Sequence record: KT454805
Strand: one strand, 5' to 3'
Source: Escherichia phage phiSUSP1
Length of the DNA: 64,000 nucleotides
The translations under genes were made by a program, and so were the position numbers. Under the pieces are notes generated by a model. The model made no database searches and was not told the origin of the DNA. It worked only from the letters and a program-made list of their open reading frames with translations. This document shows, piece after piece, positions 1 through 64,000 of this stretch (positions are counted from its first letter, which is position 1; each line of letters starts with the position of its first letter).

Positions 1-170
1 AAATCTTTGCGACTTGTGCCTGAGAAAGTTTTCTTTTCTCAATTTCTTTTTCAAAACGGAATGCAACGAACTCTCTCATTTCGTCTACATCCATTGGACA
101 GATATAACTTGCCATCTCATACTCTCTATCAGCTTCCCACTTATCTTGTGGAGCATAAGGGTCAAAGACT

Positions 171-374
171 TCATTCATCTTTCTTCCTCCGTTTTCTGGA
201 AGTGTCAATCAATGAATCTATGTTTGTTGCTCTGACGTTTTCACGAGTACCATTGATATGGTCATCCAGTGCTTTATCTACCTCAGAGTCATCTGCACAG
301 TAAACTCGGAAGATAGCATAACCTTCATCGTCAAGCACTTCTCCATAGTTCTTCCTGCAATGATTCTTCTTCAT
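171..374 (-). CDS. hypothetical small protein
   Basis: 67-aa ORF co-oriented with the minus-strand block; no recognisable motif. Confidence 0.3.
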   Translation of the reverse strand: MKKNHCRKNYGEVLDDEGYAIFRVYCADDSEVDKALDDHINGTRENVRATNIDSLIDTSRKRRKKDE

Positions 375-375
375 A

Positions 376-756
376 TCATAGACCTACGCAGGTACGCTTT
401 TCAACAAAATAGTGAACACCTTTGAAAGTTTCATCCATCATTTCACTTTCAGTATCACTGACCTTCTCAATGCTCTTGGAATCAAGCAAGTCAACATCCT
501 GAGTGACCATAGCATCAGAAACAGCTTCGTAGTAGTCTGCCATCACACGATATTTGTAATCAGTAATACGGTCAGACATTTCTATGACAGTTGGAGAAGA
601 TAACGGCTTAGTTAACTCCCCAGCATCTGTTACGACTTTACGAACAATCTGACAAGCCTCCATAGAGACCTTGCTAAAGTCTGCTTCAGGCATCTTCATA
701 GCTGATGCACCAAAACTCAGAGTTGCCAGAATGACACCTACCATAAGCTTTTTCAT
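376..756 (-). CDS. small secreted protein (N-terminal signal peptide)
   Basis: MKKLMVGVILATLSFGASA hydrophobic leader; followed on the minus strand by a terminator. Confidence 0.45.
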   Translation of the reverse strand: MKKLMVGVILATLSFGASAMKMPEADFSKVSMEACQIVRKVVTDAGELTKPLSSPTVIEMSDRITDYKYRVMADYYEAVSDAMVTQDVDLLDSKSIEKVSDTESEMMDETFKGVHYFVEKRTCVGL

Positions 757-842
757 AACTCACCTCATATAAAATTTTGTATACATTCAAGTATAAAAAT
801 AAGCTATAACACCTGACTTGTCAACAGATTTTATAGCTTATT

Positions 843-966
843 TGGCAGATTTTTTATAAGGCTACTGCCATCCTTCCATACCTCACCACACAAGACCAGA
901 CCATGCCGTACTCCACTTCACAGGACCAAGCATCACTTAAAAACCCTCTTAGAAGACTCTTAAGTG
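843..966. repeat. regulatory block copy 1
   Basis: GGCTACTGCCATCC + CA-rich tract + 36-mer CATCACTTAAAAACCCTCTTAGAAGACTCTTAAGTG (931-966) identical to 2487-2522. Confidence 0.6.
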
Positions 967-971
967 GTGTA

Positions 972-1010
972 AGTCTCATTTTAATGTAGCTGAGACTAAC
1001 TACCCATACC
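972..1010. repeat. 39-bp hairpin element copy 1
   Basis: AGTCTCATTTTAATGTAGCTGAGACTAACTACCCATACC; AGTCTCA/TGAGACT inverted repeat; second copy at 1114-1152. Confidence 0.55.
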
Positions 1011-1113
1011 GAACCTTACTAAACCACACTTTACCTGACTGAACCCTACCAAACATCACCATGCCAGACCAAACCTTATTAAAAGACCCTCTTCAAAGAC
1101 CTTTTAAAAAGGT

Positions 1114-1152
1114 GAGTCTCATTTTAATGTAGCTGAGACTAACTACCCATAC
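1114..1152. repeat. 39-bp hairpin element copy 2
   Basis: identical to 972-1010. Confidence 0.55.
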
Positions 1153-1253
1153 CAAACCAGACCGCACCAGACAAAACCACGCCAAACCGCACCTTACCCA
1201 ACCTTAACACACCAGACCCAACCTTATTAAAAGACCCTGTTTAAAGACCTTTT

Positions 1254-1276
1254 AAAAAGGAGCCTCCGAAGAGGCT
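1254..1276 (-). terminator. rho-independent terminator
   Basis: minus-strand reading GTAGCCTC-TTCG-GAGGCTCC followed by TTTTT, just after stop of ORF 1288..1728. Confidence 0.55.
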
Positions 1277-1287
1277 ACCTAGTCAAC

Positions 1288-1728
1288 TTAGAAAGGCTTT
1301 CTACGTTGCTTGTTAATGTTAGCTTTCATAGCAGCTAAATGGTTTTGCTGTTCAATCAGTCGTGAACGTTCTTGATGACTAAGTGCCATAGTGTTCACAT
1401 TCTCAATTGCTTGGGTGGCTTGCTTTAAAGCTCGACCAATCTTACCAGACATTTTACGTTTTGCAATAGTTGCTTGATGTTTTGGTTCAACTACACGATA
1501 ACCCACACCCATTGAAGCAACCAGATAAATCTTTTCTTCTTTAAGAAGCTTTTCGATAAACTTCTCAAGTCGGTTTAATCGTGTCAGAGAATAAGCCTTC
1601 ATCTCATCTTCGTACTTAACAATATCACCCTGATAAGTTGGCTTCACAATACCTAAGAAGGTATCCATTTCAGAGTGTGATACAGTATCACCGTAACTAA
1701 ACTTTGCTGCTAATGCTTTTGTATTCAT
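1288..1728 (-). CDS. hypothetical protein
   Basis: 146-aa ORF, packed against upstream gene. Confidence 0.45.
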   Translation of the reverse strand: MNTKALAAKFSYGDTVSHSEMDTFLGIVKPTYQGDIVKYEDEMKAYSLTRLNRLEKFIEKLLKEEKIYLVASMGVGYRVVEPKHQATIAKRKMSGKIGRALKQATQAIENVNTMALSHQERSRLIEQQNHLAAMKANINKQRRKPF

Positions 1729-1730
1729 AA

Positions 1731-2336
<606 letters not shown>

Positions 2337-2392
2337 TTAGTTGATTGTTAAGTTGTTTGTAAAGAACCCTCAACAGAAGACTCTTTAGAAAC

Positions 2393-2522
2393 TTGGTAGA
2401 TTTTTAACGTGGCTACTACCATCCACCCACACCAGACCAAACCTAGCCTTACCCCACCGCACCTTACCGAACCACACCTTACCATACATCACTTAAAAAC
2501 CCTCTTAGAAGACTCTTAAGTG
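2393..2522. repeat. regulatory block copy 2
   Basis: GGCTACTACCATCC + ACCTTACC-type CA-rich repeats + identical 36-mer. Confidence 0.6.
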
Positions 2523-2579
2523 ATGCTGGTGAGTACCCGTTGGTTTATGCTGCTCAGTATACTCACCAAATTTTCTATG

Positions 2580-2768
2580 TCAACAACTTTCTAATAAAGT
2601 TTTATAAAGATTTTGCTTAACGACTCGCCTCACATGCCTATGCTCTTTCTTAATAAAGAGTGACCTCTTCTTGATAGAGCGCCTATTCTTGTAAGTGTTG
2701 CTAGGGTACTTATCGTGACCCGGACAACAACTGCCAGGATTTGTAAACTTGATAATCTCTCTTTTCAC
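2580..2768 (-). CDS. small basic protein
   Basis: 62-aa Lys/Arg-rich ORF, GTG start overlapping ligase stop. Confidence 0.3.
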   Translation of the reverse strand: MKREIIKFTNPGSCCPGHDKYPSNTYKNRRSIKKRSLFIKKEHRHVRRVVKQNLYKTLLESC

Positions 2769-3868
2769 TATTCATAATCCCTAATAACGAGACCAACAGG
2801 GAACTGTAAAGACCCCTTACGAGTCATCTTCTGGAACTGAACTGTCAAAGGTTTCCCGATAAACTCTTCAGGATGTTCAGCAAGATACTGTTTCTTCTCG
2901 TGTGTAGTCTTCCATGAAACATCTACAAAGACGTTAGGAAGAGTCTCTACAACGAACTTACCATGACCACGCTTATCGGTCTTCACACCAGTAATTTTAA
3001 ACTCTTCAGTGTGCATCTTCTTGTGCTTAATCAAGAAGTATGAACGGTGACCACACTCGTAGAAAGATTCTTCAGAGATTGAACGGTACATTGCACCTTC
3101 AAACTTAGCTTCAACCCACTTATCATGAGCTTCATCAAACTCTTCCCAAGAATTTACATGGATAGTCTGTACAGGAACAACTCTACAGGTATCCCCAAGC
3201 TGAACGAGAGGTGAACTGTCAATAACTTCACGACGCTCAGGCCAAGATTTTGAATTGTCACAGATATCATACCAGTAGAATTTAAGAAGGTGACGGTCTG
3301 GATTGTCAGCATTCTTAATCATAGAGACAATATCTTCTAAGTCCCAACCATGAGCATAAATCTCACCATCAAAGTCTTCAACTTGTGGATGTAATTTAAG
3401 CAACAAAAGCAAATCTGGGATTAGTTCTGTTGGAACGTTGTAAACAGTATTCTCACGAGAATAAGCCGTGAAACTAACTGAATCAGCATTCTTTGAAATC
3501 CTACAACGGACACCATCAAGTTTTGGTTGAGCATCAGCAGGGAACTTCAGATACTTTGCATGGCTAACCTTTGCAGCATCATGAGCAAGCTGTACACCAA
3601 CCTTCTCAACACACTCTGCTTCAGATTTTGTGTAAGCGTAACCTTTACGGTCAACCTGTTTCTTGTACTTAGCAGCAACTTCAAAGAGAGCTTGCTGTTC
3701 AGCATTACGCTCATTCTTTTTACCGATGTTTTTCGGTTCTGCTGTGTACTCTTCAAACATCATCTTGCCATTTTCTTTACCGTAAGTTGTGACAACTTTA
3801 TCACCTACGGCAACACATGACCAGACGTTGAAAGAACCATCTTTATTTTGTTTGTACAGGATTGTCAT
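2768..3868 (-). CDS. ATP-dependent DNA ligase
   Basis: adenylation motif KLDGVR, DGEIY, EGAMY, FLIKHK; 366 aa. Confidence 0.85.
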   Translation of the reverse strand: MTILYKQNKDGSFNVWSCVAVGDKVVTTYGKENGKMMFEEYTAEPKNIGKKNERNAEQQALFEVAAKYKKQVDRKGYAYTKSEAECVEKVGVQLAHDAAKVSHAKYLKFPADAQPKLDGVRCRISKNADSVSFTAYSRENTVYNVPTELIPDLLLLLKLHPQVEDFDGEIYAHGWDLEDIVSMIKNADNPDRHLLKFYWYDICDNSKSWPERREVIDSSPLVQLGDTCRVVPVQTIHVNSWEEFDEAHDKWVEAKFEGAMYRSISEESFYECGHRSYFLIKHKKMHTEEFKITGVKTDKRGHGKFVVETLPNVFVDVSWKTTHEKKQYLAEHPEEFIGKPLTVQFQKMTRKGSLQFPVGLVIRDYE

Positions 3869-4053
3869 TACATCTCCTTGCTCTTATCTAAGAATCTTGC
3901 ACCGCAGCTATTACATTCATATAAACCTAATTTTGTGTTGTCAGGTTTATGAAAGCAATTACACCCACATTTGCAAGAGAACTCACCACCAGCTACTGTG
4001 ATTATGAACGTCTCAATGTTTCCGTCTTCAGTTCTTACAGGTTCTGTTTTCAT
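3868..4053 (-). CDS. small Zn-ribbon protein
   Basis: CKCGCNC...CNSC cysteine clusters; 61 aa. Confidence 0.4.
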   Translation of the reverse strand: MKTEPVRTEDGNIETFIITVAGGEFSCKCGCNCFHKPDNTKLGLYECNSCGARFLDKSKEM

Positions 4054-4256
4054 TTTCTCTTACCACCAATTTCTACATCAATAACCTGAACATCACCAGC
4101 AACATCAAACTTGTGAATGACATTTTCTACAGTGTAAGTCCAACCTTCAATATGAACCCATTCACCTTCTCGTGGTACGATTGGATTACGTTGAGCCACC
4201 GTTGTAGTAGAATGAACAACATCATAACGGTAGATATAGTTTACTAAAACTTGCAT
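4050..4256 (-). CDS. hypothetical small protein
   Basis: 68-aa ORF, 4-nt overlap with neighbour. Confidence 0.35.
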   Translation of the reverse strand: MQVLVNYIYRYDVVHSTTTVAQRNPIVPREGEWVHIEGWTYTVENVIHKFDVAGDVQVIDVEIGGKRK

Positions 4257-4264
4257 AATTTTCC

Positions 4265-4492
4265 TTAAAAGAATAAGTCAGAGGCTTTTGGAGAATCTTG
4301 CACAAGACCCCACTCAGATTTCTGCCAATCAAGGCCACGATACCATGAAGCCATCGGGTAACCCATTTCACAGACAATCTTTCCATCTTTCATTTCAAAG
4401 AACTCATCAGATGTGAAGTTCTCATTACGTACTTTCTTACCTTGCTTCATTGCTTCAACAGCTTCTTCAAAAGTCATTTTTGGTTTCTCCAA
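4265..4492 (-). CDS. hypothetical small protein
   Basis: 75-aa ORF in co-oriented operon. Confidence 0.35.
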   Translation of the reverse strand: MEKPKMTFEEAVEAMKQGKKVRNENFTSDEFFEMKDGKIVCEMGYPMASWYRGLDWQKSEWGLVQDSPKASDLFF

Positions 4493-4495
4493 TAC

Positions 4496-4708
4496 TTAAA
4501 AGTTAATGTCGATGCGTTCACCCTTAAGGACTCCAGTGCGGTCTCTTGCAATCTTACCGTCAACAATAAGGATATGTGCAGCCCTTAAAGAGTCACGATT
4601 AAAACCTTTTACGAACTTACTAGGCATCACTACAATGAGCATCTCCTGAATCAACTCTGGAGTGTAGCAGTTGTCGTGAAGTTGTTGGATAACGTCTGAA
4701 AGTGTCAT
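4496..4708 (-). CDS. hypothetical small protein
   Basis: 70-aa ORF in co-oriented operon. Confidence 0.35.
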   Translation of the reverse strand: MTLSDVIQQLHDNCYTPELIQEMLIVVMPSKFVKGFNRDSLRAAHILIVDGKIARDRTGVLKGERIDINF

Positions 4709-4759
4709 AAACCCTCCTATACAAGATACAGTATAAGGTACTCTTCCATGAGCACCTTG

Positions 4760-5287
4760 TCAACTTAGTTTTGCAAACTCTCCGTGAAGTTTCATAGAAG
4801 CTTCACAGTAAGCTTTATGGGCTTCTTCAGGGGTGTCATAGTAGCCTAATGACATCTTTTTACCTTTATAGCTTATTTGCGCAACCCACCTACCAGACTT
4901 CTTCTTCAGGCTTACACCCTTATAGCCTGATTTATTGGTGGATAGTTTGCTTTTATTCCAAGCACTTTGGCAGTCGTCTGCTTCTCTTAAGTTTACAATC
5001 CTGTTATCAAGGGAGTCCCCATTACTATGGTCAATAACACCTTTAGGTAACCTACCATACACGTACAGCCATGCGAGTCTGTGCGCTTTATGTGCTTTCT
5101 TGTCAAAATAGATAGTAATCTGCTTATGACCAGTTGAGTCAATCTGGAGGCTTCCCGCTACCTGTCCTGCGTACTGGCTATTAAAAACTTTAACAGCCTT
5201 TGAGTCGCCCTCTCTACGAAGCCAAGTAAAGACCCCTATTTCGGGGTCATAGTGTAGTAGTTCCTTTAAACGTTCTTGTGTAATCAT
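4760..5287 (-). CDS. HNH homing endonuclease with AP2 DNA-binding domain
   Basis: HRLAWLYVYG...DHSNGDSLDNRIVNLR (HNH_3) plus YKGVS...GYYDTPEEAHKAY (AP2); inserted between ligase and polymerase. Confidence 0.8.
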   Translation of the reverse strand: MITQERLKELLHYDPEIGVFTWLRREGDSKAVKVFNSQYAGQVAGSLQIDSTGHKQITIYFDKKAHKAHRLAWLYVYGRLPKGVIDHSNGDSLDNRIVNLREADDCQSAWNKSKLSTNKSGYKGVSLKKKSGRWVAQISYKGKKMSLGYYDTPEEAHKAYCEASMKLHGEFAKLS

Positions 5288-5297
5288 TTTGTCACCA

Positions 5298-7997
5298 TTA
5301 ATGCACTTCCAACCACGATTTACCGACCTTACCAGTACCAGTTACCAGTGTTTTACTCTTTAGTCCTAAGTTCTTAGAGGCTTGCCCGTAATACCAATCA
5401 GTGACAGCCTTCACCTCTGCCGTCATACTTTCTGGACATTCCCAACTTGTCTCATCGTGATAGGAGCACAATAAACGAGCACCTATAGCTGGTTTACGAC
5501 CGTTCAACTTCATCAAACCTTCGTCAATCATACGACGGCAAGCAAGGTTAATTGCCTCGTTCTGAATCTGGCTTTCCGAACCCATGAGCAAGTAGTTCAA
5601 CAGTTTGTGTGGAGACTTACACCACAACCATGCTCCAGCAACCTTGACAAAACCACCTTTAGCAATTGCAGCAGTCTTACCAAATACCTCTTCAAGTGCT
5701 TTCTTAGTTGCTTTAAAGTCAGCTTCCAAGTCATCTAACAGTTTCTTAATCTTCGGCAAACGCACAAAGTAAGTCTGTTTAGTCAATGCACCTTCCTGAG
5801 TAGTCGCAGCTTTAATCGTCTTAGCAAACTTCTCATCACCAGCACCAAACAGCAACGCATAGATGCCATTCTTAGCTTTCTTACGACCTTTACTAATTTC
5901 GTGAAGAAGATTTTCATCCTGAGTCATACGACAAGTCAAGATGTCTTGTTCTTCGTTCAAACTGAAGTAGATACTGTTCAGTGTATGAGCATCAGTGCCT
6001 GAGTAAACTACGTACAAATCGTTTTCAGAGTCATAACGCAGATACTTATCAACTTCTGGATTCAGGTATTCGTCAAAGTGTTTGCAGTAATATCTGCCAT
6101 CTTCCTGACGGATAAACTCAATCTCTTCTTTACCTTGAGTTACCGCTTTGGTGAACTCTTTGTCACCCATAAAGTTACACAGCAAAACAAGCTGTGCAGA
6201 GTTCATGTCAACGGAAACTACGTTGGTTCCTTCTTCACAAATCCAGACTGCCCTCATTGGTTCACCGTAAACAGCAGCCCCAGAAGGTACGTTCACAATC
6301 CCGTATTGTGTCATACGTCCAGTTGAAGTACCAAACACCATTGCACCAGCACTCAAACGACCATCTGGACGAATCTGGTTTAACCAACCCTTTTCATCAT
6401 CCTTTGAGTTCTCAATAGTCCTGCGTCGGTGCATCAAAGTGTAGTACTTCGCAATCTTCTGTCCAAGTTCACCTTCAATCGTATCATAAGATGATTCAGT
6501 CAGTTTCGGTGAAGTACGAATCAAGCAAGGCTCAAGCAAATCTGTGTACTTCTTCACAGACCAGTTGTGTTCGATGTACTGTACACCTTCATGCTCAACA
6601 TAGTTCAACCCGCAACGGTCTACCATCTCTTGCCATTTCGGATGTTTACGAATCATCTTCTTGTTGTCTTTGAAGCGACAAACCTTCACCGGACGACCAT
6701 CAGAATCTTTCTTGTAGTTCCAGTCATCAGGAATCCAGCCAAGAGTTTTCAGATAATCCTTCACAACCGCAACCTGAGTCATGCGTGAAACTTCAAACTC
6801 AATTGGTGTATAAGGTGCATCAATCAAACCTGTGTAACGACTTGACTCAAGTTCGAAGTGGTTTACTACGTGATTGTTGTAGTACTTCACAGTCTTCACA
6901 GTCTTAACTGGTTTCCAGTCTTTGCACTTCTTATCAATCGCAGCATTCAACTCGTTACAAACTGCACGAGCATCTTTCATTGCCACGAAACCTTCTTTGT
7001 ACTCTTCTCCAGTAACCGTGTTAGTTGGAGTGTAGCAGTTACGCTTCTCAATGTTGAAAATCTTGGTAGTTGGTTTACCAAAAGGTTTGATAGCGTAAGT
7101 CTGCATCTCACCATTACGAACCTGCTGACGGAACTTAGTTTTTGGATACTTAGTGATGCGCTTCAGACCATCTGCTTCACCAAATGTCTCAACGTACTCG
7201 TTCCAAGCTTTTGCAAACTCTTCACCAGTGACTTTACCTTTCGTCTTAATAGTCGGTGGCAGATGAGGCTCAACTTCAGCAGCTAATTCATCAGTCATTC
7301 TGTCAAGTTCTTTGACATGGAACTGCATAAGTTCAATATCAGCTTTCCAACCGTTGATAGCTTGCTGACTCATCCAGAAAGATGTTTCTTTAGCTCGCAT
7401 GTAGGTTTCGTAAGTGTCTACACCACACTTCTTCAACTTCAGGTATTCATTATCAAGAGCACGTTTAGCTTTGGCGTTGATTCGAATATCCTCAACAACA
7501 CGGTTCAGAATGTCAGCATTCCAGACACCCCACTCTTCAATCTCTGGCTTACGAACACCAACACGAGCACCCCATGCAGCCAAACCATGAGCACCTTTGT
7601 AACCTTTCGGTGTAGGTCTATCCATCCACTGAACACGAGACTGGATAAGAGAATCCTGAAAGAAGTCTCCCCAAGGTTTACACTTCGGATTATCAAAGTT
7701 CCATAAGTCTGGTGCAATGTGGTTAAACACCCACCAGTCATAGCCAAGACCGTTATGAATGCAGAGACGTTTTGCCTTAAGAGCAAACTCCACACCTTCA
7801 CGAAGACCACCTTTGATGTACTTAGTACACTTGTGACCAAGGATAGGTTCATCGGTGAAGACCCACACAGCAGGTTCGTCACTGTCATCTTTGTAATCTG
7901 CAAATGCCATTACGTGTGCTTTTGTGAACTCAAGGAGTAACCCATCAGTTTCGGTATCACCTACCAAGTGCAAGTTTTCAAAATCTACGTTTTCCAT
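5298..7997 (-). CDS. DNA polymerase, family A (T7-like) with 3'-5' exonuclease domain
   Basis: 899 aa; N-terminal VGDTETDGL exo motif; YALLFGAGDEKFAKT resembles T7 gp5 FIYGFLYGAGDEKIGQ; SYHDETSWECP resembles T7 WVHDEIQVGC. Confidence 0.9.
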   Translation of the reverse strand: MENVDFENLHLVGDTETDGLLLEFTKAHVMAFADYKDDSDEPAVWVFTDEPILGHKCTKYIKGGLREGVEFALKAKRLCIHNGLGYDWWVFNHIAPDLWNFDNPKCKPWGDFFQDSLIQSRVQWMDRPTPKGYKGAHGLAAWGARVGVRKPEIEEWGVWNADILNRVVEDIRINAKAKRALDNEYLKLKKCGVDTYETYMRAKETSFWMSQQAINGWKADIELMQFHVKELDRMTDELAAEVEPHLPPTIKTKGKVTGEEFAKAWNEYVETFGEADGLKRITKYPKTKFRQQVRNGEMQTYAIKPFGKPTTKIFNIEKRNCYTPTNTVTGEEYKEGFVAMKDARAVCNELNAAIDKKCKDWKPVKTVKTVKYYNNHVVNHFELESSRYTGLIDAPYTPIEFEVSRMTQVAVVKDYLKTLGWIPDDWNYKKDSDGRPVKVCRFKDNKKMIRKHPKWQEMVDRCGLNYVEHEGVQYIEHNWSVKKYTDLLEPCLIRTSPKLTESSYDTIEGELGQKIAKYYTLMHRRRTIENSKDDEKGWLNQIRPDGRLSAGAMVFGTSTGRMTQYGIVNVPSGAAVYGEPMRAVWICEEGTNVVSVDMNSAQLVLLCNFMGDKEFTKAVTQGKEEIEFIRQEDGRYYCKHFDEYLNPEVDKYLRYDSENDLYVVYSGTDAHTLNSIYFSLNEEQDILTCRMTQDENLLHEISKGRKKAKNGIYALLFGAGDEKFAKTIKAATTQEGALTKQTYFVRLPKIKKLLDDLEADFKATKKALEEVFGKTAAIAKGGFVKVAGAWLWCKSPHKLLNYLLMGSESQIQNEAINLACRRMIDEGLMKLNGRKPAIGARLLCSYHDETSWECPESMTAEVKAVTDWYYGQASKNLGLKSKTLVTGTGKVGKSWLEVH

Positions 7998-8048
7998 TTT
8001 TACTCCCTCTCAAAATCATTGACTCAATACATTACTGCAAAAAGTTTC

Positions 8049-8078
8049 AAAAAGCAAGTTGACAATTCACTTGACAAG
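8049..8078 (+). promoter_or_regulatory. sigma70-like promoter (tandem TTGACA boxes, TGnTAATCT)
   Basis: TTGACA at 8049 and 8061; extended -10 TGtTAATCT; divergent control region between DNA pol and plus-strand block. Confidence 0.4.
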
Positions 8079-8194
8079 GTGTTAATCTTTGCGAAGTGGG
8101 TTTTAACTTAAAAGACTCCCTTTACAGATTAACTATACAGTTTCTTTAAAACCCTTAAAAGATTTTTAATAGCTTTTAAGAAGCTTTAAAGTTA

Positions 8195-8211
8195 TACGTA
8201 TAGAATACGTA
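8195..8211. promoter_or_regulatory. perfect inverted repeat TACGTAT-aga-ATACGTA (operator candidate)
   Basis: 7-bp arms with 3-bp spacer, 45 bp upstream of ORF 8255. Confidence 0.35.
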
Positions 8212-8254
8212 AAGAAAACAGATTAAGTTTAATAGGTACTTAAAAGAGGGCATT

Positions 8255-8677
8255 ATGCAGAGAATGTTTGTTCACCCAGACATAGCTGACTTCATGAGAG
8301 CTTTAAAAAAGTTGGAAGAACTTGACATTGCTGCTCAAAAGGAATACGCTTACCATCATCGTCGAATGGTTGATGTTCAACATGAGATTGAACTCTCCGA
8401 AGGCTACGATGAAAGAATGAAATGTTCAGTCTTTGAGCATATGAAGGAGATATCGGCTGAGAGGCGTAAAGCAAAAGATACACTCTTCTTGATAGATTCT
8501 TTAAAAAAGAAGTTGCAAAACGGAACAGACTTAGATAACCTAGCAACACTGATTAGCGATGTAGAAAGTTCATGGGATAGACATTACTTCCCAAGGTCTG
8601 AAAAAGTTCTTGACTTTTCCTCTACAGAGAGCTTAAAGTTATCACGACAAACACTTAACAAAATGAGAGAGAATTAA
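8255..8677 (+). CDS. hypothetical protein
   Basis: 140-aa ORF, first gene of plus-strand block. Confidence 0.4.
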   Translation: MQRMFVHPDIADFMRALKKLEELDIAAQKEYAYHHRRMVDVQHEIELSEGYDERMKCSVFEHMKEISAERRKAKDTLFLIDSLKKKLQNGTDLDNLATLISDVESSWDRHYFPRSEKVLDFSSTESLKLSRQTLNKMREN

Positions 8678-8678
8678 T

Positions 8679-9482
8679 ATGACTACTGTAAATGAAATGC
8701 TGGCCTCTAAAGGTATCGATAGCAACTTTATGCTGAACACTATTGAAAGCCTTGCTATCGTTATGCGTAGCAACACCTTCAGTTCACAAGTAATTCCTGA
8801 ATCTTATCAGGTTAACGCAGAGATTTCTGATGAGTCAGCATTTCGCTCACAGGTTGAACTGCTTCTGAATAACCGTCAACTGGCTCTGGCTTCAGTGGCT
8901 GTTGGTGTAGATGCCTTGGCTGGTTATGTCTTTGACAAGATGCAAACTGGCGACTACAAAGTTCTCTCTGAAGAAGAGAAAGAAGCACTGCTTGAGTTCA
9001 CTGAAGACGACACCTTCAACCTGATTATCAACTCAATTGCAAGCGTGATGGCTGTACTTGAGAAACGTGTTACAGAAAAACTCCCACACTATGAAAAACT
9101 TGATTGGGGTTTTGCAGATATCTTTGAGCGTTCACAGGAAATGGTGAAGCTGACTAAAGAGCAACTTCAAGAGGTTGTTGACAATGAAGCTGAACGTGGA
9201 ATTGATGAGATTCAGGTCAAACTGACCGCTCTGGTTCCTTCAATCATCACAGTGATGAGTATTCACGCTCTGTTCGAAGTTGCAGGTATGATTGATGCAC
9301 CTATTGAGTTTGTGGAGCAGATTGCTGGTAATGTAAGTGGTGAAGCACTGCGTGAAGTGATTATGCAAACTGGTGCGGCAGTTCTTCAAGACAAGATTGC
9401 CATCCACTTCGGTGATGAATTTGTAGCAACTATTCAGGCTCTGTCTGAAAAAGAAAAGCTTGATTCTACACAAATTCACTAA
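8679..9482 (+). CDS. hypothetical acidic protein
   Basis: 267-aa ORF, 1-nt gap to upstream gene. Confidence 0.4.
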   Translation: MTTVNEMLASKGIDSNFMLNTIESLAIVMRSNTFSSQVIPESYQVNAEISDESAFRSQVELLLNNRQLALASVAVGVDALAGYVFDKMQTGDYKVLSEEEKEALLEFTEDDTFNLIINSIASVMAVLEKRVTEKLPHYEKLDWGFADIFERSQEMVKLTKEQLQEVVDNEAERGIDEIQVKLTALVPSIITVMSIHALFEVAGMIDAPIEFVEQIAGNVSGEALREVIMQTGAAVLQDKIAIHFGDEFVATIQALSEKEKLDSTQIH

Positions 9483-9493
9483 TAGAATTGTTT

Positions 9494-9525
9494 TCCCAAA
9501 GCCTCCTTAATTGGGGGCTTTTTCG
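9494..9525 (+). terminator. rho-independent terminator (terminator-RBS cassette)
   Basis: hairpin ending GGGGGCTTTTT followed by CGTATGGAGATA RBS; near-identical cassette at 13815-13862. Confidence 0.45.
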
Positions 9526-9542
9526 TATGGAGATAAAGGTAT

Positions 9543-10286
9543 ATGAAAAGTATTATTGCATTTACTGGAAAGGCTCGTTCTGGTAAGGACACTTCCTGCA
9601 TGTTGACAAAGAACTTTCTTCAAGAAGAAGAAGGTTACAACGTTCACATCTTTGCTTTTGCAGACAGTTTAAAAGAATCTGCTGCATACATCTTTGGGCT
9701 TGACTGGAATGATTTGTATGGCGAAACTAAAGAGACACCTCAAAAGTTCAACTTGAGATTCTCTGACTTGTACTTTGCAGTTCAATGTTCACTTGAACAA
9801 GTATTCCCACACAAAAACTTACACCTTGACGTTAAGCTATGTGGTGAACTAACTGGACGATTAATCATGGAACTGAAGAAGGTTGCTAAACCGACTATCT
9901 TAACCAGAATGGGGCTTAGTAAAACTTATAAGTTCTCTTCACGTCAGATTCAACAAATCTGGGGGACTGAAGTTGTCAGGAAGGTTCTTGGAGAGAAGTT
10001 CTGGATTCGTGACCTTGCTGAAAGGATGGAAAGATTCTTTGAGTCGTGCTCAAGAAATAACCAGTATGGCATCGCATTGATTAGTGACTTGCGATTTGAC
10101 CATGAAGCAGAGTTCTTAAAGTCTTTTGACAGCCAAATCATTGAGGTAAAAAGAGACAATCAGGTTAAGGTTTCATCACATAAATCAGAAAATGGAATTT
10201 CTACCAAATTTGAACGTGACATTATTCAAAACAATGGTAGTCTTGAAGACCTCGAAAATAAGTTGAAAGCTATTATCATTAAATAA
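9543..10286 (+). CDS. deoxynucleoside monophosphate kinase (T4 gp1-like)
   Basis: P-loop GKARSGKDT like T4 gp1 GVKRSGKDT; C-terminal NNGSLEDLENKLKAII like T4 NDGSLEELFSKIKNTL. Confidence 0.8.
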   Translation: MKSIIAFTGKARSGKDTSCMLTKNFLQEEEGYNVHIFAFADSLKESAAYIFGLDWNDLYGETKETPQKFNLRFSDLYFAVQCSLEQVFPHKNLHLDVKLCGELTGRLIMELKKVAKPTILTRMGLSKTYKFSSRQIQQIWGTEVVRKVLGEKFWIRDLAERMERFFESCSRNNQYGIALISDLRFDHEAEFLKSFDSQIIEVKRDNQVKVSSHKSENGISTKFERDIIQNNGSLEDLENKLKAIIIK

Positions 10287-10291
10287 GAGAG

Positions 10292-10489
10292 ATGAAGATG
10301 AGAGTGAATAATTTAGAAGTTGTTGACCATCGTTCGGTGGAACTCTCATCTCTTTCCAAGGAAGTTATGATGGAGCGGCTTGAAAGGGTCGCTTCAAGAC
10401 GGAAAGAGATTGCAGAAGAGATTCACGAGCTAGACAAGATTGAAAATGGCTTGAAAGCAGAACTAAAACGCAGAGGTGCTAATGTCTAA
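10292..10489 (+). CDS. hypothetical small protein
   Basis: 65-aa coiled-coil-like ORF. Confidence 0.3.
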   Translation: MKMRVNNLEVVDHRSVELSSLSKEVMMERLERVASRRKEIAEEIHELDKIENGLKAELKRRGANV

Positions 10490-12473
10490 AGGTCGTAAAT
10501 TGAAGGAAGCTGGTAATTTTGTTGGTCATTGTGCTTGCCCTAGATGTGGTTCATCAGATGCTGGTTCAATCTATCATCACGACGATGATTCTTATTCGAT
10601 GACTTGCTTTAGTTGCAACAAAGGTTTTCCAGAGTGGGATTTTGATAAAGGGCAAATTGTGAGTACTTATTCTACTGGTTCAGACAATAAAAATCGTACT
10701 TTCCGTGGTATGGATTTAGATGATGTAAAAGACAACCTTGAAGCAATGGATTTAAAAGACCGTAAGATTCCTGCAAAGGTTCTTGACCGTCTTGGTATCA
10801 AGGTTGATGTAGATGGTGAAGGTGAGATTGATGCACACTTTTACCCAACTTACAAGAAAGATGAAAACGGAAAGCTTGAGCATGTGGGTTATCGTGTTCG
10901 TCACCGTTATCCAGAAGACCATCCGAAAGAGCATCTTCGTGGTAAGTTGAAAGACTTCTCCGGTGGCGTAGGGGATATCAAAGGTGAACTGGCAATGTTC
11001 GGTTCGTGGATTGCTCCAGAAGGTGGTAACCGTCTATTCATCTGGGAAGGTGAGATGGAATGCGCTACAGCAATCTACATGACTTCTCTGGCAATTAAAG
11101 ATAAGTCTCGTCGTAAGAATTACTGCCACGTATCTGTTCCATCAGGTGCAAACATCAAGTCTATCAAAGACAACTATCAGTACATCACGTCATTTGATGA
11201 GATTTACCTGTGCTTTGATAACGATGAAGCAGGTGCAAAAGCCACTAAAGAGGCTGCTGGTATCCTTCCGATTGAGAAGGTTCGCTTATTCCAGTATCCA
11301 GAAGGTGTCAAAGACCTTAACGAATGGTGGACTAAGTTTTATAAAGAGAAAGATACAGTACTGGAAGGATTTAAACAGCGTATCTATAATGCACCTCGTT
11401 ACTGCCCTGCTGGTATCAAGAACTTCGCAGATGGTTTTGAGGCAATGAAGAATCGTGGTCAGATTCCACTGATTCCATTCCCAGAATCTTTCGGAGACTT
11501 GAACAGGCTGACTTATGGCGGTTATGGTCTAGGTGAGATTACAACTCTGGCAGCACCATCTTCAGTAGGTAAATCAGCTTACACTCGTGAAATGATTTAT
11601 ACTGCTTGGAAGGAAACTGATTACAATATCGGTGTGATTCCTGTAGAAGATACTTATGAAGAGTTAATGGAGATGCTTTGTGCGATTCACCTTAGCAAGC
11701 AGATTTCAGAGATTCCTTACGATGAACGTAATTGGGATGAAATCAAGGTTGCACATGCTGAGTTGTCTGCTGGTCGTCGTATTCACATCGTTGACCACCA
11801 AGGGGCAATCGACCAAGATAACCTGTTAGAGTTTGTTGACTATCTGGTTAACAGCTTAGACTGTAAGATTATTATTCTTGACCCTATCACACTGGCTCTG
11901 TCACGTTCTGATACGGATGAAGAAGAAGTCTTATCTGAACTGCTGCGTCGTTGCAAGCGTTACCAATATGCACAGGTAAACGTCTGTCACGTTCGTAAGA
12001 GTGCAGGTGGTCAGAAAGCTAACTCTGAAGGTGGTGATATTTCTGAAGAGGATATCAAGGGTTCTGGAGCATACTTCCAGATTTCCATGAACAACATTCT
12101 GTTAATGCGTAACAAGGTTGACCCAGACCCTGTGAAGAAAAACTTGACCAAAATCAAGTTAACTAAATGTCGTCGTCATGGTAAGTCAACTGGTATTGCT
12201 GGTCACACTTGGTATAATCCAGATACAGGCCGTCTTATCAAGGCTGCTGGTAGTGGTGTTGATATTGATGGTGCAGCAGAGAATATTCGTCAGCAGTTTG
12301 GTATTGGTGAAGCTGATGACCACTATGATGATTCTATGCCGCATTATGATGATGAAGTCTTTGACCGTGAGACTGGAGAGGTTTACACTCAAGAGCAACG
12401 TCAAAGTTCTACTATTCCACCAGTATTAAACGAAGACGGAGAAGATGATGACTGCCCGTTTGAAACTGACTGA
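10482..12473 (+). CDS. DNA primase-helicase (T7 gp4-like)
   Basis: N-terminal Cys4 zinc finger (CACPRCGS...CFSCNKG), TOPRIM-like region, Walker A GKSAYT and Walker B IIILDPIT; ATG at 10482 downstream of listed GTG. Confidence 0.85.
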   Translation: MSKGRKLKEAGNFVGHCACPRCGSSDAGSIYHHDDDSYSMTCFSCNKGFPEWDFDKGQIVSTYSTGSDNKNRTFRGMDLDDVKDNLEAMDLKDRKIPAKVLDRLGIKVDVDGEGEIDAHFYPTYKKDENGKLEHVGYRVRHRYPEDHPKEHLRGKLKDFSGGVGDIKGELAMFGSWIAPEGGNRLFIWEGEMECATAIYMTSLAIKDKSRRKNYCHVSVPSGANIKSIKDNYQYITSFDEIYLCFDNDEAGAKATKEAAGILPIEKVRLFQYPEGVKDLNEWWTKFYKEKDTVLEGFKQRIYNAPRYCPAGIKNFADGFEAMKNRGQIPLIPFPESFGDLNRLTYGGYGLGEITTLAAPSSVGKSAYTREMIYTAWKETDYNIGVIPVEDTYEELMEMLCAIHLSKQISEIPYDERNWDEIKVAHAELSAGRRIHIVDHQGAIDQDNLLEFVDYLVNSLDCKIIILDPITLALSRSDTDEEEVLSELLRRCKRYQYAQVNVCHVRKSAGGQKANSEGGDISEEDIKGSGAYFQISMNNILLMRNKVDPDPVKKNLTKIKLTKCRRHGKSTGIAGHTWYNPDTGRLIKAAGSGVDIDGAAENIRQQFGIGEADDHYDDSMPHYDDEVFDRETGEVYTQEQRQSSTIPPVLNEDGEDDDCPFETD

Positions 12474-12726
12474 TGCGTATCTTAAGGAGGGCTTTACGCC
12501 CTTCTATGAAGAAACAAATTCAGTAAAATTTAAAAAAGAGTGCTTGACTCGTATAGACGATTTCTGTAAAGTACTCATCAACGAAGGACATACGGTTGAG
12601 TTAGAGCACAGAGAACTTGAGATTGGCCTTGATGGAATCTTAGTTTCTGTTGACAATGATACTGGATATATGTTTAAGTTGACTGACAAAACATTTGAAT
12701 ACGAAATTTATCGGAGAGTTGTATGA
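12445..12726 (+). CDS. hypothetical small protein
   Basis: 93-aa ORF overlapping primase-helicase 3' end. Confidence 0.3.
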   Translation: MMTARLKLTDAYLKEGFTPFYEETNSVKFKKECLTRIDDFCKVLINEGHTVELEHRELEIGLDGILVSVDNDTGYMFKLTDKTFEYEIYRRVV

Positions 12727-12866
12727 AACATTCTAAAGCGTTTGAAAAAGTATTTGGCGATTCACTGAAAGCAACTGCTGGTAAATCTGCTGCACACTAC
12801 GAAGCAAAACGTGTTCGCACTGGTAAGACAGCACGTAAAGCAGCTAAAAAATCTGCTTAAAAGTGT

Positions 12867-12895
12867 TTGACAAGGGAGTATGAAGTCTGTAAGAT
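12867..12895 (+). promoter_or_regulatory. sigma70-like promoter
   Basis: TTGACA-N17-TAAGAT upstream of ORF 12946. Confidence 0.55.
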
Positions 12896-12945
12896 TGTAC
12901 TCCTTCAAGTTTGAAAGAAATAATTTTGAGAAAGAGGATTTAAGA

Positions 12946-13797
12946 ATGTCTAAAGTTGTTAAAATGAAATCTCCGGTAGAAAAATACAATGGTACTGAAC
13001 GTCAGACTCTGCGTTACTTGCTGAAAGATGTTTGGTTCTACTACCTGAACACTATTCCACGTCCGGGAAAAGGCAAGTCAGTTGATAAGAAATTCCCAGG
13101 CAAAGATTGTAACTACAGCGTTTCGATTCTGGCAAAAGACGGTAACAAACTCTTCAAAGAGTTCACCAAGTCTAAAAAGAATCCTGATGGTTGGGATAAA
13201 GTTACAACTGAAGCAGTTGATGCAGATGACTTCGAAGAGAAGTTTGGTTGCAAACCACCATTTGAAGCAGACACTTATCACATTCTGAAAGTAAGTCGTG
13301 CTGCTGCTTATAAAGATGGTGCAGTCTGGACAGCGAAACAGTCATTCCCTGTTATGCTGATTGAAGAAGTTAACGGTAAGCGTGTTGCAGTTAAACAGCC
13401 GATGAAGAAAATCAAGGCTCAACATTCTGACAAACACGATGACGACAAAACTTATGATGTTATTCACCCAGATATCGCAGTCGGCAACGGTTCATTTGGT
13501 AGTGTGATTCTTGCAACTCACTTCTACACTTTTGAAAGCAACGTTCTGACGAAGCCGATTCAGGAACAGTTTATCATTGATACTCTGGTTCCGTACACTG
13601 GTGGTACAGGTGGTAACGGTGAGCCTGAACTGGATGAAGATGAACTGGCTCTGCTTGGTCTGGATGGCGTTGAAGATAACGGTGAAATCACCGAAGAAGA
13701 TGCGAAGGATTCTGAAGATACTAACTCTGACGATGACGACGATGATATGCCAGACCCAGATGACGACGACGAAGAAGATTTCGATACTGAAGATTAA
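12946..13797 (+). CDS. putative ssDNA-binding protein (acidic C-terminal tail)
   Basis: C-terminal DDDDDDMPDPDDDDEEDFDTED tail as in phage SSBs; located between primase-helicase and exonuclease; ATG 12946 with AAGAGGA RBS. Confidence 0.4.
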   Translation: MSKVVKMKSPVEKYNGTERQTLRYLLKDVWFYYLNTIPRPGKGKSVDKKFPGKDCNYSVSILAKDGNKLFKEFTKSKKNPDGWDKVTTEAVDADDFEEKFGCKPPFEADTYHILKVSRAAAYKDGAVWTAKQSFPVMLIEEVNGKRVAVKQPMKKIKAQHSDKHDDDKTYDVIHPDIAVGNGSFGSVILATHFYTFESNVLTKPIQEQFIIDTLVPYTGGTGGNGEPELDEDELALLGLDGVEDNGEITEEDAKDSEDTNSDDDDDDMPDPDDDDEEDFDTED

Positions 13798-13814
13798 TTC
13801 TCAGTAGTTACTAC

Positions 13815-13845
13815 AAAGCCCTGTACTTAGTATGGGGCTTTTTCG
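13815..13845 (+). terminator. rho-independent terminator (terminator-RBS cassette)
   Basis: AAAGCCC-loop-GGGGCTTTTT then CGTATTGGAGATA. Confidence 0.45.
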
Positions 13846-13859
13846 TATTGGAGATACAA

Positions 13860-14900
13860 ATGGAAAAGTACACGTTAACAAAACTCCCAGATACTGTGAC
13901 ACATGTCTTTATTGACTCTGACAGTATTGCTTACAAGGGAGCCTGTGTCGTTGAGAAAGCAAAGTACAAGTATGTGAATAAACTCACTGCTGAAGAGTCT
14001 GATGCCTTTGAAAGTGCTAAAGATGCTAATCAATGGCTATCTGACCAGAGAGTTCTGACAGAGGAACTTGGTCTTGCATTCGATGAAGATGAATGGGAAA
14101 GACAATCTTGGAAAGAAGCTAAGAGTGAAAAAGAAGCTATTATGGCAACTCAACAAGTTCTTCAGGAATGGTTGAAGGTTGTCGGGAAAGAGCGAACTTG
14201 GATGGGCTACCTTACTGAAAAAGGTGTTCACAAGCATAAAGATATCAAAGGTCTTGAACATCAGTATCAAGGTAATCGTAAAGACGCAGTAACACCTACG
14301 CATTTAGTTGCTTGTCGTGAGTATCTTCTGTCACGACCTGAGTTTAAGCTCTTACTTAATGGGTTTGAAGCTGACTCCATTGTTATTGCAAAAGCTGAGA
14401 AGATGGGTAAGAAGGCTGCTCTTATGAGTATTGATAAAGACCTTCGCCAAGCGGAAGGAACTTACTGTATTGATATGACTTACGAGAAAGCCCCTCTGAT
14501 TTTCATTGCAGATGGTAACGTAGGTGATATTTGGGATTGTCCTATCAAGTCTAAGCCGAAAGCTAAAAAGACTGTTGGTGTAGGCTTCAAATTCCTCTGC
14601 TATCAAGCTGTAGCAGGAGATAACGCAGATAACTACTTTGGCCTTAAGGGTGCAGGGAAAGTTGCTGTAATGAACGCTCTGGAAGGTAAAGAGACCTATA
14701 AAGAGTGTCTTGACGCTATCTATGAACTCTACGCTAAGAAAGAGTCATATACTTATGAATCGTGGGATGGTCAGGTGATTACAAAAACACCTCTTGAATT
14801 AATGCACCAGCACTTCTGGATTGCCTATCAAGAACGTAACCCTAAAGACGATTTCACCTTTGCTAAATATGGTTGGGAGCCTGTTATGAATGAAGATTAA
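13860..14900 (+). CDS. 5'-3' exonuclease / flap endonuclease (T7 gp6-like)
   Basis: VFIDSDSIAYK, SIDKDLRQ and AGDNADNYFGLKGAGK match T7 gp6 VMDGDWLVFQ, SCDKDFK and GDITDGYSGIAGWG. Confidence 0.75.
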   Translation: MEKYTLTKLPDTVTHVFIDSDSIAYKGACVVEKAKYKYVNKLTAEESDAFESAKDANQWLSDQRVLTEELGLAFDEDEWERQSWKEAKSEKEAIMATQQVLQEWLKVVGKERTWMGYLTEKGVHKHKDIKGLEHQYQGNRKDAVTPTHLVACREYLLSRPEFKLLLNGFEADSIVIAKAEKMGKKAALMSIDKDLRQAEGTYCIDMTYEKAPLIFIADGNVGDIWDCPIKSKPKAKKTVGVGFKFLCYQAVAGDNADNYFGLKGAGKVAVMNALEGKETYKECLDAIYELYAKKESYTYESWDGQVITKTPLELMHQHFWIAYQERNPKDDFTFAKYGWEPVMNED

Positions 14901-15390
14901 AGGTTTTGGCAATTGCCCTGAATATGGACATTGGATTTCACTGTGCGGGGAGATTGACCCCGCTAAGTATTTTGGTTTCGTTTACTTAGTGTACTGCAAA
15001 AAGACTGGACAGTATTACATCGGTAAGAAGCAGTTTAACAATGTCACCAAGAAGAAAGTAGCTGGAAAGACCAGACGTAAGATTGTGACAAAAGAGAGTG
15101 ACTGGATGGTTTACCAGACCTCTTCTGAGTACATTAAGAAAGATATTGAAACTTTCGGTGAAAAAGAGTTTGACTTCTATATTGTGCAAACTTATTATAC
15201 GCGAGGTGGGTTGGTCTACGGAGAAGCTAACCTTCAACATAAGTTTGACGTCATGACAAAAAGGATTGACTCCAAGCTTCGACTCTTCTACAATGCAAAC
15301 ATTGCAGCAATCAAGTTTCTTACTAAAGAGACTTATGAAGATGCTGAGAAGAGAATCCATAAAATCATGAAACTTAATGAGAGAGAATAA
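14890..15390 (+). CDS. GIY-YIG family endonuclease-like protein
   Basis: FVYLVYCKKTGQYYIGKK resembles GIY-(10)-YIG motif. Confidence 0.45.
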   Translation: MKIKGFGNCPEYGHWISLCGEIDPAKYFGFVYLVYCKKTGQYYIGKKQFNNVTKKKVAGKTRRKIVTKESDWMVYQTSSEYIKKDIETFGEKEFDFYIVQTYYTRGGLVYGEANLQHKFDVMTKRIDSKLRLFYNANIAAIKFLTKETYEDAEKRIHKIMKLNERE

Positions 15391-15604
15391 GATTATGTTT
15401 AACAAACTGAAGAATGACCACGTAGCTAAAATTGACAGCCACATTGCAGCACTGAAAGATGCAATCATCAAAGCTAAAGAAGCTACGGAGTCCGAAATGG
15501 AGGCTCTTGAGTCCCAGATTCAGCACCTGATTAACAAGCGTGTTGAACTGAAAGGCCGACTGGATTATATTGAGTCTCAGCAGAAACTGTTTCAGGAGGT
15601 TTAA
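15377..15604 (+). CDS. hypothetical small coiled-coil protein
   Basis: 75-aa ORF. Confidence 0.35.
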   Translation: MRENKIMFNKLKNDHVAKIDSHIAALKDAIIKAKEATESEMEALESQIQHLINKRVELKGRLDYIESQQKLFQEV

Positions 15605-16359
15605 TGTTTAATTCCAGAGAATCCGTTTTAACTTGGAACCAGCGTTGTGGTAAAACCCCGTTGACTCCGTATACACCTGAGTACTGGTCTTCGATGCGTA
15701 GTCAAGCACTTTGCATGTTAGAAGAAGCCAAAGAGCTTTTGAAAGCTGTTGATGAAAAAGACCCTATCGAGGCTCTTGATGCTCAGGCAGACTTACAGTA
15801 TGTTCTTGATGGACTGATTTACCTTTCACAGCATGACCATGACGGAGCTATGAAAGCAGTCTGTGAGAATAACAACCTGAAGTATACCGATAACTACGAA
15901 GAAGCTTTGAAGCGTCTTGCAGATATCGAGAAACGTACTGGTGATGAATGTCGTGTACGTGCTTCAATGATTGACGGCAAAGAGTGGTACGCCATTATCC
16001 GTGAGTCTGATAAGAAGGTTATGAAGCAATCTAATCTTCCTAAAGTACAGCTTGCAGAGTTCATCGCGGAACTTGAAAGCAGAGAATTGTTCGTGGTAAC
16101 ATCTGACACATGCGTTATCTGTAAAGGTCTTGTAGGAAGTTTGAAAGACCTTGGATTGAGTGACTTCACAGAAGTTCGACCAATCAGTTCGAAAGCAGAC
16201 AAAGACTTCTGCCGAGAAAACGGATTATGGCTTGCAGATATTGTTTACTATGACGGTGAGAAGTTCCATGTGACCTCATACCCGAAACTGAACTATGATG
16301 CAAATAACCTTAAGAATTGGTTAAAAGGGGTTGGTTATAATGGATTCACAGAACATTAA
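15604..16359 (+). CDS. protein with N-terminal MazG-like nucleotide pyrophosphohydrolase motif
   Basis: LEEAKELLKAVDEKDPIEALDAQADLQYVLDGL resembles MazG/HisE EExxE...D motif pattern; C-terminal half unknown. Confidence 0.35.
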   Translation: MFNSRESVLTWNQRCGKTPLTPYTPEYWSSMRSQALCMLEEAKELLKAVDEKDPIEALDAQADLQYVLDGLIYLSQHDHDGAMKAVCENNNLKYTDNYEEALKRLADIEKRTGDECRVRASMIDGKEWYAIIRESDKKVMKQSNLPKVQLAEFIAELESRELFVVTSDTCVICKGLVGSLKDLGLSDFTEVRPISSKADKDFCRENGLWLADIVYYDGEKFHVTSYPKLNYDANNLKNWLKGVGYNGFTEH

Positions 16360-16663
16360 TACTGAAGAGGTGGCTCCAAAGAGCCATTTCTCAAACTATA
16401 ATCTCTCTATGACAGTGTTTATGAATGATTCACTGTTAGTAAAATACGGAGAGACACCAGAAACTTTACTGGATAATGAACAGGTCTTGAAAGCAGTGCT
16501 TTTCAAATATGGCCTGAACATTGAGAAAACGTATTCTTATGAGATTTGTCAACATCGCAATACGTTTGGAAAGGTTGTAACGGCTCCACTATTCATGGGT
16601 GTTGAACGCACTGATGATGGGTGGCTTTACCTAAAACGAAACTTGGATAAATATCATGTCTAA
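16331..16663 (+). CDS. hypothetical protein
   Basis: 110-aa ORF. Confidence 0.35.
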   Translation: MVIMDSQNINTEEVAPKSHFSNYNLSMTVFMNDSLLVKYGETPETLLDNEQVLKAVLFKYGLNIEKTYSYEICQHRNTFGKVVTAPLFMGVERTDDGWLYLKRNLDKYHV

Positions 16664-16991
16664 AGCAAACAAGCTTACAATTGAAGATGTAAAAGCTGGC
16701 GTTGAACTTGGAGTAGATAAGTTTGACAACCCTTTACGATTCGGTGACATAGTGATGTACACAGAAGATTGTAAAGGGCGAAGTGATATCAAGTTTGGTC
16801 GTGTTTCTGGTAAGCATCGTGGTAATTTTGTTATATCACGCATGGAAGATGACCCTTACGAAAACCTTGCAAAACTTTTTGATGAGACTAAGAGTTATTG
16901 GTATCACAACGCAATGTCAAAAGGTTCACTGACCAAGGTTTCTCACAAGTTTTATGAACTTTGGCAAAATAAACAAATCTTTAGCATTTAA
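16656..16991 (+). CDS. hypothetical protein
   Basis: 111-aa ORF. Confidence 0.35.
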   Translation: MSKANKLTIEDVKAGVELGVDKFDNPLRFGDIVMYTEDCKGRSDIKFGRVSGKHRGNFVISRMEDDPYENLAKLFDETKSYWYHNAMSKGSLTKVSHKFYELWQNKQIFSI

Positions 16992-16996
16992 TCTCT

Positions 16997-17023
16997 AAGG
17001 GGTCTCTTCGGAGACCCTTTTTC
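16997..17023 (+). terminator. rho-independent terminator
   Basis: GGGGTCTC-TTCG-GAGACCC followed by TTTTT. Confidence 0.7.
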
Positions 17024-17043
17024 ACCTGTAGGACTCTAAAATA

Positions 17044-19278
17044 ATGATTAAGACCATTCGCAAATCTGACGGTACAATCGTACCATTCGAACCAGAACGT
17101 TTAAACAAATGGGCTTCATGGGCTGACAAACGAGGAATCATTTGGTCAGAGGTAACTATGGAAGCTATGAAGCGTGTCTATGAAGGTTGCTCTACCAAAG
17201 AGATGCACCAAGCTATGATTGACGTTTGTATTGATAAGCAGACTCAAGAATACTCTGATATGGCTGGTCGATTACTTCTTGGTATCATCTACAAAGAAGC
17301 CTTTGGTGGTTTCACAAAAGTTCCTCAACTGTTTAACTTCGTTATGAAGATGGAGCAAATGGGATTGTGGGAACACATGGATTACACTGAACAAGAGATT
17401 GACTATTTACAAGGTCACATTGTTCACTCAAAAGATATCTCTTACGGCTATGCAGTACTGAAACAGTTCCGTGACAAATACGGTATCCGAGATATCAAGT
17501 CAGGTCGTCTGTTTGAGTCTCCACAGTTTATGTTTATGGGTATGGCTATGAAAGCCTTTGAGAGACAACCTAAGCACCGTAGACTGGAAGATGTTATCAA
17601 GCTGTACACTTACCTGTCTGACCTGAAGATTAACGCCCCTACGCCTTATCTGAATGGTTTACGTGCTACTAAGTCAGGTTATGCGTCATGCTGCTTAATC
17701 AAGGCTAATGACACTGCTGAGTCTCTTGGCATTGCTACTAAGGTAGCTTATGATATGACCACGAAGCAAGCTGGTATTGGTATGCTGATGGAGACCCGTA
17801 CAATTGGTGACGGTATCCGACAAAACACTATTGAGCATATGGGAAAACTCCCTTATTACAAGCTTGTACGTGCTGCTGTAGAAGCTAATAAGCAGAAGAG
17901 TCGTGGTGGTTCAGCTAACAACTTCTTTACTGCATTAGACCCACAGATAGAAGATTTGCTACGCTTAAAGCACCCTACAACGGTTCCTGCAAAGCGTATT
18001 AATGAGATGGACTACTCATTTGGTGCAAACGACTATTTCTGGCAGTGTGTACAGTACGATACAGATTGGTTATTGTTCTCTTACAAGGACGCACCAAGGT
18101 TGTATGATATGTTCTACACGGCTAGTGCTGATGAGTTTGCTATGGCAGTCGGTCACGCAGTACATACAGGTGTTAAACATAAACGTGTAAAAGCTCGTGA
18201 AGTCGCTAAACTGTTTATCCAGCAACGTTATGCTACAGGACGTGTTTACCCGTTCTTTACTAACAATGCAAACTACCATACACCTTTCAAAGAGCCTTTG
18301 AAAATGTCTAACCTGTGTATGGAAATTGTATTGCCAGTACATGGTTTTGAAGATGAACGAGACCTATACAGCTACACAGCCAAGAAAGAAGATGGTGAAG
18401 TTGCTCTTTGCTTCCTAGCTAGTTTGGTTGCAGGGAGAATCTCAGAAGATGAATACGCTGACGTTGCTTATTATGCTCTGGCAATGGTTGACTCCGTTAT
18501 TGACCTTATGGATTATCCGTATCCGTCGATGCGTAACCATGTTCAGAAGCGTCGTTCTGTTGGTATTGGCCTTACTAATGTGGCTCATTACCTTGCGAAG
18601 AACTATGTGAACTATTCTTCAAGAGCAGGTAAAACTAAGCTTCATGAGTTGGCTGAGATGCACTCTTACTTCTTGCATGAGGCATCTTTAAGACTTGCAA
18701 AAGAACGTGGTGTACCAGAGTACATGCAGTTTACCAAGTACCCTGATGGTTGGGTTCCACCTAAGACTGCTAACAAGAAGATTGATGAGAAACACGATGC
18801 AAAACTTCGTTATGATTGGGATGACCTGTCACATCGAATTAAAGAAAATGGCGGTATCCGTAACTCTGTGTTAGAGGCTTACATGCCTAATGAGAGTTCT
18901 TCTCTGGCAACTAACACGACAAACGGTTTATACCCTATTCGTGACTTTATCTTAACCAAGAAGTCTGCAACTGGTAACGTGCTGTTTATTGTACCTGACT
19001 ATGAAGAATTGAAGTACGTCTATGAAATTGCTTGGGATATTGACACTTTTGATATGATTGATTGTTATGCAATTGTTCAAAAATTCACTGGTCAAGCTAT
19101 CTCTTCAGATTTCTATGTTGACTACTCAAAGTCTAAGAAGGTATCATTAGAACTAGCTTTGAAATACATGATTTATGCAAACCTTGTTGGTTTGAAAACT
19201 ATGTACTACCTGAACAGTCGTATTGGTGTTGGTAAATCAGCACTGCAAGATGCCTACTGTGAGGGTTGTGGTGTTTAG
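17044..19278 (+). CDS. nrdA: ribonucleotide reductase class Ia alpha subunit
   Basis: 744 aa; active-site NLCMEIVLP; N-terminal ATP-cone-like. Confidence 0.9.
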   Translation: MIKTIRKSDGTIVPFEPERLNKWASWADKRGIIWSEVTMEAMKRVYEGCSTKEMHQAMIDVCIDKQTQEYSDMAGRLLLGIIYKEAFGGFTKVPQLFNFVMKMEQMGLWEHMDYTEQEIDYLQGHIVHSKDISYGYAVLKQFRDKYGIRDIKSGRLFESPQFMFMGMAMKAFERQPKHRRLEDVIKLYTYLSDLKINAPTPYLNGLRATKSGYASCCLIKANDTAESLGIATKVAYDMTTKQAGIGMLMETRTIGDGIRQNTIEHMGKLPYYKLVRAAVEANKQKSRGGSANNFFTALDPQIEDLLRLKHPTTVPAKRINEMDYSFGANDYFWQCVQYDTDWLLFSYKDAPRLYDMFYTASADEFAMAVGHAVHTGVKHKRVKAREVAKLFIQQRYATGRVYPFFTNNANYHTPFKEPLKMSNLCMEIVLPVHGFEDERDLYSYTAKKEDGEVALCFLASLVAGRISEDEYADVAYYALAMVDSVIDLMDYPYPSMRNHVQKRRSVGIGLTNVAHYLAKNYVNYSSRAGKTKLHELAEMHSYFLHEASLRLAKERGVPEYMQFTKYPDGWVPPKTANKKIDEKHDAKLRYDWDDLSHRIKENGGIRNSVLEAYMPNESSSLATNTTNGLYPIRDFILTKKSATGNVLFIVPDYEELKYVYEIAWDIDTFDMIDCYAIVQKFTGQAISSDFYVDYSKSKKVSLELALKYMIYANLVGLKTMYYLNSRIGVGKSALQDAYCEGCGV

Positions 19279-19333
19279 TTTTAATAACTATGAGGGTCGT
19301 AAAAGACCCTCTAAAATTAACTTGGAGAAAGAT

Positions 19334-19609
19334 ATGCTAGATTTAATTCGTAATGCAAGAGTACGTAGCAAAGATAGCTCACTATACTTATTCTATATCC
19401 CAAGACGGTCTTTGTATTATATTGCAGATTTGGACTTAAAAGTTAAGATGCCAGATGATTCTTGGAAAGAGCATATACGTTATGTGGATTGCTTTAATCC
19501 AAAGCAAACATATGCAAGGCCACTAGATATGTTCAATAAGAACAATTGGGTTGTTTTGACGACAACCGAAGCCAGAAACTTTTTAGATACAGGAATCTTA
19601 CCGGAATGA
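19334..19609 (+). CDS. hypothetical small protein between nrdA and nrdB
   Basis: GGAGAAAG RBS then ATG 19334; 91 aa. Confidence 0.35.
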   Translation: MLDLIRNARVRSKDSSLYLFYIPRRSLYYIADLDLKVKMPDDSWKEHIRYVDCFNPKQTYARPLDMFNKNNWVVLTTTEARNFLDTGILPE

Positions 19610-20679
19610 TTAATCCACATCCAATTTTCTTAGGTGGTGAACGAAAGACTTTCGATTCACTAAATAAACACTATCCAAAAATCTTTGAACTGTATAAGCA
19701 GCAGAAAGCACAAGACTGGTCTGAAGATGAGTTCCCGTTTGAACAGTCACGACTAGATTTTGAAAGCGTTCCACAGTCAATGTCTGGTGTAATGCTTGAA
19801 ATTCTTAAGTGGCAATGGGAAGCAGATACACAGGTTGCTAAAAGTTTAGCTTTTGCATTTGCACCATTCATCTCTGATGATATCTATGCAACTGCTATTA
19901 TGAAGCAATCAGAAATTGAGAACCTTCATGCACTAACTTATTCAGAGATTGTACGTCAGTGTATTAAGAACCCTGAAACAATCCTTGATGAAATTAACCA
20001 GAACGCTGCTGTTCAGGACAGACTGAAAACTGTTAACAGAGCATTGGCAGAACTGCTTGACGAAGGTATTAACTATCGTCTAAACTACGTTCGACAAGAA
20101 TTGATTGAGAAAGACCCTTTACATTTCCATAAGGTAATTTTGAAAGGTCTTTTCGCAGTGACAGCACTTGAAGGAATTTCTTTCATGGCATCCTTTGCAT
20201 GTACCTTTGCACTTGATGCTCAAGATAAATTCCAAGGTATTGCTCAAGCAGTACAGAAAATTATGCTTGATGAAATCATTCACACAAAGATTGATATCGA
20301 AGCATTAAAAGAAACTTTGAAAGACGAAGAGTGGCAAGAAGCGTTCCGTCAAGTACTCCCAGAAATTAAAGTAATTCTGGATGAAGTAGTTGAAAGTGAA
20401 GAGAAATGGTCTTATTATATTTTCTCTGAAGGACGCGCTGTTGTAGGGTTAAATACAAAACTTCTTCACGAATGGGTTTACTACAACGCTGCTCCATTGT
20501 ATGATATGTTTGGTATTCCAAGAGACTTTGTAGCTCCTAAAGAACCACCTTTGAAATATATGATTAAGAAGATGGAAATTGATAAAGAGCAAAACGCTAA
20601 CCAAGAACAACAAAATGGTGCGTATCTTTTGAATACTGTTGTTGATGATTTAAATTCAGGATTTTTAGAGGTTCCTTAA
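19606..20679 (+). CDS. nrdB: ribonucleotide reductase class Ia beta subunit
   Basis: ferritin-like di-iron protein; listed ORF begins at an upstream TTG, ATG 19606 preferred. Confidence 0.85.
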   Translation: MINPHPIFLGGERKTFDSLNKHYPKIFELYKQQKAQDWSEDEFPFEQSRLDFESVPQSMSGVMLEILKWQWEADTQVAKSLAFAFAPFISDDIYATAIMKQSEIENLHALTYSEIVRQCIKNPETILDEINQNAAVQDRLKTVNRALAELLDEGINYRLNYVRQELIEKDPLHFHKVILKGLFAVTALEGISFMASFACTFALDAQDKFQGIAQAVQKIMLDEIIHTKIDIEALKETLKDEEWQEAFRQVLPEIKVILDEVVESEEKWSYYIFSEGRAVVGLNTKLLHEWVYYNAAPLYDMFGIPRDFVAPKEPPLKYMIKKMEIDKEQNANQEQQNGAYLLNTVVDDLNSGFLEVP

Positions 20680-20921
20680 TGACTTATGTAATTTACTCAA
20701 AAGATGGATGCCCACAATGTGTGACTGCTAAAAACTTTGCTCAGGCTCGTGGCCTAGACCACGTTGTAAGAATGCTTGGCAAAGATTATGAGCTAAGTGA
20801 CCTTATGGATATTTCAAAAGTTCCTGTTCGTCAGATGCCTTTCATTATGAAGGTTGAAGATAATGAAATGAAACCAGTTGGAACACTACAAAACTTTATG
20901 GCAGAGGTGAATAATGCTTAA
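20679..20921 (+). CDS. glutaredoxin/thioredoxin-like protein (NrdC/NrdH-like)
   Basis: CPQC redox motif; 80 aa; directly after nrdB. Confidence 0.7.
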   Translation: MTYVIYSKDGCPQCVTAKNFAQARGLDHVVRMLGKDYELSDLMDISKVPVRQMPFIMKVEDNEMKPVGTLQNFMAEVNNA

Positions 20922-21114
20922 ACGTTTATGGGATGGTTTTGTTGAAGATGCACCGATGATTGCTCTTGCATTCATGGTTATCAGTATGTTTACTGATTTA
21001 AAACAAGGTGTCCTCTTCGGAGCTATGCTAGTATGGGTTATCTTTGAGATACTGGATATTCAGCATGACTTAAGCGGAAAACTTAAAAAGCTTATTGAAA
21101 AGTTTTCTAAGTAG
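20914..21114 (+). CDS. small membrane protein
   Basis: hydrophobic segment IALAFMVISMF...LFGAMLVWVIF. Confidence 0.3.
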   Translation: MLKRLWDGFVEDAPMIALAFMVISMFTDLKQGVLFGAMLVWVIFEILDIQHDLSGKLKKLIEKFSK

Positions 21115-21123
21115 ATTTAATAT

Positions 21124-21150
21124 AAGGGTCTCTTCGGAGACCTTTTTTGC
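21124..21150 (+). terminator. rho-independent terminator
   Basis: GGGTCTC-TTCG-GAGACC followed by TTTTTT; lies inside the listed 5' extension of the nrdD ORF. Confidence 0.65.
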
Positions 21151-21163
21151 ATTAGGAGTTAGA

Positions 21164-23305
21164 ATGGTTAAAGTACAAGTTATTAAGAAAGATGGTTCAC
21201 TAGAAAAACCAAATGTAAATAAAATCGTTGAAGCAGTCACCAAGTCAGCTAATAGAGTTGGGTACAAAGAACTACCAATAGAAGTTATCCATGCTCTTGA
21301 GTCAGCTTTTAACAGACTGCTTGCCAGAGCAACTAATCAGAATGCAATGCTAATCTCTGTAGATGACATTCATAGCATCGTTGAAGGGACTCTGGCAGAG
21401 GTGAACCATGAAATCTATGAGTCATATTCAACATACAGAAACTACCGTAAAGAGGTGGCTCAGAATTGGGATGAACTATATCAGAAGACTAAAGACACAC
21501 TCTTCTTAGGTGACCGTGAGAATGCTAACTTTGACAGTAGCTTAATCTCCACAAAAGGCTCAATCATCCGTGGTTACCTGACAAAAGAAATCTTTAAGCA
21601 GTACCACTTAACACCAGAAGAAACAAGTGCTATTGAAGATGGATTCATTTATATCCATGACTTAAGAGATTTAATCTTCGGTGGTATTAACTGCTGCTTG
21701 TTTGACATTGGAAGTGTCCTGAAAGGTGGCTTTGAAATGTCCGGCATCGAATACTGTGAACCTAAGTCTGTGCTATCAGCTTTACAGGTTATCGGTGATG
21801 TTGTACTCTCAGCAACTGCACAGCAGTTTGGAGGGTTCACTATTCCAGAGATTGATAAGGTTCTTGTGCCATATGCTAAGAAGTCTTTTGAGTATCATCT
21901 GGAAAAAGCAAAGCAATATAATATCCCAGGCAAGGGAGCATACTACTACGCTAAAGAGCAACTCCAGATTGAACTAACTCAGGGATTCCAATCACTGGAA
22001 ATGAAGCTGAACACTGTTCCTTGTAGCCGTGGGGACTTTGCATTCACAACATTAACATTTGGTTTACTTGAACCAGATATGGCTAGTGAAGATAACCGTT
22101 TGCAATTTATGATTGCTAAGACTATCCTAGATGTTAGGATGAATGGTCAAGGTAAATCTAAGAAGCCTGTTGTGTTTCCTAAGCTGGTTTATATCTATGA
22201 TGAAACAAGACATATACTAGACCCTTGGCAGGGGCAGCTTTATGATAAAGCTATTGAGTGTTGTTCTAAAGCTATGTATCCAGACTTCTTAAGCGTGTCT
22301 GGTAGTGGTTCTGTTGCAGAGGCTTTTGAACGTTCAGGTGCAGTCATCTCTCCAATGGGTTGCAGGGCTTTCTTATCTCCTTATTACGATGATGAAGGTA
22401 AAGAGTTCTATACAGGTCGAGCAAACATTGGTGCAGTATCTCTTAATCTGCCGATGATTTACAAGTATTCTGAAGAGAATGACTTAGACTTTTGGAAAGA
22501 ACTTGACAAGTATCTTGAGATGATTAGAAGCTTCCACAAGAAGCGCTATGAGATGATTGCTAATATGCCAGCAAGTTCTAACCCTCTTGCATTCACTCAA
22601 GGTGGATTGTATAAAGGTCATAAGAAGCCAACTGATAAGATTGGTTGGGATACTGTGAAATCTTTTACAGCATCTTTTGGTGTAACTGCATTAGATGAGT
22701 TAACAGTGCTTGCCCAAGGTAAAAGGTTGCATGAATCTGATGGTGATATTGCAAGTAAGGTTTTAAGCTACCTGAATAGCAAGCTGGAGCAGTTTAAGCA
22801 GGAAGATGGTTTCTTGTATGCCCTCTATGGTACACCTGCTGAGAGCCTTTGTGGTACGCAATTGAAGCAGTTCAGAAATATGTTCGGAGTTGTTAAAGGT
22901 GTTTCTGATAAAGAATACTTTACAAATAGTTTTCACATGAATGTTGGTGCAGATATCACACCGTTTGAAAAGCAAGACTTAGAAGAACCTTTCTTCCATT
23001 CTTGTAATGGAGGCCATATCCAGTATGTTCGTATCGCTAACCCAGAGAACCACAAAGCCATTAGAGCTTGTGTAACAAGGGGTATGGGTAAAGGTTTCTA
23101 TCAAGGTGTTAACTTTGATTTAGCAATCTGTGAAAATTGTGGTCACCGTCCAAGTGCAGATGTTGAATTATGTCCTAAGTGCAACTCACACGATATCTCT
23201 GTGATTAATAGGGTGTGTGGTTATCTTTCGTTCACTAAGATTAAAGGACAGTCTCGAATGAACGATGCAAAAATTGCCGAGATTAAGGATAGAAAGTCTA
23301 TGTAA
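21164..23305 (+). CDS. nrdD: anaerobic ribonucleoside-triphosphate reductase
   Basis: C-terminal glycyl-radical motif RVCGYLS and Cys4 zinc site (CENCGH...CPKCNSH); start moved to ATG 21164 after terminator. Confidence 0.85.
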   Translation: MVKVQVIKKDGSLEKPNVNKIVEAVTKSANRVGYKELPIEVIHALESAFNRLLARATNQNAMLISVDDIHSIVEGTLAEVNHEIYESYSTYRNYRKEVAQNWDELYQKTKDTLFLGDRENANFDSSLISTKGSIIRGYLTKEIFKQYHLTPEETSAIEDGFIYIHDLRDLIFGGINCCLFDIGSVLKGGFEMSGIEYCEPKSVLSALQVIGDVVLSATAQQFGGFTIPEIDKVLVPYAKKSFEYHLEKAKQYNIPGKGAYYYAKEQLQIELTQGFQSLEMKLNTVPCSRGDFAFTTLTFGLLEPDMASEDNRLQFMIAKTILDVRMNGQGKSKKPVVFPKLVYIYDETRHILDPWQGQLYDKAIECCSKAMYPDFLSVSGSGSVAEAFERSGAVISPMGCRAFLSPYYDDEGKEFYTGRANIGAVSLNLPMIYKYSEENDLDFWKELDKYLEMIRSFHKKRYEMIANMPASSNPLAFTQGGLYKGHKKPTDKIGWDTVKSFTASFGVTALDELTVLAQGKRLHESDGDIASKVLSYLNSKLEQFKQEDGFLYALYGTPAESLCGTQLKQFRNMFGVVKGVSDKEYFTNSFHMNVGADITPFEKQDLEEPFFHSCNGGHIQYVRIANPENHKAIRACVTRGMGKGFYQGVNFDLAICENCGHRPSADVELCPKCNSHDISVINRVCGYLSFTKIKGQSRMNDAKIAEIKDRKSM

Positions 23306-23313
23306 GGTGGTGA

Positions 23314-23877
23314 ATGAACTATGAACTAATCTATGACAAGTTAATGAAGAAAGCACACTCTGAGAGGGGTGTGCCTTTAACATTTTACAAATGCCAAGGC
23401 TTAGGTTATGAGAGACACCATATCAAACCACTGTGTCTCGGAGGGGATAGATTTGACGGTAGCAATATAGCCTTATTAACACCAAGGGAACATTATATTG
23501 CACACAAGCTTTTGGTTAAGATGCATCCTGAAAAGTACAAACTCTGGATTGCTTGGCAAAGGCTGTCTACAGATGGACTAAATAGAAAGGTTTCATCAAG
23601 AGACCATGAACACGTCAAACGTTTAAACTCAAAAGCTATGTCTATAATCAATAAAGGTAGATTGTTTACAGATGAGCATAGGTTTAGATTGAGTCAATCC
23701 CAGATTGGTAATACCAAGCCCAAAGGGTGTAAGAGGTCTTTAGAAACAAGGCAACGAATGTCAGAATCTGCAAAGAAACCACAGGCGAAAAAGACGTGCC
23801 CATACTGCGGCATGACAGGTGGTGCAAGCAACATGACACGTTACCATTTTGAGAATTGTAAAAGTAAATCTATGTAA
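23314..23877 (+). CDS. HNH homing endonuclease
   Basis: HHIKPLCLGGD...NIALLTPREHYIAH HNH motif; NUMOD-like repeats; inserted between nrdD and nrdG. Confidence 0.8.
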   Translation: MNYELIYDKLMKKAHSERGVPLTFYKCQGLGYERHHIKPLCLGGDRFDGSNIALLTPREHYIAHKLLVKMHPEKYKLWIAWQRLSTDGLNRKVSSRDHEHVKRLNSKAMSIINKGRLFTDEHRFRLSQSQIGNTKPKGCKRSLETRQRMSESAKKPQAKKTCPYCGMTGGASNMTRYHFENCKSKSM

Positions 23878-23942
23878 GTAGTTGACAAGGTGGTGTAGGT
23901 CTTGATAGGCTTACATCACCTTTTTTTATTAGGAATCACAAC

Positions 23943-24044
23943 ATGATTAAGACATTCTTGTTAGTCACCTTAGTAGGCTCTGTTTTACTAGGTTTCTTGT
24001 TAGGGCTTTTATACAACACATTGAAAGGAAAGAAAGATGACTAA
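23943..24044 (+). CDS. possible 33-aa single-TM mini-protein
   Basis: AGGA RBS, ATG, hydrophobic core LLVTLVGSVLLGFLLGLL; below ORF-track size cut-off. Confidence 0.25.
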   Translation: MIKTFLLVTLVGSVLLGFLLGLLYNTLKGKKDD

Positions 24045-24429
24045 GTTAAATAAAAATCAAATAAATTGGCTTAAAGACTATGCTTTAGAGTGTGGCTCTT
24101 GTAAGAAAACTCACAGAAAATACTCAGAGTTTTACATCACTTGCACATTGATGATAGATGAAGAGGTTATTGGTGAATCTGAGGAAGAAGGTATTAGTAT
24201 CCCTCCATCACTATGTGGTAAAGTTTTGGTAGCAACTGGTACATGGTCAGACTCATATGGCACAGAGATTGGTGACCTATCCTTCTACAGCATTGAACAA
24301 ACGATGAATCCAAAATATGTTACTCTTATGACTCGTGCTCAGGAAGATGAACTCCTTCAGGAATTTATTAAAGAACACTGTGAAGAGTACGTCACAAAAC
24401 ATGTAAGGTTTGAAGTTGAGGTGATTTAA
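24037..24429 (+). CDS. hypothetical protein
   Basis: 130-aa ORF. Confidence 0.4.
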   Translation: MTKLNKNQINWLKDYALECGSCKKTHRKYSEFYITCTLMIDEEVIGESEEEGISIPPSLCGKVLVATGTWSDSYGTEIGDLSFYSIEQTMNPKYVTLMTRAQEDELLQEFIKEHCEEYVTKHVRFEVEVI

Positions 24430-24914
24430 TGAATTACATGGAAATACGAAAATTCGATACAGCAAACGGTGAAGGTGCTCGTGTTAGTCTTTTTGTAGCT
24501 GGCTGCAAACACCACTGTGAAGGATGCTTTAACAGGGAGTCTTGGAAGTTTAATGCTGGCAAGGAGTTTACTTATGCAAACCTTTATGGCATTATGCAAC
24601 TAATGAACGATGATGCTATCAGTGGATTCTCTATATTAGGTGGAGAACCTCTTGATGACCGAAACGTACAGGAAGTGACAAATATCTGTAAGCGGATTAA
24701 GACTGTCTATCCAGATAAAACTATATGGTTGTGGACAGGTTACCAGCTACATGAAAAAATTCACTTAGAAGTGATGAAATATGTTGACGTGGTAGTAGAT
24801 GGTAAGTATGATGCTTCTAAACCGACACACAAACCATATCGTGGGTCTGATAATCAAATACTTTGGAGAAAAGAATATGGCTGGCAAGGTGACTGTCAAT
24901 GGAGAGCAGAGTAG
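24429..24914 (+). CDS. nrdG: anaerobic RNR activating radical-SAM protein
   Basis: CKHHCEGC (CxxxCxxC) cluster; 161 aa. Confidence 0.8.
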   Translation: MNYMEIRKFDTANGEGARVSLFVAGCKHHCEGCFNRESWKFNAGKEFTYANLYGIMQLMNDDAISGFSILGGEPLDDRNVQEVTNICKRIKTVYPDKTIWLWTGYQLHEKIHLEVMKYVDVVVDGKYDASKPTHKPYRGSDNQILWRKEYGWQGDCQWRAE

Positions 24915-25170
24915 CTACTCTGGTAAGTGGATTTATAACATCAACAAGCTTGATGCTTGGATGGTTTATACTCAAGAAAAATTTGGTGAGAGTGGTTTAA
25001 CGGCTTTAGCTGCACTTGTTAAGCAGGTAACATTCACAGTTGAAGAAAAATCAACACTTGGGGATGGACTAATGCTTTTCACTGATGTAAGATACGGAAA
25101 CATACAAGTCTGTATTGAAAAAGAAGAACTAGACCAGTTCTGTATTAAACTTTAAAAGAGAGATATTAAA

Positions 25171-25428
25171 ATGGGTATTTTTTCAAACATGAAAGCAGGT
25201 TTATTAGCAGCTCTGGCAAAAGCAGCAGCTATCGTTTCAATGACTGGTAAGCAGGTTGGAGTAGATGCTTCAGCAGTTGCACAGGTTTTTGCAAGCCAGA
25301 TTGGACAGCAACCTTACATCCATGTTGGACGTGGTAAAGGTGGTAAGAAACAAGCTCATCGCCAAACTGGTGCAGCAGCAATTAAACGTGCAGCTAAAAA
25401 AGCTCGCAACCGTAAACGTAGCAAGTAA
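25171..25428 (+). CDS. hypothetical small protein with basic C-terminus
   Basis: 85-aa ORF; N-terminal hydrophobic segment. Confidence 0.35.
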   Translation: MGIFSNMKAGLLAALAKAAAIVSMTGKQVGVDASAVAQVFASQIGQQPYIHVGRGKGGKKQAHRQTGAAAIKRAAKKARNRKRSK

Positions 25429-25439
25429 GGATTACTAAA

Positions 25440-25751
25440 ATGGAAAAGATTTATAACACCCGTAAAATTCAGATTGCAATTCTGTGCCAATTCATGGCTG
25501 ATAAACATGATTCACACTATTGCGGTACAGGTTTTCTTACTCTAGGTGGTGGGTATGTCAGCTTCAAAGAGGCTGTGAAGATGTACAATGAACATCCTGA
25601 AGATGATAAAGAGTTGAAGCAACTGAAGCTTACCTATGATAAGAAACGTAAGAAAATTATATGCTTGAACAACCTTATCAAGCCAACTGAAAACGTTCAT
25701 GATTCAATTGGCGAAGAAGGTTTCTTCAAAGTCTTGAAATTGGCTCAGTAA
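25440..25751 (+). CDS. hypothetical protein
   Basis: 103-aa ORF. Confidence 0.35.
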   Translation: MEKIYNTRKIQIAILCQFMADKHDSHYCGTGFLTLGGGYVSFKEAVKMYNEHPEDDKELKQLKLTYDKKRKKIICLNNLIKPTENVHDSIGEEGFFKVLKLAQ

Positions 25752-25764
25752 GAGTATATGATTA

Positions 25765-25789
25765 GGGAACTGTAAAAGGTTCCCTTTTT
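25765..25789 (+). terminator. rho-independent terminator
   Basis: GGGAAC-loop-GTTCCC followed by TTTTT. Confidence 0.6.
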
Positions 25790-25803
25790 ATTTTGGAGAA
25801 ATC

Positions 25804-26319
25804 ATGTACTATTCAAATCTAAAACATGCTGCTGCAATGTCTGTTCTTCGTCTTGATTTCGATGAGCGTCAAGAGTTCATTGAATCCCACAAGTATAATC
25901 CTTCAAATTCTAATCACATGGTACTTTGGAACCGTGGTAAGTTCCGTGACAGTACCCTGTTTCAATACTATCCCCACTATACCATTGATAACCTCTATGA
26001 ATATTGTGTTGTCAAGAACACTATAGCAACTCTTAACAAGCTTTGTAGATACTCTGGGAAGAAAGCTTTCACATTAGGCCACCATAAGCCTGTGACAAAA
26101 GGTGGAGAACATCATTGCTCAAACTGGTTTATTCAGACACAAGAAGATAATCAGAAGCAAGGTGAGAAGCTTCCTGAGACTCCTAAGATGACTTGGGAAG
26201 AACAAAAAGCATATCTCAGAAATAATATGCCACCAATGCTTGACAAGGACTATTCAATTCTGGCAATATCTCTCTTGTTGAAGCTTGAGACAGTTTATGA
26301 GGCAACTTATCATGGCTAG
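25804..26319 (+). CDS. HNH-motif nuclease-like protein
   Basis: LGHHKPVTKGGEHHCSNWFIQTQEDNQKQG resembles HNH His-Me finger. Confidence 0.4.
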   Translation: MYYSNLKHAAAMSVLRLDFDERQEFIESHKYNPSNSNHMVLWNRGKFRDSTLFQYYPHYTIDNLYEYCVVKNTIATLNKLCRYSGKKAFTLGHHKPVTKGGEHHCSNWFIQTQEDNQKQGEKLPETPKMTWEEQKAYLRNNMPPMLDKDYSILAISLLLKLETVYEATYHG

Positions 26320-26600
26320 AGAACAATGGGAAATCAAAGAACTCATTAGTGAAGCTGGAAATGGTAGTGAGATGTATATGATACGTGGTCACGTCCCAGA
26401 TGCACTTGCTATTGAAATGATTGACCACTACTCCAACGGATTCTATAAAGAATTTGGAGAGCCAAATATTGAACGTACTTGGACAAAACCAGTACCAGAT
26501 GGAACAGGGAACTGTTCAGTTATCTATCACATTGTAGACCCAAAGAAATGTAAGTCAGCTATGGCTGTAACATTTGTAACTTTTGACTGAGAGAAATATT

Positions 26601-27482
26601 ATGAAAACTATTATTCAAGTCCTGATTAATTCAAACTCTAAAGGCACTCACCAAGAGAACTTCAACATTATCCAGTTCCCTTCAGGAGAAATTGGTGGTA
26701 ACTTCTCAGAAGATTTGGTAGACTTTGTTGAACATGCTGCTGGTAAGATTGATAACGTAATCTTCACGGTACAAGGCTATGATAAAGATACACTCTTTGC
26801 ATTAGCTCTGGCTAAAGAAGCAATTGACCGTATGATTCCTCAGAAAGCAGCTATGAAGACTGTTGTCTTTGGTTTCTTACCAAATGCTAGATATGACCGT
26901 CACATGTTTAAAGGTGATGCAGCAGCACTTAAAGCATTTGCAAATCTTGTAAACGCTATGGAGTTTGATGCAATTTGTGCTCTGGATGCTCATAGTAACG
27001 TGGCAGAGAATCTATTTAAGTGCTTCTACAACCTACCTCAAAAAGAGGCAGCAGTACACTTTGCAAGTGACCCACGAATTGATTACTTAGTGGCTCCAGA
27101 TGCAGGTGCAGCTAAGAAGACTGAAGAAGCTGCTAAGGATGTTGAGAAGCCTTATATCACAATGGCTAAGGTGCGTAACCTGAAAACTGGTGAAATCACT
27201 GGTATGCGAATCCTTGATGACGTAGATTTAACAGGCAAGACTGTCATGATTCTGGATGATATCTGTGACGGTGGTCGTACCTTCATTGAGGCTGCAAAGT
27301 ATCTTCGTGAAGCTGGTGCAGAACGTGTAGAACTGTATGTCACTCATGGGATTTTCTCTAAAGGTGTTGAAAATCTTCTTGACAACGGTATTGACCATAT
27401 CTACACTACAAACTCACTAGGCGATGTAGAAGACCGTGGACTTTCACACTTCTCACAAGTGACTGTAGCAAACATTGAATAG
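26601..27482 (+). CDS. ribose-phosphate pyrophosphokinase family protein (Prs-like; candidate ADP-ribose pyrophosphokinase)
   Basis: VVFGFLPNARYDR resembles Prs AVIPYFGYARQDR; PRPP-binding loop TVMILDDICDGGRT resembles CVLVDDMIDTGGT; THGIFS resembles THPIFS. Confidence 0.85.
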   Translation: MKTIIQVLINSNSKGTHQENFNIIQFPSGEIGGNFSEDLVDFVEHAAGKIDNVIFTVQGYDKDTLFALALAKEAIDRMIPQKAAMKTVVFGFLPNARYDRHMFKGDAAALKAFANLVNAMEFDAICALDAHSNVAENLFKCFYNLPQKEAAVHFASDPRIDYLVAPDAGAAKKTEEAAKDVEKPYITMAKVRNLKTGEITGMRILDDVDLTGKTVMILDDICDGGRTFIEAAKYLREAGAERVELYVTHGIFSKGVENLLDNGIDHIYTTNSLGDVEDRGLSHFSQVTVANIE

Positions 27483-27490
27483 GTAACAAG

Positions 27491-27982
27491 ATGGATAAGG
27501 GTTACTTTGAAAAATACCTAAGATACGAACCAGAGACAGGTTTGTTAATTTGGAAAGTAACCCTTTGTAGCACCGCTATTGCTGGTAATGTGGCTGGCAC
27601 AAGGTCTAAGAAGGGTTATATCCAAGTTCAGATAAACAAGAAGAGGTACTATGCACACAATATCGCATGGATTCTATCTGGAGGTGAGATACCAAGTGGA
27701 TATGAGATAGACCACATAGACCTTGACAAGACAAATAATAAGTTGGAAAACTTAAGACTGAGTACAAAGTCACAAAACCAAAGAAATAGAGGTATACAAA
27801 AGAACAACAAAACTGGCGTGAAGGGTGTAAGTGTATGTACACAGACAGGTCTTTATAAAGCAAGAGTGATGCTTTATCATAAAGAATACTTTTGCGGAAG
27901 ATTTAAAACGCTAGAAGAAGCGAAAGAAGCTGTAATTAAAAAACGATTAGAACTTCATGGTAAGTTTGCAAGACATAACTAA
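27491..27982 (+). CDS. HNH homing endonuclease with AP2 domain
   Basis: YYAHNIAWILSGG...IDHIDLDKTNNKLENLR HNH_3; GVKGVS...YKARV AP2; inserted between Prs-like and NAMPT-like genes. Confidence 0.8.
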   Translation: MDKGYFEKYLRYEPETGLLIWKVTLCSTAIAGNVAGTRSKKGYIQVQINKKRYYAHNIAWILSGGEIPSGYEIDHIDLDKTNNKLENLRLSTKSQNQRNRGIQKNNKTGVKGVSVCTQTGLYKARVMLYHKEYFCGRFKTLEEAKEAVIKKRLELHGKFARHN

Positions 27983-27998
27983 TAGAGAGATATAAAAT

Positions 27999-29816
27999 AT
28001 GAGTAAATCACTTTACGCAGTACCAGCAGGTCTTAATGCAGATGCTTACAAGTCATCACACATCTACCAGTATCCAGATGCTACTCAGTATCTTATGCTG
28101 AATTTAACGCCTCGTGGAGACAAATGGTTTAACTCTCCATTAGAAATTGATGGTGTTGTAGCATTTGGTATTCAGCGTTTTGTAAAAGACTATCTGGTAG
28201 ACCACTGGAATGCAACGTTCTTTGAACGTGATAAGAAAGAAGCCATTGACGAAATCTTGGAAATCATGAATGGTGTACTTGGTGCAGATGCCATTGGTCG
28301 TCAACATTGGGAAGAACTTCATGACTTAGGTTATCTGCCTGTTGAAGTCTACTCTGTAGAGGAAGGTACAATTGTCCCTATGCGTGTCCCGATGATTATA
28401 TTCAAAAACACTGTAGAGGGCTTCCATTGGGTAGCTGGTTATCTCGAAGATGCTTTCTCTGCTGAAATCTGGAAAGCTTGTACAATTGCAACTATTGCAC
28501 TACATTACAAACGTATTTGTAAGAAGTGGTCAGATTTGACCTGTGATAACGACTTCCATCTTCCTTGGCAGTGTCATGACTTTGCAATGCGTGGTATGTC
28601 TGGATTCACAGATGATGCGTTTAACGCAGTAGGTCACCTGACAAGTTTTAAAGGTACTGACAGCTTCCCTGCTGTATACACAGCTAAACGTGCATATGGT
28701 CAGTTTATGACTGTAAGTGATATCGGGAACTCTGTACCAGCAACTGAACACTCTGTGATGTGTGCAAACATCTCATGGAATAGTTGTGCCAAAGAAGTAA
28801 GTGATTGGCATCTGCTACAGTCTGACAACTTGTTAGATGCAATGCGTTGGCGTGGTGAGGTAGAAACTTTCCAACGTCTTCTGACAGAAGTCTACCCAAC
28901 TGGTATTGCAAGTGTTGTATCAGATACTTACAACTTCTGGAGAACTGTTACACAGATTTTACCAGAGCTACGTAATGTGATTCTGAATCGTGATGGTAAG
29001 TTGGTAATCCGTCCAGACTCTGGAGACCCTGTTCACATTGTCACTGGTTACAAAGTCATTGAATGGGAAACTGCTAAGTCAATGTTCTATAAGCACATGA
29101 AAGGTCTTGCACCAGATAACACCCACCTGCATGATGCAATCTTGAATTGTGAAATGGCTGATATTGGCTTTGGATTATCTGCTTGGCTAATCTCTGAAGG
29201 TTATGAGATGGTTGTTGAAAATGAAGATTTTGATTATATTGATACAATCAACCTGATTACTGCTCAGAAAACTGGACAGTTTACTGTGAAGCGTATGTTA
29301 ACAGCAGAAATTGATGGAGCTATCCACACGCTGTATAACATCTTTGGTGGTACTGTTAACTCCAAAGGGTACAAAGTACTGGATGAGCACATTGGACTAA
29401 TCTACGGTGATTCTATCACTTTGGAAAGGGCTAATGAGATTCTATCACGTCTTGCTGATAAAGGTTTTGCAAGTTCTAACGTAGTGTTTGGTGTAGGTTC
29501 ATACACCTATCAGTACCTGACTCGTGATACCTTTGCATTTGCTGTTAAAGCAACTCTTGCACAGATGGACGGTCAAGAAATCATGCTGGCTAAAGACCCT
29601 AAAACAGATAGTGGTCTGAAGAAATCTGCTTTTGGTGGAGTCATCCCTATGTGGGACGGTGATAAGCTGGAAGCTGTAGATGGTTTTGGTTTTGCAGAGT
29701 TTGAAGGTGCAATTGAGAATTGTCAGAGCGCTTTGAAACTGGTATTTAGCAACTCACAACCTTATGGTTATGTTAATCTACGTGATGTACGAAATACTAT
29801 TGACAAGCAACTTTAA
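27999..29816 (+). CDS. nicotinamide phosphoribosyltransferase family protein (NAMPT-like; candidate Namat)
   Basis: NADAYKSSHIYQYP, FKGTDS, SVPATEHS, VVSDTYNFW, IRPDSGDP match human NAMPT ATDSYKVTHYKQYP, FKGTDT, SVPAAEHS, VVSDSYDIY, IRPDSGNP; 605 aa, longer than canonical. Confidence 0.9.
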   Translation: MSKSLYAVPAGLNADAYKSSHIYQYPDATQYLMLNLTPRGDKWFNSPLEIDGVVAFGIQRFVKDYLVDHWNATFFERDKKEAIDEILEIMNGVLGADAIGRQHWEELHDLGYLPVEVYSVEEGTIVPMRVPMIIFKNTVEGFHWVAGYLEDAFSAEIWKACTIATIALHYKRICKKWSDLTCDNDFHLPWQCHDFAMRGMSGFTDDAFNAVGHLTSFKGTDSFPAVYTAKRAYGQFMTVSDIGNSVPATEHSVMCANISWNSCAKEVSDWHLLQSDNLLDAMRWRGEVETFQRLLTEVYPTGIASVVSDTYNFWRTVTQILPELRNVILNRDGKLVIRPDSGDPVHIVTGYKVIEWETAKSMFYKHMKGLAPDNTHLHDAILNCEMADIGFGLSAWLISEGYEMVVENEDFDYIDTINLITAQKTGQFTVKRMLTAEIDGAIHTLYNIFGGTVNSKGYKVLDEHIGLIYGDSITLERANEILSRLADKGFASSNVVFGVGSYTYQYLTRDTFAFAVKATLAQMDGQEIMLAKDPKTDSGLKKSAFGGVIPMWDGDKLEAVDGFGFAEFEGAIENCQSALKLVFSNSQPYGYVNLRDVRNTIDKQL

Positions 29817-29827
29817 AACAGTATGAT

Positions 29828-29852
29828 AAGAGGCTCCTACGGGAGCCTTTTT
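29828..29852 (+). terminator. rho-independent terminator
   Basis: AGAGGCTCC-TACG-GGAGCC followed by TTTTT. Confidence 0.65.
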
Positions 29853-29857
29853 AATTT

Positions 29858-30085
29858 GTGGAGAATGTTATGAGATTTAACACTGATTTATTTTATACAG
29901 ATAGTACTGGATTCTTTGGTGGATACTGTGTAGCATCTTGGCAGTTATGGTTCTCAGAAGACTACAGAGATGATATGCAGGTTTTTGTAGATGATTACAA
30001 GTTCCCTACAAAACCCACTAAACGTCAGATTAGAAAGCTTCGCAGAGAGTTTCGTAAAACTTGCAAAGGGATTAATAGACTATGA
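29858..30085 (+). CDS. hypothetical small protein
   Basis: 75-aa ORF. Confidence 0.3.
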   Translation: MENVMRFNTDLFYTDSTGFFGGYCVASWQLWFSEDYRDDMQVFVDDYKFPTKPTKRQIRKLRREFRKTCKGINRL

Positions 30086-30417
30086 AAATTAAACAGATGA
30101 ATGTCAATGTAATCATTGAAGAACGTTGGGAAAATATTCAGCGACCTGAAGATGGTCACAAGTTTATCAACGAACTGTTTCAAGCAGCACAGTCAGAGTT
30201 AGCTTCTGAGATTTATACAACGGTCACTTTGAAGGTTTACATCAAAGGTCTGCCACAAAATCACCAAGAGGCACTTGATTTGTTCCAAAAAGGATTCTAC
30301 AATCCAAATAAAGATATACTTGAGAACAGTTTTGCAGTATCTTCGAGTATTGTTCATGACAGAAGTTTTGTCCTATTCAGAACTGTAGGAGATAAGGTAT
30401 GCAAAGTTATTGGTTAG
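30082..30417 (+). CDS. hypothetical protein
   Basis: 111-aa ORF. Confidence 0.35.
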   Translation: MKIKQMNVNVIIEERWENIQRPEDGHKFINELFQAAQSELASEIYTTVTLKVYIKGLPQNHQEALDLFQKGFYNPNKDILENSFAVSSSIVHDRSFVLFRTVGDKVCKVIG

Positions 30418-30640
30418 AACTTGTACTGTCACTCGGTTGCATTGTTGCTATTGCAGTGATACTATGCAGATACTTCTCAGAGACAGAACCTTGTGATGAG
30501 TGTGAAGGCTCTGATATAGCTGGTATGGGGCATTGTTGCCCTTACTGTAACGGAACTGGAAAGAAATTTAAAAAGTAACTTGACAGTGGCATCTATAAAA
30601 TTATATAGTTTGCCACATCAACCACTAAGGAGATATTCTT

Positions 30641-33013
30641 ATGCGCATGGTAAATGACCACGCAACTGTAATTAAAAGCTCAAGTACACTGGAAACCTCT
30701 CAGGCTCAGATTAAGATGACACCTGAAATGTTCAGTCTCCTAAGCTCAGGTGTTTACACATACAAAGAACGTGCTGTTATTCGTGAGTTATCATGTAACG
30801 CAGTAGATGCTCACATTGATTCTGGTAATGTTGATAAACCTTTCTTGGTTCACTTACCAACTCGTTTTGAACCTTTCTTTGAAGTTCGTGATTTTGGTAC
30901 AGGTCTGACTCATGATAAAGTTATGAAGCTTTACATGACCTATGGAGAATCTACAAAGAATGATTCGAACGACTACATCGGTGCTATGGGTATCGGCTCA
31001 AAGTCACCATTTGCAATTGCTCAGTCATTTACTGTGTCAAGCTATGTTGATGGTGTAGTTAATAAATACTCAGTTTATCTTGAGAATGGTATTCCTCAAG
31101 TGACTAAGTTGACTACTAACCCAACTACCGAACCAAATGGTTTAGCTGTTCGCGTAGCAGTATCTGACAACCGTATTAATAAGTTCCATGAAGAAGCAAG
31201 TAATGTTTACTCATACTTCAAAGTGAAACCAGAATGCAACGTTGAGTACTACGACATTCTTGAAGCGATGACTTCCATCTCTCGTGAAGATGGTATCTAT
31301 GATGCAATGAAGTACAAAGAAAACTGGCGTTCAAATAGTAACAGTGTACATTTCAATGTAATCATGGGTAATATTGCTTATCCTGTTGAAATGGGTGAAC
31401 TGCTTGGTTCAGAGTTTACAAGTATTCTGCCTCAGTTCTTCCGTAGTGCTGTAGACCTTGTTAATATCTACATGCCAATCGGTTCAGTGGCTATCGCTGC
31501 ATCTCGTGAAGCATTGCAGATGAATGAGACCACTAAGACAAAGATTGTTGAAGCTGTGAAGAAAATCACTAAGACAATAGTTGAAGATGTGGTAAAAGAG
31601 ATTGCTAATAAGCCAACTCTGATTGATGCTGCACAAGCTTATGACACCATGAGGAAAGAGGCTCGTGAAATCTTTAATCACGTCCAAGATTCTCTGGAGT
31701 GGCAAGGTCAGAACTTGAAAAAGCTTGAACAAAAGCTGTTGGGTATTCGTCGTGGTCAGTTAACTGAAGCAGATGGTTCTCCATCATTCTTGAAAGATGA
31801 TGCAGGTAACTTAAGGCTTGACAAAGACGGTAATCCAGTTCCTAATATTGGTAATCTGTATGAACCTGTAGCGTATTACAAGTACAGCAGTCTGGAGAAT
31901 CGTATTCGAGCAACTTCAGCAACATATTCACAAGATGCTGCAATGTTCAGTATCTTTGGTGCAATGAGTAAAGATAAGTTGAGCAACTACTTGTTCCTTA
32001 TCAATGACCGTCGAAACAAGAACGGGTCTGAAAAGACGACTGGTAAAAATCAGATTATCCGTGGAGCTTGCCGTGACCGTGAACAGGAAGATTCTAACTT
32101 CCGTCGCTATAATGGTATTGCTTTCTTGTTCAGCAGTCAGCAGCAATTTGATGAGTTTGTAGCTTTGCATATGCTTGACAAGAATCTGTTAAGTGTGCAT
32201 ACAATGTCAGCTAAAGAGCACCACTATGAGAAACGTACCATTGTACGTGGTGTAGTGAAACTGTACAAAGCATACTTCAGCCCTGCAACTGGAAGGGTTC
32301 TTTATACGGAAGTTAAAGAAAACTTTGATGAGATTGAAGAACCACAACTATATATCAAAGCACAGAGTGATGAAGTTCTGGGTGGTATCTTCTCATGCTC
32401 ACCAGAACGTGCTGCAACGTTGATGACAGAACTAACTGGACAACCAGTTTATGTCTTCCGTAAAGCAAACTGGAAAAAGATTCCTGAAGATTGGGCTGAA
32501 GTCAATGCACAGGTGATGAAAGATTTTATTGAGAATACTCACTGGATTGAGTATCATCGATACTTGACGTATCAGTATATGACTGATAAGCATGATATTA
32601 CAGACTGTAATGTTGTTGCTCGTAACTTCAACTTTGCTGGTAAGAAGAAGTCAAGAGGTCATGTATATAACAAAGACTTTGATTCAACAATCCTGTTAGA
32701 AGGGAACGAAGACGCTGTAGAAGCAATGTTTGGTCGCTTGGCATACACTGCTGCACCGATTGCTTATAAAGAAGTCTACAGCACTCTTGACACTCTTCGC
32801 AGGAATATGAGAGGCTCTTGTAAGCCAAGAAAGATTCTGGACAATGCTAAGAAGCGTCTTGAAAGCAAGTTCAAAGATTACTTTGAGAAACGCCGTAAAG
32901 AAAACTTCTTGCTTTCTAATCTGGATTGGAATAAAGTGTCACCTGTTGAAGTTGGTAGGTTCTTAGGATTTGACGTTAGAGGTCTTCCAGAAGATACCAA
33001 CTGTTGGGAATAA
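30641..33013 (+). CDS. rIIA: rIIA protein (GHKL ATPase fold N-terminus)
   Basis: VIRELSCNAVDAH, RDFGTGLT, GAMGIGSKSP match T4 rIIA VRELISNSVDAN, SGNGHGMT, NAFGIGSKSP. Confidence 0.85.
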   Translation: MRMVNDHATVIKSSSTLETSQAQIKMTPEMFSLLSSGVYTYKERAVIRELSCNAVDAHIDSGNVDKPFLVHLPTRFEPFFEVRDFGTGLTHDKVMKLYMTYGESTKNDSNDYIGAMGIGSKSPFAIAQSFTVSSYVDGVVNKYSVYLENGIPQVTKLTTNPTTEPNGLAVRVAVSDNRINKFHEEASNVYSYFKVKPECNVEYYDILEAMTSISREDGIYDAMKYKENWRSNSNSVHFNVIMGNIAYPVEMGELLGSEFTSILPQFFRSAVDLVNIYMPIGSVAIAASREALQMNETTKTKIVEAVKKITKTIVEDVVKEIANKPTLIDAAQAYDTMRKEAREIFNHVQDSLEWQGQNLKKLEQKLLGIRRGQLTEADGSPSFLKDDAGNLRLDKDGNPVPNIGNLYEPVAYYKYSSLENRIRATSATYSQDAAMFSIFGAMSKDKLSNYLFLINDRRNKNGSEKTTGKNQIIRGACRDREQEDSNFRRYNGIAFLFSSQQQFDEFVALHMLDKNLLSVHTMSAKEHHYEKRTIVRGVVKLYKAYFSPATGRVLYTEVKENFDEIEEPQLYIKAQSDEVLGGIFSCSPERAATLMTELTGQPVYVFRKANWKKIPEDWAEVNAQVMKDFIENTHWIEYHRYLTYQYMTDKHDITDCNVVARNFNFAGKKKSRGHVYNKDFDSTILLEGNEDAVEAMFGRLAYTAAPIAYKEVYSTLDTLRRNMRGSCKPRKILDNAKKRLESKFKDYFEKRRKENFLLSNLDWNKVSPVEVGRFLGFDVRGLPEDTNCWE

Positions 33014-33019
33014 AATAGT

Positions 33020-33048
33020 TTGACAGGGGCTGAAAAGCCCCTTAGAAT
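33020..33048 (+). promoter_or_regulatory. sigma70-like promoter with hairpin in spacer
   Basis: TTGACA-GGGGCTGAAAAGCCCCT-TAGAAT. Confidence 0.5.
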
Positions 33049-33091
33049 ACGAACCACTAAGTAACTTTAAACAACAAAGAGAGATATTAAG

Positions 33092-34213
33092 ATGACTACT
33101 AAGACTAAAGCACAAATCGACGCAGAAATCTACGCACTGGTTAAAGAAGGTAAACTGACCAAAACTGCAATTGCTCTGAAGTACAATACTTCAACTCGTT
33201 CTGTAGGTCGTGCTGTAGAGCGTCATGAAGCAACTCTGCTGACAGGGAAAACCAAAGCAAAACCTGCAAAGACCCTGAAAGATATTGCAAAGGGTGCTAA
33301 GAAAGCTAAAGCAACTAAAAAGGTAGCTACCCAGAAACCTATTGCAAAAGCTGTTAAAGAGGCAGCCAAAGCAGAACCTGTAAATGCTCTGCACGAAGCG
33401 ATGCAGAATAACAGCCAGATTGAGTACATGATTACTGGTGACTCGGTTATCATGACTTTCGGTGCAGAGTCAGAGATTGTTGAGTCAACTCACCCTAACT
33501 ACACTGAAATTGTTATGGCTGTTGTATCAGGTGAGTACAAGAAAGCCTTTGAACTGATGAACATTCGCAAATCCATTGAGAACTTCACTCAGGGTGCTGT
33601 GACCATTAAAGGTGATAACCTGTACTACGGTGCTGTTCAAATGCGTTCAACTCTGGTAGACCGTATTCTGGACATGATGAAGAAAGGCGATGAAGGCTTT
33701 ACCCGTCTTATTGCATTCTTCGAAAAACTGATGGAAAACCCATCAAAAGATTCTGTAGAACAACTTTGGGGCTTTGTGTCACACCTCGATGTTGAAATTG
33801 ATGAAGAAGGTTATATCATCGGTTGGAAGAAAGTCACAACTCGTAGTGGTAAACTGTTTGACTCTCGTACCTGCAAAGTGCCAAACGATTTGGGTAACAT
33901 TGTTGAAATGCCACGTTGGATGGTTGATAATAACCGCCATGTAACATGCTCTCAAGGTCTACATGTTGGTGCTTGGGATTACGTAACTAGCTTCTCTGGT
34001 GACACTATCCTGAAAGTTCGTGTTCACCCTCGTGATGTTGTTTCAGTACCAACTGACTACAACGATATGAAGATGCGAGCCTCTCGTTATGAAGTTGCAG
34101 CGATTGTAAATAGTCGCCGTGAAGTCATCAAAGAGTGGGATGGTTCAGAAGCACTCCACGTAGTTGTAGGAACTGCTGGTGAACTGATTTCTCAGCGTAA
34201 ACGTGAAGTCTAA
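33092..34213 (+). CDS. rIIB: rIIB protein
   Basis: LVDRILDMMKKGDEGF...KVRVHPRDVVSVPTDYNDMKMRASRYEV matches T4 rIIB LVDRILDSMEKGENFE...KVKVHPRDVVSIPIDYNDAKMRTCQYEV. Confidence 0.85.
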   Translation: MTTKTKAQIDAEIYALVKEGKLTKTAIALKYNTSTRSVGRAVERHEATLLTGKTKAKPAKTLKDIAKGAKKAKATKKVATQKPIAKAVKEAAKAEPVNALHEAMQNNSQIEYMITGDSVIMTFGAESEIVESTHPNYTEIVMAVVSGEYKKAFELMNIRKSIENFTQGAVTIKGDNLYYGAVQMRSTLVDRILDMMKKGDEGFTRLIAFFEKLMENPSKDSVEQLWGFVSHLDVEIDEEGYIIGWKKVTTRSGKLFDSRTCKVPNDLGNIVEMPRWMVDNNRHVTCSQGLHVGAWDYVTSFSGDTILKVRVHPRDVVSVPTDYNDMKMRASRYEVAAIVNSRREVIKEWDGSEALHVVVGTAGELISQRKREV

Positions 34214-34230
34214 TAAGTAAATTCCTAAAT

Positions 34231-34255
34231 GGGCTGCTTCGGCAGCCTTTTTTAT
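34231..34255 (+). terminator. rho-independent terminator
   Basis: GGGCTGC-TTCG-GCAGCC followed by TTTTTT. Confidence 0.65.
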
Positions 34256-34283
34256 TTGAAAAATGTGCAGGATGATGTATAAT
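34256..34283 (+). promoter_or_regulatory. sigma70-like promoter with TGTGCAGG spacer motif
   Basis: TTGAAA-N16-TATAAT; spacer contains TGTGCAGG, also present in the 39015-39205 repeats. Confidence 0.5.
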
Positions 34284-34315
34284 TGTCTGCATGTTTAACA
34301 AAATAGGAGTGCAAA

Positions 34316-34863
34316 TGAAGAAATTTGTTTTAGGTTTGTGCTTATTCTTTACAGCACATTTAGCTACAGCATCTGACTGTCCAGAACTTACAATCAGCCA
34401 GAAAGTAAATATGTTAAAAGCATATAACTATGGCGAAGGACAGATGGGAAAAGGTTGGGGAATCCCTTTAGCAGCTATAGCCTTACAAGAGTCACAATTA
34501 GGTGTCATGTTAGAAAATAAAAGGACTCATGATTATGGTGTTTTCCAGAATCACTTGAAGACTGTTGTAAAGCGTAACAAAGTATCTCCAAAGGTTGCTA
34601 AGAAGAAGTTGGTAAGTGACTTCCATTACTCAGCAAAAGAGGCTCATAAAGAGTTGCTATTCTGGACAAAGGTTCACGGTAACCCAGATGGAAAGTACTC
34701 TATGAAGCGTGTCCTAGCTTCTTATAATGCTGGTTACAAATATAAGATTCCAAAGGCTAGACAATACTCTCAAGATGTGTACAATAACATGAAACTGCTT
34801 GCTCAATGTGAGTTTGCAACAAACATTAAAAAGGTAAAATATGAGCGAATCAAAACAATTTGA
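34316..34863 (+). CDS. secreted lytic transglycosylase-like protein
   Basis: signal peptide MKKFVLGLCLFFTAHLATA; AIALQESQLG...HDYGVFQ resembles SLT catalytic ES/Q motifs. Confidence 0.5.
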
Positions 34864-35536
34864 TACGGTTCTGTGTCATGCTTATGATATCAAACCACTT
34901 GATTTAGATATCAGTTCTGCAAGCTGGTCAGACGTTGCTAAAGCTGACTTTGCAGATACAGCAAGATATGTTGCGTGTAGCTTTGAAGACTTTCATTCAA
35001 CAAAGACACAGATTCCTTGTCAAGATTTGCTAACAGGTAAAACTGTGTATGTAGGTCGCAATAGTCTTATCTTGGTTGCAAAGAACTTGGAAGAAAAACG
35101 TAAGATGGTCTTAGCAGATATTGACGGTGTTCTTACAAGCTTTGATAAGAAACTTAACGCAACCTTGTTAGATGATGGTACTTACTCACAGTACACTAAC
35201 TTGGTAGACTCTCGCAGAGCTAAACCAACTTATGTTTTTAACATTCTGTGTGGTATATCACAAAATGCTGATATAGGATTCTTAACTGCTCGTGGTGAAT
35301 CTCAAAGAGTGGTCACTCACCTCTTCCTGAATGAAAATGTAGACAGTAACTTCTTACTGTTTATGCGTGGATTTGGTGACAATGAAATTAGTGCAGAAAG
35401 TTTGAAAGTTCGTATGCTTCAGTCTTGCATTCTACCTTACTATGATGTAGTATGCTTTATAGAAGATACAGTAAAGAACGTGGCAAAGGTTGAAAGAATC
35501 TTACCACACATCAAAACAATGCTTGTTAAAAACTGA
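34841..35536 (+). CDS. HAD-like hydrolase candidate
   Basis: MVLADIDGVL resembles HAD motif I DxDG; FLTARG and FIEDT as motifs II and IV; weak. Confidence 0.3.
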   Translation: MSESKQFDTVLCHAYDIKPLDLDISSASWSDVAKADFADTARYVACSFEDFHSTKTQIPCQDLLTGKTVYVGRNSLILVAKNLEEKRKMVLADIDGVLTSFDKKLNATLLDDGTYSQYTNLVDSRRAKPTYVFNILCGISQNADIGFLTARGESQRVVTHLFLNENVDSNFLLFMRGFGDNEISAESLKVRMLQSCILPYYDVVCFIEDTVKNVAKVERILPHIKTMLVKN

Positions 35537-35547
35537 GAGAGTAAATC

Positions 35548-36012
35548 ATGCAAAACATTATTACAGTAGCTATCGATGCTTCCGGTAACAAATCACAGGT
35601 AGTTCGTGAGATTATCAAGAATAACTTCGATGGTAAAATCTTTCGTGCAGTAAACGTGAAAGCTGATGGTAACATTCGTGAGTATCGTGCAATGTTGAAT
35701 GTAACAAAACACGTTAAAGGTGTTGGCTCAACAACTGCACATAAAGAAAATCTGATGACTATCTATGATATGGGTATGGCTTCAGAGTTAGGTGCAAAAG
35801 GTATTATACAATCCGGTGCTCCTTACCGTTCTTTCAATCTGGAAACTGCTCTTATGCTTTCCTTTACAAGTGGTTCTCAAACTACCACTTACCTCTTCAC
35901 AGACTCTGCAACGGTGTCTGCGATTAAGGATAATACCATTAAGGCTGGCGTAGCTGCTGCTTCAAAAGCCTCAACAATGGCAGCAAATGTCCTTGCGAAA
36001 GTTCTTGGTTAA
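35548..36012 (+). CDS. hypothetical protein
   Basis: 154-aa ORF. Confidence 0.4.
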   Translation: MQNIITVAIDASGNKSQVVREIIKNNFDGKIFRAVNVKADGNIREYRAMLNVTKHVKGVGSTTAHKENLMTIYDMGMASELGAKGIIQSGAPYRSFNLETALMLSFTSGSQTTTYLFTDSATVSAIKDNTIKAGVAAASKASTMAANVLAKVLG

Positions 36013-36021
36013 AGTTATTAT

Positions 36022-36047
36022 AGAGGCTCCTACGGGAGCCTTTTTCA
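36022..36047 (+). terminator. rho-independent terminator
   Basis: AGAGGCTCC-TACG-GGAGCC followed by TTTTT (same hairpin as at 29828). Confidence 0.65.
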
Positions 36048-36064
36048 TTTTTAGGAGAAGTTAA

Positions 36065-36412
36065 ATGACATTTAAAGAATTTTGTCAAGCAGCTTTTGTA
36101 ATCATTTTCTTAATAGGTGTTGGTGCTTGGGGAGGTTACACTTACAAGACCAGCCAAGTTAATGAAAAGGAGTTAACTAACCAGAGACTTGTAAGTGTTG
36201 CTAAAGATGCTTATCAAGAAGGTTTATCAAATCTTAGCTCCAATTACAAAAATGATTTGAAAGATGTGCTTGCTAAAAACAAACACACAAAAGAGGTATT
36301 GAATTATGAAAAAACTAAGACAGTCTTTATTAATGATTGTGCTACTGAGCCTTATGTCAGGGTGTTCAACGAACAAAGTGAACAGTACCTTCAAAAACTC
36401 CCAAGTAAGTGA
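36065..36412 (+). CDS. i-spanin-like protein (N-terminal TM)
   Basis: N-terminal TM FVIIFLIGVGAWGGY; gene overlaps lipoprotein ORF in another frame. Confidence 0.45.
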   Translation: MTFKEFCQAAFVIIFLIGVGAWGGYTYKTSQVNEKELTNQRLVSVAKDAYQEGLSNLSSNYKNDLKDVLAKNKHTKEVLNYEKTKTVFINDCATEPYVRVFNEQSEQYLQKLPSK

Positions 36413-36575
36413 GAGTGACAAGTATACTCAAGAGGAAGCACGATATGAAGTCAAAAGCACTAAAGGTAAAGATATTGCAAGTGCTCTTGAGTTTTATCGT
36501 GACGGCTACTATGAGTGTACTATCAAGGCAAACAACTTGATTGATATGATTTTGTTAGGGAATAAGCAGCAATGA
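36306..36575 (+). CDS. o-spanin-like lipoprotein
   Basis: lipobox LSLMSGC after signal peptide; start embedded in 3' end of upstream TM-protein gene. Confidence 0.5.
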   Translation: MKKLRQSLLMIVLLSLMSGCSTNKVNSTFKNSQVSESDKYTQEEARYEVKSTKGKDIASALEFYRDGYYECTIKANNLIDMILLGNKQQ

Positions 36576-36841
36576 CAGAAAAGAATGAAACTTTTTTCGT
36601 GGAAGGTTACCTTCTGTTACCAAGACCAAATAACACCTACATGAGATTTGACATTATGCCAACGGTTATGGATGATGTAACCTGTCACATCTTTATGCAA
36701 GGTGTTTCTGCACAACTTAAACATGTTGGAAGAGATTGCAAAATACGTGTTGACAACCACCCTGAAATCAACGAGAATCACTACACATGGTTCGGGGAAG
36801 ATTCTAAAGAAATCTACGCAGTTCTTAAAACGAGGAAATAA
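36572..36841 (+). CDS. hypothetical protein
   Basis: 89-aa ORF, ATGA overlap. Confidence 0.35.
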   Translation: MTEKNETFFVEGYLLLPRPNNTYMRFDIMPTVMDDVTCHIFMQGVSAQLKHVGRDCKIRVDNHPEINENHYTWFGEDSKEIYAVLKTRK

Positions 36842-36990
36842 CATGGATAAGCAAGAGTTGCTTAAACTGATTGAAGAGTATGGTGATTCCCGTTACAATG
36901 AAGCTGGAGAAAGCTGTGTAGGTTCTATAGAGGCATTAACACTCTGGGAAGAATCCTCAGCAGCTTTACTTCAGCAGATTAAAGAGGTTA

Positions 36991-37401
36991 TTGCAAATGG
37001 GTGACTGTGCAGATGATGCAGACCGTTGGGCTGAACTCCAAGATTTAAGAGCAGAGTTTAGAGACCTCTTAGTGAGGTCTTCTAAAACAAATGTAGAGTA
37101 TACACAAAAGGATTTTCCAAAGGCTCCTTTGTATGTTATACATCAAAACAATCTAATGAACTCTGGATTAAGTTTGCAACAAAGGATGGACATTTGCCTA
37201 GCAAGGTATTACATTAATGTTGATGCCAAAGTTGGTGACTTGATTAAGTGTCCATGTTGTAACCTTGAATTTAAAAAGAAGTCATACCAACAAAAGTTTT
37301 GTGGAGTTAAGAAGAAAGGTCGCTCTAACTGTAAAGACTTCTTCTTTAATTTCACCGACTTAAAGAGAAACAGCAGAGTTAAGTTCTTCACTGGAGAGTG
37401 A
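36991..37401 (+). CDS. hypothetical protein with Cys cluster
   Basis: CPCCNLEF...CGVKKKGRSNC. Confidence 0.35.
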   Translation: MQMGDCADDADRWAELQDLRAEFRDLLVRSSKTNVEYTQKDFPKAPLYVIHQNNLMNSGLSLQQRMDICLARYYINVDAKVGDLIKCPCCNLEFKKKSYQQKFCGVKKKGRSNCKDFFFNFTDLKRNSRVKFFTGE

Positions 37402-37730
37402 TTATGCAGTTAGATGGTAAGAATTATGTAGCCGTCTTTTCAGATGGTGAAAAAGAAATTGGTACAGCCCAAGTTTGTCACAGTGGGAAAGAGTTCCTCT
37501 ACGGAGTTATCGCATTTATCGGTACTCGTGGAGATATGAAAACTTTCAAAGATTGTGTTGACAAGCTGGAAGAATCAATAGAAAATCATTGGTGTCTGAT
37601 ATGGCTTAATGATGAGAGCCTTAAAGAACGCTATGCAAAAGTTGGCATACATGTTGAAAGCATTGAGCATGTTGACCTGTTCGAACTAACTGAAAGGGTG
37701 ATGTATGAAAGCAATAATCACACGCTGTAA
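37398..37730 (+). CDS. hypothetical protein
   Basis: 110-aa ORF, ATGA overlap. Confidence 0.35.
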   Translation: MIMQLDGKNYVAVFSDGEKEIGTAQVCHSGKEFLYGVIAFIGTRGDMKTFKDCVDKLEESIENHWCLIWLNDESLKERYAKVGIHVESIEHVDLFELTERVMYESNNHTL

Positions 37731-37962
37731 AAAGACCAGAAAAGCCCTTAGTGGGGCAATCTTTGTAGGTCGCCAAGAAGTAATTCCTTTTGGTGCAAAG
37801 ATTTATGAAGGTTCTGTATTAGCACATAGTCATTTCAAAAATGACAATTTGAAACATTATGTATATGGGATTTACCGAAGTGAGACATTGGAAGAGTACA
37901 AACAACGCCAATATCAAGCTTACAAAGATGTATTCTTCCAAGAGGTAATCTCAAATGGCTGA
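37705..37962 (+). CDS. hypothetical small protein
   Basis: 85-aa ORF. Confidence 0.3.
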   Translation: MKAIITRCKKTRKALSGAIFVGRQEVIPFGAKIYEGSVLAHSHFKNDNLKHYVYGIYRSETLEEYKQRQYQAYKDVFFQEVISNG

Positions 37963-38155
37963 TTTCTGCACTAAGTGTTCTATTGAGATGTTTGGTAAAG
38001 ATACAGGAGACTTAAAAGGTCTCTTTACAAAAGCAGAGTTTGAGGCTGGTTCAGCAATGCCAGTAATCTGTGAAGGTTGTGGTGCTTCATGGGTAGACCA
38101 TGAAGGTAACCGAGTTAAACCCTCTGAAGACAACGAACGTTGGGAGCATTATTAA
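37955..38155 (+). CDS. small Zn-ribbon protein
   Basis: CTKCS...CEGCG. Confidence 0.35.
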   Translation: MADFCTKCSIEMFGKDTGDLKGLFTKAEFEAGSAMPVICEGCGASWVDHEGNRVKPSEDNERWEHY

Positions 38156-38156
38156 T

Positions 38157-38951
38157 ATGGGTATCGTAAAGATTATTAAAGGTGATATCTTTAAAGACTT
38201 TGATAATAAGAAGTTTGATATTATTGGTCACGGTTGTAACTGTATGAACTTAATGGGTGCAGGTATTGCAGCAACAATTGCTAAACGCTACCCAAAAGTT
38301 TATGAGACTGATGCTGAAGTTTATACCACAGTAGGTGGTCAAGACCATAAACCTAAGCATATAATGCTTGGCAATATCTCTGTAGCACGTTTTAAGCAGG
38401 GTCGAATTGCTAACCTTTACACTCAGATTATCACTGGTAAAGATGCACGATACAATGCTTTAGAAGCAGCTTTGCAGCGTCTTAACAATTACTGCAAAGT
38501 AAACCAGCTTAAGAAAGTTGGACTTCCTATGATTGGTGCAGGGATTGGTGGTCTTGACAGCATGGCTGTGCTGTCTATCATCAATCAGACCATGAAAGAT
38601 GTTGACGTTTATATGTATGTCTATGAAGATAAGATGTACAGTCAGTTGACTAGTCCGGTTACTGGTTGGGAAAACTTTAGTGAACCTCAATACTTTGATG
38701 GTGTTGCCGTGGTAGGCAAGGATAAAGTTACCCTCAAGGTGAAGCGTAATGGCAAGGTACACACTAGTTACCCTCCGGTTGAGAAGTACAATCGAAGTAA
38801 CGCTCAAGTTACCCACCCGTTACAAGGCCATTGTCACAGAGCCGTAACATTTGGTGATGATGCAAGTGTGTATATCTGTGCTGCTACAGAAGAGTTTGCA
38901 GAGGATTATACCACACATGAAAACGTTAACTATGTTGAAGCACATAACTAA
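38157..38951 (+). CDS. macrodomain protein (ADP-ribose binding/processing) with C-terminal extension
   Basis: IIKGDIF...DIIGHGCNCMNLMGAGIAATIAKRYP and GLPMIGAGIGGL resemble macro-domain Gly-rich ADPR-binding loops; GGGAG RBS before ATG 38157. Confidence 0.6.
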   Translation: MGIVKIIKGDIFKDFDNKKFDIIGHGCNCMNLMGAGIAATIAKRYPKVYETDAEVYTTVGGQDHKPKHIMLGNISVARFKQGRIANLYTQIITGKDARYNALEAALQRLNNYCKVNQLKKVGLPMIGAGIGGLDSMAVLSIINQTMKDVDVYMYVYEDKMYSQLTSPVTGWENFSEPQYFDGVAVVGKDKVTLKVKRNGKVHTSYPPVEKYNRSNAQVTHPLQGHCHRAVTFGDDASVYICAATEEFAEDYTTHENVNYVEAHN

Positions 38952-38975
38952 TAAGTTACCTAAATAGACATAGAC

Positions 38976-39023
38976 AAGCCCTCCAAAGTTTGAGTTTAAA
39001 ATCTCAGGTAAGGAGGGCTTTTT
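38976..39023 (+). terminator. rho-independent terminator (long hairpin)
   Basis: AGCCCTCC...GGAGGGCT followed by TTTTT after the macrodomain gene. Confidence 0.5.
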
Positions 39024-39205
39024 CATTTCAAATTTGTGCAGGTGAAATTGCATAGAACTCTGGACAGATTTCTTTAGCTGAACTCCAAAGAGAAAATTCA
39101 TTTCCAATTTGTGCAGGTCTAGACTCCAAAGGGCTTTTTCATTTTCAATCTGTGCAGATGCAGTTGGACTCCAAAGGGAAAATTCATTTTCAATTTGTGC
39201 AGGTA
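39015..39205 (+). repeat. four tandem degenerate ~45-bp repeats (promoter-like)
   Basis: 4 copies of ACTCCAAAGGG-(A/T)4-TTCATTTYCAATYTGTGCAGRT. Confidence 0.6.
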
Positions 39206-39375
39206 GGTAGCTATAGGAAGCAAGACCCACCACCCTCTTACTCCCCCTCCTCCCAAAAGTCAAGAGAAAAATTTGTAGAGAACTAAAAAATAATTCTTGA
39301 CTAGTTTTATGTTTTCTGTTAGTTGCGTACACGCGTTTCATTCACAACTTGCCAAAAATATTTTTAAAAATCTTG

Positions 39376-39404
39376 TTGACTCTATGAATCCAGTTTTGTA
39401 GTAT
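39376..39404 (+). promoter_or_regulatory. sigma70-like promoter
   Basis: TTGACT-N17-TAGTAT upstream of first array gene. Confidence 0.55.
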
Positions 39405-39455
39405 TTGCATCAACGGGCAAGCAAGCCCCAACAATCCTAAACTGGAGAATCTAAG

Positions 39456-39662
39456 ATGTTATATCAACGTGAATTAATGATTGTTGACAACAACAAAACA
39501 AAGAAACGCCGTTTTTATATGCTAATCTGCGACGTTTGGCAACGTATCTCAGAAAAGGATTTTGATAAATATGTTGATACGTCAATCAGGTCTGATTGTT
39601 ACTTGACAAATCACACAAGACAATTTACAAGACATACGGCAATTTATTACTATAACGTTTAA
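39456..39662 (+). CDS. small early-array protein
   Basis: preceded by conserved CAATCCTAAACTGGAGAATCTAAgATG cassette. Confidence 0.55.
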   Translation: MLYQRELMIVDNNKTKKRRFYMLICDVWQRISEKDFDKYVDTSIRSDCYLTNHTRQFTRHTAIYYYNV

Positions 39663-39674
39663 AAGGGCTTGACA

Positions 39675-39836
39675 ATGATTAAAGAAGGTTATGTAATAAA
39701 GTACAAAGGGCAAGACGGATACACAAAGTTGGGACGTGTTTTCTATCTCTATACTTCAGCGATGGGCAATGAGTGTATAGCCCTTACAAATGGCGACAAA
39801 ATAACCATGAAAGATTTTATAAAAATTATTTCATAA
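39675..39836 (+). CDS. possible 53-aa array protein
   Basis: ATG 39675 to TAA 39836 fills the gap between array genes; no conserved cassette. Confidence 0.3.
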   Translation: MIKEGYVIKYKGQDGYTKLGRVFYLYTSAMGNECIALTNGDKITMKDFIKIIS

Positions 39837-39841
39837 AGTGC

Positions 39842-39877
39842 TTTACATGGGGTTTAAAAGGTAGTATCTTAAGCCCC
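39842..39877 (+). promoter_or_regulatory. promoter-hairpin cassette (class A)
   Basis: TTTACA-N17-TATCTT with GGGG...CCCC stem. Confidence 0.5.
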
Positions 39878-39924
39878 AGATAAAGAGCTTTGCTAACCAA
39901 TAGTCCTAAACTGGAGAATCTAAA

Positions 39925-40305
39925 ATGAAATATCGTGCGCCTAAATTTATCAACAAAGAAAACTTTCGTGATGCTCTGGAAAAATCCATGAATGAGCAGT
40001 TCAAAGGTAAAATCATTGTTGTTCACGCTTACAATTTTAAGTATGATGTAAATGGTAACAAGATAAACCACTACACCGCTACAATGTTAGATGGTACACT
40101 CTCAGGAGAAAAGGCTATTATAAATGCACTGGCTGGACGTGGTAAAACGTTAATCCGTTGCGATAAGCGCCGCTATCAAGGAAGTGCTTATGGTTATGAG
40201 GATGCAATCTATCATCTTGATAACATGGGTTACAACGTGGTAAAAGCTGGAGTATCTCAAATGATTGGTAGTGATGGCTACGTAACAATCTTTGAAATTA
40301 ACTAA
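39925..40305 (+). CDS. small early-array protein
   Basis: conserved CCTAAACTGGAGAATCTAAAATG initiation cassette. Confidence 0.6.
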   Translation: MKYRAPKFINKENFRDALEKSMNEQFKGKIIVVHAYNFKYDVNGNKINHYTATMLDGTLSGEKAIINALAGRGKTLIRCDKRRYQGSAYGYEDAIYHLDNMGYNVVKAGVSQMIGSDGYVTIFEIN

Positions 40306-40313
40306 TAAAGTGC

Positions 40314-40349
40314 TTTACATGGGGTTTATAGTTCGATAGGATAAGCCCC
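40314..40349 (+). promoter_or_regulatory. promoter-hairpin cassette (class A)
   Basis: TTTACA-N17-TAGGAT with GGGG...CCCC stem. Confidence 0.5.
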
Positions 40350-40391
40350 AGATAAAGAACTTTATCACTAACCTAAACTGGAGTTTTAAAA

Positions 40392-40649
40392 ATGGCTACT
40401 ATCAAAAATATTGTAATTACTGCAAAGTCCCGTGATGACGCTCGCGCAACTGCTAAAAAATTAAATGGCAAAGTGGTTGACAACGGAAAAGAATCTGCTG
40501 TAAGATGGGGTGTAAAGACAGACAAGAAATTAACCCTTAAACATAGTTCTTACAACATGTTTAAAGGTGTGAAAACTATCGGTAACACTAATGTATTCAC
40601 AAAGCAAGGTTACAAAATGCACTTATCATTAACTGACAATTTAATCTGA
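40392..40649 (+). CDS. small early-array protein
   Basis: cassette variant CTAAACTGGAGTTTTAAAAATG. Confidence 0.55.
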   Translation: MATIKNIVITAKSRDDARATAKKLNGKVVDNGKESAVRWGVKTDKKLTLKHSSYNMFKGVKTIGNTNVFTKQGYKMHLSLTDNLI

Positions 40650-40657
40650 TAAAGTAC

Positions 40658-40693
40658 TTTACATGGGGTTTATAAGTTGTTAGTATAAGCCCC
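40658..40693 (+). promoter_or_regulatory. promoter-hairpin cassette (class A)
   Basis: TTTACA-N17-TAGTAT with GGGG...CCCC stem. Confidence 0.5.
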
Positions 40694-40740
40694 AGATAAA
40701 GAGCTATATTAACCAATAGTCCTAAACTGGAGATTCTAAA

Positions 40741-41253
40741 ATGAAAACCACTGATGCTATTTTTGAAGTTGTAAAAGAAAAATATACCATTATTTATGCA
40801 GCAGTTAATTTCTATGAGCCTTCCCATTGTGTGGATAACTGGCAATTTACTGATGAGCATAAAGGAGGGATTACAATCAAAGTTAAGAATGCAGAACGTA
40901 ACAGCTACAAATATGCAATCCCTACGCATTACCCACTTTCACAGCTTGCCAGTGACTACGCAAAACAGGGAAGGGATAACCCATCATTGGAAGCTTACAA
41001 GAGCTTACAGGATGAGCTAGAAAGGGATTTAGAAGCTAATAGTTATCTCTTGTATGCCTCAGTAATTGACGCTGAAGGGAACACGGTTTTAAATAGTTTT
41101 TCTCTTGCGTACTCTTTTGATTGGTGCTATCTTGACGGGGAAGATTTAGAGACACGTTTAGAAGAGGAAGTGTCGAACTCTGACGGGGAGACTGAAGTGA
41201 TGGAACGTTTAGAAGCCTTGAAAGATTCAGTTATGAATATCTTTAATATCTAA
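40741..41253 (+). CDS. small early-array protein (acidic)
   Basis: conserved initiation cassette. Confidence 0.6.
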   Translation: MKTTDAIFEVVKEKYTIIYAAVNFYEPSHCVDNWQFTDEHKGGITIKVKNAERNSYKYAIPTHYPLSQLASDYAKQGRDNPSLEAYKSLQDELERDLEANSYLLYASVIDAEGNTVLNSFSLAYSFDWCYLDGEDLETRLEEEVSNSDGETEVMERLEALKDSVMNIFNI

Positions 41254-41259
41254 AAGTGC

Positions 41260-41294
41260 TTTACATGGGGTTATCAAGTTGATAAGATAGCCCC
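41260..41294 (+). promoter_or_regulatory. promoter-hairpin cassette (class A)
   Basis: TTTACA-N17-TAAGAT with GGGG...CCCC stem. Confidence 0.5.
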
Positions 41295-41336
41295 AGATAA
41301 AGAGCTTTACCAACAATCCTAAACTGGAGAATCAAA

Positions 41337-41633
41337 ATGTTTATTTCCGCAAACGTTAGAACTAAATTAAGCCAACTATTAAACAACATTCAATTCATTG
41401 AATCTATGCGCCGTCAATCTGAAGCTGTAGAGTGGTATCATGGAAAGATTAACAAAAAAGAAGTAATAGTTTGTGTATGGAACTTTTGTAAAGAATACAA
41501 AAAGCCGTTGCTTCAGGTTGATATCTATGATAACACTAACAAATCATCAATTAAAACCACTAGAGATATGATTGATTCATACGAAATTAGTCACACTGGG
41601 AAACTATTTCACAAAGGTGTAAACAAATGTTAA
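41337..41633 (+). CDS. small early-array protein
   Basis: conserved initiation cassette. Confidence 0.6.
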   Translation: MFISANVRTKLSQLLNNIQFIESMRRQSEAVEWYHGKINKKEVIVCVWNFCKEYKKPLLQVDIYDNTNKSSIKTTRDMIDSYEISHTGKLFHKGVNKC

Positions 41634-41974
41634 TCACATATACAGCTATTTTTATCTCTATTGTGGCGCTCTATAAAGCCTTTAAAGCGCATCAGTTAGC
41701 TAATAAGGCAATCACAAGGGATTTAAAAATAAACCTTGTAAGGGGCTTTATAGAGCGTTTAAGCTTGGAACAATTGAAACGTTTAGAGATGAGCTTTCGA
41801 TTTAAAGCGGAGACATACAGAATTGACAACATTCTAGCAGGTGATTTTAAGCTAATTAGTGATTATGACATACTGTTAGAAGCAATTCAAGACATAAATT
41901 TAAAAGATTATTACATCGTAATAGCTCAAGAAATTAATAAAAAAGAGCTTGCAATGAAAAACCAAAACAAGTAA
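41627..41974 (+). CDS. small membrane protein
   Basis: N-terminal TM ITYTAIFISIVALY; start overlaps upstream stop. Confidence 0.45.
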   Translation: MLITYTAIFISIVALYKAFKAHQLANKAITRDLKINLVRGFIERLSLEQLKRLEMSFRFKAETYRIDNILAGDFKLISDYDILLEAIQDINLKDYYIVIAQEINKKELAMKNQNK

Positions 41975-42040
41975 AGTATTTATCAACGGGGAGGGAAAAC
42001 TCCCCCCACTAAGCAAAATTCCTAAACTGGAGAATCTAAA

Positions 42041-42313
42041 ATGTATACAACTAACAATGGTAATACCCTTAATGTAACTCTAAAGCACTATGTAGACGGT
42101 GTATTAAACTTTGAAGACTTGCAAGCGGAGCAACATTTATTAGATTGGCAAGTAGCAGGACTGCAAAAAACTGCTACGGGGTACGGTACAAAAATTCCTA
42201 CATCTTGGAAAGTACGCTATTTAGGAAAGTTACGAAGAATTTATCAAGATGTTTATAGCAATAGTGGTGTAAGTTACATTATTGTTAACGGTAAAAAGTT
42301 GTATTTAGTCTAA
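42041..42313 (+). CDS. small early-array protein
   Basis: conserved initiation cassette after GGGGAGGG...CCCCCC hairpin. Confidence 0.6.
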   Translation: MYTTNNGNTLNVTLKHYVDGVLNFEDLQAEQHLLDWQVAGLQKTATGYGTKIPTSWKVRYLGKLRRIYQDVYSNSGVSYIIVNGKKLYLV

Positions 42314-42321
42314 TAAATTGC

Positions 42322-42356
42322 TTTACATGGGGTTATCAGGTTGATAAGATAGCCCC
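42322..42356 (+). promoter_or_regulatory. promoter-hairpin cassette (class A)
   Basis: TTTACA-N17-TAAGAT with GGGG...CCCC stem. Confidence 0.5.
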
Positions 42357-42401
42357 AGATAAAGAGATTCATCTGACACTAACCTAAACTGGAGAATCAA
42401 A

Positions 42402-42809
42402 ATGACTACTATTAATCATAAAGAAGTTGCAATTCTGAAAGCACGTTTGACTATTAACCGTATCAACATTGTCACATCAGCAGCACCAGATGAAACATTG
42501 CATAATATTATTGGTAAAATTCAGGGTGTAGTAGTAGATGTAAAACAGATTAAAGAAGCTTTACAAGACGTAGCAGCGGGGGCTATAATTGACGGCGCAC
42601 AATATGAAATGCAGGAAATGCTTTCAAAATCTAGAGTAATGAATAAAGAATTAGACTTGAAAATGTTTCGATTTGCTGTTAAAGTATGGCTATGTGTTGA
42701 TTTTGATGCTAACTTTGCAATAGCTGATTTCTTTGCTACATGGTTACAGCGTAATTTACCATCAGAAAAATTTCGTGAAATTTGCGATGCAATTTATTCA
42801 GAAATTTGA
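42402..42809 (+). CDS. small early-array protein
   Basis: conserved initiation cassette. Confidence 0.6.
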   Translation: MTTINHKEVAILKARLTINRINIVTSAAPDETLHNIIGKIQGVVVDVKQIKEALQDVAAGAIIDGAQYEMQEMLSKSRVMNKELDLKMFRFAVKVWLCVDFDANFAIADFFATWLQRNLPSEKFREICDAIYSEI

Positions 42810-42893
42810 TTGACACTGCAAAAACATAGTAGTAAAGTACTCATCAACGGGGCAAGATAAAGCCCCAACAATCCTAAACTGGAGAATCTAAAA

Positions 42894-43142
42894 ATGTTTA
42901 ATATGCTGAATATCCCTGATACCTGCCGACTGTTAACACAACTTGAAAATCTTGGCAAGCCCTTTTTATATCATATGCCAGATAACACGGCAAAAACTTA
43001 CAGCTATATTGTGAATCGTTTCACGGCTTATGGTTCAAAATATGGTTACAATGTCAAGACTCAAAAAGTGACTTTGTTCACAAGTATTGAAGAGTTGCCG
43101 ACTGTTGCAGTTAAACTAATCTTTACAAAGAAAACTAAATAA
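42894..43142 (+). CDS. small early-array protein
   Basis: conserved initiation cassette (class B upstream hairpin). Confidence 0.6.
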   Translation: MFNMLNIPDTCRLLTQLENLGKPFLYHMPDNTAKTYSYIVNRFTAYGSKYGYNVKTQKVTLFTSIEELPTVAVKLIFTKKTK

Positions 43143-43147
43143 AGTCC

Positions 43148-43184
43148 TTTACATGGGGTTTATAGTTAGATAAGATAAGCCCCA
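43148..43184 (+). promoter_or_regulatory. promoter-hairpin cassette (class A)
   Basis: TTTACA-N17-TAAGAT with GGGG...CCCC stem. Confidence 0.5.
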
Positions 43185-43226
43185 GATAAAGAGCTTTACC
43201 AACAATCCTAAACTGGAGAATCTAAA

Positions 43227-43784
43227 ATGAAATGCTTTCATGGTACTACTCAAGAAAACTTTTTAAACCTTATCAATGGCGGTGAAAAACCATCAGGAGC
43301 TTGGAATTGCTCTGATATGGATGGATGTTTTTACGTGTATCCGGTTAATAAGTTCTATGATGTAGAAGACTTAGACGACGAACAAATCACTAGCGAGGGT
43401 ATTAGAAATGCACTTGATAGTGCAAGCATTACAGCAGCATATCAAATGAAATCACAAAAAATTGTCATCTTGGAACTTGACATTCCAGAGGAAGATTTAC
43501 AAGATGACTGGAGTTGTGAAAATATGAGCGACGTTGCAAGCTTTACAGAATACTTTGATAAAGAATGGATTAAAAAGATTTACACAACTGAATTTAACGG
43601 GATGTATGCACCTTTCTTTGTGCCTAACCTGAATAACAGGAATTTAGGATACATACCGGATGAGTTACGCAACATTGCAGCAATGATACAGCGTAGCGAT
43701 GAAATGAATAATGTGTATATTGATATCTTTGAAACTATGCAGACATACGTTTCAGAAACGTCTATAAGCGATTTAACAGCATAA
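43227..43784 (+). CDS. small early-array protein
   Basis: conserved initiation cassette. Confidence 0.6.
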   Translation: MKCFHGTTQENFLNLINGGEKPSGAWNCSDMDGCFYVYPVNKFYDVEDLDDEQITSEGIRNALDSASITAAYQMKSQKIVILELDIPEEDLQDDWSCENMSDVASFTEYFDKEWIKKIYTTEFNGMYAPFFVPNLNNRNLGYIPDELRNIAAMIQRSDEMNNVYIDIFETMQTYVSETSISDLTA

Positions 43785-43847
43785 ACTATAGAATCATACC
43801 AGATAACCATAAAAGCCCCGCATAGGGGCTTACAGGAGCTTTAAAAG

Positions 43848-44078
43848 ATGCTTACAACAATCTATCTTATCCTTTCCTTGTCTAATGGTGCTGAATGGAA
43901 CTTCAAAGGGCTTGAAGAGTTCACAGGAAGCAAGGAAAACGCCATTGCAGCTTGTCAGATAGCAAGACTTGACTATCCTGCCAGCGATGATATACAATGC
44001 TACTTCAAGACAGAAGATGAGGAATCAATCTATTTTGATAGTATAGATGGTCAATATGAGATTCTTATAGAAAAATAG
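43848..44078 (+). CDS. small early-array protein
   Basis: own AGGAG RBS after AGCCCCGCATAGGGGCT hairpin. Confidence 0.5.
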   Translation: MLTTIYLILSLSNGAEWNFKGLEEFTGSKENAIAACQIARLDYPASDDIQCYFKTEDEESIYFDSIDGQYEILIEK

Positions 44079-44088
44079 TTGACACTGA

Positions 44089-44117
44089 AAAACAAAACAA
44101 GTAAAGTACTCATCAAC
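44089..44117 (+). promoter_or_regulatory. sigma70-like promoter (class B cassette)
   Basis: TTGACA-N17-TAAAGT followed by CATCAACGGG...CCC hairpin and conserved initiation cassette. Confidence 0.45.
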
Positions 44118-44155
44118 GGGAAGCAATCCCACAATCCTAAACTGGAGAATCTAAA

Positions 44156-44377
44156 ATGTTGCAAATCTTGAATGTAAAAACCATTGATTTTAAAGCCTTA
44201 AATGTTCGCCGTACCTATTTACAACCATTCAATAATCCTGTTAGAATATCCAACGATGACGCTAAAAAGTTAATTGATGAGATTCTAGCTAATGGCGGTT
44301 ATCTGGCAAGCCATAACCAATATGATGATGAGGATGGAAGCCTGATAAATGAATTTACATATTATTACTACAAATAA
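44156..44377 (+). CDS. small early-array protein
   Basis: conserved initiation cassette. Confidence 0.6.
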   Translation: MLQILNVKTIDFKALNVRRTYLQPFNNPVRISNDDAKKLIDEILANGGYLASHNQYDDEDGSLINEFTYYYYK

Positions 44378-44389
44378 CTAATAAAGTGC

Positions 44390-44425
44390 TTTACATGGGG
44401 TTTAAAAGGTAGTATCTTAAGCCCC
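44390..44425 (+). promoter_or_regulatory. promoter-hairpin cassette (class A)
   Basis: TTTACA-N17-TATCTT; identical to the copy at 39842. Confidence 0.5.
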
Positions 44426-44469
44426 AGATAAAGAGCTTTACCAACAATCCTAAACTGGAGAATCTAAAA

Positions 44470-44811
44470 ATGGCATATGTAACAATTATCACTGATAAAG
44501 AAAATTCGTCTTGGTCAACTCAGGTTAGCGACAAAATGACTCCTATGCAGTGTCTCAAGTACTTTGAACAGTGGAATCGTGGAGAGGATGTTAGCCCCTT
44601 TCAAGTGATGCAAGTTGTACACGTTGACAATGACGGCAACAAAACAACCCTTAACACTGAATACTATGCAAGCCGTTTTGAAACTAGAGCGGAGACAATG
44701 AAGCAATTACGTGAGAAGGGTTATAGTCACATAGCGGGATTAATCTGGAATGACTTACTAAAACAGCAGCGTATGACATATGTTAAGCCAGAAAAAATCT
44801 TTATAAGCTAA
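44470..44811 (+). CDS. small early-array protein
   Basis: conserved initiation cassette. Confidence 0.6.
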   Translation: MAYVTIITDKENSSWSTQVSDKMTPMQCLKYFEQWNRGEDVSPFQVMQVVHVDNDGNKTTLNTEYYASRFETRAETMKQLREKGYSHIAGLIWNDLLKQQRMTYVKPEKIFIS

Positions 44812-44843
44812 TCAACAACTTATAAAATTCTTTGAAAAAACTG

Positions 44844-44872
44844 TTGACATTGCCCCTTGACAATAGTACATT
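44844..44872 (+). promoter_or_regulatory. sigma70-like promoter
   Basis: TTGACA-N17-TACATT (second TTGACA in spacer). Confidence 0.5.
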
Positions 44873-45008
44873 TGTTCGAGGGGGTTTATCTAAAAGGATT
44901 CACTTAAAAGATTCTTTATAGATAAGCCAAAAATTACTTGCAAGACTCTAAGCAATTCTGTATAGTTCTATTCAAGCGATAAAACAATCCTAAACTGGAG
45001 AATATAAG

Positions 45009-45536
45009 ATGAATAAGTTCAATGCAATTAACGCTATCCGCTCAAAAGATGTAATGAAAAAACCTGTAAAAGACACTTTCGAATTTACCCTTAAAAACAA
45101 GTTGTTTGCAGTTATCACAAAAGGGGAAGATAAAAAGTATTACATTCATCGCCCCAATCAGAAAACGGTAACCACTAACAACTTTATGCAAGCCGTGGCG
45201 GTCATTCTGCCAGATTATATGGCTATTGTCGCAGAGATTCACGAAATGGCTATAAAAGCAACTAAAAACGAGTTAAATCGTTACAAAATGGCTTATGAGC
45301 GCTCTATTAAGTCTCACAATCTTTTTATTGCAATTCATCATACAGGGATGTATGCTATGGGAACGGGTAACCAACAATCCCCGCTCTATGATGTAGAAAA
45401 CATCTTTACAAGTGACTACCCGACAACTAAATTTAAAATTACGTTAGGGGAAGCATTAACTAGAGGGATTAAGCTGTACGAACAATCTTTAAAAAACTTA
45501 GAAAATTCACTTGACGAAATCATCAGAACTCTATAA
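45009..45536 (+). CDS. small early-array protein
   Basis: cassette variant CAATCCTAAACTGGAGAATATAAGATG. Confidence 0.6.
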   Translation: MNKFNAINAIRSKDVMKKPVKDTFEFTLKNKLFAVITKGEDKKYYIHRPNQKTVTTNNFMQAVAVILPDYMAIVAEIHEMAIKATKNELNRYKMAYERSIKSHNLFIAIHHTGMYAMGTGNQQSPLYDVENIFTSDYPTTKFKITLGEALTRGIKLYEQSLKNLENSLDEIIRTL

Positions 45537-45597
45537 AGTACTCATCAACGGGGAGGGAATGACCTTCCCCCAACAATCCTAAACTGGAGACTAGAAA

Positions 45598-45861
45598 ATG
45601 AATAATCAAGAAATCACTATCATGTTACAGATTGGTACTGACAAAGAAGATATCCAACTTTGCAAACGTATCGAAAGTGATTGGTTTAATGGTGAAATCA
45701 TCGCGGAGTCTTATGAGGTAGTTGGATTCATGAATGGTGAAATCGTAAGCCATTTTGGTTTAACTAAATCTGAAGCAATTGTAAAGTATGACGTTTTATC
45801 TTGTGAGATTCTTACAAAATACAACGAAAAAAGACTTGCAACATACGCCGCAATGAATTAA
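45598..45861 (+). CDS. small early-array protein
   Basis: conserved cassette after GGGGAGGGAATGACCTTCCCCC hairpin. Confidence 0.6.
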   Translation: MNNQEITIMLQIGTDKEDIQLCKRIESDWFNGEIIAESYEVVGFMNGEIVSHFGLTKSEAIVKYDVLSCEILTKYNEKRLATYAAMN

Positions 45862-45924
45862 TATTACTTTCAACGGGGAGGGAGACTTCCCCACTAACCC
45901 AAAATCCTAAACTGGAGATTCAAA

Positions 45925-46176
45925 ATGGCTACTATCCGCGCAACTGTTAACAACTTCGGCTTCAACGTACTAGATGTTAAATTTGATATGGTTGGCACTG
46001 GTGATGCTTTCGGTATGGTTGAAATGTGTCTGAAGGCAACTATTCAGGACTATAACCCATCAGAACCATTCTGGAAGGAAACTAAACAGGAAGTCTTAAA
46101 AGATGGGGTAACGTCCTACTATTGGGGTGATTCTCTTATCACACTTTACTACCAAAAATTCGGTGTGATTAACTAA
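45925..46176 (+). CDS. small early-array protein
   Basis: conserved cassette after GGGGAGGGAGACTTCCCC hairpin. Confidence 0.6.
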   Translation: MATIRATVNNFGFNVLDVKFDMVGTGDAFGMVEMCLKATIQDYNPSEPFWKETKQEVLKDGVTSYYWGDSLITLYYQKFGVIN

Positions 46177-46217
46177 CAGGACGCCGCAACGGGGCAAATA
46201 GCCCCAGACACCTTTAC

Positions 46218-46240
46218 AGCCCCTTAAATGGGGCTTTTCT
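46218..46240 (+). terminator. rho-independent terminator
   Basis: AGCCCC-TTAAAT-GGGGCT followed by TTTTCT; ends plus-strand array. Confidence 0.6.
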
Positions 46241-47830
46241 ACGTCTATGAGATAGAACTCTATCGAATCCTATATACAGAACCCTTCCTAGAATCTTAGA
46301 GATTCATCTAACAAGTTAGACTCATACCAGACATTTAGAACAATAACTCTATAGCTTACTCTATATCTTCTTATCAAGTCAACTACAATATAAGCCCATA
46401 ACCCGAAAGGGAAGGGCAATCTCTAAAACGCTCTATAACGCTCTATACGGGCTTATCATCTCATCTTAAGCAATCATATTAATCCATTCTTAAAAGCCCT
46501 TTATAGAGCTTCCTAGAGCCTTAAAAGAATCTTATAAGGGAGTAAGCTTATAGGCTGGATAGAATCTTGTGAATAATTAAAAAGGGGCTTGATAGTTACT
46601 TAAAAGTATGTTATGGAGGTTTAAAAGAGCCTTAAAAGTAACGTAAAAGTTAGCCCCCTTTACATTCTCTTAACAAAATCTTAACAAATGCTACATAGTT
46701 ATGCTTATTAGAGACTTGTTAGGGTCTTGTTAAATCCTTGTTAGAGGTATGTTAAAAGCTTGTTAGACTCTTTGAAGTCCCTGTATAAGCCCCTAGAAAG
46801 GGCTATAAAGAGCTGTACAGGTAGTTGGGGTGTAGTTACTAGGGAGAAGCTTAGAAGAGGCTATATAGAGCTATACAGAGCTTTTAAGAGGGCTTTTAAG
46901 AGAATCACTAAGAAGGGGAAGGGAACTATAGACCAGAGATAGTGACCATGTTAATAGCTTGTTAAAAAGGTTTAGAACTTATTAGAGCCTTGTTAATTAT
47001 CTTAACAAAATAACTCTTAAGATTTAACTATTTAGCAACTTATAAGCAACTTGTTAGACTCTTGTAAGCAATGTTACAGACTTGTTAAACCCTTGTTAGT
47101 TATGTTAAGGGTCTGTTAAGAACTTTGAAGAGATGTTAAGAGCTTGAGAGAGTTGTTAAGTGATTGTTAATGATATTTTAAGATTTTGCAAAGGGGATGT
47201 TACAGGGCTGTTTAGGGCTACCAAGCAGATATACATCCTATGTAGATATTTTTGAGTTACTCTCAAGACCCTAAAAAATGACTTGACAGTTCTATTTTAT
47301 AAAAATTTATGAGTTTAGATATTTCTAAACGAAATACTAAAGAATTGCATAAATATCTATATAGTATTCTGTATAAAACAGGTAAATACAGGCTTATAAG
47401 ATACCTTGTTAACACCGTGTTAGACCTTGTAGGATAAGCCTTAGAAGGTGATACCTGTTTAGTTAGTTAAAACAGTCTATATAGAGGATTAGTAGAACCT
47501 AGTGAATACCCTATAGAGAGTCATATCGTTAACATAGAGATTAAGATGGGTATAGGGGCTTCTAAGGGGATAGGAAGAGATGGTTAAGGTGATTGTATAG
47601 GTTTAGAAGAGAGATGCTTAGAGGGCTATTTAGAAGGGTTATACAGAGAGCTATAGAGACTCACTGTTAAGGGACTAAGAGACTATATAGCACTATATAA
47701 CACTATATAACTATATAGAGAGTAAGATTAAGTAGGCTGTTAAGAAGGGTAGATATTTTATCACATGATATGGTGACCCAAGATGAACGGAGTGAATCTA
47801 AATTTTATAAAAATTATAAATTTCGTAAAT
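46241..47830. repeat. non-coding iteron-rich region
   Basis: no credible ORF; more than ten TTGTTA(A/G) copies plus ATGTTA/CTGTTA variants, often ~11 bp apart, and repeated CTATAnAGAG motifs. Confidence 0.7.
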
Positions 47831-47840
47831 TTTACTCAAT

Positions 47841-47862
47841 AAAAAGCCCCATTGAAGGGGCT
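47841..47862 (-). terminator. rho-independent terminator
   Basis: minus-strand reading AGCCCC-TTCAAT-GGGGC followed by TTTTT, just after stop of ORF 47871..48485. Confidence 0.6.
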
Positions 47863-47870
47863 GTATAGTT

Positions 47871-48485
47871 TTACATCACTTCTTTGAGCATTGCATTCAA
47901 TGAGGTCTTAGTCGTTTGGAAGAAGTGTGTGAACCCATTGTGACGTTCTCTTACCTGAAGCATTATCTGGTCACCCTTAATTGGATGTGAACTGATATGG
48001 TATTCATTCAGGTTCAAAACTGCACTTCCACCTTCAAAGATGTGTCTCAGGTATGTAGCATCAATAAATTCTTCTTTACCTGTGACCTTGATGCAAACAC
48101 CCTTATTAACTCGTTTAGGATTAATATCTTCCATCACAAGCATTTGTTGTCCACCAAGTGAAACCATAGAGAACTCTTGACGGTTCTGCTGCTTAACATA
48201 CATCTCAAGTTTCTGCAAAGTGTCTTTATAGAACGGATAAGAATCTTTAACAAAGATACCTTTTAGCTGCTCTTTACCATCTACAAACTCTCTTGAATGC
48301 CTTAGTGACATTACAATTTGTTGAAGCTGGTCTCTGCACTCAGGTGATAAGTAGTTATCAATATCTTCCAAACTTAGTACCAAGTACTTTCTCTCTAACT
48401 CAAATTCTCTTTTTCTCATCTCAAAACCCTTCAAAGTGTTTACAGTGAACTTAACCATTTCCCAATACTGTTCAGTAACTATCAA
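47871..48485 (-). CDS. hypothetical protein
   Basis: 204-aa ORF, last gene of minus-strand block. Confidence 0.45.
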   Translation of the reverse strand: MIVTEQYWEMVKFTVNTLKGFEMRKREFELERKYLVLSLEDIDNYLSPECRDQLQQIVMSLRHSREFVDGKEQLKGIFVKDSYPFYKDTLQKLEMYVKQQNRQEFSMVSLGGQQMLVMEDINPKRVNKGVCIKVTGKEEFIDATYLRHIFEGGSAVLNLNEYHISSHPIKGDQIMLQVRERHNGFTHFFQTTKTSLNAMLKEVM

Positions 48486-48952
48486 CGAATCACCTCGTAA
48501 CGTGGTACAGCAAATTTGTTATCACCTGCATCAAGTATTAAGTCTTCTTTAGAGACGATAAGACGATACCCACAAAGATGTGCATAAGGTTTAGCATATT
48601 CAAAGATGCTTATAATGTATGTACCATCACTGTAGACCTGCTCTACTTCACCCTTAGCAATCACCTGCTGAGTCTGGAAGTCTTTAATTTGATATAGATT
48701 ACCTACTTTCACTGGAGGTTTCATTTCAGGTTCTTTAAACTCTTTACCAACCTTGATATCACCTATCAAATTAGAACTGTCAAAAGCTGCATGAATCATG
48801 TAGGCTTCTGAGCATTCCCAAATAAAGCTATGGAGCAGAACCTTTGCAGCATGTCTTGAGCAGTTCAGTTTGTCGCAGATATCTTTGTACATCTCGTCTT
48901 TGGTGGAGTTGTCAAGCATTGACTTACGTACAATCTCTTTAACATTCTTCAT
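48482..48952 (-). CDS. hypothetical protein
   Basis: 156-aa ORF, ATGA-type overlap. Confidence 0.45.
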   Translation of the reverse strand: MKNVKEIVRKSMLDNSTKDEMYKDICDKLNCSRHAAKVLLHSFIWECSEAYMIHAAFDSSNLIGDIKVGKEFKEPEMKPPVKVGNLYQIKDFQTQQVIAKGEVEQVYSDGTYIISIFEYAKPYAHLCGYRLIVSKEDLILDAGDNKFAVPRYEVIR

Positions 48953-48994
48953 TTTCGCTACCTTTTAAAGAGGGGCTGTTACACCCCTTTGAAA

Positions 48995-49231
48995 TTACTC
49001 TTCAGTCTTATTCTCATCAGACTTTTTAGTTTTCTTCTCAGCTTTCTTAGGCTTCTCTTCAGCCTTAGCTTCTGTCTCATTTTGAGTTGCCTGAATAGCA
49101 ATGTCAACAAGTTTTGCCAAGTCTGATTTAATCACCGTAACAGGTTGCTCGTTGTAGTAGCTTTTGTCAAGGTGCTCTTTCAGTTCGTTAAGAGAGCTAA
49201 AACCAAATGGTTGAATAGGTGTCTTAATCAT
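48995..49231 (-). CDS. hypothetical small Lys/Glu-rich protein
   Basis: 78-aa ORF. Confidence 0.4.
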   Translation of the reverse strand: MIKTPIQPFGFSSLNELKEHLDKSYYNEQPVTVIKSDLAKLVDIAIQATQNETEAKAEEKPKKAEKKTKKSDENKTEE

Positions 49232-49305
49232 TTATCACTCCTTATAGGCATCTTTCAGGATTGCTTGGTTAATCATATCAGCAATTGCATAACGGACACA
49301 TACAG

Positions 49306-49842
49306 CTAAAATCTTAGGTTGCATTCTTTACTTACCTCTTCAAATTTATTCTCAGCGTCCACAAGTCGTTTCTTATGAACCTTCATTCTCCAATAGGCAG
49401 CAATCATACCAGCAATTGGAAGTACATACAAGAACCAGAGTTCACCAAGTTTCTTCTCGGTCTGATTCAGTGTTAAATCTTGGTTGTAAAAACCCATAAA
49501 GGAGATTACACAAATCATCACAAGGAAGATTCCAAGCATCAGGATAGTTCCAGCCCAACCTCTGGCTTTATACTCACTGCTTGTGCAGTCATTCTTTGCT
49601 TGAACAAGTTCGTTGTAGTCATTAATAAAATCTCGGTAGAATGCTTTCAGATATTCTTTGCTGTAACCTTCAAAGCACCCTGTACCAAACCAATTATCAC
49701 CTCCGAAGTGGGAGATAACACCTGCTTCACCATTTGGCTTAGTAATCTTCAGAGATACATGATGGTTAGACTGCTGAAAAGAAATCACATCACGGCTATC
49801 TTCGTAAATCATTTTGCTACCCTCTCTAAACGAGCATTCCAC
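49306..49842 (-). CDS. membrane protein (two predicted TM helices)
   Basis: GTILMLGIFLVMICVISFMGF and LYVLPIAGMIAAYW hydrophobic helices. Confidence 0.4.
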   Translation of the reverse strand: MECSFREGSKMIYEDSRDVISFQQSNHHVSLKITKPNGEAGVISHFGGDNWFGTGCFEGYSKEYLKAFYRDFINDYNELVQAKNDCTSSEYKARGWAGTILMLGIFLVMICVISFMGFYNQDLTLNQTEKKLGELWFLYVLPIAGMIAAYWRMKVHKKRLVDAENKFEEVSKECNLRF

Positions 49843-50030
49843 TCAATATCCATCAGACGTTTGAAAGTTTTACCTCTTGGTGTAACATGAGGCATCCCAT
49901 CATGCACTGTGCAATACAGAATATCACCTTCAGATTTCTTACCGTAACACTGCTTAGTCTTTTTGGCTTTCCTGTAGGATTCTGTAGCAGCAAGCATCCA
50001 GTACTCACCAAGTGTTGTAAATTTTTTCAT
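49809..50030 (-). CDS. hypothetical small protein
   Basis: 73-aa ORF. Confidence 0.3.
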   Translation of the reverse strand: MKKFTTLGEYWMLAATESYRKAKKTKQCYGKKSEGDILYCTVHDGMPHVTPRGKTFKRLMDIEWNARLERVAK

Positions 50031-50764
50031 TCGTTCACCATAGCGTTGTAGAACTGACGTTGAATTTCTTCAGCAATCTGATGAGGTGTTAAACCAGCTT
50101 TCATCATCATCCTCACGGTGTACTCAATATCTCCGTGTTTTACTACTCTCTCCGTGATAAACGCTGCTTCTCTCACCTCTTCAGCAGATTTTACATCCTC
50201 TTCACATTTACTTGTCAACATTGAATCAAGTTTTGTTTGAGGTGTGAAGTAGTGGTGATGTTGACTGCCTGAAGAGAAAGCTTTGAAGAAGTCTTGGGCT
50301 TTGTCAACAACTACTGAAGCTGCGCCATTAGCATCTGCCTTAGTTGTGAAACGTGCTGTACCATAGTCATGTTTAGGCAGGTCTTCTGCTTTTAGGGCAG
50401 GTGCTTCACATGTATCCTTCGAGATTTCACTTTTATTATCTTGTACAACACTCAGGCTTAACATGAGGGCATCCTTCCATGTACCAGTAAACATGCCTCT
50501 GTGAAAATCATCAGTTGAGTAAACTTGACCAGCATAAATCCTCTGCTCAACATTGTTGACCATGAATGTCATATTTGCTATTGGTTTAAAGTAAACTCTT
50601 CCAGTGTCTGATACAAATGTCACATCTGCATAAACTGTATCAGCACCAGCTATTGAAAATCGAGATGTGTTAGCAACATTGATAGTTATTACATCACCTT
50701 TTTGTACTTTCATTTTACTTTCCTCGCATATGAAAAAGGGACTACCCTTAAGTAGCCCCATCAT
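50027..50764 (-). CDS. hypothetical protein
   Basis: 245-aa ORF; true start may be internal (MKVQKGD). Confidence 0.4.
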   Translation of the reverse strand: MMGLLKGSPFFICEESKMKVQKGDVITINVANTSRFSIAGADTVYADVTFVSDTGRVYFKPIANMTFMVNNVEQRIYAGQVYSTDDFHRGMFTGTWKDALMLSLSVVQDNKSEISKDTCEAPALKAEDLPKHDYGTARFTTKADANGAASVVVDKAQDFFKAFSSGSQHHHYFTPQTKLDSMLTSKCEEDVKSAEEVREAAFITERVVKHGDIEYTVRMMMKAGLTPHQIAEEIQRQFYNAMVNE

Positions 50765-50791
50765 ATAGAAATCTGTATACTGCTGTCAAGA

Positions 50792-51382
50792 TTATTTTTT
50801 AGGCAGTAATGCACTACGCCTGTTTCGTTCGTTCTCAAGCATAGAGATAAAGTCATCTTTAGCACCACGCCAAGGGCTAAACCCAGGAATATGCTCACGA
50901 ATAGCTTCAACTACAGTCTTCAGTGCATTGTTTTTCATCCACCAATCAGGGCTTGAAGCAGCAGTCACGTAGAACTGTGCATCATCTGTCAAAACTGGTT
51001 CAGTAATGCAAGGAGAGGTGTACGTAGTGATAATTGCACCACTATTCATGTAGTATGTACGCTTCAGAACCTTTTCAAGCAGCTTGTGCAGGTCACCAAA
51101 CAGTGAAACTACGTCACGATGGTTAATATCTTTGTCAAGGGTTGCACGATACTTCAAAAGTGCTGCATCAACCTCTTTGTCGTTATACTTGAAGTACTGA
51201 ACTTCTTCGATAACACATGCAGAGATGTTGTTAACGTTCATCGTCACTGTACAAACCTTTGCAGGTGAGTTAACAGTTGGTTGGAATGCTGCAAGAATAC
51301 CTTCAATGTTACCAAAGTGTTGTACAAGGGTAACTTGTGGCATAAACTCTTCTTGATTCTCTGGCTTTACTTCTTCAGACAT
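50792..51382 (-). CDS. hypothetical protein
   Basis: 196-aa ORF. Confidence 0.4.
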   Translation of the reverse strand: MSEEVKPENQEEFMPQVTLVQHFGNIEGILAAFQPTVNSPAKVCTVTMNVNNISACVIEEVQYFKYNDKEVDAALLKYRATLDKDINHRDVVSLFGDLHKLLEKVLKRTYYMNSGAIITTYTSPCITEPVLTDDAQFYVTAASSPDWWMKNNALKTVVEAIREHIPGFSPWRGAKDDFISMLENERNRRSALLPKK

Positions 51383-51819
51383 TATAGTTTCCTCACTAAA
51401 TATTTTTTAAGTTGTGTGTTAGGAGTTTCAAAGACCTCTAAAGAAGAAATCTTGATGTTATCACCACGCATGTTTGTATGGCGGTAAATGTAGTACTCCA
51501 ACATGCCTATGTGTTTTGCTGGAAGGTCATGCTTGACGAAAACTGTTACGCTATCCTCAAACTGTAAGACTCTGACACCATCTTTGTATTTAAACTCTTT
51601 AGGATGCTGGTAATCTCCTAAATCACACATGATAAAGAGCCTTGAACGGTGCTTGTCAACTTGTGAAGTCAAAGCATTCTGCATATCCGCAAAGCTCTTG
51701 TAAACAACAACGTGTAACTTAGTCATCACGGTATTCCCTGACGAAGAAATAGTTAACTTTGTTGCCACCAATAAGTAACTCGAAGCAGGTGTTCTCAAAA
51801 GGTGTCTTTGAGGCATCAT
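51382..51819 (-). CDS. hypothetical protein
   Basis: 145-aa ORF, start uncertain. Confidence 0.35.
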   Translation of the reverse strand: MMPQRHLLRTPASSYLLVATKLTISSSGNTVMTKLHVVVYKSFADMQNALTSQVDKHRSRLFIMCDLGDYQHPKEFKYKDGVRVLQFEDSVTVFVKHDLPAKHIGMLEYYIYRHTNMRGDNIKISSLEVFETPNTQLKKYLVRKL

Positions 51820-52012
51820 ACGTAGTGTACGGTTCAGACACCTGCTTAGTGGTGAGTTTCTTGTTGGCTGGATTTAAGAGGCCACCATAAAGTTTCTTGA
51901 TAGCCTCTTCAACGACACTCCAAGTCATGTCGTCGGTTATTTCTTCGTACAGGTCGAACTCTCGTTCAAGAACAAAGTCACAAATCGGAAAGACAACCTG
52001 TAAACGACTCAT
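51719..52012 (-). CDS. hypothetical protein
   Basis: 97-aa ORF overlapping neighbour; uncertain. Confidence 0.3.
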   Translation of the reverse strand: MSRLQVVFPICDFVLEREFDLYEEITDDMTWSVVEEAIKKLYGGLLNPANKKLTTKQVSEPYTTYDASKTPFENTCFELLIGGNKVNYFFVREYRDD

Positions 52013-52500
52013 TAGCGAATTACCTGTGTGACCTGAATAGCTTCGGTAACAGAAATGTCACCAACTTTTTCTTCAGTGACAAAAGTGAAGGTTAGCTCTA
52101 CAGGCTCCTTCTCAACTTCCAGTTCTACAGGAACACCGTTCAGTTCATCAAAGATTGATTGGGTAGTCCAATCCTCCTGACCATCTGGGTAGTGGATAGC
52201 ATAGAACGGGAACTCTACATCATACCAACCAAATACAGGACATCCATCTGCATCATTGTATCTGTGTTTCAGTACGTTTCCAGTTCTTACAAAACGCAGT
52301 CTCAGACTATTGTCTTGCATAAAAATAACAGCATCTGAGTAACGCTCACCAAAGTCACTGTGTGGTGTTACGTCAACTTTTACAGAAATCTCTTTACTCA
52401 TAATAACCTCTCTCAGCTTTTTCAATCTTGTCCAGAAGCTTGATGCACTGGTTGTTGTGGTAGTTAGCCTCACCCTGATGCAAAGCTTTCTGCTTCTCAA
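52012..52500 (-). CDS. hypothetical protein
   Basis: 162-aa ORF, start uncertain. Confidence 0.35.
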   Translation of the reverse strand: MRSRKLCIRVRLTTTTTSASSFWTRLKKLREVIMSKEISVKVDVTPHSDFGERYSDAVIFMQDNSLRLRFVRTGNVLKHRYNDADGCPVFGWYDVEFPFYAIHYPDGQEDWTTQSIFDELNGVPVELEVEKEPVELTFTFVTEEKVGDISVTEAIQVTQVIR

Positions 52501-52792
52501 GTAGGCTTTTATAGTAACCGGAAAGCTGCTCTCTTGTCAAGGGGTGTTCTGAAATAATGTCTAAACCATTCTCACCAAGTGGACTGAACATACCTTCACC
52601 ATCCACGTTGTACATACTTCCTACATAGAAAGCGTTGTTAGCAATCGTGATAGGCGAACGTTCAATCACTTCTATGATAAACTTTGTATAAACCTTCTCA
52701 CCCAACGTTACAATCTTGCTTCCACTGATACGAACCTTCATACCACTACGGGTGTATTTGAAAGTCCCAACATCACTAGCCCAAATCTTCAT
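52394..52792 (-). CDS. hypothetical protein
   Basis: start moved to MKIW ATG with GGAG RBS, downstream of terminator 52810-52832. Confidence 0.35.
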   Translation of the reverse strand: MKIWASDVGTFKYTRSGMKVRISGSKIVTLGEKVYTKFIIEVIERSPITIANNAFYVGSMYNVDGEGMFSPLGENGLDIISEHPLTREQLSGYYKSLLEKQKALHQGEANYHNNQCIKLLDKIEKAERGYYE

Positions 52793-52809
52793 AGTTTTCT
52801 CCATAGAAA

Positions 52810-52832
52810 TAAAAAGGCTCCCGAAGGAGCCT
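52810..52832 (-). terminator. rho-independent terminator
   Basis: minus-strand reading GGCTCC-TTCG-GGAGCC followed by TTTTT, after endolysin stop. Confidence 0.6.
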
Positions 52833-52841
52833 CTAAATCTA

Positions 52842-53306
52842 CTATTTCGGATAAACAGCGTCAAGGTAAATTTTTGCTTCTAAACTACGTCTATTTTTCA
52901 GACCCTTAGAAACTTCTTTCTTACCGTTGACTGTTACCTTGTTCCACCACTGCATAGCTTCAGCACAACCAGCCTTATTACCAGCATTGTGACGCTTGAT
53001 GAAAGTGGAATCTCTCATAGCTGTGATGCCAATGTTGTAAGTTTCTACAACGAGAGCATCAAACTCATTTTGGGAAGTTGGAACCTTGATAGCTTTGTTC
53101 ACCGCACCAACATAGCTTTCAACATCTGCAAGCAGATACTGTTCAGCTTGTTCAGAAGTAATCTTCATACCCATCGTAACAGGTTTACCACCAATACGGA
53201 TTGTCCCGTACCCAATTGTTGGGATTCCAGCAGAGTCTTTATAGGCTTCTAGACGAAGCCCTTCAAAAAACTTAATTGCTGCAAGCCCCTTATCAGAGAG
53301 TTGCAT
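52842..53306 (-). CDS. endolysin (GH24 phage lysozyme)
   Basis: FEGLRLEAYKDSAGIPTIGYG matches T4-type lysozyme [20 protein letters not shown]. Confidence 0.85.
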   Translation of the reverse strand: MQLSDKGLAAIKFFEGLRLEAYKDSAGIPTIGYGTIRIGGKPVTMGMKITSEQAEQYLLADVESYVGAVNKAIKVPTSQNEFDALVVETYNIGITAMRDSTFIKRHNAGNKAGCAEAMQWWNKVTVNGKKEVSKGLKNRRSLEAKIYLDAVYPK

Positions 53307-53308
53307 TA

Positions 53309-54193
53309 TTAACCTCCTACTTCGTTAACCACAACAGTAGCTGCATTAGAAGTCACAGAACCACCTGCACCAGTAACTACACAAGTGTATGTTCCGGCAT
53401 CATCAGCAGTTGTTGCATCCTCTTTTGTGTAAGTCGCTGAAGTTGCTCCAGAGATGTTATCAGCACCTTTCTTCCACTGGTAACCAGTTGCTCCAGTAGC
53501 CACGATGCTCAACTCAAGAGTGTCACCTTCAGTGATTTCAACGTTTTGCGGCTGCGTAGTGATTACTGGCAAAGCATTCACTGTCACAGTTGCAGCATTT
53601 GACGTTACAGTTGCACCACCTTCACCAGTTACTACGCAGGTGTAAGAACCAGCATCAGCAGGTACTACATTTGATTTGGTGTAAGTTGCAGATATTGCAC
53701 CGGAGATGTTACTTGCGCCTTTCTTCCACTGATAACCCGTAGCACCAGTTGCAACAATACTCAGAGTCAGCGTTCCACCCTCATTAACGGTCTGGTTAGT
53801 TGGCTGTGTAGTAATCACTGGAGGAACTACAGAATCTTTCAGTTTTGCGTTGAGCATTGAGAAAGGTTTAACTCTTGCAAGCCATTCACAGTAAACGGTG
53901 TCAACATCTTTACCGTTGATGATTGCATACTGCAAATCCATGAAGAAATCAGCAGTTCTCATTTGAGCACCAACGCTGTAAAGAAGTTCTGAACTGAATG
54001 GGACTGTGTAGGCTGGCTCATAAGCAAAGTTGGTAACCTCTGCAATATCTGCTTCAGGCCAAGGTGAACTGTAAGTCAGTGGGAGAATAGCTTCCTGATA
54101 TGTTCTGAAGTCATATCTTTTACCAGCTTTAACGTTCGCAATAAAACCTTTAACGAACTCTTTAAAATCTGGATATGTTTTTGCCTTAATCAT
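53309..54193 (-). CDS. Ig-like domain protein (possible virion decoration/adhesion)
   Basis: two tandem ~80-aa repeats (VITTQP...GATGYQWKKGA...YTCVVTG...VTSNAATVTVN); N-domain paralogous to ORF 54186..54560. Confidence 0.55.
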   Translation of the reverse strand: MIKAKTYPDFKEFVKGFIANVKAGKRYDFRTYQEAILPLTYSSPWPEADIAEVTNFAYEPAYTVPFSSELLYSVGAQMRTADFFMDLQYAIINGKDVDTVYCEWLARVKPFSMLNAKLKDSVVPPVITTQPTNQTVNEGGTLTLSIVATGATGYQWKKGASNISGAISATYTKSNVVPADAGSYTCVVTGEGGATVTSNAATVTVNALPVITTQPQNVEITEGDTLELSIVATGATGYQWKKGADNISGATSATYTKEDATTADDAGTYTCVVTGAGGSVTSNAATVVVNEVGG

Positions 54194-54560
54194 TTTTATT
54201 AGCCTCTAATCTTGCATTTAATCTAAAGTAGCCTTTGTGTTGCGGAGAAACATCACCAAGAACTACACCTTCAATTTTATATCCCTTACCCATCACATAC
54301 TGAATATCCATCAGGAAAGTACCCAGACCAACAATGTGAAACATTGGGTAGAGTAATTCTTCAGAATCTGGTAGGTCAATTTTAGGAGTGTATTTGAAGG
54401 TTGCAGTGGTTGGTGGGATATCCGTTTCAGGCCATTGACTAGTACGCCACGTTAAAGGAGTTGGGAGAACATCATCAAGATTATATCTCTCACCTTCTTC
54501 AATTGTTTGTACATAGGATTGTAGGAAGCAGTAAAAGTCTTTTCCACTCTTCGCCTTCAT
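54186..54560 (-). CDS. paralog of Ig-like protein N-terminal domain
   Basis: FLMDIQYVMGKG and ELLYPMF align with FFMDLQYAIINGK and ELLYSV of neighbour. Confidence 0.45.
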   Translation of the reverse strand: MKAKSGKDFYCFLQSYVQTIEEGERYNLDDVLPTPLTWRTSQWPETDIPPTTATFKYTPKIDLPDSEELLYPMFHIVGLGTFLMDIQYVMGKGYKIEGVVLGDVSPQHKGYFRLNARLEANKND

Positions 54561-54579
54561 TATCTATCCTTAAATAATT

Positions 54580-54598
54580 AAAAAGGGGCTTTCGCCCC
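54580..54598 (-). terminator. rho-independent terminator
   Basis: minus-strand reading GGGGCG-AAAG-CCCC followed by TTTTT. Confidence 0.55.
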
Positions 54599-54605
54599 GA
54601 AGTAC

Positions 54606-55196
54606 TTAAGCTTTAGTCTTAAGCAGGTTTTTAAGCTTTTTGAGATTCATAGTCTCATCAAACTTAAAGCCGAATCCATTGACGTATTCAATGAACTCAG
54701 ATTTCTTACTCAAAGCAAGTGCGTAATCCATGTCGAAATCATTGCTTGGAGTTGCGTCTGGTGTAGTGTTCACATCAAACGAGATATCTGTAGGTGTCAG
54801 GTCACCACTTCTCATGTTGTCCACAAGAACGCATGTGTAGTTTGCTGGATAGAATGATACAGAGCCATCAACATAAGTGTACTTGTCATTGTGGATAAGA
54901 TTTGAGAAGACCTTCAGGAAGGTTTCAGCGTCGTGACAGACAAGTTTAAACTTACTTTCTGCACCAAGAGCCATTAAGGAGTATGGACATTCTTCGCTTA
55001 GGTCGTATGAAGGGTTCACATTACATACCGTCACACGCATCAGGTTATTTGCAATTGTCTTCTGTTTAAAAGTGTCAGGTACGTAGTGCATACCTCTTCC
55101 ACACTGATTAACCAACTCTTTTAAGAGGTCATTTGCATAAGGTGAAGTGACGGATACAGAACCATCACTATTATAATTAAAACTTACGGTTAACAT
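54606..55196 (-). CDS. hypothetical protein
   Basis: 196-aa ORF. Confidence 0.4.
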   Translation of the reverse strand: MLTVSFNYNSDGSVSVTSPYANDLLKELVNQCGRGMHYVPDTFKQKTIANNLMRVTVCNVNPSYDLSEECPYSLMALGAESKFKLVCHDAETFLKVFSNLIHNDKYTYVDGSVSFYPANYTCVLVDNMRSGDLTPTDISFDVNTTPDATPSNDFDMDYALALSKKSEFIEYVNGFGFKFDETMNLKKLKNLLKTKA

Positions 55197-55423
55197 TTAT
55201 CAGTTCTCCTACGATTTATAATTTTGCTGCAATAGAGAAACGAAGCAAACTCACTGGAAGAAACCATTAAATGCTGTTCACTAGATTGAGCTACAGCCCT
55301 GAAATACATTCCAGTTAGAGCATCATAGTGACTATTCTTCCCAATAGAAGTTATATAGCCATGATTCTTTGCAGTCTGATACAACTCAATAATATCTGTG
55401 ATTTCTAATTGTGAACTACACAT
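55190..55423 (-). CDS. hypothetical small protein
   Basis: 77-aa ORF, first gene of minus-strand block. Confidence 0.35.
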   Translation of the reverse strand: MCSSQLEITDIIELYQTAKNHGYITSIGKNSHYDALTGMYFRAVAQSSEQHLMVSSSEFASFLYCSKIINRRRTDKC

Positions 55424-55814
55424 AAATAATCCTCTTGTCTTCTGTAATTTTGAAAGAACAGGTACAGACCAATTTCAGAGGACGAATAGTAGATTGATTC
55501 TACCCTTTTTGATTCCTTACAGTGATTGGTATTATTACCTTTCTTCGGTTTATTAGATTTTCTCATTAAGTCTCCTTTGTAGATAAAGGCAGACCTACAG
55601 CTTTAAGTAAGATGGTACAGTAATCCATACAACAAGTCAAGAACTATTGCAACTGAAAAAAGTTGTTGACAAATGACTTGACAAGCTGTAGCCTAATAAA
55701 ACACTTAGAAGATTACTTAAAAGACTCTTCTAAAAAGGCTATTTAAACAGATATCTTTCTGGATATCTATCTCTTATCTTAAAAGCCTTTTAAGAAGTCT
55801 TAGAAGGAGACTGA

Positions 55815-56186
55815 ATGACAAAACGTACAAACAAAGGCCAATTCAAGAAAGGCCAGTCTGGTAACCCATCTGGAAGACCAAAAGGTTCACGTAACAAGAG
55901 TTCTCTTGTAAAAGCCCAATTAACCATTGACAACTCAGCAGAGTATGCTGCAAAGTTGTTTGAGGCAATTGTTACCAGAGACCCTGTAAAACTTGCAGAG
56001 TTTGGACTTTCACCAAATGATGTTCAGATTAAATCCATGATGGAAGCTGGTAAGGTCATCATGACCCACTCAGCAGGTGAGATGAAAGCCATCGCTGGAG
56101 ACACTAAGAAGGGTGATGATAAGGGTGGAGACAAACCACAAGAGAACAAACCAACGTTCTCTGCTGTAGCGGCTCTGAAAAAATAA
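55815..56186 (+). CDS. hypothetical protein with GNPSGRPKG motif
   Basis: KKGQSGNPSGRPKGSRNK basic Gly-rich N-terminus. Confidence 0.4.
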   Translation: MTKRTNKGQFKKGQSGNPSGRPKGSRNKSSLVKAQLTIDNSAEYAAKLFEAIVTRDPVKLAEFGLSPNDVQIKSMMEAGKVIMTHSAGEMKAIAGDTKKGDDKGGDKPQENKPTFSAVAALKK

Positions 56187-56266
56187 TTTAAAAGATGTTG
56201 ACAGGCTCTACGAAGATGTTCTAAAGTCTGTCACATCAAACAACAAATGAGAGAAGAGAGTAAAAT

Positions 56267-57682
56267 ATGAGCGATTTATTTAAACATTCGCACCTCCATG
56301 CAGGGCGAACTGAAAATGGTGCTGTTAACCATACATCATCAATGTCTGCCTTGGTAGACTTCTATAAAGCTGCTGGCTCAAGCCGTGGCAATGTAGAGAT
56401 TCTCCCAGACTTGTTCTACAAAGCTTTGCGTGAGGATGTTGATGTAGCAGTTCGTATTTTACTGCATATGCGAGATGTACGAGAAGGTATGGGTGAGCGT
56501 AAAGCTTTCCGAACTGTCCTCTTACAAGCAATCGAAGATAACATTCTGGATTCTTTCCAAGTTCTTCGTATCATGGATAAGATTTCTGAATTAGGTCGTT
56601 TCGATGACTTCAAAATCTTCGTAGGTACTCGTTATGAGACAGATGCTTTCAAGCATTTAGAAGCAGCCTTGTTAGACCCTGATACAGCAGGTTTAGCAGC
56701 TAAGTGGTTACCACGAGTAAAACCACGCCACAAAAAGTTTGTAAAACGTTTCTGTAAGTTTGCAAACTTGAGTGAGAAAGAATACCGTACACTGTTATCA
56801 GCTTTGTCTGATACCGTTGAACAGAAAATCTCTACAAATAACTTTGGTGAGATTGACTACAGCAAGATTCCTTCACTGGCTGCTGCACGTTACCAAAAAC
56901 TGTTCAGCAAGAAAGACGGTGAACGTTATACAGCTTACGTTGAAGCTTTATCCAAAGGTGAGGCCAAGATTAATGCTGGTGCTGTGTACCCATACGATAT
57001 TCTGAAGTCCGTTAATCATGGTAAAGCAAGTGTTGCAAACGAACAGTGGAAAGCATTACCAAACTGGATGGCAGAAGGTGAAAACATTCTGTGCATGTCA
57101 GATGTATCAGCGTCTATGACTTGGCAGACATTTGGTTCTGTAACTGCTCTTGATATTGGCCTGTCTTTGGCGTTATATGTCTCAGAACGCAATACAGGGT
57201 GCTTTAAAGATGAGTTAATGGTTTACTCCACAAGACCTCACTTTATCACTCTGAGTGGTGATTTACAGACTCGTATGCGTCAAGTAATGAGTCATGTTGA
57301 GTATGGTTCAACAAACCTGCAAGCAGCATTTGACCGTATTCTTGAAATTGGTGTAAGAAATGGCTTGACTCAGGTAGCAATGCCAAGTAAGCTTATTATC
57401 TTCTCTGATATGGAGTTCAATCAGGTTGACGGTGCAAATGGTTGTACAAACTTCGAAGCAATTCGTAGTAAGTACGAAAAAGCTGGATACGAAATGCCAC
57501 AACTGGTATTCTGGTACTTAGCAAACCGTAATGGTACTTGCGAAGTGTCTGTTAAGGATAATGGTGTAGCAATGGTATCAGGTTTCTCTCCAGCCACTTT
57601 AAAAGCTCTGCTTGGTGGTGAGAAGTTTGACCCAATCAGCGTAATGCTCAAAGCAGTAATGATTGACCGTTACATCTGGTAA
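56267..57682 (+). CDS. Ro60-like protein (TROVE-like N-domain plus vWA domain with MIDAS)
   Basis: AVYPYDILKSVNHG, CMSDVSASM, LIIFSDMEFN, VSGFSPATLKAL align with human Ro60 RIHPFHILIALETY, AVDVSASM, FIVFTDNETF, MCGFDTGALDVI. Confidence 0.7.
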   Translation: MSDLFKHSHLHAGRTENGAVNHTSSMSALVDFYKAAGSSRGNVEILPDLFYKALREDVDVAVRILLHMRDVREGMGERKAFRTVLLQAIEDNILDSFQVLRIMDKISELGRFDDFKIFVGTRYETDAFKHLEAALLDPDTAGLAAKWLPRVKPRHKKFVKRFCKFANLSEKEYRTLLSALSDTVEQKISTNNFGEIDYSKIPSLAAARYQKLFSKKDGERYTAYVEALSKGEAKINAGAVYPYDILKSVNHGKASVANEQWKALPNWMAEGENILCMSDVSASMTWQTFGSVTALDIGLSLALYVSERNTGCFKDELMVYSTRPHFITLSGDLQTRMRQVMSHVEYGSTNLQAAFDRILEIGVRNGLTQVAMPSKLIIFSDMEFNQVDGANGCTNFEAIRSKYEKAGYEMPQLVFWYLANRNGTCEVSVKDNGVAMVSGFSPATLKALLGGEKFDPISVMLKAVMIDRYIW

Positions 57683-57699
57683 AAAGTTTTAAAAAGGGT

Positions 57700-57728
57700 A
57701 TTGACAATCTGCTCGATACCCTTTAATA
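57700..57728 (+). promoter_or_regulatory. sigma70-like promoter for tRNA cluster
   Basis: TTGACA-N17-TAATAT; -35 flanked by inverted repeat AAGGGTAT...ATACCCTT. Confidence 0.6.
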
Positions 57729-57848
57729 TGTTCTACATAGAAACGAAATCGAGAGTTTTTCTAAGATACTGAAAAATATTTTAAAAAAGTTCTTGACAAC
57801 CACTAAAAAATAATGTTAAAGTGGTTACATAGAGTTTGAAAAGATTAT

Positions 57849-57925
57849 CTCCGTTTAGCTCAGTTTGGTAGAGTGCGCCGTTTGGGGCGGTGAGGTCGAA
57901 GGTTCAATCCCTTCAACGGAGACCA
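57849..57925 (+). tRNA. tRNA-Pro (anticodon TGG)
   Basis: acceptor CTCCGTT/AACGGAG, T-arm GGTTCAATCC, loop TTTGGGG; CCA encoded. Confidence 0.75.
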
Positions 57926-57932
57926 AATTAAT

Positions 57933-58010
57933 GTTCCAGTAGACAAATTGGTAAAGTCACCACACTTTCAATGTGGAGTTTTGAGGGTTCAAGTCCCTTC
58001 TGGAACGCCA
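57933..58010 (+). tRNA. tRNA-Glu (anticodon TTC)
   Basis: acceptor GTTCCAG/CTGGAAC, T-arm GAGGGTTCAAGTCCCTT, loop CTTTCAA. Confidence 0.75.
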
Positions 58011-58017
58011 AATTTGA

Positions 58018-58082
58018 CAGAAGACCAAGTACAGCAAATAACTTTACTTTTCGCGCATAGAAAACTTAAAAGTTTGGTCTGG
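58018..58082 (+). ncRNA. inverted-repeat-bounded inter-tRNA element E1
   Basis: CAGAAGACCAA...TTGGTCTGG, 7-bp closing stem AGACCAA/TTGGTCT. Confidence 0.4.
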
Positions 58083-58093
58083 TCATAAAAGTT

Positions 58094-58170
58094 CGCGGGT
58101 ATAGAGAAAGGGCGTCTCACATGTCTCATTAGCATGGTATCGGCAGGTTCGACTCCTGCACCCGCCTCCA
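58094..58170 (+). tRNA. tRNA-Met/Ile2 (anticodon CAT)
   Basis: T-arm GCAGGTTCGACTCCTGC, loop CTCATTA, 3' ACCCGCC-T-CCA; 5' boundary uncertain. Confidence 0.6.
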
Positions 58171-58176
58171 AATTTG

Positions 58177-58239
58177 CAGAAGACCGTTTACAGCAATCTC
58201 AAAAATTTTTATCGGAAAAAATGAAAAGATACGGTCTGG
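58177..58239 (+). ncRNA. inverted-repeat-bounded inter-tRNA element E2
   Basis: CAGAAGACCGT...ACGGTCTGG, 7-bp closing stem. Confidence 0.4.
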
Positions 58240-58252
58240 CAATACTAAACAT

Positions 58253-58329
58253 GGTGAGGAAGCACATAAGGCATGTGCGGTCGGCTGTTAACCGAATGGT
58301 ATAGGGTTCGAATCCCTAACTCACCGCCA
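58253..58329 (+). tRNA. tRNA-Asn (anticodon GTT)
   Basis: D-arm GCAC-ATAAGGCAT-GTGC, loop CTGTTAA, T-arm TAGGGTTCGAATCCCTA, CCA encoded. Confidence 0.75.
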
Positions 58330-58399
58330 AGATTTGGGAGAGAAGCGTAATGCTCACCGATTTGTAAGGTGTAAGTCCTTAGCCTGAATAGAATAAAAT

Positions 58400-58487
58400 G
58401 CGTCGTTATCCCGTAGATGGAAGCGGTGGTGACTGTAAATCACTTGTCATTATGACTCGGTAGGTTCGACTCCTTCACGGCGCACCA
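58400..58487 (+). tRNA. tRNA-Tyr (anticodon GTA), class II
   Basis: 88 nt with long variable arm; loop CTGTAAA; acceptor GCGTCGT/ACGGCGC. Confidence 0.7.
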
Positions 58488-58493
58488 AATAAA

Positions 58494-58571
58494 GGTTATG
58501 TAGTTTAATCTGGTTAAAATACCTCACTGTCACTGAGGAAGATGAGGGTTCAAATCCCTTCGTAACCGCCA
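58494..58571 (+). tRNA. tRNA-Asp (anticodon GTC)
   Basis: anticodon arm CCTCA-CTGTCAC-TGAGG; T-arm GAGGGTTCAAATCCCTT. Confidence 0.75.
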
Positions 58572-58632
58572 ATTTTGAGAGGGCTTTCTAGCCCCTCCCT
58601 TAAAGAGTTCTTACGAGTATTCTTTAAAGGAG

Positions 58633-58709
58633 CAGAAGACCAAATTCAGCAAGCCAACTTAAAAAATTTCAAGCCAATTTAATTTTGAAAAATTTAAAAC
58701 TTGGTCTGG
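58633..58709 (+). ncRNA. inverted-repeat-bounded inter-tRNA element E3
   Basis: CAGAAGACCAA...TTGGTCTGG closing stem. Confidence 0.4.
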
Positions 58710-58722
58710 CTCAACAAATTTA

Positions 58723-58849
58723 CAGAAGACCGTTTACAGCAAGTATAAAACAATCTATTTCTCTGGTAAAGAAAAGGAGAAGGTTCGATTCCTTCACACG
58801 TTACGGCGTGTTGGTGTAATGGTAGCACTTAAGATAAACAACGGTCTGG
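58723..58849 (+). ncRNA. structured element E4 with tRNA-like T-arm (Y-RNA-like candidate)
   Basis: closing stem AGACCGT/ACGGTCT; internal hairpins GAAGG-TTCGATT-CCTTC (T-arm-like), ACACG-TTACGG-CGTGT, GTGT-AATGGTA-GCAC (D-arm-like); no anticodon arm. Confidence 0.4.
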
Positions 58850-58998
58850 TAATCCTCTTTGCAGTGACTTATGGAGCTAAATGTCGTCCCATGAGTGCCG
58901 ATGAATTTCCTTAGCATGATTCTAGATTAGCTTAATAGGAAATGACTCTACAAACCCTTTAGCAAGGTTTGCGTAGGTTACTGCAAAGATGATTTAAT

Positions 58999-59074
58999 GG
59001 GGGTGTAGCAGAAAGGTGATGCGGCAGACTTTTAATCTGACAGGCGACGGGTTCGAATCCCTCCACTCCCACCA
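58999..59074 (+). tRNA. tRNA-Lys (anticodon TTT)
   Basis: acceptor GGGGGTG/CACTCCC, loop CTTTTAA, T-arm GACGGGTTCGAATCCC. Confidence 0.7.
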
Positions 59075-59078
59075 ATAT

Positions 59079-59155
59079 GGTTCAGTCGCAGATAAGGTAA
59101 TGCAAGGGTTTCATAAGCCCTATGAATGTGGGTTCGAATCCCATCTGAACCTCCA
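59079..59155 (+). tRNA. tRNA-Met/Ile2 (anticodon CAT), second copy
   Basis: acceptor GGTTCAG/CTGAACC, loop TTCATAA, T-arm GTGGGTTCGAATCCCAT. Confidence 0.7.
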
Positions 59156-59156
59156 A

Positions 59157-59232
59157 GCTGGTATAGTTAAGAAGGTTATAACACTCCCCTGATAAGGGAA
59201 CATCGGTGGTTCGATTCCACCTACCAGTACCA
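59157..59232 (+). tRNA. tRNA-Ile (anticodon GAT)
   Basis: loop CTGATAA, T-arm GGTGGTTCGATTCCACC, acceptor GCTGGTA/TACCAGT. Confidence 0.7.
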
Positions 59233-59247
59233 ATTTCAATAAAGTTG

Positions 59248-59276
59248 TTGACATGGAGATGTGACTACTTTATAGT
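59248..59276 (+). promoter_or_regulatory. sigma70-like promoter inside tRNA cluster
   Basis: TTGACA-N17-TATAGT. Confidence 0.6.
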
Positions 59277-59509
59277 AGCCTTAGTTTTCGTTAGCGTAGC
59301 GTCTATTTTGCAAACTTAAAAATAAATGCAAACGATAATGCTTTTCTGGCAGTAGCTTAATAGGCTAAACACCAGTGAGGTCTTCCAATTCCTCATCAAA
59401 GAATTTGGCGTACTCGCCCACGGTATGATTAATAAGGTGGGCAACATTCTAAAGGGTATCCCGTATGGGGCTTGGCTTAAATGCAATGAGTACCCTTTAA
59501 AATGTTAAT

Positions 59510-59586
59510 GCACCCTTAGTTCAATTGGATAGAGCAAGTGCCTTCTAAGCACTGAGTTACAGGTTCGAGTCCTGTAGGGTGTGCCA
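59510..59586 (+). tRNA. tRNA-Arg (anticodon TCT)
   Basis: anticodon arm AGTGC-CTTCTAA-GCACT, T-arm ACAGGTTCGAGTCCTGT. Confidence 0.75.
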
Positions 59587-59593
59587 GTTTAAT

Positions 59594-59715
59594 GGTCAAG
59601 ACAACACTAGTAAGCCATCTGGATACATGTTAACAGATGTACGAAAGTCGGAAAGTTGCTGAAGGTTAGCTACCTTCGAGAGTAAGTAGGTTCGACTCCT
59701 ACCTTGACTGCCAAA
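59594..59715 (+). ncRNA. atypical tRNA-like element (possible pseudogene or insertion-containing tRNA)
   Basis: perfect T-arm GTAGG-TTCGACT-CCTAC and 3' CTTGACT-G-CCA pairing with GGTCAAG ~120 nt upstream; no canonical D-arm. Confidence 0.3.
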
Positions 59716-59849
59716 TAGTTAGCAGATTACTTAGACGACCTTAGCGGGTCTCCGTGTTGATTCAGATGAGTCAACTTCATAAGGAGGTGGTCTGTATCTC
59801 ATGTTTTCCAGAACATGTAAATAATCTGAGAAGAGGCTTGACAGTGTTG

Positions 59850-59878
59850 TGACAATACGGTAAGCTTCGAATTATAGT
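59850..59878 (+). promoter_or_regulatory. sigma70-like promoter
   Basis: TGACAA-N17-TATAGT upstream of tRNA-Trp and HNH gene. Confidence 0.5.
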
Positions 59879-59884
59879 GTTAAT

Positions 59885-59955
59885 AGGGGTGAGCTAAGGC
59901 AGCAATAGAGTCTCCAAAATTCTTGATTAGAGTTCGAATCTCTACACCCCTGCCA
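59885..59955 (+). tRNA. tRNA-Trp (anticodon CCA), short D-arm
   Basis: acceptor AGGGGTG/CACCCCT, loop CTCCAAA, T-arm TAGAGTTCGAATCTCTA; 71 nt. Confidence 0.6.
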
Positions 59956-59969
59956 GAATAGGTACTTGT

Positions 59970-60374
59970 ATGAAACTTTGTAGAAAATGCTCACAAGAAA
60001 AACCTTTAAGTTGTTTTCATAAGCGTGGTAATGGATACCAGTCAGTATGCAAAGATTGCAAATCCAAATACTCTTCTAAGAAGTATCAAGAAGACCCAAC
60101 TTATAAAGCTAAAAGGAAAATTAGGGCGGTAGCTGACAGAAAAAGAAACAGAGAGTTTCTTAACCGATACAAAAGAATCTGCAAATGCAGAGTTTGTGGT
60201 GAATCTGAACCAGTAGCATTAGACTTCCACCATTTAGACCCAAATGAAAAAGACTTTGAACCTAGCAATTTAAAGACTTACTCTAGAGGGACTATTAAGA
60301 GAGAAGTTAGAAAATGTGTTGTACTGTGTTCTAACTGTCATAGGAAAGTTCATGCAGGACTGTTAGAGGTTTAA
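59970..60374 (+). CDS. HNH endonuclease inside tRNA cluster
   Basis: Cys pairs CRKC...CKDC...CRVC and DFHHLDPN...LCSNCHRKVH HNH motif. Confidence 0.7.
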   Translation: MKLCRKCSQEKPLSCFHKRGNGYQSVCKDCKSKYSSKKYQEDPTYKAKRKIRAVADRKRNREFLNRYKRICKCRVCGESEPVALDFHHLDPNEKDFEPSNLKTYSRGTIKREVRKCVVLCSNCHRKVHAGLLEV

Positions 60375-60388
60375 CAGTCTTATTAGGG

Positions 60389-60475
60389 GTAGATAGCGGC
60401 TAATGGAAGCCAAATTGTCTTGAAAACAATTGCCATTGTAGTGATACGGTGAGGGTTCGACTCCTTTATCTACCG
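60389..60475 (+). tRNA. tRNA-Ser (anticodon TGA), class II
   Basis: 87 nt with long variable arm; anticodon arm ATTGT-CTTGAAA-ACAAT; CCA not encoded. Confidence 0.65.
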
Positions 60476-60628
60476 CCTAATGAGATTTAAGCCCACGCTC
60501 TGGTACAGCGTTCGGTTTCCCTCGTGTATTGTCGTACACGCACAACAAAGCACCTAGTAGGTGTCACGGAGAAGAGATAATATCAAGCTCTCCAAAGGTT
60601 CTAGTCACCGGATTAAACAAGACTATGC

Positions 60629-60648
60629 AAAGACCAGTTAGGTCTTTT
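60629..60648 (+). terminator. rho-independent terminator
   Basis: AAGACC-AGTTA-GGTCTT followed by TTT; ends a ~150-nt structured non-tRNA segment. Confidence 0.5.
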
Positions 60649-60718
60649 TAGAGAATTGTTAAGGCATTTGATACCATTGTTGCTTTGGCGTCTTAGCAGT
60701 TCTCTACAAAGATTTAAT

Positions 60719-60796
60719 GGGAGATTGACGGTAATTGGTAAACCTACCATCCTTAGAAGTTGGTGTTTGAGGGTTCGAATCCCTTGTCTCCTACCA
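60719..60796 (+). tRNA. tRNA with anticodon read as TAG, class I
   Basis: acceptor GGGAGAT/GTCTCCT-A-CCA, T-arm GAGGGTTCGAATCCCTT; anticodon arm CCATC-CTTAGAA-GTTGG is a 1-nt variant of the Val tRNA arm. Confidence 0.5.
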
Positions 60797-60803
60797 AATT
60801 AAT

Positions 60804-60879
60804 GCAGGTGTAGCAAAATGGTTATGCGGCTGACTCTTAATCAGTAAGACGATGGGTTCAATTCCCTCCACCTGTACCA
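60804..60879 (+). tRNA. tRNA-Lys (anticodon CTT)
   Basis: paralog of tRNA-Lys(TTT); loop CTCTTAA with compensatory stem change. Confidence 0.6.
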
Positions 60880-60885
60880 AATATT

Positions 60886-60961
60886 GGGGTTGTAGTTTAA
60901 ATGGTTAAAACATAAGTTTTGCAAACTTAAGTACAGGGTTCGATTCCCTGCTTCTCCACCA
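60886..60961 (+). tRNA. tRNA-Cys-like (anticodon GCA), imperfect acceptor stem
   Basis: anticodon arm AAGTT-TTGCAAA-AACTT, T-arm CAGGGTTCGATTCCCTG; two U-U mismatches in acceptor; possible pseudogene. Confidence 0.4.
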
Positions 60962-60967
60962 ATTAGT

Positions 60968-61042
60968 GCATCCATAGTTTAAACGGGAAAATTACAGTCT
61001 TCCAAACTGAGGTTGAGGGTTCGATTCCCTCTGGATGCTCCA
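60968..61042 (+). tRNA. tRNA-Gly (anticodon TCC)
   Basis: acceptor GCATCCA/TGGATGC perfect; loop CTTCCAA. Confidence 0.75.
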
Positions 61043-61049
61043 AATTAAT

Positions 61050-61125
61050 GCTCCTATCGTATAATTGGCTATTACGGTTGCCTTGTAAGCAACTTATCAG
61101 GGTTCGAATCCTTGTGGGAGCACCA
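61050..61125 (+). tRNA. tRNA-Thr (anticodon TGT)
   Basis: anticodon arm GTTGC-CTTGTAA-GCAAC; acceptor GCTCCTA/TGGGAGC. Confidence 0.75.
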
Positions 61126-61221
61126 ATTCAGAGGTCGAGTGAAAGACCGCTTGAGTCAACTGAAGACCGTAACAAATTCCACGGAGTTGAGTTAGCGGCA
61201 CAACTTCAGACCTCTTTTCAT

Positions 61222-61296
61222 ACTCGCTTAGTTTATACGGTAAAGCCCCATCCTTACAAGTTGGTGAAGAAGGTTCAAGTCCTTCAGCGAGTACCA
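61222..61296 (+). tRNA. tRNA-Val (anticodon TAC)
   Basis: loop CTTACAA as in E. coli tRNA-Val; acceptor ACTCGCT/AGCGAGT; T-arm GAAGGTTCAAGTCCTTC. Confidence 0.7.
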
Positions 61297-61298
61297 AT

Positions 61299-61376
61299 GT
61301 TCCAGTATCCCAATTGGCAGAGGATGCAAGCTCAAACCTTGTATTAGTGACGGTTCGAATCCGTCTTGGAACACCA
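61299..61376 (+). tRNA. tRNA with anticodon read as CAA, class I
   Basis: acceptor GTTCCAG/TTGGAAC-A-CCA; anticodon arm GCAAG-CTCAAAC-CTTGT; T-arm GACGGTTCGAATCCGTC. Confidence 0.5.
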
Positions 61377-61392
61377 ATTTTAGGAGATTCCT

Positions 61393-61605
61393 ATGAAGCC
61401 TTATGGTAGACACGGTAAAGTTGAAATTGCAAGTTGTGGTTGCTGTGCTTCTCACGATGGTGAAGAAGATTACTACAAGTGGCGTACAGACCATCGTAGA
61501 CGCTTTCTCAGAAGAGATAAGAAGAGAGCTAGACAGGAATCTCAAAAGAACATTGCAGAATTAGTTCAAATGGATAGAGCAGCAGCCTACGAAGTTGCTT
61601 GTTAG
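61393..61605 (+). CDS. small basic Cys-containing protein; 3' end overlaps tRNA-Arg
   Basis: AGGAG RBS 7 nt before ATG; 70 aa; last ~50 nt overlap tRNA 61555-61631. Confidence 0.25.
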   Translation: MKPYGRHGKVEIASCGCCASHDGEEDYYKWRTDHRRRFLRRDKKRARQESQKNIAELVQMDRAAAYEVAC

Positions 61606-61631
61606 GGGTTCGAATCCCTTATTCTGCACCA
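61555..61631 (+). tRNA. tRNA-Arg (anticodon ACG)
   Basis: acceptor GCAGAAT/ATTCTGC perfect; anticodon arm GCAGC-CTACGAA-GTTGC. Confidence 0.7.
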
Positions 61632-61650
61632 ATTTAAAGAGGCTATTTAA

Positions 61651-62208
61651 ATGAGATATTTGAAGTATGCTTCATGGATTTTCCTAGCTTTGCTAGAGCC
61701 ATTTGCAGCAATCTTAGCAGTAATCTTAGCACCCTTTGTGGTTCCATTCTACAGTGAGAGGAAAGGTCACTTACCTTTTGGATTCAGATGGATGGAAACT
61801 TATGATAACCCGATTGACGGTGACAAAGGTCACGTTGAGCGATGGGCTAAGATTCGAAAGATTGGTAAGCTCGGTGTTTATATGCAGAGAGTTGGATGGC
61901 TCTGGAGAAACAAAGCTTATAACTTCTCTTACCATGTATTAGGAAGAGATGTAAAAGATGTTACTAAGTGGAAAGGTAATATCAACGTAAGTTCTAACCC
62001 TGAAGATAAACAGACAGGTTATCTCCTGATGTGGAACAGTAATGCTTGGGGTTTATTCGCTTTTATCCCGTCAATTAAAATCTTTGGTAAACAATTTTAC
62101 TGGAGAATTTATGTTGGTTGGAAACTTAAAAGTGTTGTCCCAGAAGAAAGAGCATTTTCAAGGGAAAGAATTATGTTGGCATTCTTTATTCATCCACTAA
62201 GAAAGTAA
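61651..62208 (+). CDS. hypothetical protein with N-terminal hydrophobic helix
   Basis: AAGAGG RBS; WIFLALLEPFAAILAVILAPFVV; 185 aa inside tRNA cluster. Confidence 0.4.
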   Translation: MRYLKYASWIFLALLEPFAAILAVILAPFVVPFYSERKGHLPFGFRWMETYDNPIDGDKGHVERWAKIRKIGKLGVYMQRVGWLWRNKAYNFSYHVLGRDVKDVTKWKGNINVSSNPEDKQTGYLLMWNSNAWGLFAFIPSIKIFGKQFYWRIYVGWKLKSVVPEERAFSRERIMLAFFIHPLRK

Positions 62209-62216
62209 AGATTTAA

Positions 62217-62292
62217 AGGGGATTAGTTTACAAGGTTAAAACCTCGGTCTTTGAAATCGAAGAAGTTGGTTCAATTCCAACATCCCCCGCCA
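62217..62292 (+). tRNA. tRNA-Gln (anticodon TTG)
   Basis: anticodon arm TCGGT-CTTTGAA-ATCGA; T-arm GTTGGTTCAATTCCAAC; A1-C72 mismatch. Confidence 0.65.
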
Positions 62293-62294
62293 AT

Positions 62295-62373
62295 GCTCCA
62301 TTACTCCAATTGGCAGAGAGGCCAGACTTAAAATCTGTGTTATGTATCGGTTCGAATCCGATATGGAGTACCA
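62295..62373 (+). tRNA. tRNA with anticodon read as TAA
   Basis: acceptor GCTCCAT/ATGGAGT-A-CCA; loop CTTAAAA in a Lys-tRNA-like arm; 7-nt variable loop. Confidence 0.5.
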
Positions 62374-62380
62374 AATTAAT

Positions 62381-62456
62381 AGCAGTGTAGCATAACTGGC
62401 AATGCTCCAGCCTCTGAAGCTGAAAGATTAAGGTTCAAATCCTTACGCTGCTGCCA
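62381..62456 (+). tRNA. tRNA-Gln (anticodon CTG)
   Basis: anticodon arm CAGC-CTCTGAA-GCTG; T-arm TAAGGTTCAAATCCTTA. Confidence 0.65.
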
Positions 62457-62487
62457 CTTCTAAGGGTTCTTACGAGAGTCCTTACAT

Positions 62488-62564
62488 GTGTCCTTATCAT
62501 AAATGGATAATGACCCATGCTGTGAACATGGTCTATACGGGTTCGATTCCCGTAGGTCACCCCA
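62488..62564 (+). tRNA. tRNA-His (anticodon GTG)
   Basis: D-arm TCAT-AAATGGATA-ATGA, anticodon arm CCATG-CTGTGAA-CATGG, discriminator C73. Confidence 0.7.
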
Positions 62565-62572
62565 AATTTAAT

Positions 62573-62648
62573 GGGTTAAGTAGCTTATATGGTTAAAGCG
62601 CGTGTCTGAAAAACATGAGAAGAGGGTTCAAATCCCACTAACCCGCCA
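62573..62648 (+). tRNA. tRNA-Phe (anticodon GAA)
   Basis: anticodon arm CGTGT-CTGAAAA-ACATG; acceptor GGGTTAA/CTAACCC. Confidence 0.6.
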
Positions 62649-62665
62649 ATTTCAAAAGGTGCTTA

Positions 62666-63400
62666 ATGAAAGAGATGACAGAACAAGGTAAAGAGATTTT
62701 TAATCTCCTGAAATCCGGTAACGGGTTTTCTAACCCTCTTATTACTGGTGCAGCAATCCTTGGTGGCACAATTGCCGCTTCTACTTCATTAGTAAGCTCT
62801 ATTAGCTCGGTATCAGACCCTACAGTAAAAGATAAACTTATTGCTGCTGGTTTGACTACAGCCTTGTTAAGTAGCTTCTCAACGAGCCTTGGAAGCACTA
62901 CAACGACAACTAACACTTTGACTCAATACGGGCAGAAGTCTGTAGATGAGTTCTCATCACGTATGCAGGTAGCTAAAGGTTACTCTAACGTTATGGGTGC
63001 AGCAGGAGAACAAGTTGGTTGTACACCGTTTAGTGGAATCATGGGAGTAGCTACAGAGTACGGTCAAAAAGCTATGGATTTGATTAACACCTCCATAGAC
63101 ACTGTGAATGGCGTTCTAAGTGATTTGCAAGATGCAATCAACAAAGGACTAGATACTATATCTCCCTTAGCCTCACAAGCCGTTACAGCGATTAATCAGG
63201 GCATTGCTAAGATTACTGCATATGCTAATGAGGTCACTCAGATGATTGCAGATGAAGCAGCGTTAATTGCTGATTACTTGAAAACGAATATCAATGGTTT
63301 CCTTGCAGGTATCTTACCAGACTGGTTTGATGATGCTTGTAAAACTGGCGTGATTGATTCAATCGCAACTCCAGAGATGAAGGATGCCTTGAATAAATAA
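62666..63400 (+). CDS. hypothetical Ser/Thr/Ala-rich protein
   Basis: 244-aa ORF between tRNA-Phe and tRNA-Ser. Confidence 0.4.
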   Translation: MKEMTEQGKEIFNLLKSGNGFSNPLITGAAILGGTIAASTSLVSSISSVSDPTVKDKLIAAGLTTALLSSFSTSLGSTTTTTNTLTQYGQKSVDEFSSRMQVAKGYSNVMGAAGEQVGCTPFSGIMGVATEYGQKAMDLINTSIDTVNGVLSDLQDAINKGLDTISPLASQAVTAINQGIAKITAYANEVTQMIADEAALIADYLKTNINGFLAGILPDWFDDACKTGVIDSIATPEMKDALNK

Positions 63401-63402
63401 TT

Positions 63403-63495
63403 GGAAGATTAACCCTAAAAGGTAAGGGAACAGTTTGCTAAACTGTCAGTAACCGAGAAATCGGCGTACCAGTTCAAGTCTGGTATCTTCCTCCA
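63403..63495 (+). tRNA. tRNA-Ser (anticodon GCT), class II
   Basis: 93 nt; acceptor GGAAGAT/ATCTTCC perfect; anticodon arm ACAGT-TTGCTAA-ACTGT; long variable arm. Confidence 0.75.
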
Positions 63496-63503
63496 ATTTA
63501 ATG

Positions 63504-63578
63504 CGTCGATGACAGAAATGGCTATGTGCCTGTCTGCAAAACAGGATTATGAGGGTTCGACTCCCTTTCGACGCTCCA
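63504..63578 (+). tRNA. tRNA-Cys (anticodon GCA)
   Basis: acceptor GCGTCGA/TCGACGC perfect; anticodon arm CCTGT-CTGCAAA-ACAGG. Confidence 0.75.
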
Positions 63579-63612
63579 AATTATTTTACTCTCTCTCAAA
63601 ATAAAATAATAA

Positions 63613-63673
63613 CGCCCTGCTACGAGTATTCTTCCTTTCGCTACCGAAGAGTATTTTTAGACAGGGCTTTTTT
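63613..63673 (+). terminator. rho-independent terminator closing the tRNA operon
   Basis: CGCCCTG...CAGGGC followed by TTTTTT. Confidence 0.55.
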
Positions 63674-63738
63674 ACAGATGTATACTTTATAAGAAGACTT
63701 ATACAGTATGTCTCTGGCATACATTGTGGTTTCTCCTT

Positions 63739-63766
63739 GACGGTCTCTGCGCCGTCTTTTTTCAGG
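63739..63766 (+). terminator. second rho-independent terminator
   Basis: GACGG-TCTCTGCG-CCGTC followed by TTTTTT. Confidence 0.55.
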
Positions 63767-63799
63767 AGAACCATTCACTTATTATTTTGGAGAAATACA

Positions 63800-64000
63800 A
63801 TGAACGAGACTAATGTTTACAAAGAACTTTATGAAGCAAACAAAAGAGCCGAACTGTTGCAGAACACTATTATCAGTGTTGCTCACCGTCTGGCTAATGC
63901 AACTGGTAAGGACATTAAAGAAACCAATATGGATGAACTGTTAGACGCAGTTGATGCAAAGTTTGGTGTTAAGGCTGCCGAAGAAGTTGCTGCTGAATAA
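63800..64000 (+). CDS. hypothetical small protein
   Basis: GGAGAAA RBS then ATG 63800; 66 aa; stop at window end. Confidence 0.4.
   Translation: MNETNVYKELYEANKRAELLQNTIISVAHRLANATGKDIKETNMDELLDAVDAKFGVKAAEEVAAE

Follow-up and report, generated by a model that had tools for sequence, protein, structure and literature searches.

In its usual form tmRNA is one molecule, or a base-paired pair of molecules, that unites a chargeable tRNA-like domain with a message. The described RNA nearest to the one considered here is the coding piece of the two-piece tmRNAs, represented by the Rfam families RF04321 (tmRNA_permuted) and RF01850 (beta_tmRNA) and by the phage loci L057, L029 and L122 of IMG/VR. 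A partial tmRNA is also encoded by mycobacteriophage DS6A, which carries a form with the tRNA-like domain only; a similar molecule strongly inhibits tmRNA (PMC4131195, PMC11915505).

The DNA analyzed, referred to below as the window, is a stretch of 64,000 nucleotides from Escherichia phage phiSUSP1 (KT454805). An earlier sequence-only reading of it had described a promoter-driven, structured leader upstream of tRNA-Arg (here segment 1, 59277-59509) and two similar non-tRNA segments further downstream (segments 2 and 3). Segment 1 very probably is a tmRNA homolog without a tRNA-like domain. Judged from its sequence, it is a stand-alone non-coding RNA gene of tmRNA descent, whose nearest relative is the coding piece of the permuted (two-piece) tmRNAs of other phages; the mRNA-like domain and the downstream pseudoknots are predicted to be kept and the tRNA-like domain to be lost. 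The features located in the three segments are listed in Table 1.

With the two-piece coding pieces, segment 1 shares the resume context AAUAAAU-GCA AAC GA, a tag of about 10 codons of the AND...AA type, stop codons within the helix-5 loop, a pseudoknot that follows directly and a 5' motif like GGUUUCGAC. Unlike the two-piece tmRNAs, it lacks both a 5' acceptor strand and a separate acceptor piece bearing T arm and CCA, and a pseudoknot 1 is not recognizable. As in E. coli SsrA, the tag starts with ANDxx, continues with an aromatic or hydrophobic residue and has a small hydrophobic end; the frame-setting sequence is A/U-rich with U at -5 and A at -4, and helix 5 is followed by pseudoknots. The family differs from SsrA in the C-terminus of the tag (LAVA, LMAA or LAAA, but ALAA in SsrA), in having two rather than three downstream pseudoknots and in lacking the tRNA-like domain. 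The DS6A mini-tmRNA is likewise a phage-encoded partial tmRNA that plausibly interferes with host trans-translation (PMC4131195), but it is a mirror image, with the tRNA-like domain only where the segment 1 family has only the mRNA-like domain and pseudoknots.

Table 1. Predicted features of segments 1 to 3 and adjoining DNA (positions in the window)
Feature	Coordinates	Strand	Evidence or remarks
Sigma-70 promoter TTGACA-N17-TATAGT	59248-59276	+	11/12 consensus match; conserved in Ounavirinae relatives
5' motif UAGUUUUCG	59282-59290	+	Similar to the 'D-loop' segment GGUUUCGAC found 5'-terminally in coding pieces of two-piece tmRNAs
Frame-setting AUAAAU, tag frame, TAA TAG	59322-59363	+	Rfam tmRNA/tmRNA_permuted alignment, below threshold; 21 tags in family
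Helix-5-like hairpin	59346-59375	+	CUGG 59346-49/CCAG 59372-75 plus inner stem; stops in loop
Pseudoknot A	59376-59408	+	Stem 1 UGAGG 59376-80/CCUCA 59391-95; stem 2, loop CCAA 59385-88 with UUGG 59405-08
Pseudoknot B	59409-59442	+	Stem 1 CGUAC 59409-13/GUAUG 59423-27; stem 2 GCCCAC 59416-21/GUGGGC 59437-42; conserved loop AUUAAUAA
3' terminal long hairpin ('module')	59444-59505	+	RNAfold; short variant (indel) in some relatives
tRNA-Arg(UCU)	59510-59586	+	ARAGORN and Rfam
Segment 2 core	60523-60649	+	Hairpins 60523-40, 60551-63, 60568-93; intrinsic terminator 60629-49
Long hairpin between terminator and tRNA-Leu(UAG)	60649-60706	+	Compensatory changes; alignment and RNAalifold
Segment 3	61130-61215	+	Irregular hairpin RNA of ~86 nt; invariant apical loop AACAAAUUCC

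Promoter and 5' end of segment 1

The promoter lies exactly where the sequence-only reading had placed it and is the best sigma-70 match between 57600 and 63800. In the relatives the TTGACA element is invariant, and the -10 element is either TATAGT or TAAGAT. Since the region holds no more promoter-like sites than chance would give (9 against 13.1 expected), the support for this promoter comes from the quality of the match together with its conservation. Equivalent promoters are located directly upstream of the homologous RNA in KpV2811, in Erwinia Hena2 and in an SSU5-like plasmid.

The 5' motif, as (U)AGUUUUCG, was found in nearly all family members, with weak alignment in Kuttervirus L013 and L062; the comparison motif in the permuted phage tmRNAs called by ARAGORN is GGGGCUGACAAGGUUUCGACAGGGCG. 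An acceptor-stem strand is absent upstream of this motif in segment 1, and there is no space for one, because the -10 box of the promoter occupies that position.

Tag reading frame

The tag frame (59328-59357) reads GCA AAC GAT AAT GCT TTT CTG GCA GTA GCT, which would encode ANDNAFLAVA, and is followed by TAA TAG. As expected of a tmRNA, the frame opens on GCA as resume codon, preceded by the A/U-rich, SmpB-type frame-setting AUAAAU, and its stop lies in the helix-5 loop. The distinct tag sequences of the family number 21, are 10 codons long in every case and have the consensus AN[DE]x x[FYVM]L[AM][AV]A. Substitutions at codons 2, 7 and 10 are exclusively synonymous, codon 3 varies only between D and E, and third positions vary most; for the IMG/VR members the first ~2.7 codons of the tag were fixed by the search pattern. 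Part of this apparent coding constraint could be structural, because codons 7-10 also lie within helix 5. The tag called by ARAGORN in Moogle and Mordin uses the identical frame.

The segment had been described as having no ORF. This is roughly correct: ATG ORFs of at least 30 aa are absent from the plus strand, but the conserved 10-codon frame was overlooked, and the minus strand has a 56-aa TTG ORF (59316-59486). The latter was rejected as a gene, its frame not being kept outside Ounavirinae while the stems covary. An AUG-frame micro-ORF, MQTIMLFWQ, was also rejected, since neither its length nor its sequence is conserved. The minus-strand ORF appears as a hypothetical protein in some GenBank records.

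Secondary structure and conservation

Both pseudoknots downstream of the tag are of the H type and strongly supported. In helix 5 the outer stem is fully paired (100%), and 5 sequences have replaced G-C by A-U through double changes. Stem 1 of pseudoknot A shows double-sided changes at 3 pairs, and its stem 2 covaries as CCAA:UUGG, CCGA:UCGG, CCAG:CUGG, CUAG:CUAG and CUCC:GGAG. In pseudoknot B, stem 1 covaries, and for stem 2 the families together show 6 or more different complementary sequences. Upstream of the tag no pseudoknot 1 is recognizable, only an A/U hairpin at 59304-24. Over the family alignment 90.6% of cells are paired, versus 33-48% with the partners slid, and there are 73 double-sided changes versus 21.6 in shuffles, with 0 of 500 shuffles reaching 73. 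Conservation of structure in related phages, proposed earlier as a check, was found for segment 1 at a level of covariation far above the controls. The MFE z-score for 59283-59509 is -2.2.

As for the individual hairpins described from sequence, AAGGGTA/TACCCTT (59452-59458/59491-59497) is present as stated; GCCCAC/GTGGGC is real but was placed about 2 nt off, and what it forms is not a simple hairpin but the second stem of pseudoknot B. The tip of the terminal hairpin (59460-59489) is common to the hairpin modules of lambdoid-prophage copies, with 87% identity over 39 nt to L139, L035 and L037, and the hairpin itself abuts tRNA-Arg(UCU).

Family model and distribution

A covariance model, R1, was built from a training set free of Ounavirinae sequences. 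It has a single match in the 64-kb window, at 59316-59447 (120.3 bits, E=3.6e-25; runner-up E=2), where segment 1 displays the UUUUCG 5' motif, the AUAAAU-GCA 10-codon frame, helix 5, pseudoknot A and pseudoknot B with the AUUAAUAA loop. Held-out family members score 56-157 bits under R1 but phage permuted tmRNAs only 20-24 bits, which argues that the segment 1 family is a distinct clade. The Rfam tmRNA and tmRNA_permuted models align exactly on the resume region and tag of segment 1, AAAAAUAAAUGCAAACGAUAA, below threshold: RF04321 gives 30.6-30.8 bits at the locus against a gathering score of 47, and RF00023 gives 14. Scores across the family are 25-31 bits against the gathering score of 47, while control phage permuted tmRNAs reach 124-130 bits. 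ARAGORN called no tmRNA in the 64-kb window, and no tRNA was found by ARAGORN or the Rfam tRNA model in 59233-59509, 60478-60718 or 61126-61221.

Relatives of segment 1 were found in 654 phage records, from Ounavirinae, Ackermannviridae, Schitoviridae, ~46-kb Klebsiella phages and Erwinia phages, and across unrelated virus families they show 70-85% identity with compensatory changes. Among 5426 E. coli genomes, only 329 have a match, either on ~110-kb plasmids or in lambdoid prophages, where Q and the holin gene flank it; all of the E. coli matches examined lie in prophages or plasmids, and segment 1 shows no BLAST similarity to the host ssrA. A search of genome contigs for CGGTRTGATTAATAA gave, among the matches listed, only chance matches and none with the tag. 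In PLSDB, relatives are found on 754 plasmids (~100 kb, Enterobacterales), those of Yersinia pestis among them. The carriers include Felix O1-like, CBA120/Vi1-like and G7C-like phages, lambdoid prophages of STEC, where the RNA is in the Q-dependent late leader, and phage-plasmids of the SSU5/pMT1 type. In several of these lineages the RNA adjoins tRNA-Arg(UCU).

The segment 1 RNA is annotated in none of the records inspected. Literature searches on tag peptides, on phage tmRNA-like or ssrA-like RNAs and on tmRNA in the virus genera returned no description, and phage entries are absent from the accessible portion of the supplements of the tmRNA database paper. The RNA appears to represent a previously unrecognized class that is common to enterobacterial phages, prophages and phage-plasmids.

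The missing tRNA-like domain

Segment 1 does not have the acceptor stem with G3:U70, the T arm or the 3' CCA of a tmRNA, and no T-loop motif was found in 59277-59509. The complete genome of KpV2811, which carries the RNA, contains neither a tRNA nor a tmRNA, and Rfam gives no tRNA-like match in it at E<=1; because this genome is without any tRNA-like element, a phage-encoded acceptor partner is not general.

Several candidate partners were considered and rejected. Matches to an acceptor strand complementary to the 5' end (AACTAAGG) were fewer than expected by chance, with 0 beside a T arm. The long tRNA-like RNA at 59594-59713 closes an acceptor stem of its own (with U3:A70), is missing from Felixounavirus and offers complementarity of only 6-8 nt. 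The Kuttervirus mini-helix (G3.A70, CCA; L013:2164-2236) is confined to Kuttervirus (105 records) and could not be a general partner. The 'permuted tmRNA' that ARAGORN calls in Moogle and Mordin spans 750 nt by linking a Y-RNA-like T arm and the tRNA-Lys D arm with the tag, and was judged to be an artefact.

D-armless tRNA-like 'modules' or mini-helices accompany the family RNA in several lineages. The co-encoded tRNA-like RNAs comprise the one at 59594-59713 in the window, the 'AGGUAAGAGC...GCUCUUUCC' modules and the mini-helix of Kuttervirus.

Possible roles of segment 1

Our best guess is that segment 1 acts on host trans-translation, whether by serving as a surrogate template for the tag or by competing. 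That it serves as a surrogate tag template in stalled ribosomes seems to us quite possible, if somewhat short of probable. An RNA of ~230 nt would be released by an RNase P cut at the 5' end of tRNA-Arg(UCU), which would set its 3' end, and would act on the host tmRNA-SmpB ribosome-rescue pathway. Ribosomes that stall in infection, for example at rare AGA codons, would resume on the GCA codon of segment 1 and append ANDNAFLAVA in place of the host ANDENYALAA, with the alanyl-tRNA-like entry function supplied in trans by a putative partner. AGA is suggested because the adjacent tRNA-Arg(UCU) decodes this codon and rare codons are known to cause tmRNA tagging; according to Roche and Sauer (1999), rare AGA codons reportedly provoke such tagging in E. 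coli. The adjacency would thus tie segment 1 to a cause of tagging.

No mechanism is known by which a stalled ribosome could be loaded with a template that lacks a tRNA-like domain. It is put forward only as a doubtful proposal that the family RNAs re-template stalled host ribosomes with no tRNA-like domain of their own, changing the tag from ANDENYALAA to AN(D/E)xx(F/Y)LAVA. They might be loaded with host SmpB, the GCA resume codon being read by ordinary Ala-tRNA, or might team with the D-armless modules or mini-helices.

A competitor role, which we consider less likely than not to be correct but a good deal better than doubtful, would leave the RNA untranslated. As a mimic of the mRNA-like domain and pseudoknots of tmRNA, with what is left of the SmpB-binding D-loop segment, it would titrate a tmRNA-binding factor (SmpB, ribosomal protein S1 or RNase R) or occupy stalled ribosomes, so that host trans-translation would be damped and fewer phage proteins tagged and degraded. 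SmpB binds mainly the elbow of the tRNA-like domain of tmRNA, however, and this elbow is missing here; moreover, the constant 10 codons, the synonymous or conservative changes and the aromatic or hydrophobic side chain kept at position 6 of the tag, where the host has Tyr, look as if a peptide were under selection. That sequence invariance is strongest in motifs of the RNA, namely AUAAAUGCAAACGA, UUUUCG and the AUUAAUAA loop, speaks for a competitor, as do the absence of the tRNA-like domain both in cis and from the whole KpV2811 genome and the precedent of the DS6A partial tmRNA as an inhibitor (PMC4131195, PMC11915505).

It is highly unlikely that segments 1-3 are Y-RNA-like ligands of the DUF2828/vWA protein encoded upstream, although the setting resembles that of YrlA and bacterial Y RNAs in having a Ro60-like gene near an island of tRNA-like RNAs. 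The island starts with this protein (domains DUF2828/DUF7788), which is called Ro60-like solely from predicted-structure comparison (PMC11482910) and had no match in a sequence search of the PDB. Elements neighbouring the segments (58018-58849) look Y-RNA-like, the island contains four Y-RNA-like repeats (CAGAAGACC...GGUCUGG), and the 9-mer GAAGACCGU is common to these repeats and segment 3. Unlike YrlA and Y RNAs, however, segments 1-3 have neither a Ro-binding stem nor a permuted tRNA-like module: no terminal Ro60-binding helix with a conserved bulge is present in the folds of any of the three, and Rfam YrlA and Y_RNA give no match at their coordinates even at E<=5. In addition, the segment 1 RNA occurs in genomes without an annotated DUF2828 gene, such as KpV2811, and in phage TH18 the homolog of segment 3 is accompanied by DUF7338 instead of DUF2828. 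The earlier proposal of additional small RNAs is upheld to the extent that the segments are conserved functional candidates rather than throw-away precursor spacers, with segment 1 having its own promoter, but segment 1 is tmRNA-like and not Y-RNA-like.

Its description as a leader of tRNA-Arg does not hold. A transient, structured 5' leader of the tRNA-Arg operon, which would aid processing or stability and leave no stable product, would account for the direct contact of segment 1 with tRNA-Arg and for their co-transcription. The RNA nevertheless has its own promoter where no tRNA follows, as in KpV2811 and in the lambdoid prophages, whose copies lie between Q and the holin gene; its identity and compensatory changes are kept across unrelated virus families, and a spacer role leaves the tmRNA-type frame unexplained, so that a leader of this kind is very improbable.

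Equally hard to credit is a decaying, non-functional pseudogene of a once-complete phage tmRNA, since the loss of the tRNA-like domain and pseudoknot 1 and the vestigial tmRNA 3' end without a T arm in some lineages (e.g. CUGGACGCGUAACCAGC in L018) are set against four helices maintained by compensatory changes, a retained promoter, hundreds of copies spread over phages, both virulent and temperate, and phage-plasmids, and R1 scores that hold up at 56-157 bits over deep divergence.

If, as we favour, the RNA acts on trans-translation, a widespread and selectively maintained RNA of message and pseudoknots only would imply either an unknown route by which templates are fed to stalled ribosomes or a new viral strategy that jams or redirects ribosome rescue and ClpXP/SspB-directed proteolysis. 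The carriers include well-studied and therapeutically used phages, several of them cultivable, which makes the hypothesis directly testable, and the family bears on genome annotation and phage engineering.

Segments 2 and 3

The three segments are not similar to one another, contrary to what had been proposed: R1 matches only segment 1, neither of the other two has a match in the loci where relatives of segment 1 are found, and no mutual similarity was detected.

Segment 2 appears to be a separate, conserved, terminator-ended small-RNA candidate restricted to Ounavirinae. The first two hairpins of its core and the terminator are present as described earlier. It was found in 252 records, essentially all from Ounavirinae, and the core is nearly invariant among relatives that are 83-100% identical overall; its fold energy is unremarkable (z=-0.96). 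The terminator stem AAAGACC/GGUCUUU with U5 is conserved, though a simple terminator scan does not list it. No promoter was identified for segment 2.

Both segments lie between tRNA genes and, like the E. coli tRNA-spacer-derived RNA 3'ETS-leuZ, would be freed by tRNA processing; segment 2 also resembles terminator-ended trans-acting small RNAs in its predicted intrinsic terminator with a U-tail. Neither has any sequence relation to RNAs of these types, and segment 3, unlike a single-stranded sponge, forms a closed hairpin. Its closure by AGAGGTC/GACCTCT was confirmed at 61130-61136/61209-61215, and the fold is unusually stable (z=-3.78; 0 of 200 shuffles as stable). Segment 3 is present in 235 records at 95-99% identity. 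In the homolog from a Vequintavirinae phage, GAGGUC/GACCUC is replaced by the compensated pair GAUGUC/GACAUC.

A tmRNA-like RNA gene in the tRNA island

The phage belongs to the Ounavirinae, genus Suspvirus, and shares ~97% identity with the Escherichia phages mistaenkt and SUSP2. Its tRNA island, in which ARAGORN finds 25 tRNAs, contains three segments that had been read as candidate small RNAs of one kind, the first of them a leader of tRNA-Arg(UCU). The observations behind the leader were sound: the promoter TTGACA-N17-TATAGT matches at 11 of 12 positions and is the top σ-70 match of the island, no substantial plus-strand ORF precedes the tRNA, which starts at 59510, and the hairpin AAGGGTA/TACCCTT is present, as is GCCCAC/GTGGGC, although ~2 nt from the position first given. 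The promoter is kept in relatives, where the -10 sequence is TATAGT or TAAGAT, and the stretch folds more stably than shuffled expectation (z = -2.2). These real features were misfiled, however; the identity of segment 1 as a tmRNA variant lacking the tRNA-like domain is well supported. Coordinates are collected in the table.

Features of the tRNA island and a related element
Feature	Coordinates	Remarks
tRNA island	57849-63578	contains segments 1-3
Y-RNA-like repeats E1-E4	58018-58082, 58177-58239, 58633-58709, 58723-58849	frame CAGAAGACCnnnUnCAGCAA ... nnnGGUCUGG
T arm in fourth repeat	58779-58795	
tRNA-Tyr(GUA)	58400-58487	long variable arm; missed by ARAGORN; Rfam 22.8 bits
Segment 1 promoter	59248-59276	
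Segment 1	59277-59509	tmRNA-like RNA
Invariant UAGUUUUCG	59282-90	5' end of segment 1
Segment 1 core	~59318-59443	
Tag frame	59328-59357	
Pseudoknot A	59376-59408	
Pseudoknot B	59409-59442	stem 2 at 59416-21/59437-42
3' hairpin	59444-59505	AAGGGTA/TACCCTT at 59452-58/59491-97
tRNA-like RNA, ~120 nt	59594-59713	acceptor stem GGUCAAG/CUUGACU, canonical T arm, 3' GCCA
UAAGGAGGUGGUCUGUAUCUC	59780-59800	near-perfect complement to 3' end of 16S rRNA
tRNA-Trp(CCA)	59885-59955	A1:U72 pair; missed by ARAGORN; Rfam 32.6 bits
Homing-endonuclease gene	59970-60374	
Segment 2	60478-60718	core 60523-60649; extra hairpin 60649-60706
Segment 3	61130-61215	
70-aa ORF	61393-61605	
tRNA-Arg(ACG)	61555-61631	
Mini tRNA-like element	L013:2164-2236	Salmonella phage SenASZ3, Kuttervirus; ~60 nt downstream of tmRNA-like core

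The core of segment 1 reads AAAAAUAAAU GCA AAC GAU AAU GCU UUU CUG GCA GUA GCU UAA UAG and encodes the peptide ANDNAFLAVA, compared with ANDENYALAA for the E. coli tmRNA tag. The Rfam tmRNA and permuted-tmRNA models align exactly at this core, but below threshold (14 and 30.6-30.8 bits vs a gathering score of 47). Tags in other lineages include ANDNVFLAVA, ANDNTFLAVA, ANEEMYLAVA, ANDDVVLMAA, ANDAQFLAVA, ANDEQFLAVA, ANDDLMLAAA, ANDTQYLAVA and similar sequences. In all 21 distinct sequences the frame is 10 codons long; third codon positions are its most variable, codons 2, 7 and 10 show only synonymous changes and codon 3 alternates only between D and E, the first ~2.7 codons being fixed by construction in members fetched from IMG/VR via the 14-mer ATAAATGCAAACGA and unaffected in those derived from BLAST.

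Structure and covariation

A four-part structure was tested on an alignment of 28 distinct sequences (A1). Its parts are a helix-5-like hairpin with the stop codons inside, a hairpin UGAGG/CCUCA, the pairing of the CCAA loop of this hairpin with a downstream UUGG, which forms pseudoknot A, and CGUAC/GUAUG, stem 1 of pseudoknot B. Standard pairs occupy 90.6% of cells, against 33-48% in a control with the 3' partners slid by 1-3 columns; 73 double-sided changes were observed vs 21.6 in shuffles, none of 500 shuffles reaching 73. The loop pairing of pseudoknot A covaries (CCAA:UUGG, CCGA:UCGG, CCAG:CUGG, CUAG:CUAG and CUCC:GGAG), and stem 2 of pseudoknot B, the hairpin GCCCAC/GUGGGC, is built from at least six alternative complementary sequences across lineages around the conserved loop AUUAAUAA. 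Conservation of structure in related phages, proposed as a check by the sequence-only reading, is borne out for segment 1 by helices that covary across unrelated phage groups. Purifying selection acts on all of its tmRNA-type elements: the resume context, the tag frame, helix 5 and both pseudoknots.

Hairpin modules that keep the stem (C)ACAAC-AGGUAAGAGCAUUG...CAGUGCUCUUUCC-GUUGUG and vary at the tip flank the tmRNA-like core, at times in tandem, in several loci (L018, L043, L047 near the tag, L115, L139 at 2876-2942, and others). Several tips consist of a T arm followed directly by the 3' strand, a D-armless tRNA-like shape. The 3' hairpin of segment 1 is a diverged member whose tip is the same as in the prophage copies.

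Absence of a tRNA-like domain

A covariance model (R1) was built, with its alignment A2, from non-Ounavirinae members only. In the 64-kb window it finds 59316-59447 at 120.3 bits (E = 3.6e-25; next match E = 2). Scores are 56-157 bits for members kept out of it and only 20-24 bits for genuine permuted phage tmRNAs; the family is thus well delimited and separate from ordinary tmRNAs.

ARAGORN called no tmRNA in the window. A T arm, CCA and acceptor strand are all absent from segment 1, and the -10 box occupies the place where the 5' acceptor strand would sit. Its invariant UAGUUUUCG resembles GGUUUCGAC, which comes next to the acceptor strand, on its 3' side, in authentic two-piece tmRNAs of IMG/VR phages (124-130 bits on Rfam; for example, GGGGCUGACAAGGUUUCGACAGGGCG in locus L057). 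Judged by eye, some lineages may retain vestiges of a tmRNA 3' end from which the T arm was deleted. The permuted tmRNA that ARAGORN reports in Moogle and Mordin is judged to be an artefact, in which a Y-RNA-like T arm and a tRNA-Lys D arm are stitched to the tag over 750 nt.

The search for an acceptor piece in trans found no general partner, and the window contains no strand complementary to the segment 1 5' end. Two candidates were rejected. In the ~120-nt tRNA-like RNA downstream, annotated by no tool, two extra hairpins replace the D and anticodon arms; this RNA closes on itself, has no G3:U70, and occurs in Suspvirus and Mooglevirus, not Felixounavirus. Similar long tRNA-like elements lie near the tmRNA-like RNA in Erwinia (L016 ~1880-1960) and Kuttervirus (L013 ~2237-2365) phages. 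In the Kuttervirus mini-helix, the acceptor AUGGGAG/CUCCAAU contains a G3.A70 mismatch and is accompanied by a GAAA-loop hairpin, a T arm and an encoded C-CCA. The element is confined to Kuttervirus, where 105 records share it at 95-100% conservation. The complete genome of phage KpV2811 has no tRNA or tRNA-like element, though it carries the segment 1 RNA with its own promoter.

Distribution

BLAST with segment 1 matched 654 phage records. Several unrelated groups share the core at 70-85% identity, namely Ackermannviridae (Kuttervirus, ~157 kb), Schitoviridae (~72 kb), Klebsiella phages of ~46-60 kb, Erwinia Kolesnikvirus and a bat-gut siphovirus; in all records listed, its place is either left without annotation or given to a questionable hypothetical protein. 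In Salmonella phage FSL SP-058 (Schitoviridae; L015:2331-3587) the gene just downstream is annotated COG0222 (ribosomal protein L7/L12), which may be coincidence.

The element also matches 329 of 5426 complete E. coli genomes, at 97 chromosomal places and 237 on plasmids of ~105-115 kb. It does not match ssrA itself, and so it was not captured recently from the host gene. The one chromosomal copy examined lies in a lambdoid prophage, in a ~1-kb non-coding gap between the Q antiterminator and holin genes, just after tR'; the one plasmid copy examined adjoins a tRNA cluster and has its own promoter and the tag ANEEVYLAVA. In PLSDB the plasmid variant is on 754 plasmids, mostly non-mobilizable (Klebsiella 310, Escherichia 224, Enterobacter 88, Salmonella 45, and Yersinia 43, including Y. 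pestis); from plasmid size and host, these are probably SSU5/pHCM2/pMT1-type phage-plasmids. The phage tmRNAs given in two tmRNA-database papers are limited to mycobacteriophages, Bacillus phage G and DS6A, and the DS6A type of molecule, a tRNA-like domain only, inhibits tmRNA (PMC4131195, PMC11915505). No account of the tag peptides, of a tmRNA-like or ssrA-like phage RNA, or of a tmRNA in these virus genera turned up in the searchable full-text literature. Segment 1 is a member of a large and apparently undescribed family of enterobacterial mobile-element RNAs.

Possible mode of action

The predicted RNA is promoter-driven, ~230 nt long and ends at the 5' boundary of tRNA-Arg. RNase P would free it, and it would act on the host tmRNA-SmpB pathway. 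We tentatively favor translation of its tag on stalled ribosomes, because of the peptide-like substitution pattern, the retained ANDxx[F/Y] and the hydrophobic C-terminus. The ANDxx[F/Y] part is similar to the SspB-binding region of the host tag, and the C-terminus to ClpX degrons; engineered tags ending in LVA are efficient degrons. Co-location with tRNA-Arg(UCU) fits translation, since rare AGA codons, as Roche and Sauer reportedly described in 1999, are a classic cause of tmRNA tagging. The main rival, rather less probable, is a non-translated decoy or competitor, to which the lack of a tRNA-like domain in cis, and of any in KpV2811, points. A leader, a Y RNA and a dead relic are each unlikely.

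Segments 2 and 3

Contrary to the grouping first proposed, segments 2 and 3 are conserved RNAs in their own right, each restricted to certain lineages. Segment 2 has no similarity to the tmRNA-like loci. The three hairpins and the intrinsic terminator that make up its core hardly vary among relatives 83-100% identical overall, and the extra hairpin shows compensatory changes; the fold energy is unremarkable (z = -0.96). It occurs in 252 records only, essentially all Ounavirinae, and is not tied to tRNA-Ser, since an endonuclease gene lies between the two in phage CHB7. It is a reasonable candidate for a terminator-ended small RNA.

Segment 3 is an irregular hairpin of ~86 nt (z = -3.78), 95-99% identical in 235 records, that has only a 9-mer in common with the Y-RNA-like repeats. 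A homolog in the Vequintavirinae phage TH18, with a compensatory change in the outer stem (GAGGUC/GACCUC to GAUGUC/GACAUC), is likewise 3' of a tRNA and 5' of a DUF7338 gene (protein 77% identical).

Other features of the island

The island is preceded by a 471-aa protein carrying the domains DUF2828 and DUF7788; sequence search of the PDB gave no match to it. A preprint on the related phage Bas63 terms this protein Ro60-like, from its predicted structure, and speculates that some tRNAs beside the gene are Y RNAs (PMC11482910). Rfam YrlA does not match the four repeats. Inside the fourth, a T arm is followed by an acceptor-like hairpin and a D-arm-like segment, the element order of YrlA-type Y RNAs; this repeat has a partial Rfam tRNA match (28.8 bits, 58742-58795). 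ARAGORN wrongly takes the Moogle copy for the acceptor piece of a tmRNA.

The island is a mosaic whose conserved RNAs are separable from the flanking tRNAs. Homing-endonuclease genes of differing type (HNH, PD-(D/E)XK) occupy differing inter-tRNA sites in the window and in relatives (L001, L004, L009, L011). tRNAscan calls the tRNA-Tyr in relatives. The 70-aa ORF, a hypothetical protein in relatives' annotation, runs on the same strand as tRNA-Arg(ACG) and covers the 5' two-thirds of that gene. Only a 7-codon ORF follows UAAGGAGGUGGUCUGUAUCUC, a 24-mer whose counterpart in Erwinia phage Hena2 (L016:2326-2349), 96% conserved, lies within otherwise unrelated spacer DNA.

Follow-up and report, generated by a model that had tools for sequence, protein, structure and literature searches.

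What sort of gene, if any, is a stretch of phage DNA that sits within a tRNA array and is tRNA-like without being recognizable as a tRNA? The stretch in question is found in Escherichia phage phiSUSP1 (sequence record KT454805), of which 64,000 nucleotides, here called the window, were analyzed. Positions 57849-63578 of the window are a dense array of 25 tRNAs as called by ARAGORN, 23 of which are recovered as well by Rfam at gathering score. By megablast this is an array of the Ounavirinae, that is, of FelixO1 relatives, with the best matches found in the Suspvirus phages SUSP2, CHB7, mistaenkt, and EcSzw (94-97% identity). The original prediction for this locus offered three options, i.e., a tRNA interrupted by an insertion, a degenerated pseudogene, or a tRNA-like ncRNA, of which the last provides the best fit. 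The element is a real, conserved, and unannotated tRNA-like RNA gene, one of the same kind as species 1 of phage T4.

The element is 120 nt in length (59594-59713 of the window) and is made up of a 7-bp acceptor stem, a G73, an encoded CCA, a canonical T-arm, and two conserved extra hairpins, H1 and H2, which replace the normal D-arm and anticodon arm. All of the parts that had been predicted, namely the acceptor strands, T-arm, both hairpins, and G-CCA, are found where they had been placed. The span that had been given, 59594-59715, is right in its start and in its length of about 120 nt, though the RNA's 3' end is at 59713. The features are as follows:

59594-59600, + strand: acceptor 5' strand GGUCAAG, which pairs with 59703-59709 (G1.U72, G2:C71, U3:A70)
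59601-59615, + strand: single strand J1, ACAACAC(U/G)AGUAAG, nearly invariant
59616-59639, + strand: hairpin H1, with CAUCUG (59616-59621) pairing with CAGAUG (59634-59639) around a 12-nt loop
59640-59655, + strand: single strand J2, UACGAAAGUCGGAAAG, invariant apart from one A to U change
59656-59685, + strand: hairpin H2, with its core, GAAGGU-UAGCU-ACCUUC, at 59661-59677
59656-59660 and 59681-59685, + strand: H2 extension UUGCU/AGUAA, a possible 5 bp which would abut the T-arm
59686-59702, + strand: T-arm GUAGG-UUCGACU-CCUAC, canonical
59703-59713, + strand: acceptor 3' strand CUUGACU (59703-59709), discriminator G (59710), and CCA (59711-59713)

Closer inspection modifies several aspects of this anatomy as first described. 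The acceptor stem, which had been called perfect, does consist of seven pairs, and these are paired in 100% of cells among the 11 variants considered below, but its pair 1:72 is a G.U. The discriminator is instead an A in phage CHB7. The stem-loop GAAGG-TTAGCTA-CCTTC is present, but its loop, rather than being 7 nt, probably is the 5-nt UAGCU, given that the pair which closes that shorter loop covaries. A D-arm had been said to be lacking, which is only partly right. That is, the AGUCGGAAAG of J2 (59646-59655) resembles a D-loop (A14..G18 G19 A20 A21, as read against the tRNA consensus) and may interact with the T-loop. In addition, a candidate 4-bp D-stem, formed by CAAC (59602-59605) with GUUG (59655-59658), would enclose an insertion of approximately 40 nt, of which H1 is the core. 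This putative D-stem displays no covariation and one of its edge pairs is broken in two variants.

Is such an arrangement more than an accident of sequence? The element's fold energy (z = -1.7) is unremarkable by itself, and a four-helix, tRNA-like fold with acceptor stem and T-arm imposed lies only 1.2 kcal/mol above the minimum free energy. No ORF of at least 30 aa spans the element in the element's own orientation. A scan for T-arms, i.e., for a 5-bp stem around TTYRANN, was run on both strands over the entire 64-kb window, and the matches consist of the array tRNAs, the element, and only about 10 other places. As none of these stray matches is followed by an acceptor strand and CCA, the element is more than what chance supplies. 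The T-arm nonetheless is uninformative as to the element's origin, since the same sequence is common to tRNAs of many isotypes, and searching IMG/VR with a T-arm pattern was too generic, returning ordinary tRNAs of many isotypes.

Many of the parts of a tRNA are present in the element, including its 7-bp acceptor stem, discriminator, and CCA, along with a T-stem of 5 bp that closes a TPsiCRA loop. ARAGORN nevertheless makes no tRNA call on it, and the Rfam tRNA model (RF00005) does not match it, either at gathering score or at E<=10. An intron-aware or otherwise relaxed tRNA finder had been suggested as a check, and when run as ARAGORN's relaxed and intron modes on the intact element it returned only inconsistent, partial calls. 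Deletion in silico of about 37-45 nt (from element nt ~9-13 to ~46-55), however, gives rise to what ARAGORN calls a full-length tRNA-Ala(AGC). Because deletion of these approximately 40 nt yields a tRNA call, the element can be described as a tRNA skeleton with an insertion in its D-loop region. An interrupted tRNA consequently stands as a description of the element's origin and anatomy, but not as an intron-containing gene nor as an alanine tRNA: The insertion is not an intron, and nothing suggests its removal. A search for the element's parent among the array tRNAs did not find one, with scores at background level.

It might be supposed from that ARAGORN call that the element is a working tRNA with an expanded D-loop, decoding GCU (anticodon AGC) or some other codon, particularly as U33 and the AGC triplet are invariant and as J2 carries the D-loop-like GG-A motif. 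We consider this to be very improbable. The anticodon arm has the U33 just noted, but position 37 is U, i.e., a pyrimidine rather than a purine; loop positions 32 and 38 covary as a Watson-Crick pair, U:A with G:C; and in KPS64 the would-be anticodon stem has lost a pair and so is one pair shorter. For these three reasons the element is not a decoding tRNA. The alanine identity pair G3:U70 is absent as well, while the array's real alanine tRNA, tRNA-Ala(UGC), possesses it. The tmRNA-family Rfam models do not match 59594-59713 at E<=10, the ARAGORN tmRNA search of the window was negative, and no tag sequence is found within the element. Lacking both G3:U70 and any tmRNA model match, the element thus is neither an alanine acceptor nor a tmRNA tRNA-like domain.

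How widespread is the element, and does its structure persist? By blastn it is present in only 23 phage records, all of them Suspvirus or Mooglevirus (87-99% identity), and in none of the 23 has it been annotated as an RNA gene. One metagenome contig (L195) was added by scanning IMG/VR, JGI metagenomes, and GTDB genomes for conserved patterns, and no copies were found in E. coli genomes or among PLSDB plasmids. The ACGAAAGTCGGAAAG pattern also recovered known phages from IMG/VR. Its matches in IMG/VR contigs of 120-150 kb have no T-arm or tRNA nearby and so were set aside as chance, probably coding sequence. Other than L195, gapped-pattern matches in metagenomes and GTDB genomes were chance or ordinary tRNAs, and model R1, as applied to 100 IMG/VR tRNA loci, T4, Tian, and others, matched ordinary tRNAs only.

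These records supply 11 distinct variants from two genera, which were scored against a structure that we ourselves specified. Of the cells that ought to be paired, 97.4% are, versus 33-48% when partners are slid, and the element's covariation score was reached by none of 500 shuffles. Changes on both sides are seen at three pairs: an H1 pair that alternates between C:G and U:A (five variants), the H2 closing pair that alternates between U:A and G:C (four variants, with the UAGCU loop invariant), and an H2 A:U that is G:C in KPS64. In addition, an H1 U:A becomes U.G in two variants, the outer mismatch of H1 becomes U:A in six of the 11 (five Moogle-type plus Sf19), and several further pairs change to wobbles on one side. 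Apart from edge pairs, no disruptive changes are found within the helices. The tRNA-like portions vary hardly at all, the acceptor stem, T-arm, and CCA being intact in each of the 11. Thus, the acceptor stem varies once (3:70 being U:A in nine variants and U.G in two), the T-stem is invariant, and the T-loop changes a single time (G to A in Moogle), so that covariation in the acceptor stem, T-arm, or putative D-stem is not seen among these variants. Variable positions instead are those of loops and bulges; J1 and J2 are nearly invariant, including J2 in its RNA form, ACGAAAGUCGGAAAG.

RNAalifold adds to this structure a plausible 5-bp extension of H2, with a G.U that becomes A:U in two variants, which would place H2 flush against the T-arm, along with three weak inner pairs within H1. 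It also proposes pairing between J2 and the T-loop which we reject, as this pairing is broken by the Moogle G to A change and would destroy the T-arm. Dimerization by kissing of the palindromic H1 loop (ACAUGU/ACGCGU) was similarly set aside, a change of tetraloop upon the three weak inner pairs being simpler.

Against such conservation stands the suggestion that the element is a decaying tRNA pseudogene, or indeed a duplicated tRNA 3' end with inserted junk, which is carried along and perhaps cut by RNase P but otherwise functionless. This we hold to be rather unlikely, though it does have points in its favor. Identity of the element to its relatives (0.87-0.97) is no higher than that of the flanking spacers; the array holds other decayed tRNA pieces as well as imperfect tRNAs; and the element is limited to two closely related genera. 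Furthermore, the Felixounavirus VpaE1 is without the element, with alignment indicating a clean indel, both flanks conserved, the ends of which fall in the TGCCA 3' termini of tRNA-Arg and of the element, i.e., a simple indel between two repeats. Given its absence there, the element is dispensable in the Felixounavirus background. Since identity does not exceed that of the spacers, the case for selection rests on a few compensatory events, and these represent few independent events as the variants form only two or three clades. Decay nevertheless should not produce compensatory changes at three pairs of H1 and H2 along with one-sided wobbles, leaving only edge pairs unpaired, nor should it leave the supposedly inserted single strands as the most invariant parts while keeping acceptor stem, T-arm, and CCA whole throughout. 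The truly decayed tRNA fragments of this same array also look different. A degenerated pseudogene thereby is the disfavored option.

The surroundings of the element resemble those of the array tRNAs. Immediately upstream are the following:

59248-59276, + strand: sigma-70-like promoter, near-consensus (TTGACA-17-TATAGT), as found by consensus scan only
~59283-59509, behind that promoter: an unannotated tmRNA-tag-like RNA, with its tag at 59328-59360
59510-59586, + strand: tRNA-Arg(UCU), the upstream neighbor, which shares with the element its 3' end, UGCCA
59587-59593, + strand: leader GTTTAAT, the 7 nt that separate the element from the tRNA-Arg(UCU) CCA

An (A/T)TTAAT leader precedes the element and about 11 of the array tRNAs, with TTTAAT presumed to be an RNase P cleavage context. 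Like almost all of those same-leader tRNAs, the element ends with an encoded CCA that is followed by an A, and overall its leader-plus-CCA 'grammar' matches that of the array's 25 bona fide tRNAs. Since no terminator-like site is found between the promoter and the element, that promoter probably drives tag-like RNA, tRNA-Arg, and element together.

Sharing this processing grammar with tRNAs, the element could be viewed instead as a cis-acting processing module, one that recruits RNase P and 3' exonucleases much as occurs with tRNA punctuation, and which thereby would set the 3' end of tRNA-Arg as well as the 5' end of the segment that follows (59714-59884). The downstream block is, consistently, highly conserved, but this is so also in phages lacking the element: Felixounavirus retains both that block and tRNA-Arg with no element in between. 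A plain minihelix, moreover, would be sufficient for such a role, yet H1, H2, J1, and J2 all are conserved. Both the module itself and the two ends that it would set strike us as quite improbable.

A number of other observations concern the array itself. The block at 59714-59884 is largely invariant among the window, Michonne, and VpaE1, with 0.74-0.85 identity to other relatives, and contains a hairpin (59738-59752), a strong Shine-Dalgarno sequence (AAGGAGG, 59781-59787), a 7-codon ORF (MFSRTCK*, 59801-59824) overlapping a hairpin, CATGTT..AACATG, and a promoter-like site (59838-59878) ahead of tRNA-Trp. That tRNA-Trp(CCA), at 59885-59955, has an aberrant D-arm, i.e., a 12-nt D region without a stem. 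It is missed by ARAGORN and is absent from the whole-window Rfam run at gathering score, while scoring 32.6 bits in a permissive, E-value-based Rfam search of the region. CHB7, Michonne, and VpaE1 have in the same slot a different, unannotated Trp-like gene, one with what looks to be an anticodon loop of 9 nt (L001 2603-2680). A gene resembling tRNA-Tyr(GTA), at 58403-58487, has a T-stem that is mismatched and goes without an ARAGORN call in the window; its annotation is tRNA-Tyr in CHB7 and pseudo-tRNA in PC79-13. At 58779-58840, within the 427 nt that separate tRNA-Asp from tRNA-Lys, there is an orphan T-arm (GAAGG-TTCGATT-CCTTC) that lacks a CCA and is followed by an apparent tRNA 5' half, GGCGTGTTGGTGTAATGGTAGCAC; these probably are decayed tRNA fragments. 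Lastly, the 134-aa ORF at 59970-60374, also inside the array, displays HNH-endonuclease motifs, and in Sf19 it has been annotated as an endonuclease. The endonuclease ORFs of relatives differ from it and are found at this position as well as elsewhere in the array, which accounts for much of the array's length variation between relatives.

The tag-like RNA raises a question of its own, that of whether it and the element work together. Its resume region and tag read AUAAAU GCA AAC GAU AAU GCU UUU CUG GCA GUA GCU UAA, i.e., ANDNAFLAVA. It is not in Rfam and is not called by ARAGORN; Rfam tmRNA models match it below threshold only; it resembles E. coli ssrA only in the tag and over a short PK4-like stretch; and no tRNA-like domain was found in it. 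Homologues are present in 679 phage records from several families (Ounavirinae, Ackermannviridae, 46-kb siphoviruses, Schitoviridae, and the lambdoid HK633) and, unannotated, in 348 of 5426 E. coli genomes, there on chromosomes (prophages) and on plasmids of about 110 kb. The RNA often adjoins tRNA-Arg(UCU). Variation in its tag is coding-like (ANEEMYLAVA, ANDNTFLAVA, ANDDVVLMAA, ANDNVFLAVA, ANDAQFLAVA), with synonymous changes and, with ANDNVFLAVA, a change of stop from TAA to TGA. The stop codon lies inside a covarying helix, a pseudoknot-like hairpin comes next, and helices both around and after the stop covary. Neither this RNA nor the element was found to be described in the literature that was searched, i.e., on phage tmRNA-like RNA, tRNA-like decoys, and a function of T4 RNAC.

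With a tmRNA-tag-like RNA that lacks a tRNA-like domain (TLD) encoded in the element's own transcription unit, just 85 nt upstream, it is tempting to see the element as supplying the tRNA-like half of a trans-translation system that has been split into two RNAs. Kolesnikvirus and phage IME11 likewise have a non-canonical element with acceptor stem, T-arm, and CCA near their tag-like RNAs, and mycobacteriophage DS6A provides an example of a tmRNA that is CDS-less, consisting of a TLD only (PMC11915505). The temptation is one we resist, such a pairing being highly improbable here. As noted, the element has no G3:U70 and matches no tmRNA model. Its complementarity to the tag-like RNA is at best 9-10 bp, several of these being G.U, and shuffled controls do as well (this by a stem search with shuffles, which replaced an RNAduplex comparison that gave meaningless long duplexes). 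The two RNAs also differ greatly in distribution, 679 phage records versus 23, with Felixounavirus possessing the tag-like RNA without the element, and neither HK633 nor PM10 having a non-canonical tRNA-like element within 1.5 kb of theirs (HK633 has nothing tRNA-like near it at all, and PM10 has an ordinary tRNA-Met about 1.3 kb downstream). A functional link between element and tag-like RNA, in short, is not supported. Highly improbable, too, is that element, tag-like RNA, and tRNA-Arg(UCU) together form a phage module that rewires the rescue of stalled ribosomes. Were they to do so, the module could add a phage tag ending in LAVA in place of the host degradation tag, and the tRNA-like elements of Kolesnikvirus and IME11 would be alternative partners of the tag-like RNA. 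This adjoining RNA probably is a more important lead than is the element.

What then is the element? We consider it fairly probable, based on its sequence and on that of its relatives, that it is a functional, tRNA-derived, non-decoding RNA which is matured as a tRNA is matured. Transcription would take place within a polycistronic precursor of the tRNA array, most directly from the promoter at 59248-59276, with tRNA-Arg(UCU) and the tag-like RNA forming part of the same transcript. Cleavage by RNase P after the UUUAAU leader would then produce G1, 3' trimming would proceed to the encoded CCA, and the T-loop would serve the T54 and Psi55 enzymes as a normal substrate. The predicted folded RNA keeps the 'top half' of a tRNA, i.e., the acceptor/T-arm minihelix, probably with an elbow formed through the invariant GG of J2, and its lower half, so predicted, is replaced by the two covariation-supported hairpins along with the two invariant single strands. 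Such a molecule might conceivably serve as a tRNA mimic that is bound by some tRNA-binding factor of host or phage, rather than serving as a reader of codons.

Taken alone the element is a modest finding, a new example of an old puzzle, that of T4 'species 1'. Stable, tRNA-like RNAs of phage tRNA clusters, i.e., T4 species 1 and 2, have been known since the 1970s, and to our knowledge a function for these two RNAs has never been found. The element and its Kolesnikvirus counterpart show that the slot following tRNA-Arg(UCU) is filled repeatedly by such RNAs in unrelated groups of myoviruses, and they provide independent, small, genetically tractable examples of tRNA-like phage RNAs. As these phages infect E. 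coli K-12, and as natural relatives without the element exist, the old question is open to experiment. There is a lesson for annotation as well, this being a gene missed by tRNA and RNA finders alike and unannotated in 23 of 23 genomes.

Comparison with known systems places the element more precisely. Like a canonical tRNA it has an acceptor stem, discriminator, CCA, T-arm, leader context, and D-loop-like motif, but unlike one it has a D-loop insertion of about 40 nt that bears a hairpin, a covarying pair that closes the 'anticodon' loop, and a U at position 37. With the tRNA-like domain of tmRNA it shares acceptor stem, T-arm, CCA, the lack of a functional anticodon arm, and a helix that lies against the T-arm, while differing from it in having no G3:U70, no tmRNA model match, no tag, and no demonstrable pairing to the tag-like RNA.

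Closer at hand is an unannotated 168-nt element of Kolesnikvirus (Erwinia phage Tian, L214 957-1124), found in 36 records (Tian plus 35 others). This belongs to the same phage subfamily and occupies the same site, beginning 5 nt after tRNA-Arg(UCU), and it too has a 7-bp acceptor stem with one G.U (GGGUGAU/AUCACUC), a G73, an encoded CCA, a T-arm, and an adjoining tag-like RNA, which there follows the element together with a promoter. Unlike in phiSUSP1, a long helix continues its acceptor stem directly and its T-stem is 4 bp; model R1 does not match it. IME11 has a 67-nt, unannotated tRNA-like element without a D-arm (L131 1901-1967), the acceptor of which is UCCGGUG/CGCCGGA with A73 and CCA, and which has a GCA triplet in a 7-nt loop. 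It is located about 180 nt downstream of the IME11 tag-like RNA, within a 2-kb stretch that has no annotated gene.

In T4 itself, what comes after tRNA-Arg(UCU) is rnaD (species 2, 119 nt) and then rnaC (species 1, 139 nt). These RNAs, RNAC and RNAD, are expressed and stable but of unknown role (PMC3014915, PMC9697503), and reviews and recent omics papers still list them as such (PMC3014915, PMC9697503, PMC12685909). The element resembles rnaD in lying directly 3' of tRNA-Arg(UCU) and in its length class; rnaD, however, unlike the element, has no recognizable T-arm and folds poorly, and similarity between the two was not found. For rnaC, which is without an Rfam family, comparison over four Tevenvirinae genera gives a family fold with 13 covarying pairs, in which an acceptor-like stem and a canonical T-arm are accompanied by two hairpins, the first long and the second, of 10 bp, lying against the T-arm. 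Homology to the element is not detected: blastn with rnaC returned 748 records which, among the matches listed, all are Straboviridae/T4-like, with no Ounavirinae; model R1 has no significant match to T4 rnaC and only weak ones, of ~12-13 bits and in the range of ordinary tRNAs, to the rnaC of two relatives; and MAFFT alignment of element with rnaC finds identity in the T-loop only. The rnaC of T4 differs too in its irregular acceptor stem, its lack of an encoded CCA, its longer hairpins, and the presence of rnaD between it and tRNA-Arg. What is shared is the position, within a tRNA cluster and downstream of tRNA-Arg(UCU), and the architecture, i.e., an acceptor-like stem, a T-arm, a hairpin in the place of the D-arm, and a second hairpin that abuts the T-arm. 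By analogy of architecture and position only, the element would seem to be the same kind of molecule as T4 rnaC, and the slot after tRNA-Arg(UCU) is one which, in at least three phage groups, holds tRNA-like RNA genes among which no homology is detected.

Follow-up and report, generated by a model that had tools for sequence, protein, structure and literature searches.

Leucine-anticodon tRNA genes without a long variable arm in the tRNA cluster of Escherichia phage phiSUSP1

Introduction

The genome of Escherichia phage phiSUSP1 (sequence record KT454805) contains three tRNA genes with leucine anticodons and short variable loops. In the textbook view, bacterial tRNALeu invariably have a long variable arm, and an armless type is unusual by that view but not unique. 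In the literature, the sole bacterial exception that we found is one Streptomyces tRNA, which is reportedly not charged by Escherichia coli LeuRS. The phage genes raise the question of whether they encode leucine tRNAs of an unusual short-arm type or anticodon-shifted relatives of other tRNAs, the two options that were left side by side in an original prediction made from the DNA letters. We addressed this question in a 64,000-nucleotide stretch of the phage DNA, here called the window.

Results

Three leucine-anticodon genes in a large tRNA cluster. The genes lie in a cluster whose members are all on the plus strand, and are referred to below by the anticodons of their genes (Leu_TAG, Leu_CAA, and Leu_TAA).

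57849..63578, plus strand: tRNA cluster, 25 tRNAs with default ARAGORN settings and 27 with relaxed settings
60719-60796, plus strand: tRNA-Leu(tag), anticodon UAG at 60754-60756; ARAGORN, Rfam 40.0 bits
61299-61376, plus strand: tRNA-Leu(caa), anticodon at 61333-61335; ARAGORN, Rfam 44.0 bits
62295-62373, plus strand: tRNA-Leu(taa), anticodon at 62329-62331; ARAGORN, Rfam 47.5 bits

The original prediction had placed tRNAs with anticodons TAG, CAA, and TAA at spans identical to these ARAGORN coordinates, and ARAGORN, Rfam, and the tRNAscan-SE annotation of CHB7, a 96%-identical phage in which the same three anticodons are annotated, agree with one another and leave the anticodons unchanged. 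All three genes pass the gathering score of the Rfam tRNA model (RF00005, 29 bits), with scores in the lower part of the range for the cluster, most of whose other members score 53 to 68 bits. For the near-identical homologs in Sf14, the tRNAscan-SE isotype models put Leu first in all three cases, with scores of 67.4, 49.1, and 60.2 (PMC12482277).

The short variable loops and discriminator A73 that had been predicted are likewise found in the ARAGORN folds, with loops of 5 nt in Leu_TAG, 6 nt in Leu_CAA, and 7 nt in Leu_TAA, and each gene also encodes CCA. All three have a leucine anticodon with A35 together with A73, a trait of class II tRNALeu, and lack the long variable arm of that class, which exceeds 10 nt and contains a stem. 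This confirms that three leucine-anticodon tRNA genes without the long arm are present. Single-sequence thermodynamic folding gave weak z-scores of -0.3, -1.8, and -1.6, and only Leu_CAA among the three had a near-cloverleaf minimum-energy fold, so folding was uninformative and we relied on covariation instead.

The tRNAs of the cluster cover all 20 amino acids, and neither ARAGORN nor Rfam found a class II tRNALeu anywhere in the window. The serine and tyrosine tRNAs of the cluster have long variable regions, and further features in this part of the window include a tRNATrp gene and a promoter-like site.

60388..60477, plus strand: tRNASer(UGA), long variable arm with a 4-bp stem, kept
63403..63495, plus strand: tRNASer(GCU), long variable arm with a 4-bp stem, kept
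58400..58487, plus strand: tRNATyr(GUA), 88 nt, long variable region; relaxed ARAGORN, Rfam 22.8 bits, tRNA-Tyr in CHB7
59885-59955, plus strand: tRNATrp(CCA); relaxed ARAGORN
59849..59878, plus strand: sigma-70-like promoter match GTGACA-18-TATAGT; consensus match only

The promoter match is the nearest upstream candidate that could drive the part of the cluster that holds the leucine tRNAs; in the scan, promoter-like sites were not enriched over shuffles (9 found versus 11.5 expected).

The D arm and LeuRS identity elements. Leu_CAA and Leu_TAA have a D arm with a 3-bp stem and the 11-nt loop CAATTGGCAGA, and the loop of host tRNALeu is RAATYGGTAGA. The E. coli K-12 tRNALeu genes read TGGYG-RAATYGGTAGA-CRC across this arm and the two phage genes TAYYC-CAATTGGCAGA-GRR, while E. 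coli Val and Lys tRNAs have 4-bp D stems and 8-nt D loops. E. coli LeuRS requires A73, A15-U48, G18G19, A20a, and D/T-loop contacts; the anticodon and the long arm are dispensable for it, and armless variants are still active (PMC9976931). All three phage tRNAs have A73, U8:A14, A15:U48, G18G19, A20a, U54:A58, G18:U55, and G19:C56, as well as a canonical T loop; in Leu_TAG, the reading of this set depends on where ARAGORN sets the register of the D arm. The variable loops of Leu_CAA and Leu_TAA end in U48.

When the phage tRNAs are set beside E. coli class II tRNALeu (leuZ, leuX, leuW, leuU, and leuQPV), they are alike in A73, U8, A14A15, UUGG, A20a, U48, the T loop, and the anticodons UAA, CAA, and UAG, and Leu_CAA and Leu_TAA also in the 3-bp D stem and 11-nt D loop. 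The 13- to 15-nt variable arm of the E. coli tRNAs is absent from the phage tRNAs, and Leu_CAA and Leu_TAA have the class-I-type core bases A9 and C13 where E. coli tRNALeu have G9 and R13. Among phage class II tRNALeu, 98% have G9 and 96% a purine at position 13, neither of which is found in Leu_CAA or Leu_TAA.

The anticodon loops differ from those of the host in C32 for U32 in all three tRNAs and in A37A38 for G37U38 in Leu_TAG, by our own comparison and PMC12482277; the A37 of Leu_TAG stands where host CUN-reading tRNALeu have G37. Leu_TAA (loop CTTAAAA) keeps A36A37A38, and C38 of Leu_CAA (loop CTCAAAC) breaks this motif. Formation of i6A37 itself also needs A36A37A38. The motif is a TrmL determinant alongside prior i6A37 (PMC9976931).

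Two genes match a model of bacterial type I tRNALeu, and Leu_TAG is divergent. We scored the window with a covariance model, R1, for which 47 type I tRNALeu(UAA) genes that stand alone on bacterial chromosomes served as the input. Leu_CAA (73.1 bits) and Leu_TAA (72.8 bits) were the top two, with the next tRNA, Glu, 14 bits lower at 58.6, and Leu_CAA took first place although the anticodon of the model is UAA. All short Leu tRNAs of phiEa104 and LpeD scored above every non-Leu tRNA, as did both short Leu tRNAs of FFH1, the TAG gene narrowly; in Akh-2, the taa and tag tRNAs outranked non-Leu tRNAs and the caa tRNA was barely above Met (54.7 versus 52.5). On these scores, the assignment of Leu_CAA and Leu_TAA to the bacterial type I tRNALeu family is firm.

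Leu_TAG scored 48.6 bits with the same model, rank 8 among the window tRNAs. Its D arm is irregular, with a 3-nt connector, a GGT/ACC stem, the loop AATTGGTAA, and G9 within the arm, and its anticodon stem has a U30.U40 mismatch. Homologs of this gene occur in 353 phage records, at about 84% identity in T5-like phages, and the CHB7 copy is 100% identical to that of the window. In the FFH1 homolog, the D arm is regular and of the Leu type, and the score reaches 63.0 bits, just above Glu at 61.1; the LpeD tag tRNA scores 78.8 bits. Leu_TAG is thus best described as a candidate type I tRNALeu, the most divergent of the three, with a weaker assignment and a less secure identity; the earlier caution that charging identity is not obvious was partly justified for this gene. 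In the record of one relative, the TAG homolog is named 'tRNA-Pseudo-TAG'.

Conservation and covariation. Identity reaches at least 99% for the Leu_TAA gene in 214 of 262 phage records and for the Leu_CAA gene in 158 of 290, while the whole 5.8-kb region is only 80 to 90% identical in 249 of 353 records. In a set of 138 distinct short Leu tRNAs, pairing is kept in 97.9% of cells, double changes are seen in 18 of 19 pairs, and the covariation score is 0.99, compared to 0.22 for shuffled and 0.10 to 0.16 for slid controls. Compensatory changes fall in all four stems, and the bases of tertiary interactions are invariant. These data bear on the idea that the genes are decaying pseudogenes or chance tRNA-like sequences, labelled Leu only through the anticodon triplet. 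Low Rfam scores (40 to 47.5 bits, against 53 to 68 for most others), weak thermodynamic folds, and the pseudogene label on one TAG homolog would fit such an origin. However, near-identity across hundreds of genomes with diverged flanks, the compensatory changes and invariant tertiary bases, and the recurrence of the same three anticodons as short tRNAs in unrelated phage families make it extremely unlikely.

Resemblance to Val, Glu, and Lys tRNAs. The original prediction had pointed out that each of the three genes resembles a different non-Leu tRNA, and two of the resemblances involve the following members of the cluster.

61222..61296, plus strand: tRNAVal(UAC), 17-nt anticodon arm equal to that of Leu_TAG save nucleotide 36
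57933..58010, plus strand: tRNAGlu(UUC), GTTCCAG acceptor 5' strand, Leu-like D arm GAC-AAATTGGTAAA-GTC, G73

The arms of Leu_TAG (CCATC-CTTAGAA-GTTGG) and tRNAVal (CCATC-CTTACAA-GTTGG) do differ only at that nucleotide, and the GTTCCAG strand is indeed common to Leu_CAA and tRNAGlu. The description of the Leu_TAA anticodon arm as Lys-like holds in part: its CAGA/TCTG stem core is common with tRNALys(TTT), but it is not Lys-specific, as E. coli tRNALeu(UAG) also has CCAGA. Over their whole length, Leu_CAA and Leu_TAA are reciprocal best matches at 74%, rather than matching Glu or Lys, and Leu_TAG is closest to tRNAArg(ACG) at 71%, with Val at 65%. When the anticodon and variable loop were removed from the CHB7 copies, each of the three was nearer to a tRNALeu of class II than to the closest of 1090 phage tRNAs of other isotypes, by small margins in core similarity (0.69 versus 0.67, 0.70 versus 0.67, and 0.73 versus 0.68).

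Several other tRNA pairs in the cluster have 9 of 10 anticodon-stem bases in common, so the Val and Glu resemblances fit a general sharing of stems. Where a short Leu(tag) and a Val(tac) tRNA occur in one contig, at least 8 of 10 stem bases are alike in 4 of 15 cases, compared to 3% of control pairs. We considered whether the anticodon arms of Leu(TAG) and Val(TAC) generally evolve in concert and set this aside, given that only 4 of 15 contigs show it and that other pairs also reach 9 of 10. We take the likeness of the Leu_TAG and Val arms as no evidence for Val identity.

The same resemblances could be read to mean that the genes are anticodon-shifted copies of tRNAVal, tRNAGlu, and tRNALys, charged by those synthetases, with leucine codons partly recoded in infection. 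The single-nucleotide difference between the Leu_TAG and Val arms, the acceptor strand common to Leu_CAA and Glu, and the excess of stem sharing over control pairs are in line with this proposal. On the other hand, Leu_CAA and Leu_TAA are mutually closest over the whole molecule, score about 73 bits with the type I model versus 58.6 for Glu, 41.5 and 38.6 for Lys, and 38.5 for Val, and Leu_CAA has A73 where tRNAGlu has G73. In addition, it is established that ValRS, GluRS, and LysRS depend on anticodon bases that these tRNAs lack (summarized in PMC9976931), and mistranslation of all leucine codon families is hard to square with conservation in more than 250 phages. We therefore regard recoding as very unlikely. 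Of the two options left by the original prediction, that of unusual short-arm leucine tRNAs is the one supported by the gene finders, conservation, covariation, and the LeuRS identity set, and that of Val, Glu, and Lys paralogs is not favored.

Short-arm tRNALeu genes in other phages and in bacteria. The short-arm type is common, making up about 17% of sampled phage tRNALeu(UAA) genes matching our search pattern, a pattern-based estimate on a sample of the matching genes. Short-arm Leu tRNAs also occur in T5-like phages, Herelleviridae, and Erwinia phages, in bacterial tRNA arrays, and on bacterial chromosomes, with stand-alone type I genes in actinobacteria, cyanobacteria, and planctomycetes. 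The premise of the original prediction that bacterial tRNALeu are class II was over-generalized, since short-arm genes of the tRNALeu(UAA) type turned up on at least 120 bacterial contigs when one genome per species was scanned. Some records label short-arm Leu genes as pseudogenes or 'undetermined'. Our literature search, which covered few subscription journals, found no earlier description of a phage short-arm tRNALeu.

On phage contigs, A73 is present in 93% of short Leu tRNAs, A14A15 with U48 in 86%, and a D loop of 11 nt in 60%, compared to 56%, 33%, and 5%, respectively, for other class I tRNAs, and this contrast also holds for anticodons outside the selection by the search pattern. Serine tRNAs on phage contigs are long in 114 of 117 cases and tyrosine tRNAs in 45 of 45. 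G1.U72, present in Leu_TAA and Leu_TAG as well as in E. coli leuZ and leuU, is found in 56% of short Leu, 31% of long Leu, and 13% of the remaining tRNAs; we dropped it as a Leu signature because Glu, Ile, Val, and Lys tRNAs often have it too. A blastn search of Leu_TAA against 5,426 E. coli genomes returned no match, and thus no host donor or prophage copy is detectable there.

Discussion

Taken together, we estimate a probability of about three in four that all three genes encode functional leucine tRNAs of type I, with short variable loops, and, jointly, that armless tRNALeu form a widespread family that is exchanged horizontally and occurs in phage tRNA clusters, in bacterial tRNA arrays, and on some bacterial chromosomes. 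Since host LeuRS ignores the anticodon and the long arm, it would charge these tRNAs with leucine during infection. The UAA and CAA tRNAs are predicted to read UUA and UUG, and the UAG tRNA to read CUA and CUG, possibly all CUN codons. Leucine codons in the window include 19% TTA, 17% TTG, 8% CTA, and 23% CTG; the phage has 39% G+C, and the codons that the three tRNAs are predicted to read are used more, relative to CUG, than in E. coli. The arm may have been lost in tRNALeu because nothing selects for it there, and it may be kept in tRNASer and tRNATyr because their synthetases use it.

Charging by an enterobacterial LeuRS cannot be assumed, since E. coli LeuRS did not accept a natural tRNALeu(CAA) of type I, that of Streptomyces coelicolor, as a substrate and is described as charging type II only (Fan et al. 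2019, PMC6614811). It is possible, if unlikely, that the RNAs are made and folded as tRNAs but charged poorly or not at all by host LeuRS, and serve, for example, as decoys or substitutes that blunt tRNA-directed nucleases or toxins. Along with the Streptomyces result, two observations are consistent with such a role: an anti-defense function has been proposed for the tRNA clusters of phages and the tRNA arrays of bacteria (PMC10264068; PMC12803027), and the anticodon loops are unlike those of the host (C32 in all three, A37A38 in Leu_TAG). Yet a pure decoy would not need conserved LeuRS-read positions, and hundreds of diverse short Leu tRNAs keep A73, A15:U48, G18G19, A20a, and the length of the D loop as often as class II tRNALeu do. 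The encoded CCA and the intact acceptor stems with compensatory changes also point to aminoacylation and argue against a pure decoy, and escape from a nuclease while decoding is compatible with functional leucine tRNAs as the main explanation.

A more speculative proposal, which we regard as unlikely, is that the arm was lost through adaptation and not neutrally. The armless tRNAs of Ounavirinae, T5-like phages, Herelleviridae, and bacterial arrays would then be a mobile lineage exchanged among them, fully charged by ordinary bacterial LeuRS, that escapes a host factor (such as a nuclease, a toxin, or a modification-dependent checkpoint) by which tRNALeu is recognized through its class II shape or an anticodon loop of the host type. 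This reading runs against the description of E. coli LeuRS as an enzyme for type II tRNAs only.

Functional type I leucine tRNAs in these phages would have both natural and engineered counterparts. The S. coelicolor tRNALeu(CAA) is alike in its leucine anticodon, short variable loop, and U8:A14 element, and in being found alongside class II tRNALeu in a compartment that has a single LeuRS (PMC6614811). It differs in that A73 is reported as a non-identity element (PMC6614811), whereas the phage genes conserve A73, and in that Leu_CAA and Leu_TAA copy the D arm of E. coli tRNALeu and the phage-borne genes form a set of three anticodons. In human and other metazoan mitochondria, the variable loop of tRNALeu(UUR) is likewise short, and A73 and A14 serve as identity elements (PMC9976931). 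The cores of mitochondrial tRNAs are degenerate and floppy, in contrast to the fully canonical D/T-loop elements of the phage tRNAs, and mitochondria have a LeuRS of their own. The armless E. coli tRNALeu variants of Asahara 1998 and Larkin 2002 (summarized in PMC9976931) keep A73 and the D/T-loop contacts and are LeuRS substrates, but they are laboratory constructs, while the phage tRNAs are natural conserved genes.

A well-studied group of phages of E. coli and Salmonella (Felix-O1-like) has these three armless genes as its entire set of tRNALeu. If they are charged in vivo, as the conserved identity elements suggest, enterobacterial LeuRS would use natural type I substrates, and the in vitro identity rules, by which the arm is dispensable for Leu and required for Ser and Tyr, would have a natural experiment across phage tRNA clusters. 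The genes also bear on tRNA annotation and on the design of orthogonal or minimal tRNALeu scaffolds.

T5-like phages contain both forms of a comparable gene. Phage T5 tRNALeu(UAG) and FFH1 tRNALeu(TAG) are, like that of the window, leucine tRNAs of a phage cluster that adjoin tRNAAla(UGC). The FFH1 gene is the 84%-identical homolog of Leu_TAG, and the T5 tRNA is class II and 85 nt long; according to its record, an amber-anticodon version suppresses. FFH1 is of the same genus as T5 and has its type I gene at the syntenic spot. We rejected the T5-like type I Leu(TAG) as a deletion derivative of the T5 class II Leu(UAG), as the two are not close relatives in alignment. Judged by that alignment, the change from class II to type I Leu(UAG) in T5-like phages is a replacement and not a deletion.

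Three short tRNALeu genes in the tRNA cluster

ARAGORN identified 25 tRNAs in the window, all on the + strand between 57849 and 63578, and three of these have leucine anticodons:

60719-60796, + strand, tRNALeu(TAG) (Leu_TAG)
61299-61376, + strand, tRNALeu(CAA) (Leu_CAA)
62295-62373, + strand, tRNALeu(TAA) (Leu_TAA)

These coordinates and anticodons are exactly those of the original prediction, whose observation of three short-arm tRNAs with leucine anticodons was correct. In the structures drawn by ARAGORN, each molecule has a 7-bp acceptor stem, a 5-bp T arm with a TTCGAAT loop, A73, and an encoded CCA, and the variable loops of Leu_TAG, Leu_CAA, and Leu_TAA are 5, 6, and 7 nt, respectively, so that the short loops and A73 described earlier are seen in all three. 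No class II tRNALeu (long variable arm) was found in the window. The Rfam tRNA model scored the three genes at 40.0, 44.0, and 47.5 bits, respectively (threshold, 29), toward the lower end of the cluster's range, and their single-sequence folds are weak. The tRNAscan-SE annotation of phage CHB7 contains the same three anticodons, and for the homologs in Shigella phage Sf14 the tRNAscan-SE isotype models put Leu first in all three cases (67.4, 49.1, and 60.2), with a narrow lead over Ile2 (65.7) for the TAG homolog (PMC12482277). Given this agreement among ARAGORN, Rfam, and tRNAscan-SE (CHB7 and Sf14), we found neither the other anticodons nor the pseudogene calls that would have spoken against the prediction. 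Thus, the three genes are real, and hundreds of records already list them as tRNA-Leu; related genomes have two or three annotated tRNA-Leu genes each, with three in CHB7, the sole relative whose annotation table was examined in full.

Overall, the explanation that we consider best for these genes is natural type I tRNALeu, with a short variable loop, that would be charged by the host LeuRS (probability of roughly 0.75). This reading is highly probable for Leu_CAA and Leu_TAA and modestly favored for Leu_TAG.

Leucine identity elements

We compared the phage genes, domain by domain, with the five E. coli K-12 tRNALeu isoacceptors and with host tRNAVal, tRNALys, and tRNAGlu. All host tRNALeu have U8 and G9, a 3-bp D stem, an 11-nt D loop (RAATYGGTAGA), a variable arm of 13 to 15 nt, and A73. 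Leu_CAA and Leu_TAA have U8 and A9, a 3-bp D stem, the 11-nt D loop CAATTGGCAGA, a short variable loop ending in U48, and A73, and host tRNAVal and tRNALys have a 4-bp D stem and an 8-nt D loop. Leu_TAG carries the same D-loop core, AATTGGTA, within an irregular D arm. Leucine identity in E. coli comprises A73, the A15-U48 pair, G18G19, A20a, and D/T-loop contacts, with U8:A14 cited for the LeuRS of Aquifex and A14 for that of mitochondria; it is independent of the anticodon and the long arm, and arm-less variants are still active (PMC9976931). All of these positions are present in the three phage sequences, and host LeuRS is predicted to charge them. E. coli LeuRS did not charge a Streptomyces type I tRNALeu(CAA) and has been termed type II-only (Fan et al. 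2019), but A73 is no identity element in the source system of that tRNA, so the result may not transfer to the phage tRNAs. Leu_TAG lacks G37 and Leu_CAA has C38, changes which may alter the m1G37 or i6A37 modifications.

Resemblance to tRNAVal, tRNAGlu, and tRNALys

The three genes had alternatively been viewed as anticodon-shifted paralogs of tRNAVal, tRNAGlu, and tRNALys. The local resemblances behind this proposal are present in the sequence, but the domain-by-domain comparison showed that they are limited in extent. The anticodon arm of Leu_TAG (CCATC CTTAGAA GTTGG, 60747-60763) equals that of Val_TAC (61248-61264) except at nucleotide 36, with the whole stem in common, including a U30.U40 mismatch. 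Leu_CAA and Glu_TTC share the acceptor strand GTTCCAG, and Leu_TAA and Lys_TTT share CAGA/TCTG, although the CCAGA strand also occurs in E. coli tRNALeu(UAG). In full-length comparisons, Leu_CAA and Leu_TAA match each other best (74%), and Leu_TAG best matches Arg_ACG (71%, compared to 65% for Val). Stem sharing is widespread within this cluster: three other pairs have 9 of 10 anticodon-stem bases in common, and several tRNAs share a GAGGG/CCCTT T stem. The Leu(TAG)/Val(TAC) stem identity, found in only 4 of 15 phage contigs having both genes, suggests gene conversion or shared constraint. In the T5 congener FFH1 (L352 8327-8400 and 8997-9073), the stems of these two tRNAs share the 5' strand, CCGTC in both.

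Short tRNALeu in other phages

Identity to the TAA gene reaches at least 99% in 214 of 262 phage records, and the same level holds for the CAA gene in 158 of 290, compared to only 80 to 90% for the entire tRNA region in most relatives. The TAG gene is more variable, with homologs 84% identical in T5-like phages. Copies 100% identical to these enterobacterial-phage genes also occur in GU169904.1 ("Staphylococcus phage SA1"), which suggests that the assembly behind this record is chimeric or contaminated.

Short Leu tRNAs with the same anticodons are found in Erwinia phage phiEa104 (Ounavirinae), Aeromonas phage Akh-2 (Demerecviridae), Lactobacillus phage LpeD (Herelleviridae), and FFH1. The slot beside tRNAAla(UGC) in the genus Tequintavirus is occupied as follows:

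T5 (L005) 11625-11709, class II tRNALeu(UAG)
FFH1 (L352) 8997-9073, type I tRNALeu(TAG)

The two genes occupy exactly the same slot and are unrelated. A type I Leu(TAA) is present in FFH1 as well.

With the spacing of type I genes, a pattern that required AATTGG in the D loop, YTTAAAA in the anticodon loop, and a canonical T loop matched at least 120 IMG/VR contigs. When the spacing was open to both types, 21 of 120 among the matches listed were short (~17%, a pattern-dependent share of matches that were not dereplicated). We counted tRNAs by isotype and arm length in 224 phage loci (5 annotated regions and 219 IMG/VR stretches; ARAGORN calls) and also in 120 bacterial loci, in which arrays and stand-alone genes were pooled.

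Table. Arm length by isotype in phage and bacterial loci
Leu: phage, 193 short and 151 long; bacterial, 198 of 206 short
Ser: phage, 3 short (odd ARAGORN calls, one in T5) and 114 long; bacterial, 47 of 50 long
Tyr: phage, 0 short and 45 long; bacterial, 32 of 33 long

The more interesting result is this broader pattern, seen across phages and tRNA arrays, in which Leu has lost the arm and Ser and Tyr have retained it. We found no description of short-arm tRNALeu in phages in the literature searched, which was of limited coverage; type I tRNALeu is a known, little-noticed kind, of which the window genes are additional members.

Among 138 unique short Leu tRNAs, 93% have A73, 86% have A14A15 plus U48, and 60% have an 11-nt D loop, compared to 56%, 33%, and 5% of other class I tRNAs. 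The 61 short Leu tRNAs with anticodons outside the search pattern behave similarly (A73 in 57, AA/U48 in 53). When sequences were compared without the anticodon and variable loop, the nearest relative of 105 of the 138 was a class II Leu rather than one of 1090 non-Leu tRNAs (controls, 3 to 14%), as it was for 22 of the 61 not selected by the pattern (controls, 0 to 7%). Position 9 is A in 73% of short Leu and G in 98% of long Leu, and position 13 is C/U in 78% of short Leu and a purine in 96% of long Leu. Since the short-Leu values at both positions are those typical of class I tRNAs, we rejected a fresh arm deletion as the origin; the short Leu tRNA is a class I core with Leu identity elements.

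In an alignment of 139 short Leu tRNAs (3 from the window, 9 from three annotated phages, and 127 from IMG/VR contigs), 97.9% of cloverleaf cells are paired and 18 of 19 pairs have changes on both sides, with a covariation score of 0.99, compared to 0.22 for shuffles and 0.10 to 0.16 with partners slid. T8, A14, G18, and the T-loop bases are invariant, and A15, U16, U17, G19, U48, and A73 are at least 90% conserved.

Bacterial genes and a type I tRNALeu model

In a scan of one genome per species, the short-arm pattern matched at least 120 bacterial contigs; tRNA arrays, which hold as many as 38 tRNAs in 8 kb, make up about half of the matches listed, and the others are stand-alone genes of actinobacteria, picocyanobacteria, planctomycetes, and acidobacteria with the strongly conserved common sequence GCCCCC.TAGCCCAATTGGCAGAGGC.... 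Among these contigs (L233-L349), strongly conserved, stand-alone type I tRNALeu(UAA) genes were seen in chromosomes of Corynebacterium, Mycolicibacterium, Nocardia, Rhodococcus, Gordonia, Streptomyces, Actinomadura, picocyanobacteria, planctomycetes, and acidobacteria, and nearly all Leu tRNAs are short in cyanobacterial and other arrays.

A covariance model trained only on 47 stand-alone bacterial genes ranked Leu_CAA (73.1 bits) and Leu_TAA (72.8) first in the window, followed by Glu (58.6) and Thr (55.0), with Leu_TAG at rank 8 (48.6). In phiEa104 and LpeD, all short Leu tRNAs scored above every non-Leu tRNA; in FFH1 they held ranks 1 and 2, TAG narrowly (63.0, compared to 61.1 for Glu), and in Akh-2 the CAA gene (54.7) was barely over Met (52.5). 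Thus, Leu_CAA and Leu_TAA are members of a recognizable type I tRNALeu family. Leu_TAG belongs to a more divergent enterobacterial-phage lineage, in whose FFH1 member the Leu D arm is still regular. The phage tRNAGlu (57933-58010), the next-best match of the model in the window, FFH1, and T5 (56.0 bits in T5), has a Leu-like D arm with a 3-bp stem and the loop AAATTGGTAAA.

Codon use and other features of the cluster

In 41 long ORFs of the window, leucine codons are 19% TTA, 17% TTG, 27% CTT, 6% CTC, 8% CTA, and 23% CTG. In E. coli, CUG makes up about half of leucine codons, and the UAA, CAA, and UAG isoacceptors are minor species with one gene each, in agreement with the one copy apiece of leuZ, leuX, and leuW and the three CAG copies in the E. 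coli regions examined. The phage set would fit codon compensation and also replacement of host tRNAs lost in infection.

The 5.8-kb tRNA region is 94 to 97% identical to those of Escherichia phages EP1, SUSP2, mistaenkt, and CHB7 (Ounavirinae, Suspvirus) and 80 to 90% identical to those of most other Felix-O1-like phages; the G+C content of the window is 39.4%. Two further tRNAs were missed by default ARAGORN, and with these counted the cluster covers all 20 amino acids:

58400-58487, class II tRNATyr(GTA), 88 nt, Rfam 22.8 bits (below threshold)
59885-59955, tRNATrp(CCA), 71 nt, reduced D arm, Rfam 32.6 bits

A tRNA-like sequence of ~124 nt (59590-59713) has a 7-bp acceptor stem (GGTCAAG/CTTGACT), a T arm (GTAGG-TTCGACT-CCTAC), an encoded CCA, and ~70 nt inserted mid-molecule; ARAGORN intron mode forces a Leu(tag)-with-intron call, and the sequence recalls the "tRNA-like stable RNAs" annotated in T5. 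The 28-nt spacer motif CAAATTTRCAGAAGACCNNNTWCAGCAA occurs four times, and a conserved GGTCTGG element, which can pair with AGACC, lies 50 to 130 nt after each copy:

58010-58037, motif; 58060-58082, element
58169-58196, motif; 58231-58246, element
58625-58652, motif; 58687-58709, element
58715-58742, motif; 58841-58856, element

Three copies begin just inside the 3' end of a tRNA (Glu, Met; the tRNA-like 58625 region excepted). The motifs may serve as processing signals or represent a small spacer RNA, mobile or structured.

The ORF directly upstream of the cluster (56267-57682) matches DUF2828 and DUF7788, and two ORFs among the tRNAs (61651-62208 and 62666-63400) match DUF7338 and DUF7217. 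A Cys-rich ORF of 134 aa (59970-60374), which lies between Trp and Ser(TGA), had no Pfam match. At the corresponding place, CHB7 has a PD-(D/E)XK endonuclease ORF (L001 2807-3148), just after rather than before Ser(TGA), and other relatives have annotated HNH homing endonucleases; nuclease cargo within the cluster therefore appears to vary between relatives. A small ORF (61394-61561), a hypothetical protein in the CHB7 and SUSP phage annotation, runs into the 5' end of tRNA-Arg(ACG) (61555-61631) and may be a spurious call.
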